A DNA stretch of 5,490 bases from Escherichia phage Lilleput, in sequence record MK629525; one strand, 5' to 3'. A model generated the notes under the pieces. The model saw only the letters and a list, made by a program, of their open reading frames with translations. It had not been told where the DNA came from and searched no databases. Of this stretch, positions 1 through 5,490 are shown in pieces. How positions within the stretch are numbered: the first letter of the stretch is position 1; every line of letters begins with the position of its first letter. Both the position numbers and the translations under genes were made by a program.

Positions 1-1635
1 ATGTCTGTAGAACTCATCAAACCACTCGTCGAAGCCGCTGGCATGTCGACACTCACACAATCTCCAAACCTCCGTATCTGGAAACAGGTAAACACTCGCG
101 TAAAATTACTCGAAGAAATCCTTGCTCACTGGACAAACGGAATCCGTCGCTGCCCTGAAACTCAAGACTTCTACATGAACCCAAACTCTCAACTGGCTAC
201 TACTATTGCCTATCGTGCCCATCAAAAAGGACACAACCCAAAACTCATTCAATACCCTGACACATTTACTCTCGACGACATTATTCGCCGTAAACCAATC
301 CCTCAAACTGCCCCTAACGAACTACGCCTCTCTGATGAAATCGGTGAGGATTACCGCCTTACAGTCATTGCCATTGCTGACGAACTGCAAGAATGTTACG
401 ACGTGCTCGGACAACTTGATATTAATAACACTATAGACCACACCCCTAAAGGTAACGCCCACTGGAGTATGCTTTATGATAAACCTGTTAACACCCATTG
501 GTCACAGCTCGTATCTAAACGACCCCTTAAAGATATCCGCGCCGATTACAACTATGCAAAGGCGAAGGGTATTAAGGATGAATGCTCAAAAATGCTTGAG
601 GAATCTACCATGAAATCACGCCGTGGCTTTACCGTTCAAAGATTGATGAATGCTATGCGCCAAGCCCACACTGATGGCTGGTATGTTGTATTCGACACTC
701 TTACTCTGGCCGATGATCGCATACAGGCTTTCTATGATAATCCCAATGCTCTTCGTGACTACTTCCGTGATATTGGTCGTATGGTGCTTGCTGCCGAGGG
801 TCGCTCTGCTAATGACTCACACTCCGACTGCTATCAGTATTTTTGTGTTCCAGAGTATGGCACACAGCACGGCCGTCTACATTTTCATGCAGTGCACCTT
901 ATGCGGACACTTCCTCTGGGTTCTCGTGACCCTAACTTCGGTAAGCTGGTACGCACTAATCGCCAAATAAACTCCTTGCAAAACACATGGCCCTATGGCT
1001 ATTCTATGCCCATCGCAGTCCGGTACTCCCAAGACGCATTCTCGCGCGCTGGCTGGCTCTGGCCTGTTGACTCAAAGGGTGAACCCCTTAAAGCTACCTC
1101 GTATATGGCTGTCGGCTTCTACGTCGCTAAATACGTTAATAAAAAATCTGATATTGATATGGCCGCAAAAGGCCTAGGGAATAAAGAATGGAACGCATCA
1201 CTCAAGACCAAAATATCTCTCCTACCAACAAAACTATTCAGAATCCGGATGTCCCGCAACTTCGGGATGAAGATGTTATCAATGGCGCACCTGACCGCCG
1301 AAGCATTAATCCAACTGACCCAGCTGGGCTACGACTCGACCCCGTTCAACAACGTCTTGAAGCAGAACGCGAAGAAAGAGCTGAAATCGAGGCTGGCAAA
1401 AGCATCTGTCGCGACCGTTTTGGCGGCGCAACCTGTAACGACCAATCTGCTAAAATTTATGCGCGATTTGACCCGAACAATCGGAGCGTCCAACCTGCAG
1501 AATTTTATCGCTTCAATGACTCAGAAATTAACACTCATGGATACTTCTGATGAAACCAAAAACTACCTTGCTGCTGCAGGAATTACTACTGCTTGCTTAC
1601 GAATTAAATCGAAGTGGACTGCTGGTGGAAAATGA
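1..1635 (+). CDS. A: Replication initiation protein A (rolling-circle HUH endonuclease), 544 aa
   Basis: Long ORF in frame 1. C-terminal two thirds closely resemble phiX174 gpA as recalled. HUH motif HFHAVH at 880-897 and catalytic tyrosine pair in YVAKY (Tyr codons 1120-1122 and 1132-1134). The replication origin lies inside the ORF. If the molecule is circular, GGAGG at 5479-5483 sits 7 nt upstream of the ATG at position 1. The N-terminal ~200 aa are much more divergent. Confidence 0.9.
413..442 (+). other. Origin of viral (+) strand rolling-circle replication; predicted gpA nick between G419 and A420
   Basis: The sequence CAACTTGATATTAATAACACTATAGACCAC matches the conserved 30-nt phiX174-type origin as I recall it, embedded in gene A at the equivalent place. 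Confidence 0.8.
610..1635 (+). CDS. A*: A* protein, in-frame internal initiation product of gene A, 341 aa
   Basis: In-frame ATG at 610 preceded by GAGGA at 596-600. The product begins MKSRRGF, which matches the start of phiX174 A* as recalled, and the length matches too. Sequence alone cannot show whether this start is used. Confidence 0.55.
1188..1550 (+). CDS. B: Internal scaffolding protein B, 120 aa
   Basis: ORF nested inside A in a different frame. ATG at 1188 with AGGG at 1176-1179 upstream. C-terminal half (EAGKS.C..RFGGATC.D.SA.IYARFD ... QPAEFYRF ... GYF) matches phiX174 gpB as recalled. Confidence 0.85.
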
Positions 1636-1714
1636 AGAAATTCAATCTTGCACTAAAGAACTCGAGAGGGTCTTACTTCGCAACCTTTCGCCATCAACTC
1701 GCAATACTCTCTAA
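1550..1714 (+). CDS. K: Protein K, 54 aa, small hydrophobic protein
   Basis: Hand-translated, because it is below the ORF-track length cutoff: [54 protein letters not shown]. The central [16 protein letters not shown] and LSPST blocks match phiX174 K as recalled. The ATG at 1550 shares its A with the TGA stop of B (TGATG). The ORF spans the end of A and the start of C in the third frame. Confidence 0.7.
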
Positions 1715-1892
1715 GGCTGATGCCCTCGACGAGGAAAAATGGCTTAACATGCTGGGCGCTCTTCTTAAGGACTGGTTCCTCTACGAAGAACATTTCGTAC
1801 ATGGCAAACAATCTTTAGTTGACATATTAATCGAACGGGGGTTACTATCCCCCACACAAACAACCCGTAACAACAAAGGAAATACCAAATGA
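1632..1892 (+). CDS. C: Protein C (switch from dsDNA replication to ssDNA synthesis and packaging), 86 aa
   Basis: [23 protein letters not shown]...[13 protein letters not shown] is near-identical to phiX174 gpC as recalled. The ATG at 1632 overlaps the TGA stop of A (ATGA), with GGTGGA at 1624-1629 upstream. The ORF-track start at 1614 is an upstream in-frame extension that I reject. Confidence 0.85.
1819..1848 (+). promoter_or_regulatory. Candidate sigma70 promoter inside gene C, upstream of D (pD-like)
   Basis: TTGACA at 1819-1824, then a 17-18 nt spacer, then TTACTAT at 1842-1848. Position and sequence resemble the phiX174 pD region (TTGACATTTTAAAAGAGCGTGGATTACTAT) as recalled. Confidence 0.45.
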
Positions 1893-2344
1893 ACTCCAAC
1901 GAATCTGCTGTAGCATTTCAAACTGCAATCGCTTCTATCAAAATGATTCAAGCCTCATCCGTCCTCGACCTTACCGAAGACGACTTCGAATTCTTAACTG
2001 GTGACCGTGTCTGGATTGCTACCGATCGTTCTCGCGCTCGCCGTGCTGTGGAGGCCTGCGTTTATGGCACACTGGACTTTGTCGGGTATCCTCGCTTTCC
2101 TGCTCCTGTTGAGTTTATTTCTGCTGTTATCGCTTACTACGTTCATCCGGTCAACATCCAGACCGCTTGCCTTATCATGGAAGGAGCCGAGTTTACTGAG
2201 AACATCGTCAATGGCGTTGAATCCCCAGTTAAGGCTTCCGAACTCTTCGCTTTCGTTCTCCGTGTCCGCGCTGGCTGTAAAGACGTCCTCGAAGGCGCCG
2301 AAGACAACATCCGCGCTAAACTCCGTGCACAAGGAATCATGTAA
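1889..2344 (+). CDS. D: External scaffolding protein D, 151 aa
   Basis: Strong similarity to phiX174 gpD (FQTA.ASIK.IQAS.VLDLTEDDF.FLT...VWIATDRSRARR.VEACVYGTLDFVGYPRFPAPVEFI.AVIAYYVHPVNIQTACLIMEGAEFTEN). The ATG at 1889 overlaps the C stop (ATGA). AAGGA at 1876-1880. Confidence 0.92.
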   Translation: MNSNESAVAFQTAIASIKMIQASSVLDLTEDDFEFLTGDRVWIATDRSRARRAVEACVYGTLDFVGYPRFPAPVEFISAVIAYYVHPVNIQTACLIMEGAEFTENIVNGVESPVKASELFAFVLRVRAGCKDVLEGAEDNIRAKLRAQGIM

Positions 2345-2351
2345 TGGCTAA
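2064..2351 (+). CDS. E: Lysis protein E (single-gene lysis, MraY inhibitor family), 95 aa
   Basis: ORF nested in D, shifted +1 relative to the D frame. ATG at 2064 with GGAGG at 2050-2054 upstream. The N-terminal segment M.HWTL...LAFLLLLSL is hydrophobic and resembles phiX174 E (MVRWTLWDTLAFLLLLSLLL...) as recalled. The track ORF begins at a GTG at 2001, but homology supports the ATG at 2064. Confidence 0.8.
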   Translation: MAHWTLSGILAFLLLLSLFLLLSLTTFIRSTSRPLALSWKEPSLLRTSSMALNPQLRLPNSSLSFSVSALAVKTSSKAPKTTSALNSVHKESCNG

Positions 2352-2430
2352 AGGCAAATCATATCGCCGCGGCTCCGCTGGCAACAAGAAAGGCTCCCGC
2401 CTCTGGTACGTTGGCGGCTCACAATTCTAA
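2344..2430 (+). CDS. J: DNA-binding/packaging protein J, 28 aa, highly basic
   Basis: Hand-translated: MAKGKSYRRGSAGNKKGSRLWYVGGSQF. The C-terminal motif RLWYVGG.QF matches phiX174 and G4 J as recalled. The ATG at 2344 overlaps the D stop (TAATG). AAGGA at 2332-2336. Confidence 0.75.
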   Translation: MAKGKSYRRGSAGNKKGSRLWYVGGSQF

Positions 2431-2438
2431 CCTTCTAT

Positions 2439-2456
2439 GTGGGACCACGGTCCCAC
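2439..2456 (+). terminator. J-F intergenic hairpin, candidate weak intrinsic terminator or mRNA-stabilising stem-loop
   Basis: GTGGGAC (2439-2445) pairs with GTCCCAC (2450-2456) around a 4-nt loop CACG, followed by TCTATTT. Same position as the GC-rich hairpin after J in phiX174. Confidence 0.4.
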
Positions 2457-2474
2457 TCTATTTAAGGATATAAA

Positions 2475-3761
2475 ATGTCTAATGTTCAAACTTCTGCCTC
2501 TCGTGATGCAATTGATTTATCACATCTGGTCTTCAACACTGGCGCTATTGGTCGCCTTAAAGTCGCATCATGGACCCCTGTTATCGCTGGTGATTCTTTC
2601 CAGCTTGACGCTGTTGGTGCTTTACGCTTATCCCCTCTGCGTCGCGGCTTGGCTATTGACTCAACTGTTGATTACTTCACTTTCTACATCCCACACCGTC
2701 ATATCTATGGCGATGCATGGATTCAATTTATGAAAACTGGCGTCGCTGCCACTTCTCTTAACCCTGTAACTACTGGCGAATACGTTGATAGCGCCTCTTA
2801 TCTTGGTGTAATCCCTTCTGCTGATGGCAAGGTTCCCAAGTTCCTGCACCAAGGCTATCTCAATATTTACAATAACTACTTCAAAGCCCCTTGGATGGCT
2901 GACCGTACTGAGGCAAACCCCTCCAACTTAAACGACGACGACCGTCGTCACGGCTTCCGCTGCTGTCACTTAAAAAATATCTGGTCTGCGCCTCTTCCTC
3001 CTCAAACGGAAATTACCCGCGCTATGACTACTGGCGCTACCTCCATTGATATCATGGGTCTTCAAGCTGCCTACGCCCAACTTCACACTGACCAAGAACG
3101 TGACTACTTCATGCAACGTTACCGTGACGTAATCTCTTCGTTCGGTGGCAAAACTCACTATGACGCTGACAACCGTCCTCTTCTGCTTATGCGCTCTAAT
3201 TTCTGGGCCTCTGGCTATGACATTGACGGTACTGACCAAACCTCATTAGGTCAATTCTCTGGTCGTGTCCAACAAACATTCCGCCACTCTGTTCCTCGCT
3301 TCTTCGTACCGGAACACGGCGTTATTATGACTCTTCAACTTGTACGCTTCCCGCCTACCTGCACTGAGGAAACTCACTACCTCGTCGGCAAAGGCGCACT
3401 AAACTATACTGACCTTGCGGGCGACCCTACTCTTTACGCTAACTTACCGCCTCGCGAAATCGAAATGAAAACTCTCTTCCGTGGCGCTGCCGGCTCTTCT
3501 GAAAAAATCAAAATTGCCGAAGGGCAATGGTATCGCTATCATCCTTCTTACGTTGATGGCCAATATCACAACCTTCAAGGCTTCCCGTTCATCCCAAATG
3601 GCCCAACTGGCAACATGGAAAACCGTGTACTGATTGACCATAAAAAATATGACGAATGCTTCCAATCACTTCAGTTAACTCACTGGAATGCTCAGGCTAA
3701 ATACAATGTCACTGTATATCGACATATCCCGACTACACGTGATAGCATCATGACTTCTTAA
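2475..3761 (+). CDS. F: Major capsid protein F, 428 aa
   Basis: Similar along its full length to phiX174 gpF as recalled (MSN.QT...DLSHL ... TPVIAGDSF..DAVGALRLSPLRRGLAIDSTVD.FTFY.PHRH.YG ... QGYLNIYNNYFKAPWM.DRTEANP ... HGFRCCHLKNIW.APLPP.TE ... TTRDSIMTS). AAGGA at 2464-2468. Confidence 0.95.
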   Translation: MSNVQTSASRDAIDLSHLVFNTGAIGRLKVASWTPVIAGDSFQLDAVGALRLSPLRRGLAIDSTVDYFTFYIPHRHIYGDAWIQFMKTGVAATSLNPVTTGEYVDSASYLGVIPSADGKVPKFLHQGYLNIYNNYFKAPWMADRTEANPSNLNDDDRRHGFRCCHLKNIWSAPLPPQTEITRAMTTGATSIDIMGLQAAYAQLHTDQERDYFMQRYRDVISSFGGKTHYDADNRPLLLMRSNFWASGYDIDGTDQTSLGQFSGRVQQTFRHSVPRFFVPEHGVIMTLQLVRFPPTCTEETHYLVGKGALNYTDLAGDPTLYANLPPREIEMKTLFRGAAGSSEKIKIAEGQWYRYHPSYVDGQYHNLQGFPFIPNGPTGNMENRVLIDHKKYDECFQSLQLTHWNAQAKYNVTVYRHIPTTRDSIMTS

Positions 3762-3772
3762 AGCCTATAACG

Positions 3773-3810
3773 TGACAGGGGGAAAAATTTTAATTTTTCG
3801 CCCCCTGTCA
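3773..3810 (+). other. F-G intergenic extended imperfect palindrome; candidate complementary-strand origin / primosome assembly site
   Basis: TGACAGGGGG (3773-3782) pairs with CCCCCTGTCA (3801-3810). They flank an AT-only inner palindrome AAAAATTTTAATTTTT (3783-3798) with a CG bulge at 3799-3800. The region is recognisably related to the phiX174 F-G intergenic sequence GCGGTAAAAATTTTAATTTTTGCCGC as recalled. Confidence 0.5.
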
Positions 3811-3860
3811 GGTTGAACAAGCGCAAGCGCGTTAGCTGCCTAACCATAAGGACTACTCAA

Positions 3861-4385
3861 ATGTTTCAGAACTTTGTTACTAAACACAACTCTCCTCAAT
3901 TTACTACTAATATCACAAAGGCCGTCACTCCCGCCGCGTTGGCTCCTATTATTAATACGCCAACCGTTGCGCGTGACAATCTCTTTGTGAACTTAACTAC
4001 TACCGCCCTAACTTCTGCGGGCGGTATCTCTGCTGTTGTCGCTATCGACAACTCTTCTCATACCGACAATCAGGTTATTTCTATCGCTGCCTCTCTTTCT
4101 ACTACTGGCAGTCTAGTACCTGTTCTTTGTCGGTTTGAATCTGCTACTGTACCAACGGCTATTCCCGCATCTGCGGTTACTTACTATCCGTTGGACTTTA
4201 CATCATCTGCTACCGCTCTGTCCGTCAAGGACTGTGCTACTGTCTCTACTATCTCTCGCTCTGGCAATCCTGTTTATGTAGGTATTGCCCTTATTGCGAA
4301 ATCATTTGCCGCTGATACTGTATACGGCTCTATCTCAATTAATCAGGTTGACCAAGAAATCACAACTCTGCAACCTCTCAAATAA
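3861..4385 (+). CDS. G: Major spike protein G, 174 aa
   Basis: MFQNF..KHNS ... CRFES..VPT ... VKDC.T ... NPVYVG ... NQV..EI..LQPLK matches phiX174 gpG as recalled. ATG at 3861 with AAGGA at 3848-3852 upstream. The track ORF starts at a TTG at 3813 inside the intergenic palindrome, which I reject. Confidence 0.9.
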   Translation: MFQNFVTKHNSPQFTTNITKAVTPAALAPIINTPTVARDNLFVNLTTTALTSAGGISAVVAIDNSSHTDNQVISIAASLSTTGSLVPVLCRFESATVPTAIPASAVTYYPLDFTSSATALSVKDCATVSTISRSGNPVYVGIALIAKSFAADTVYGSISINQVDQEITTLQPLK

Positions 4386-4394
4386 GGAATCTCT

Positions 4395-5432
4395 ATGTTT
4401 GGTGCAATCGCTGGCGGCATCGCCTCTACTCTTGCTGGCGGTCTAATGTCCAAACTGATGGGCGGCAATAAACAAGCCGCCCCCTCAACTCCCGGACAAG
4501 GCCTCTTCGCTACCCCTGAAACTACTATCTCTGCTGACAATGCAGGTATTCAATCTGTTATGCAGGGACCTAACCCGCCTGGCCCTGACCAAGCGGCTCC
4601 CACATTTACTGAATCTGCCGTCTCCTCACTTAAGGATGCTGGCAAAGGACTTCTCGATGGTACTCTACAAGCTGGCGGCTCTGCTGTTCAACAGGCTCTT
4701 CTTAACAAAATTGGCCTCGGTGGCAAATCTGCTGCTGATAAAGGCAAGGATACTAAAGATTACCTTGCTTCTGCGTTCCCCGAGCTCAACCCGTGGGAAC
4801 GCGCTGGCGCTGGTGCTTCCTCTGCTGGTATGGTTGACGCTGGTTTTGAAAACCAAAAGCAACTAACCAAAATGCAACTTGACAACCAAGTCAAAATCGC
4901 TAAGATGCAAAACGACACTCAAAAGGATATCGCTGGTATCCAGTCTGCCACATCACGCATGAATACTAAGGACTCTGTATATGCTCAAAACGAAATGCTC
5001 CAATACAACCAAAAGGAATCTATGTCACGTGTTGGCGCTATTCTCGAAAACACAAGCCTCACCAAACAACAACAAACTTCTGAAATTATGCGCCAAATGC
5101 TTACTCAGGCTCAAACCTCAGGACAACACTTTACTAACGCTCAAATCCAAGAACTTACTCGAAAAGTCGGTGCTGATATTGATGCTGTTCGTGCTAACAC
5201 TCAACGCACCAATGTAGAAACTGACCGCTCTAAACAGGAAGTCCAAAACTCACGTTACGCATCATCACAGGTCGGTAAAACCGCCAAGGACGTATCAAAT
5301 GTCATTAGTGACGCATCTTCTGGTATTGTTGATTATTTTCGTGGCGTTGATAAAGCTGTGGCTGACACTTGGAACAATTATTGGAAAGATGGTAAAGCCG
5401 ACGGAGTAGGCTCCAACATGTCTCGCAAATAG
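4395..5432 (+). CDS. H: DNA pilot / minor spike protein H, 345 aa
   Basis: N-terminus [21 protein letters not shown] and long blocks ([51 protein letters not shown] ... [16 protein letters not shown] ... [24 protein letters not shown]) match phiX174 gpH as recalled. AAGGA at 4384-4388. Confidence 0.92.
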
Positions 5433-5433
5433 C

Positions 5434-5463
5434 TTGACAATCACATCATAAATCCTATCTAAT
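5434..5463 (+). promoter_or_regulatory. Candidate sigma70 promoter upstream of gene A (pA-like)
   Basis: Perfect -35 TTGACA at 5434-5439, immediately after the H stop. Best -10 candidate is TCTAAT at 5458-5463 with an 18-nt spacer (TATCTA at 5456-5461 with 16 nt is an alternative). phiX174 also has TTGACA just after H. Confidence 0.4.
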
Positions 5464-5485
5464 AGCCTCCATTAACACGGAGGCT
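5464..5485 (+). promoter_or_regulatory. H-A intergenic hairpin whose 3' arm contains the putative gene A Shine-Dalgarno (GGAGG)
   Basis: AGCCTCC (5464-5470) pairs with GGAGGCT (5479-5485) around an 8-nt loop. phiX174 has the analogous GCCTCC...GGAGGC hairpin before the A start, as recalled. Confidence 0.5.
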
Positions 5486-5490
5486 TTAAC

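Follow-up and report, generated by a model that had tools for sequence, protein, structure and literature searches.

The window analysed here is the whole sequence record MK629525 of Escherichia phage Lilleput, 5490 nt long with a G+C content of 47.05%. Lilleput is included among the five sibling isolates described by Olsen et al. 2020 (PMC7552041), with 5490 bp and 47.0% GC. All 11 phiX174-type genes are found in the window, each of them once and in canonical order, as the initial annotation had claimed; they lie on the + strand as A(A*,B,K)-C-D(E)-J-F-G-H. The genes and other features are located as follows:

1-1635, + strand: gene A (544 aa), rolling-circle replication initiator (Pfam Phage_GPA, E = 2.2e-60)
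412-441, + strand: viral-strand origin, the exact phiX174 30-nt ori CAACTTGATATTAATAACACTATAGACCAC (sequence match)
610-1635, + strand: gene A* (341 aa), starting in frame inside A (ATG at 610)
1188-1550, + strand: gene B (120 aa), internal scaffolding protein, in a different reading frame from A, which it overlaps (Pfam Phage_B, E = 9.3e-43)
1550-1714, + strand: gene K (54 aa), overlapping A and C (Pfam Protein_K, E = 1.3e-16; phrog_1713, E = 4.3e-27)
1632-1892, + strand: gene C (86 aa), DNA maturation, with an ATGA overlap with the A stop (Pfam Phage_C, E = 5.8e-39)
1889-2344, + strand: gene D (151 aa), external scaffolding protein (Pfam gpD, E = 1.6e-81)
2064-2351, + strand: gene E (95 aa), lysis protein read in the +1 frame within D (phrog_1472)
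2344-2430, + strand: gene J (28 aa), DNA-binding core protein (Pfam Microvir_J, E = 9.3e-09; phrog_3780)
2439-2456, + strand: J-F hairpin GTGGGACC-ACGG-TCCCAC with a T-rich tail after it, a terminator-like site of G4 type
2475-3761, + strand: gene F (428 aa), major capsid protein (Pfam Phage_F, E = 2.8e-151)
3769-3814, + strand: long F-G hairpin of phiX174 type (inverted repeat; DNA fold of -20.6 kcal/mol)
3861-4385, + strand: gene G (174 aa), major spike protein (Pfam Phage_G, E = 9.2e-29; phrog_1483, E = 2.6e-52)
4395-5432, + strand: gene H (345 aa), pilot or minor spike protein (Pfam Microvir_H, E = 2.7e-141)
5433-5490, + strand: spacer between H and A (58 nt), running on into position 1
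5434-5439 and 5458-5463, + strand: candidate gene A promoter, with -35 TTGACA, -10 TCTAAT and an 18-nt spacer
5464-5470 and 5479-5485, + strand: H-A hairpin with arms AGCCTCC and GGAGGCT (RNA fold of -12.6 kcal/mol)

Every one of the 11 genes starts with ATG and has zero internal stops, and the gene coordinates parallel those of the annotated ID2, G4 and phiX174 records. Nine genes (all but A* and E) are supported by Pfam domains, with E-values between 9e-09 and 3e-151. The gene set is that of the Bullavirinae, arranged in order on one strand with B, K and E overlapping other genes, and it includes both D and G, the markers that separate Bullavirinae from gokushoviruses (both by Pfam, and G also by PHROGs). 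The 5490 nt fall within the range of about 5.4-6.1 kb of the circular Bullavirinae genomes, the circularity being taken from relatives of the lineage. The GenBank records of the siblings annotate only five to seven genes and leave out A*, B, K, E and J.

The window starts on the first base of the gene A ATG, in agreement with the proposal that it opens exactly there. Since an in-frame TAA lies 15 nt upstream on the circle and no start codon is found between them, this ATG is the first possible start of gene A; furthermore, the Lilledu and MG1 records annotate gpA at 1-1635. The gpA sequence shows 83% amino acid identity to gpA of G4 and ID2. This rolling-circle initiator is accompanied by the conserved 30-nt viral-strand origin inside its own gene, an exact copy of which is present in the window and in every relative, phiX174 (at 4299) among them. 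The phiX174 record places rep_origin at 4306, which is base 8 of the 30-mer, and by this correspondence gpA would nick between G418 and A419, inside gene A. Like the A* proteins annotated in ID2, G4 and phiX174, to which it is 83-88% identical, A* begins at this internal ATG and is 341 aa long. Gene B is intact in all siblings.

A protein identical to D is encoded on eight public contigs among the matches listed (10 contigs read). The J-F hairpin, which may act as a terminator, is nearly the same as that of G4, while Lilledu and ID2 carry GGGGCTTCGGCCCC instead. The F-G spacer has 99 nt and contains a hairpin identical to that of ID2, the two spacers differing only near their 3' ends. This hairpin aligns with phiX174 nt 2301-2355, which we take to be the PriA (n') primosome assembly site. 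The spacer is of phiX174 type and unrelated to the 136-nt region of G4; the G4-type complementary-strand origin region is absent from the window F-G spacer. Such a region is a feature of G4 itself and no formal genus criterion. G is the most divergent gene, with only 37-42% amino acid identity to G of phiX174, G4 and ID2.

The H stop ends at 5432, which gives the H-A spacer the 58 nt initially predicted. The last 12 bases of the window are GGAGGCTTTAAC, and when both ends are joined a Shine-Dalgarno sequence (GGAGG at 5479-5483) stands 7 nt before the gene A ATG, as had been proposed. The phiX174 arrangement that it was said to mirror, GGAGGCTTTTTT-ATG, is correct against the phiX174 sequence, where the same GGAGGC and 7-nt arrangement also lies in a hairpin before gene A. 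The architecture of the H-A region is the same in G4, ID2, Salmonella phage PJNS002 and phiX174. The candidate gene A promoter aligns with phiX174 sequence that precedes the annotated transcription start at 3962, and a consensus scan of the window did not call it; its function as a promoter is predicted from this alignment. Because only three T's follow the hairpin, a terminator role is weaker than in phiX174. With the gene A Shine-Dalgarno sequence in the 3' arm of the hairpin, read-through transcripts from H could fold it away, while transcripts from the A promoter, which begin within the hairpin or close to it, would keep it accessible.

By megablast, the window shows 96.3-97.6% nucleotide identity over 97-100% of its length to its closest phages, Lilledu (MK791318), lillemer (MN850599), MG1 (OR702609), Lilleto (MK629529) and Lilleen (MK629526). 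All five have the gene order and the H-A spacer of the window and show about 3% point differences. Global identity is 97.1% with Lilledu, 97.1% with lillemer and 96.4% with MG1, so the window belongs to their species-level group at the threshold of at least 95% genome-wide identity used by Olsen et al. 2020 (PMC7552041). In Lilledu the J-F spacer is 7 nt shorter and carries a different hairpin cassette, and it is this swapped cassette that accounts for the 7-nt length difference; Lilleen has 5342 nt. SECphi17 (LT960607) belongs to the same lineage, with 93.8% global identity, the same gene order and Leu21 in E; its record contains a 55-nt terminal duplication and the true circle has 5483 nt. 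PJNS002 (PQ479935) is also of this lineage and shares the gene order and Leu21 in E, with 79.1% global identity; its host is Salmonella, its E has 91 aa and carries Pro29, and its G and H are divergent.

The closest recognised genus is Gequatrovirus (G4, and ID2 = Gequatrovirus talmos), whose A, B, K, C, D, E, J and H proteins are nearer to those of the window than the phiX174 ones. Global nucleotide identity is 71.3% to G4 and 73.2% to ID2, similarity at the genus level being commonly about 70% across the genome. In contrast, the window G is only about 42% identical to Gequatrovirus G, its F is nearer to phiX174 (73.6%) than to G4 (66.8%), and its E lacks the Pro21 of Gequatrovirus E. Olsen et al. 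2020 (PMC7552041) obtained 59-68% by BLAST and still placed the lineage in Gequatrovirus on the basis of synteny, and NCBI leaves it unclassified within Bullavirinae or Microviridae. phiX174 (Sinsheimervirus) shares the 11-gene plan, the identical 30-nt origin and a homologous F-G hairpin, but global identity is 63.7% and it differs in genome length (5386 nt), J (38 aa), A (513 aa) and the H-A spacer (63 nt).

Continuity across the junction between positions 5490 and 1 was analysed in these relatives. An artificial junction sequence (5191-5490 plus 1-300) aligned with lillemer over 600 of 600 positions, with no gaps and 97.5% identity; the lillemer record opens inside gene F and spans this junction. 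In lillemer the H-A spacer and the first 12 nt of A match the window at every base, and one spacer base differs in SECphi17. The joined ends also align across SECphi17 (without gaps), PJNS002 (one gap) and six further public contigs of the lineage. Furthermore, exact terminal overlaps of 119, 55, 55, 30, 30, 30 and 30 nt were found in seven lineage contigs, one of which is the SECphi17 record itself and another of which may derive from SECphi17 reads. These seven close to circles of 5483-5484 nt, each opened at a different point, and the H to A junction is continuous in all of them. Circular closure of the Lilleput molecule is predicted from relatives at 84-98% identity rather than from its own reads.

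Together, the collinear relatives and the junction contiguous in them support the original reading of a whole circular microvirus genome opened at gene A, and the length comparison with a known G4-like genome agrees, since MG1 also has 5490 nt and aligns with zero indels. The window almost certainly represents one exact unit of a circular coliphage genome (Bullavirinae, phiX174/G4-type) from the SECphi17/Lilledu/lillemer/MG1 lineage, linearised for deposit at the gene A start. Opening at this ATG is a deposit convention common to Lilledu, MG1, Lilleto and Lilleen, and marks no biological end. Full-length identity of 96-97% to complete phage genomes makes chance an unrealistic alternative. The type of phage genome is already known, a wastewater E. 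coli phage related to phiX174 and G4, and is for this reason of low interest in itself.

An imprecise linearisation, in which a few bases were lost or duplicated at 5490/1 by assembly or trimming, is very improbable. Sibling genome lengths span 5483 to 5494 nt, and trimming errors do occur in the lineage, as seen in the 30-119-nt terminal duplications of its untrimmed contigs and in the SECphi17 record of 5538 nt with its 55-nt overlap; the window, however, shows no suffix-prefix overlap of its own. The gapless lillemer alignment, with its identical spacer and start of A, and the full-length match to MG1 also argue against this error, and the length differences from the 5483-nt Lilledu and SECphi17 consist only of 3-nt and 4-nt indels at 2437 and 2456, in the J-F spacer and far from the junction. 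These same indels are missing from MG1 and lillemer (5490-5492 nt), which bears on a further alternative, in which the window would be no natural genome but a chimera assembled from two co-occurring microviruses. Identity to Lilledu falls to 90-91% at 2251-2500 and 4001-4250, identity to MG1 falls to 90% at 2751-3000, and the J-F hairpin is G4-like in the window and of phiX174/ID2 type in Lilledu. Nevertheless, the dips sit in different places for each sibling, and for every region some other isolate shows 95% identity or more, which is the picture given by natural recombination or by polymorphism in a population. All 11 ORFs are also intact. We consider a chimera even less probable than an error in trimming.

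The probability is just as slight that the window is a segment of a larger replicon, an integrated or plasmid-borne microvirus instead of a free 5.5-kb circle, the case that the initial annotation had named against its own reading. Prophage forms are known for some Microviridae outside Bullavirinae. Embedding was looked for in E. coli chromosomes and plasmids and was not found: there were zero megablast matches in 5,426 complete E. coli genomes, and the plasmid matches were only 5386-bp, phiX174-sized records with about 76% identity. No exact match to the junction was present in the GTDB genomes (185,579 species representatives), the JGI metagenomes or IMG/VR. Each of the related contigs closes on itself into a circle of about 5.48 kb that holds nothing more, no integrase or other extra gene appears among the ORFs and Pfam matches of the window, and the siblings are plaque-forming isolates (PMC7552041). 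This alternative is already largely refuted.

Taking the window as one unit of a free circular phage genome, a life cycle can be proposed by homology with the established biology of phiX174. The + strand shown here is the coding strand and, as in phiX174-type phages, would also be the single-stranded DNA packaged in the virion. Host enzymes would turn the packaged strand into the double-stranded replicative form, and complementary-strand priming would probably take place at the phiX-type F-G hairpin. Rolling-circle replication would then start with the gpA nick at G418/A419 in the 30-nt origin, and the genes would be transcribed clockwise, with the candidate in the H-A spacer among the promoters.

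The lysis gene E is a small ORF in the +1 frame inside D, and its product has an N-terminal hydrophobic helix homologous to E. It matches phrog_1472 (lysis, PHROGs) with E = 2.9e-19 over profile positions 1-91 of 91, and the E proteins of PDB entries 8G01_B (E = 3.7e-09) and 8G02_B (E = 2.3e-07); Pfam gave no match for the E protein. Residues 1-18 are nearly the same as in G4 E. Codon 21 (2124-2126) is CTG and encodes Leu, not Pro. Leu21 is found in the window and in 14 of 14 lineage loci, and Pro21 in 20 of 20 other sampled Bullavirinae loci. The lineage helix has no proline through residue 28, and position 29 is Arg instead of Pro in all members except PJNS002. In the E protein of phage ID52, the P21A substitution in the transmembrane helix abolishes lysis (PMC11126076), and, in a statement that the same source cites from Witte 1997, P21A likewise abolishes lysis by phiX174 E (PMC11126076).

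Members of the lineage named in Olsen et al. 2020 form plaques on E. coli K-12 (PMC7552041). As the helix without proline is kept across the lineage and D-synonymous change is depleted, E looks functional and not decayed. A role as an MraY inhibitor is predicted by homology, and residues H3 and F19, which arise in phiX174 adapting to slyD-deleted hosts, hint at possible SlyD independence. From these comparisons we suggest, as a tentative and still rather doubtful reading, that E in these phages may be a naturally occurring form, functional and able to kill in the absence of Pro21. If so, E would engage MraY in a different geometry, or would be SlyD-independent, or, least likely, would act on another target.

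The plus-strand open reading frames of the window reproduce the plan of phiX174, and the 11 genes proposed in the initial annotation were all found, each with an ATG start and no internal stop:

1-1635, + strand, gene A
610-1635, + strand, gene A*, starting in frame within A
1188-1550, + strand, gene B
1550-1714, + strand, gene K
1632-1892, + strand, gene C
1889-2344, + strand, gene D, external scaffolding protein
2064-2351, + strand, gene E, lysis protein
2344-2430, + strand, gene J
2475-3761, + strand, gene F
3861-4385, + strand, gene G
4395-5432, + strand, gene H, a 345-aa ORF

Consecutive genes overlap compactly through ATGA (A/C and C/D), TAATG (D/J) and TGATG (B/K). The products of A, B, K, C, D, J, F, G and H showed Pfam matches with E-values of 9e-09 to 3e-151. 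The gene E product showed no Pfam match and was assigned to the microvirus lysis family of PHROGs, with the whole profile covered (E = 2.9e-19). The in-frame ATG and the 341-aa length of A* are as in the annotated A* of ID2, G4 and phiX174. This parse is fuller than what GenBank gives for the nearest relatives, since the tables of Lilledu, lillemer, MG1 and PJNS002 show only 5-7 CDS and leave A*, B, K, E and J unannotated. The 11 ORFs are nevertheless intact in these four genomes, with the exception of lillemer gene F, where a 2-nt insertion in relation to all siblings, at the equivalent of window position 3317, disrupts the major capsid gene, which is therefore annotated as two fragments. This insertion is probably a sequencing or assembly error, because the isolate was viable and formed plaques. 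Furthermore, the annotated H of Lilledu (record 4439-5425) begins at an internal ATG and its 5' end is 51 nt shorter than the H ORF of the window.

Megablast of the window against 50,697 phage records found four complete genomes that match it end to end: Lilledu (5484 nt, 97.2%), lillemer (5492 nt, 97.1%), MG1 (5490 nt, 96.4%) and Lilleto (5494 nt, 96.3%). Lilleen (5342 nt) matched with 97.6% identity over 97%, and the next matches were SECphi17 (94%) and ID2 and G4-type phages (about 80%). In global alignments, with every genome first rotated to the A start, the window and MG1 showed no indels, and only two gaps, of 3 and 4 nt at 2437 and 2456, separated it from Lilledu and SECphi17. No suffix-prefix overlap was detected between the window ends, and a repeat search of the window revealed neither terminal nor large internal repeats, its matches being short chance-like ones and the hairpin between F and G.

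Exact-match junction scans of IMG/VR, the JGI metagenomes and the GTDB species-representative genomes gave no matches; they require perfect identity and are thus uninformative, so that the junction was analyzed by BLAST against relatives whose records open elsewhere, using window positions 5191-5490 joined to 1-300 as query. The lillemer record, which opens in gene F, aligned over 600 of 600 nt without gaps (97.5%), SECphi17 aligned over 598 nt, also ungapped, and PJNS002 aligned with one gap. Across the 58-nt H-A spacer and the first 12 nt of A, lillemer is identical to the window at each base and SECphi17 differs at one spacer base. An exact look-up of gpD found eight places, the MG1 record and seven contigs (ENA metagenome, Logan and NCBI), although SECphi17's own record is among the seven and its reads may be the source of one Logan contig; equivalent look-ups of gpA, gpH and gpC matched no contigs. 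Each of the seven contigs opens at a different position, H is continuous with A in all of them, and their exact terminal overlaps (119, 55, 55, 30, 30, 30 and 30 nt) close them into circles of 5483-5484 nt. SECphi17 (LT960607), deposited as a 5538-nt complete genome, shows an exact 55-nt terminal duplication, so its true circle is 5483 nt.

The segment could alternatively be part of a larger replicon, as a prophage or a plasmid. However, the window had no matches in 5,426 complete E. coli genomes and its plasmid matches were only phiX174-sized records of 5386 bp, and such a context was rejected. Trimming error at the junction and assembly chimera were rejected as well. The six plasmid records (H31-H36, from Vibrio, Cellulomonas, Edwardsiella and E. 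coli) show about 76% identity and the exact length of phiX174, most likely because phiX174 sequencing spike-in was deposited under the name of plasmids. With relatives that span the junction ungapped and seven contigs that close on themselves, the proposal that the window is a whole circular genome opened at the gene A start is supported. By extension from the relatives, the window molecule itself would be closed; by homology with phiX174, its DNA would be single-stranded.

The opening at 5490/1 is a convention of deposit, common to Lilledu, MG1, Lilleto and Lilleen. The exact 30-nt origin of phiX174 is found at 412-441 and, according to the phiX174 annotation, gpA would nick between G418 and A419, which places the biological break point inside gene A. 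A search of the window against Rfam (E <= 1) returned no known RNA families. The intergenic elements are:

2439-2456, in the spacer 2431-2474, + strand, terminator-like J-F hairpin, from the terminator scan
in the spacer 3762-3860, long phiX174-type F-G hairpin, aligning with phiX174 nt 2301-2355
5434-5439, + strand, putative H-A -35 box TTGACA, from alignment with phiX174
18 nt after the -35 box, + strand, H-A -10-like TCTAAT, from alignment with phiX174
5464-5470 and 5479-5485, + strand, arms of a 7-bp GC-rich H-A hairpin (-12.6 kcal/mol), the 3' arm being the gene A Shine-Dalgarno

The reading of the gene A start also held in its details. The gene A ATG begins at base 1 and, once the ends are joined, is preceded at 15 nt by an in-frame TAA with no start codon between the two, which makes this ATG the first possible start of gene A. 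H ends at 5432, leaving the 58-nt spacer that had been predicted. The window closes with the 12 bases GGAGGCTTTAAC, in which GGAGG (5479-5483) precedes the ATG by 7 nt, and across the junction these bases run into ATGTCTGT; the phiX174 arrangement cited for comparison, GGAGGCTTTTTT-ATG, proved correct against the phiX174 sequence. The spacer architecture is common to the window, G4, ID2, PJNS002 and phiX174. Neither the H-A promoter nor the hairpin, which is followed by only three T's, was called by a consensus promoter/terminator scanner, therefore both assignments are based on alignment with phiX174. The transcription start annotated in phiX174 (3962) sits within the loop of this hairpin. 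If the same holds here, the 5' arm would be missing from transcripts initiated at the A promoter, whose gene A Shine-Dalgarno would stay exposed, and in those reading through from H the site could be sequestered in the hairpin.

The J-F hairpin of the window is of the G4 type (GTGGGACCACGGTCCCAC) and that of Lilledu of the phiX174/ID2 type (GGGGCTTCGGCCCC). The J-F region of SECphi17 has the two gaps (3 nt and 4 nt) seen in Lilledu, and a swap of this cassette likely accounts for the two length classes of the lineage, 5490-5492 and 5483-5484 nt. The phiX174 segment aligned with the F-G hairpin corresponds to the PriA (n') primosome assembly site. In ID2 the F-G hairpin region is identical to that of the window, whereas the 136-nt F-G region of G4 is unrelated to it.

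Lilleput (MK629525) is one of five near-identical microviruses, together with Lilleen, Lilleto, Lilledu and lillemer, isolated from Danish wastewater on E. coli K-12 MG1655 (Olsen et al. 2020, PMC7552041), where it is listed with 5490 bp and 47.0% GC; the window has 5490 nt and 47.05% G+C. In this publication, similarity was 92.6-94.5% with SECphi17 and only 59-68% with recognised Gequatrovirus species, there was almost none in gene G, and synteny was the ground for placing the isolates in Gequatrovirus. In agreement with that study, per-gene comparison showed that the nearest counterparts of A, A*, B, K, C, D, E, J and H are those of G4 and ID2. The F protein is closer to phiX174 (73.6%) than to G4 (66.8%) which, together with the phiX174-type F-G hairpin, suggests a phiX-like F/F-G module inside an otherwise G4-like genome. 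Gene G, for the major spike protein, diverges far more than any other, with 37-42% amino acid identity to phiX174, G4 and ID2, and positions 4001-4250, inside G, vary most among close siblings (90-91% nucleotide identity to Lilledu and lillemer). This pattern fits diversifying pressure from host recognition, and Olsen et al. 2020 (PMC7552041) had already noted it. The window shows all the testable defining features of Bullavirinae and falls within a known species-level group of this subfamily, three named isolates being at least 96% identical to it; its placement in Gequatrovirus is borderline (71-73% global identity). Its completeness and organisation are ordinary and already known.

The lysis protein of phiX174-type phages, E, is a model protein antibiotic targeting MraY; in the window, gene E lies in the +1 frame inside D. 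A protein-database search with E matched two G4 proteins only, because E is rarely called in annotations, and the frame was therefore read directly at loci collected through gene D. The helix motif of the window is FLLLSLTTFIR, and the transmembrane sequence LLLLSLFLLLSLTTFI(R/P) is shared by the window and 14 of 14 lineage loci, from 12 distinct records and including PJNS002, which has 79% genome identity. Other sampled Bullavirinae show L(L/F)LPSLLI(M/T)FIP in 20 of 20 loci (phiX174, G4, ID2 and 17 IMG/VR genomes of 5.5-6.26 kb, some of which may duplicate the reference phages). Codon 21 (2124-2126, CTG) thus encodes Leu in place of Pro21, and Leu21 and F19 are present in all 14 lineage loci; at codon 29 (2148-2150), Arg replaces Pro29 in every lineage member but PJNS002. 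Pro21 is present in both solved E structures (8G01 and 8G02). P21A abolishes lysis in ID52 E (PMC11126076), and likewise in phiX174 E (Witte 1997, as cited in PMC11126076). In phiX174 adapted to slyD-deleted hosts, R3H and L19F arise in E, L19F being A79S in the overlapping D frame (PMC3324380); the window E carries H3 and F19 (codon 19, 2118-2120), and its D has Ser at the position matching F19.

Between the window and PJNS002, D-synonymous changes affect 4 of the 30 codons over E residues 1-30 and 41 of the 101 codons in the rest of D (Fisher p = 0.008); for close relatives the figures are 1/150 and 68/604, these comparisons being non-independent. Judging from the sequences, selection appears to be keeping the Pro-less helix in place. 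All five isolates from Denmark give plaques on K-12 (PMC7552041), so lysis evidently works in them.

The completeness of the window matters very little in itself, although it means that the genome is correctly delimited, that 5490 and 1 can be used as adjacent positions and that there are no missing genes to seek. With its phiX-like F and F-G modules, this lineage at the edge of Gequatrovirus is an example of modular exchange within Bullavirinae. Wider potential lies only in the Pro21-less E, a natural variant that would break the best-known sequence requirement of this protein.

What the first reader, a model, noticed from the sequence alone, without database searches (positions are those of the whole stretch)
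2064..2351. Lysis protein E has Leu21 and Arg29 where phiX174 E is recalled to have Pro21 and Pro29
E codon 21 is CTG (2124-2126) and codon 29 is CGG (2148-2150). The recalled phiX174 codons at both places are CCG. Both differences are third-position changes in the overlapping D frame (GCC to GCT, Ala; CCC to CCG, Pro), so D is unchanged while E loses both prolines. Pro21 is reported to be essential for E-mediated lysis and its SlyD dependence. This E may therefore work differently, be SlyD-independent, or be attenuated. The first Pro in this E is at residue 34.
Basis: partly seen in the sequence, partly recalled or inferred. Interest (0 to 1): 0.6.

Follow-up and report, generated by a model that had tools for sequence, protein, structure and literature searches.

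The report
Natural lysis protein E lacking Pro21
This small phage, and a whole natural group of its plaque-forming relatives, carry a version of the phiX174-type lysis protein E in which the membrane-helix proline that laboratory work calls indispensable is replaced, together with five neighbouring residues, and the new version is itself kept unchanged by selection.

Summary
E (2064-2351) has CTG Leu at codon 21 and CGG Arg at codon 29, where phiX174 E has Pro. Both changes are silent in gene D.

It is not peculiar to this genome. The window is a complete G4-like microvirus of the SECphi17/"Lille" group. All 9 genomes of that lineage read LSLFLLLSLTTFI where every other E reads LSLLLPSLLIMFI. 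These are the window, six E. coli K-12 isolates, one metagenome contig and Salmonella phage PJNS002. The differences are L19F, P21L, S22L, L23S, I25T and M26T. P29R is added in the E. coli branch only.

The 60 nt encoding E residues 10-29 show no D-silent difference between phiX174, alpha3 and G4. The new version is almost as frozen: 1/20 codons differ between the window and PJNS002, against 41/93 elsewhere in D (p=7e-4). The start codon, ribosome site and open frame are all kept.

So E here is most likely a working lysis protein with a rebuilt, proline-free helix, not a crippled one. Whether it still blocks MraY the same way, and whether it needs SlyD, cannot be decided from sequence. H3 and F19 are the two changes phiX174 acquires on slyD-defective hosts. 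I found no publication or annotation of this variant.

The parts
2064..2351 (+). Gene E orthologue. It encodes 95 aa in the +1 frame inside gene D and runs 7 nt past the D stop. It is not annotated in any GenBank record of the clade.
   Evidence: It shares the position, frame and start codon of annotated E in ID2, ID18, G4, phiX174 and alpha3. It matches PDB 8G01 chain B (E of ID21) at E=3.7e-9, with residues 3-18 identical.
2050..2054 (+). GGAGG Shine-Dalgarno-like motif 9 nt upstream of the E ATG. A GAGG core is present in all relatives.
   Evidence: GAGG sits at the same distance from the ATG in all 17 genomes compared, and the in-frame stop 22 codons upstream is also at the same place in all of them.
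2073..2147 (+). Predicted single transmembrane helix, residues W4-I28, with no proline.
   Evidence: Highest hydrophobicity window of the genome. AlphaFold2 single-sequence model gives an uninterrupted helix over residues 3-32, with pLDDT 96 for residues 11-20 and 90 for residues 21-30. For G4 E it gives a helix over 4-26 and pLDDT 64 for residues 21-30.
2118..2150 (+). Rewritten segment, E codons 19-29. It reads F L L L S L T T F I R where other E proteins read L L P S L L I M F I P.
   Evidence: Six of the seven changes are D-silent third-position changes.
2124..2126 (+). E codon 21, CTG (Leu) in place of CCG (Pro).
2148..2150 (+). E codon 29, CGG (Arg) in place of CCG (Pro). This change is found only in the E. 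coli branch; PJNS002 keeps Pro29.
2120..2122 (+). D codon 78, TCT (Ser), where other Bullavirinae have GCT (Ala). The same G>T substitution makes E L19F. It is the nucleotide change that phiX174 fixes on slyD-defective hosts (nt 624, D A79S / E L19F).
   Evidence: PMC3324380 Table 2.
1889..2344 (+). Gene D (external scaffolding protein). It hosts E and limits which E residues are reachable.

Best explanation
The ORF at 2064-2351 is the true orthologue of microvirus lysis gene E, and most likely still the phage's lysis gene.

In the common ancestor of the SECphi17/'Lille' coliphages and Salmonella phage PJNS002, the cytoplasm-proximal half of the E membrane helix was rewritten. The changes were L19F, P21L, S22L, L23S, I25T and M26T, and later P29R in the E. 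coli branch. Almost all of them came from changes that are silent in the overlapping scaffolding gene D. The result is a second, proline-free sequence state that selection now preserves as tightly as it preserves the classical state.

Residues 3-18 are unchanged. In the published MraY-E-SlyD structure, as I recall it, this part lies in the MraY TM5/TM9 groove. The most likely mechanism is therefore still insertion into the inner membrane with the N terminus out, docking on MraY, block of lipid I synthesis, and septal lysis.

In this reading the proline kink is replaced by an unbroken helix. The new Ser23/Thr25/Thr26 may supply flexibility or polar contacts.

Shown here: homology, the rewrite, its clade-wide fixation, purifying selection on it, and an intact start site and open frame. 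Inferred: lytic activity of this E, MraY as its target, and any compensation by Ser/Thr. Open: SlyD dependence. H3 and F19 are the two phiX174 'plates on slyD' changes.
For: 1. **Homology and synteny.** The ATG sits inside the D codons V-Y-G as in other E genes. The GAGG motif and the upstream in-frame stop are shared. Residues 3-18 are identical to E of ID21 in PDB 8G01. Identity to G4 E is 53-60%.

2. **Clade-wide state.** Nine genomes carry LSLFLLLSLTTFI. They are 90-97% identical to each other, or about 82% for PJNS002. Of 573 Bullavirinae records in the phage collection, only 7 carry this segment.

3. **The classical segment is frozen.** D-silent differences in E codons 10-29 are 0/20 for G4-phiX174, G4-alpha3 and phiX174-alpha3, against 45-68% elsewhere in D (p=1.4e-6).

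4. **The new segment is frozen too.**
   - Window versus PJNS002 shows 1/20 against 41/93 elsewhere in D (Fisher p=6.7e-4).
   - Among the 8 E. coli-branch genomes, D third positions are polymorphic in 2/29 codons under E1-29, against 25/58 upstream of E (p=4.7e-4).

5. **The frame is kept open.** With D's protein fixed and silent codons resampled, the E frame stays open for at least 91 codons in only 2.3% of trials. It is open in all nine genomes.

6. **The phages lyse cells.** They were isolated as plaque formers on E. coli MG1655 or Salmonella (PMC7552041; PMC12328618).

7. **No substitute lysis gene was found.** The hydrophobic ORF at 2437-2733 is broken in PJNS002. ORF 650-967 shows no silent-site constraint.

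8. **Single steps are viable.** The G4 laboratory strain has F19 and T26 together with P21.
Against: - No experiment on this E exists. Lytic activity, target and chaperone need are all inferred.
- Laboratory work says P21 cannot be replaced or moved. According to the review PMC5039524, moving it along the helix abolishes MraY inhibition. P21A abolishes lysis in ID52-E (PMC11126076).
- The rewritten residues include 6 of the 20 residues (10-29) that never vary in other lineages, so the binding geometry may well differ.
- The C-terminal part falls below Pfam's threshold for PF04517: 15.9 bits against a cutoff of 25.
- Silent-site conservation shows a constraint in that stretch. It does not prove the constraint is E's lytic function.
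- The Ser/Thr compensation idea rests only on general knowledge of membrane helices.
- The polarity of the change (Pro ancestral) rests on parsimony. My quick trees were unreliable.
Confidence: 0.62

Rival explanations
1. E is functional but works differently. The proline-free helix binds MraY in another pose, or has moved to another membrane target, for example another polyprenyl-phosphate enzyme or lipid II flippase. The six coordinated changes would then mark a change of specificity rather than compensation.
For: Seven of the 11 residues 19-29 are changed, in a segment that never varies in other lineages. The change looks like a discrete switch followed by renewed conservation. The four unchanged residues 20, 24, 27 and 28 fall on one 100-degree face of the helix (p=0.033). 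The literature describes the P21 kink as crucial for MraY inhibition (PMC5039524).
Against: Residues 3-18 are identical to an E that was solved bound to MraY. P21-type phages (G4, alpha3/St-1-like Lilleven, ID52) infect the same K-12 hosts with the same MraY, so no host-side reason for a new target is visible. Other known single-gene lysis proteins with other targets are unrelated in sequence (general knowledge).
Confidence: 0.22
2. E is attenuated or dead in this lineage. Lysis would then be slow or leaky, or provided by another product.
For: P21A, and reportedly other P21 substitutions, abolish lysis in phiX174 and ID52 E (PMC11126076, PMC5039524). E is not annotated in any record of the clade. 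A 106-codon hydrophobic ORF (650-967) is open in this clade only.
Against: There is purifying selection on the rewritten segment, both between and within sub-clades. The start codon and SD are intact, and in the window the SD is stronger, GGAGG. The frame is open in all nine genomes (p=0.023 per genome by chance). ORF 650-967 shows no silent-site constraint, 32/95 against 39/193 and 23/63 in flanking parts of A. ORF 2437-2733 is broken in PJNS002. The state has persisted over about 18% nucleotide divergence.
Confidence: 0.08
3. The conservation of this 60-nt stretch has nothing to do with E. It could reflect an RNA or DNA element, or translation-related codon choice in D. The Leu21 state would then be a neutral by-product.
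For: The test used here measures constraint on D-silent sites, not E function directly.
Against: The frozen stretch coincides with the E membrane helix that genetics defines as the active part (PMC5039524). D-silent sites over the downstream, C-terminal part of E vary at about the background rate between sub-clades. Both sequence states keep a hydrophobic helix in the E frame.
Confidence: 0.05
4. Sequencing or assembly error in this genome.
For: None.
Against: The same segment occurs in eight other independently obtained sequences, from Denmark, China, Israel-derived SECphi17 and a metagenome.
Confidence: 0.01

Closest known systems
Lysis protein E of G4-like microviruses (Gequatrovirus: G4, ID11, WA3, ID52)
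   Same: It occupies the same locus and the same +1 frame in D, with the same start codon and SD. Residues 3-18 (HWTLSGILAFLLLLSL) are identical. The G4-type cytoplasmic tail is shared (SSWK..SL.KTSSM.LN.QL.P.N.S), and the length is similar at 95-105 aa. The G4 laboratory strain already carries F19 and T26.
   Different: P21 is replaced by Leu, S22 by Leu, L23 by Ser and I25 by Thr. In the E. coli branch P29 is replaced by Arg, which puts a positive charge four residues earlier at the cytoplasmic end of the helix.
phiX174 E and E of ID21 in the MraY-E-SlyD ('YES') complex, PDB 8G01/8G02
   Same: It is a homologous single-pass membrane protein, matching at E=3.7e-9 and 2.3e-7. The expected mechanism is obstruction of the MraY active site (summarised in PMC12506998 and PMC11126076).
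   Different: The reference proteins have the Pro21 kink, which mutagenesis describes as crucial (PMC5039524) and which is said to bend the helix in the cryo-EM structure (PMC11812184, where it is misnumbered Pro-19). This E has no proline in the helix. The phiX174 RWxxW motif is absent, as it is in G4.
phiX174 Epos ('plates on slyD') alleles R3H and L19F
   Same: The window E has His3 and Phe19. Phe19 arises from the same G>T change that turns D Ala into Ser (PMC3324380 Table 2).
   Different: Epos alleles keep P21. They act by raising E expression (PMC3324380). Here the two changes are natural, fixed, and combined with five further changes.

Membership tests
Microvirus lysis protein E (gene E of Bullavirinae), membership by descent | Encoded entirely in the +1 frame of scaffolding gene D, starting at the ATG formed by the D codons Tyr-Gly (TATGG), with GAGG upstream | tested here: met
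   The arrangement is identical to annotated E genes in ID2, ID18, G4, phiX174 and alpha3.
Microvirus lysis protein E (gene E of Bullavirinae), membership by descent | Significant sequence similarity to known E proteins, including the N-terminal WTL..LAFLLLLSL helix | tested here: met
   PDB 8G01_B at E=3.7e-9; G4 E at E=8.6e-12; E=1e-10 in the search of the 1.84-billion-protein library.
Microvirus lysis protein E (gene E of Bullavirinae), membership by descent | Pfam PF04517 (Microvir_lysis, C-terminal part) at or above the gathering score | tested here: not met
   The window E scores 15.9 bits against a cutoff of 25. PJNS002 E, from the same Leu21 clade, scores 45.4 bits. The model covers only the variable tail.
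Functional class: Pro-kinked MraY-blocking E, as defined by mutagenesis and the YES structure | Proline at position 21 of the membrane helix | tested here: not met
   CTG Leu at 2124-2126. There is no Pro in residues 1-33.
Functional class: Pro-kinked MraY-blocking E, as defined by mutagenesis and the YES structure | Invariant helix core, residues 10-29, LAFLLLLSLLLPSLLIMFIP | tested here: not met
   Seven of the 20 residues differ.
Functional class: Pro-kinked MraY-blocking E, as defined by mutagenesis and the YES structure | Inhibits MraY; lysis is suppressed by mraY F288L-type alleles | not testable with these tools
   This needs expression in E. coli, or a multimer structure prediction. 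Neither was available.
Functional class: Pro-kinked MraY-blocking E, as defined by mutagenesis and the YES structure | Requires or binds the chaperone SlyD | not testable with these tools
   The only indirect hints are H3 and F19. ID52-E shows that P21 and SlyD independence can coexist.

The most novel reading that the evidence does not exclude
A natural lineage of microviruses has solved MraY inhibition, or found another lethal target, with a straight, proline-free E helix. Its six linked substitutions would be a ready-made suppressor set showing that the 'indispensable' Pro21 kink is only one of two workable designs. It may also be independent of SlyD.
Probability: 0.25. Interest if true: 0.7.

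Novelty: new variant of a known kind. Interest (0 to 1): 0.55.

Why it matters
E is the textbook 'protein antibiotic' and the tool used to make bacterial ghosts. Pro21 is the one residue that the sources I could read describe as essential and conserved. A whole natural clade lacks it yet conserves its replacement, and that clade includes SECphi17, which is used routinely in anti-phage defence studies.

This gives a direct experimental handle on what the kink is for, on which residues can compensate, and on how much freedom an overprinted gene has. D's Ala and Pro codons allow only P, L, Q or R at E positions 21 and 29. The case also shows that E is missing from the annotation of these genomes, which explains why the variant went unnoticed.

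Tried and rejected
- **Papers not held.** The primary papers could not be read: Orta 2023, Tanaka & Clemons 2012 and Zheng 2008. Structural details of the YES complex, and of which E residues touch MraY or SlyD, therefore rest on secondary summaries and on memory.
- **Protein database searches.** They gave no Leu21-type E: 2 hits and 3 hits, all with P21. This is informative only in showing that the variant is unannotated.
- **DNA pattern scans.**
  - IMG/VR held 19 contigs with the D motif, and none has a non-Pro codon 21.
  - The genome collection gave nothing.
  - The metagenome scan gave one more clade member.
- **Trees.** Neighbour-joining trees of F and A were distorted by ORFs cut at record ends and by mosaicism, so I did not use them for polarity. 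A sliding comparison of D shows the window, G4 and PJNS002 roughly equidistant, with 75, 83 and 81 differences.
- **Upstream start.** An upstream in-frame start, GTG at 2001, adds 21 residues but no helix proline. The same upstream frame and stop exist in all relatives, so I rejected it.
- **Alternative lysis genes.** ORFs 2437-2733, 650-967, 5218-5406 and others were tested and rejected.
- **AlphaFold2.** Single-chain, single-sequence models are only weak support for an unbroken helix. No complex modelling was possible.
- **Helical wheel.** The helical-wheel clustering (p=0.033) is suggestive only, and it disappears if Pro29 is counted as unchanged, as in PJNS002.

Full report
**What the window is.** The 5490-nt window is a complete genome of a G4-like microvirus (Bullavirinae).
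- It is 96-97% identical to Escherichia phages Lilledu, lillemer, MG1, Lilleto and Lilleen, 94% to SECphi17, and about 82-83% to Salmonella phage PJNS002.
- It is about 80% identical to ID2 and G4.
- The Danish isolates and SECphi17 were obtained on E. coli K-12 MG1655 (PMC7552041).
- That paper lists a fifth phage, Lilleput (MK629525, 5490 nt), which is not in the collection I could search. The window may be that genome, but I could not verify it.

**Checking the observation.** The E reading frame starts at ATG 2064 and ends with TAA at 2349-2351, giving 95 residues.
- Codon 21 is CTG at 2124-2126 and codon 29 is CGG at 2148-2150. The first proline is residue 34.
- In the D frame the two sites are GCC>GCT (Ala) and CCC>CCG (Pro), both silent.

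Aligning E from 15 and then 35 genomes shows that the difference is not two residues but a block.
- Every other E reads L-S-L-L-L-P-S-L-L-I-M-F-I-P at residues 16-29. That covers phiX174, alpha3-like, ID18, ID2, G4-like, 19 IMG/VR contigs and three database representatives.
- The window reads L-S-L-F-L-L-L-S-L-T-T-F-I-R. The changes are L19F, P21L, S22L, L23S, I25T, M26T and P29R.
- All but L19F are changes at D third positions. L19F is a G>T change that also turns D Ala into Ser (TCT at 2120-2122).
- The same block occurs in all six close relatives, in a metagenome contig only 90-92% identical to the window (L034), and in PJNS002. PJNS002 differs only in keeping Pro29.
- In a census of the 573 Bullavirinae records in the phage collection, 542 carry the classical 60-nt segment at 99% identity or better. 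Only 7 carry the new one.
- None of those 7 records annotates E. No Leu21-type E exists in the two large protein libraries.

**Is the rewritten E under selection?** E's second codon positions are D's third positions, so every D-silent change alters E. D-silent divergence under E therefore measures the constraint imposed by E.
- *Classical lineages.* The 20 D codons under E residues 10-29 show 0/20 silent differences between G4 and phiX174, G4 and alpha3, and phiX174 and alpha3. Elsewhere in D, 45-68% of comparable codons differ (p=1.4e-6).
- *Window versus G4.* Here the segment shows 6/19 silent differences plus one replacement, which is the background rate. All of them fall in codons 19-29.
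- *Window versus PJNS002.* These two are as far apart in D as either is from G4 (83, 75 and 81 differences). The segment is again nearly frozen at 1/20, against 41/93 elsewhere (p=6.7e-4).
- *Within the E. coli branch.* Among its eight genomes, third-position polymorphism occurs in 25/58 codons upstream of E. Under E1-29 it occurs in 2/29 (p=4.7e-4), and under the E tail in 12/63 (p=5.5e-3).
- *Reading frame.* With D's protein held fixed and silent codons resampled, the E frame stays open for at least 91 codons in only 2.3% of trials. It is open in all nine genomes.
- *Start site.* The ATG, a GAGG motif at the same distance, and the upstream in-frame stop are shared with all other E genes. The window even has GGAGG.

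Together this shows a switch between two alternative states, each conserved. It is not decay.

**Does something else do the lysis?** I screened all plus-strand stop-to-stop frames for hydrophobic stretches.
- The 98-codon ORF at 2437-2733, in an alternative frame of F, is open in the E. coli branch and in G4 but broken in PJNS002, ID2, ID18, alpha3 and phiX174. It has no Pfam match.
- A 106-codon ORF at 650-967 starts 4 nt after the A* ATG. It is open in the Leu21 clade and broken in G4 and phiX174.
- That ORF imposes no silent-site constraint on gene A: 32/95 differences, against 39/193 and 23/63 in flanking parts.
- No candidate replacement for E emerged.

**What the literature says.**
- The review PMC5039524, citing Tanaka & Clemons 2012, states that Pro21 is critical. 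It says that moving the proline along the helix abolishes MraY inhibition and that the kink is 'absolutely crucial'.
- P21A also abolishes lysis by ID52-E, a G4-like E. That protein nevertheless lyses a slyD knockout (PMC11126076).
- PMC9311611 notes the proline at position 21 as evidence that the helix is conserved in Microviridae.
- PMC11812184 says the cryo-EM structure shows E bent at the conserved proline and lying in the groove next to MraY helix 9.
- PMC12506998 summarises that E blocks the MraY active site in the MraY-E-SlyD complex.
- phiX174 evolving on slyD-defective hosts fixes E R3H, and E L19F through nt 624 G>T, which is also D A79S (PMC3324380 Table 2). The window has His3, Phe19 and the same D Ala>Ser change.
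- I could not obtain Orta 2023, Tanaka & Clemons 2012 or Zheng 2008.
- Five literature searches found no paper describing an E without Pro21.

**Mechanism.** The first 18 residues are identical, apart from residue 2, to the E of ID21 that was solved bound to MraY. P21-type phages infect the same K-12 host. The most economical reading is therefore that this E still inserts N-out, docks on MraY and stops lipid I synthesis.
- What has changed is the half of the helix nearer the cytoplasm. It has no proline, three new hydroxyl residues (S23, T25, T26) and a bulkier F19. In the E. coli branch an arginine at 29 ends the hydrophobic span four residues earlier.
- Single-sequence AlphaFold2 models give an unbroken helix over residues 3-32 with pLDDT 90 over residues 21-30. 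For G4 E they give a helix over 4-26 with pLDDT 64 over the same residues. This is weak evidence.
- The four unchanged residues in positions 19-29 (L20, L24, F27, I28) lie within one 100-degree arc of the helical wheel (p=0.033). This is suggestive only.
- That Ser and Thr residues can bend membrane helices is general knowledge, and applying it here is inference.
- F19 and T26 occur with P21 in the laboratory G4 strain. At least two of the six steps are therefore individually viable and could have come first.

**What remains open.** From sequence I cannot tell whether the binding pose or even the target has changed, or whether SlyD is needed. The C-terminal tail is G4-like but falls below Pfam's threshold (15.9 against 25 bits), while PJNS002's tail passes at 45.4 bits.

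**Verdict.**
'Attenuated' is unlikely, the link between P21 and SlyD dependence is outdated, and 'works differently' remains possible.
- The feature is a new, apparently undescribed natural variant of a well-known protein. It is fixed in one lineage and maintained by selection.
- Its value is as a natural suppressor set for the best-known 'essential' residue of a model protein antibiotic.
- It is testable with a few plasmid constructs.

Noticed in passing
L035 (Vibrio phage vB_VpP_WS0699, PP583598.1) 3658-4110: This is a Bullavirinae-like phage of Vibrio parahaemolyticus with a recognisable D gene. At the place of E, the +1 frame holds only an 18-codon remnant, MELLTWSEWLAFLLRLSL*, so there is no intact E. 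Its lysis gene is unknown.
   Followed up: partly
window 650-967 (+): A 106-codon, very hydrophobic ORF in the +1 frame of gene A, whose ATG lies 4 nt after the A* start codon. It is open in the Leu21 clade including PJNS002, and interrupted in G4 and phiX174. It imposes no silent-site constraint on A (32/95 against 39/193 and 23/63), so it is probably a chance ORF.
   Followed up: yes
window 2437-2733 (+): A 98-codon hydrophobic ORF that starts in the J-F spacer and runs in an alternative frame of F. GenBank annotates part of it as a hypothetical protein in lillemer. It is open in the E. coli branch and in G4, broken in PJNS002, ID2, ID18, alpha3 and phiX174, and has no Pfam match.
   Followed up: yes
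L022 (G4 reference, NC_001420/V00657) 2154-2444; P0001, P0002: The laboratory G4 strain's E carries F19, and in one version T26, together with P21. Wild G4-like phages (ID11, WA3, G4_WWN) have L19 and M26. These are two of the six changes of the Leu21 clade, and F19 equals the phiX174 slyD-bypass change.
   Followed up: partly
L001-L007 (GenBank records of the clade): Genes E, B, K, J and A* are not annotated in any of the seven records. SECphi17 has no annotation at all. The window has clear counterparts: B at 1188-1550, K at 1550-1714, J at 2344-2430 and E at 2064-2351.
   Followed up: partly
window 2050-2054: The motif upstream of the E ATG is GGAGG in the window, SECphi17, MG1, Lilleen and the metagenome contig. 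It is CGAGG in Lilleto, Lilledu and lillemer, and TGAGG or CGAGG in the other Bullavirinae compared. The difference is a D-silent change that could raise E translation.
   Followed up: no
window 1-1635 (gene A) versus L007 and L010: Silent-site divergence along gene A is mosaic. In codons 1-215 the window is closer to PJNS002 (20%) than to G4 (32%). In codons 216-395 it is closer to G4 (17-20%) than to PJNS002 (34-37%). This suggests past recombination among these lineages.
   Followed up: no
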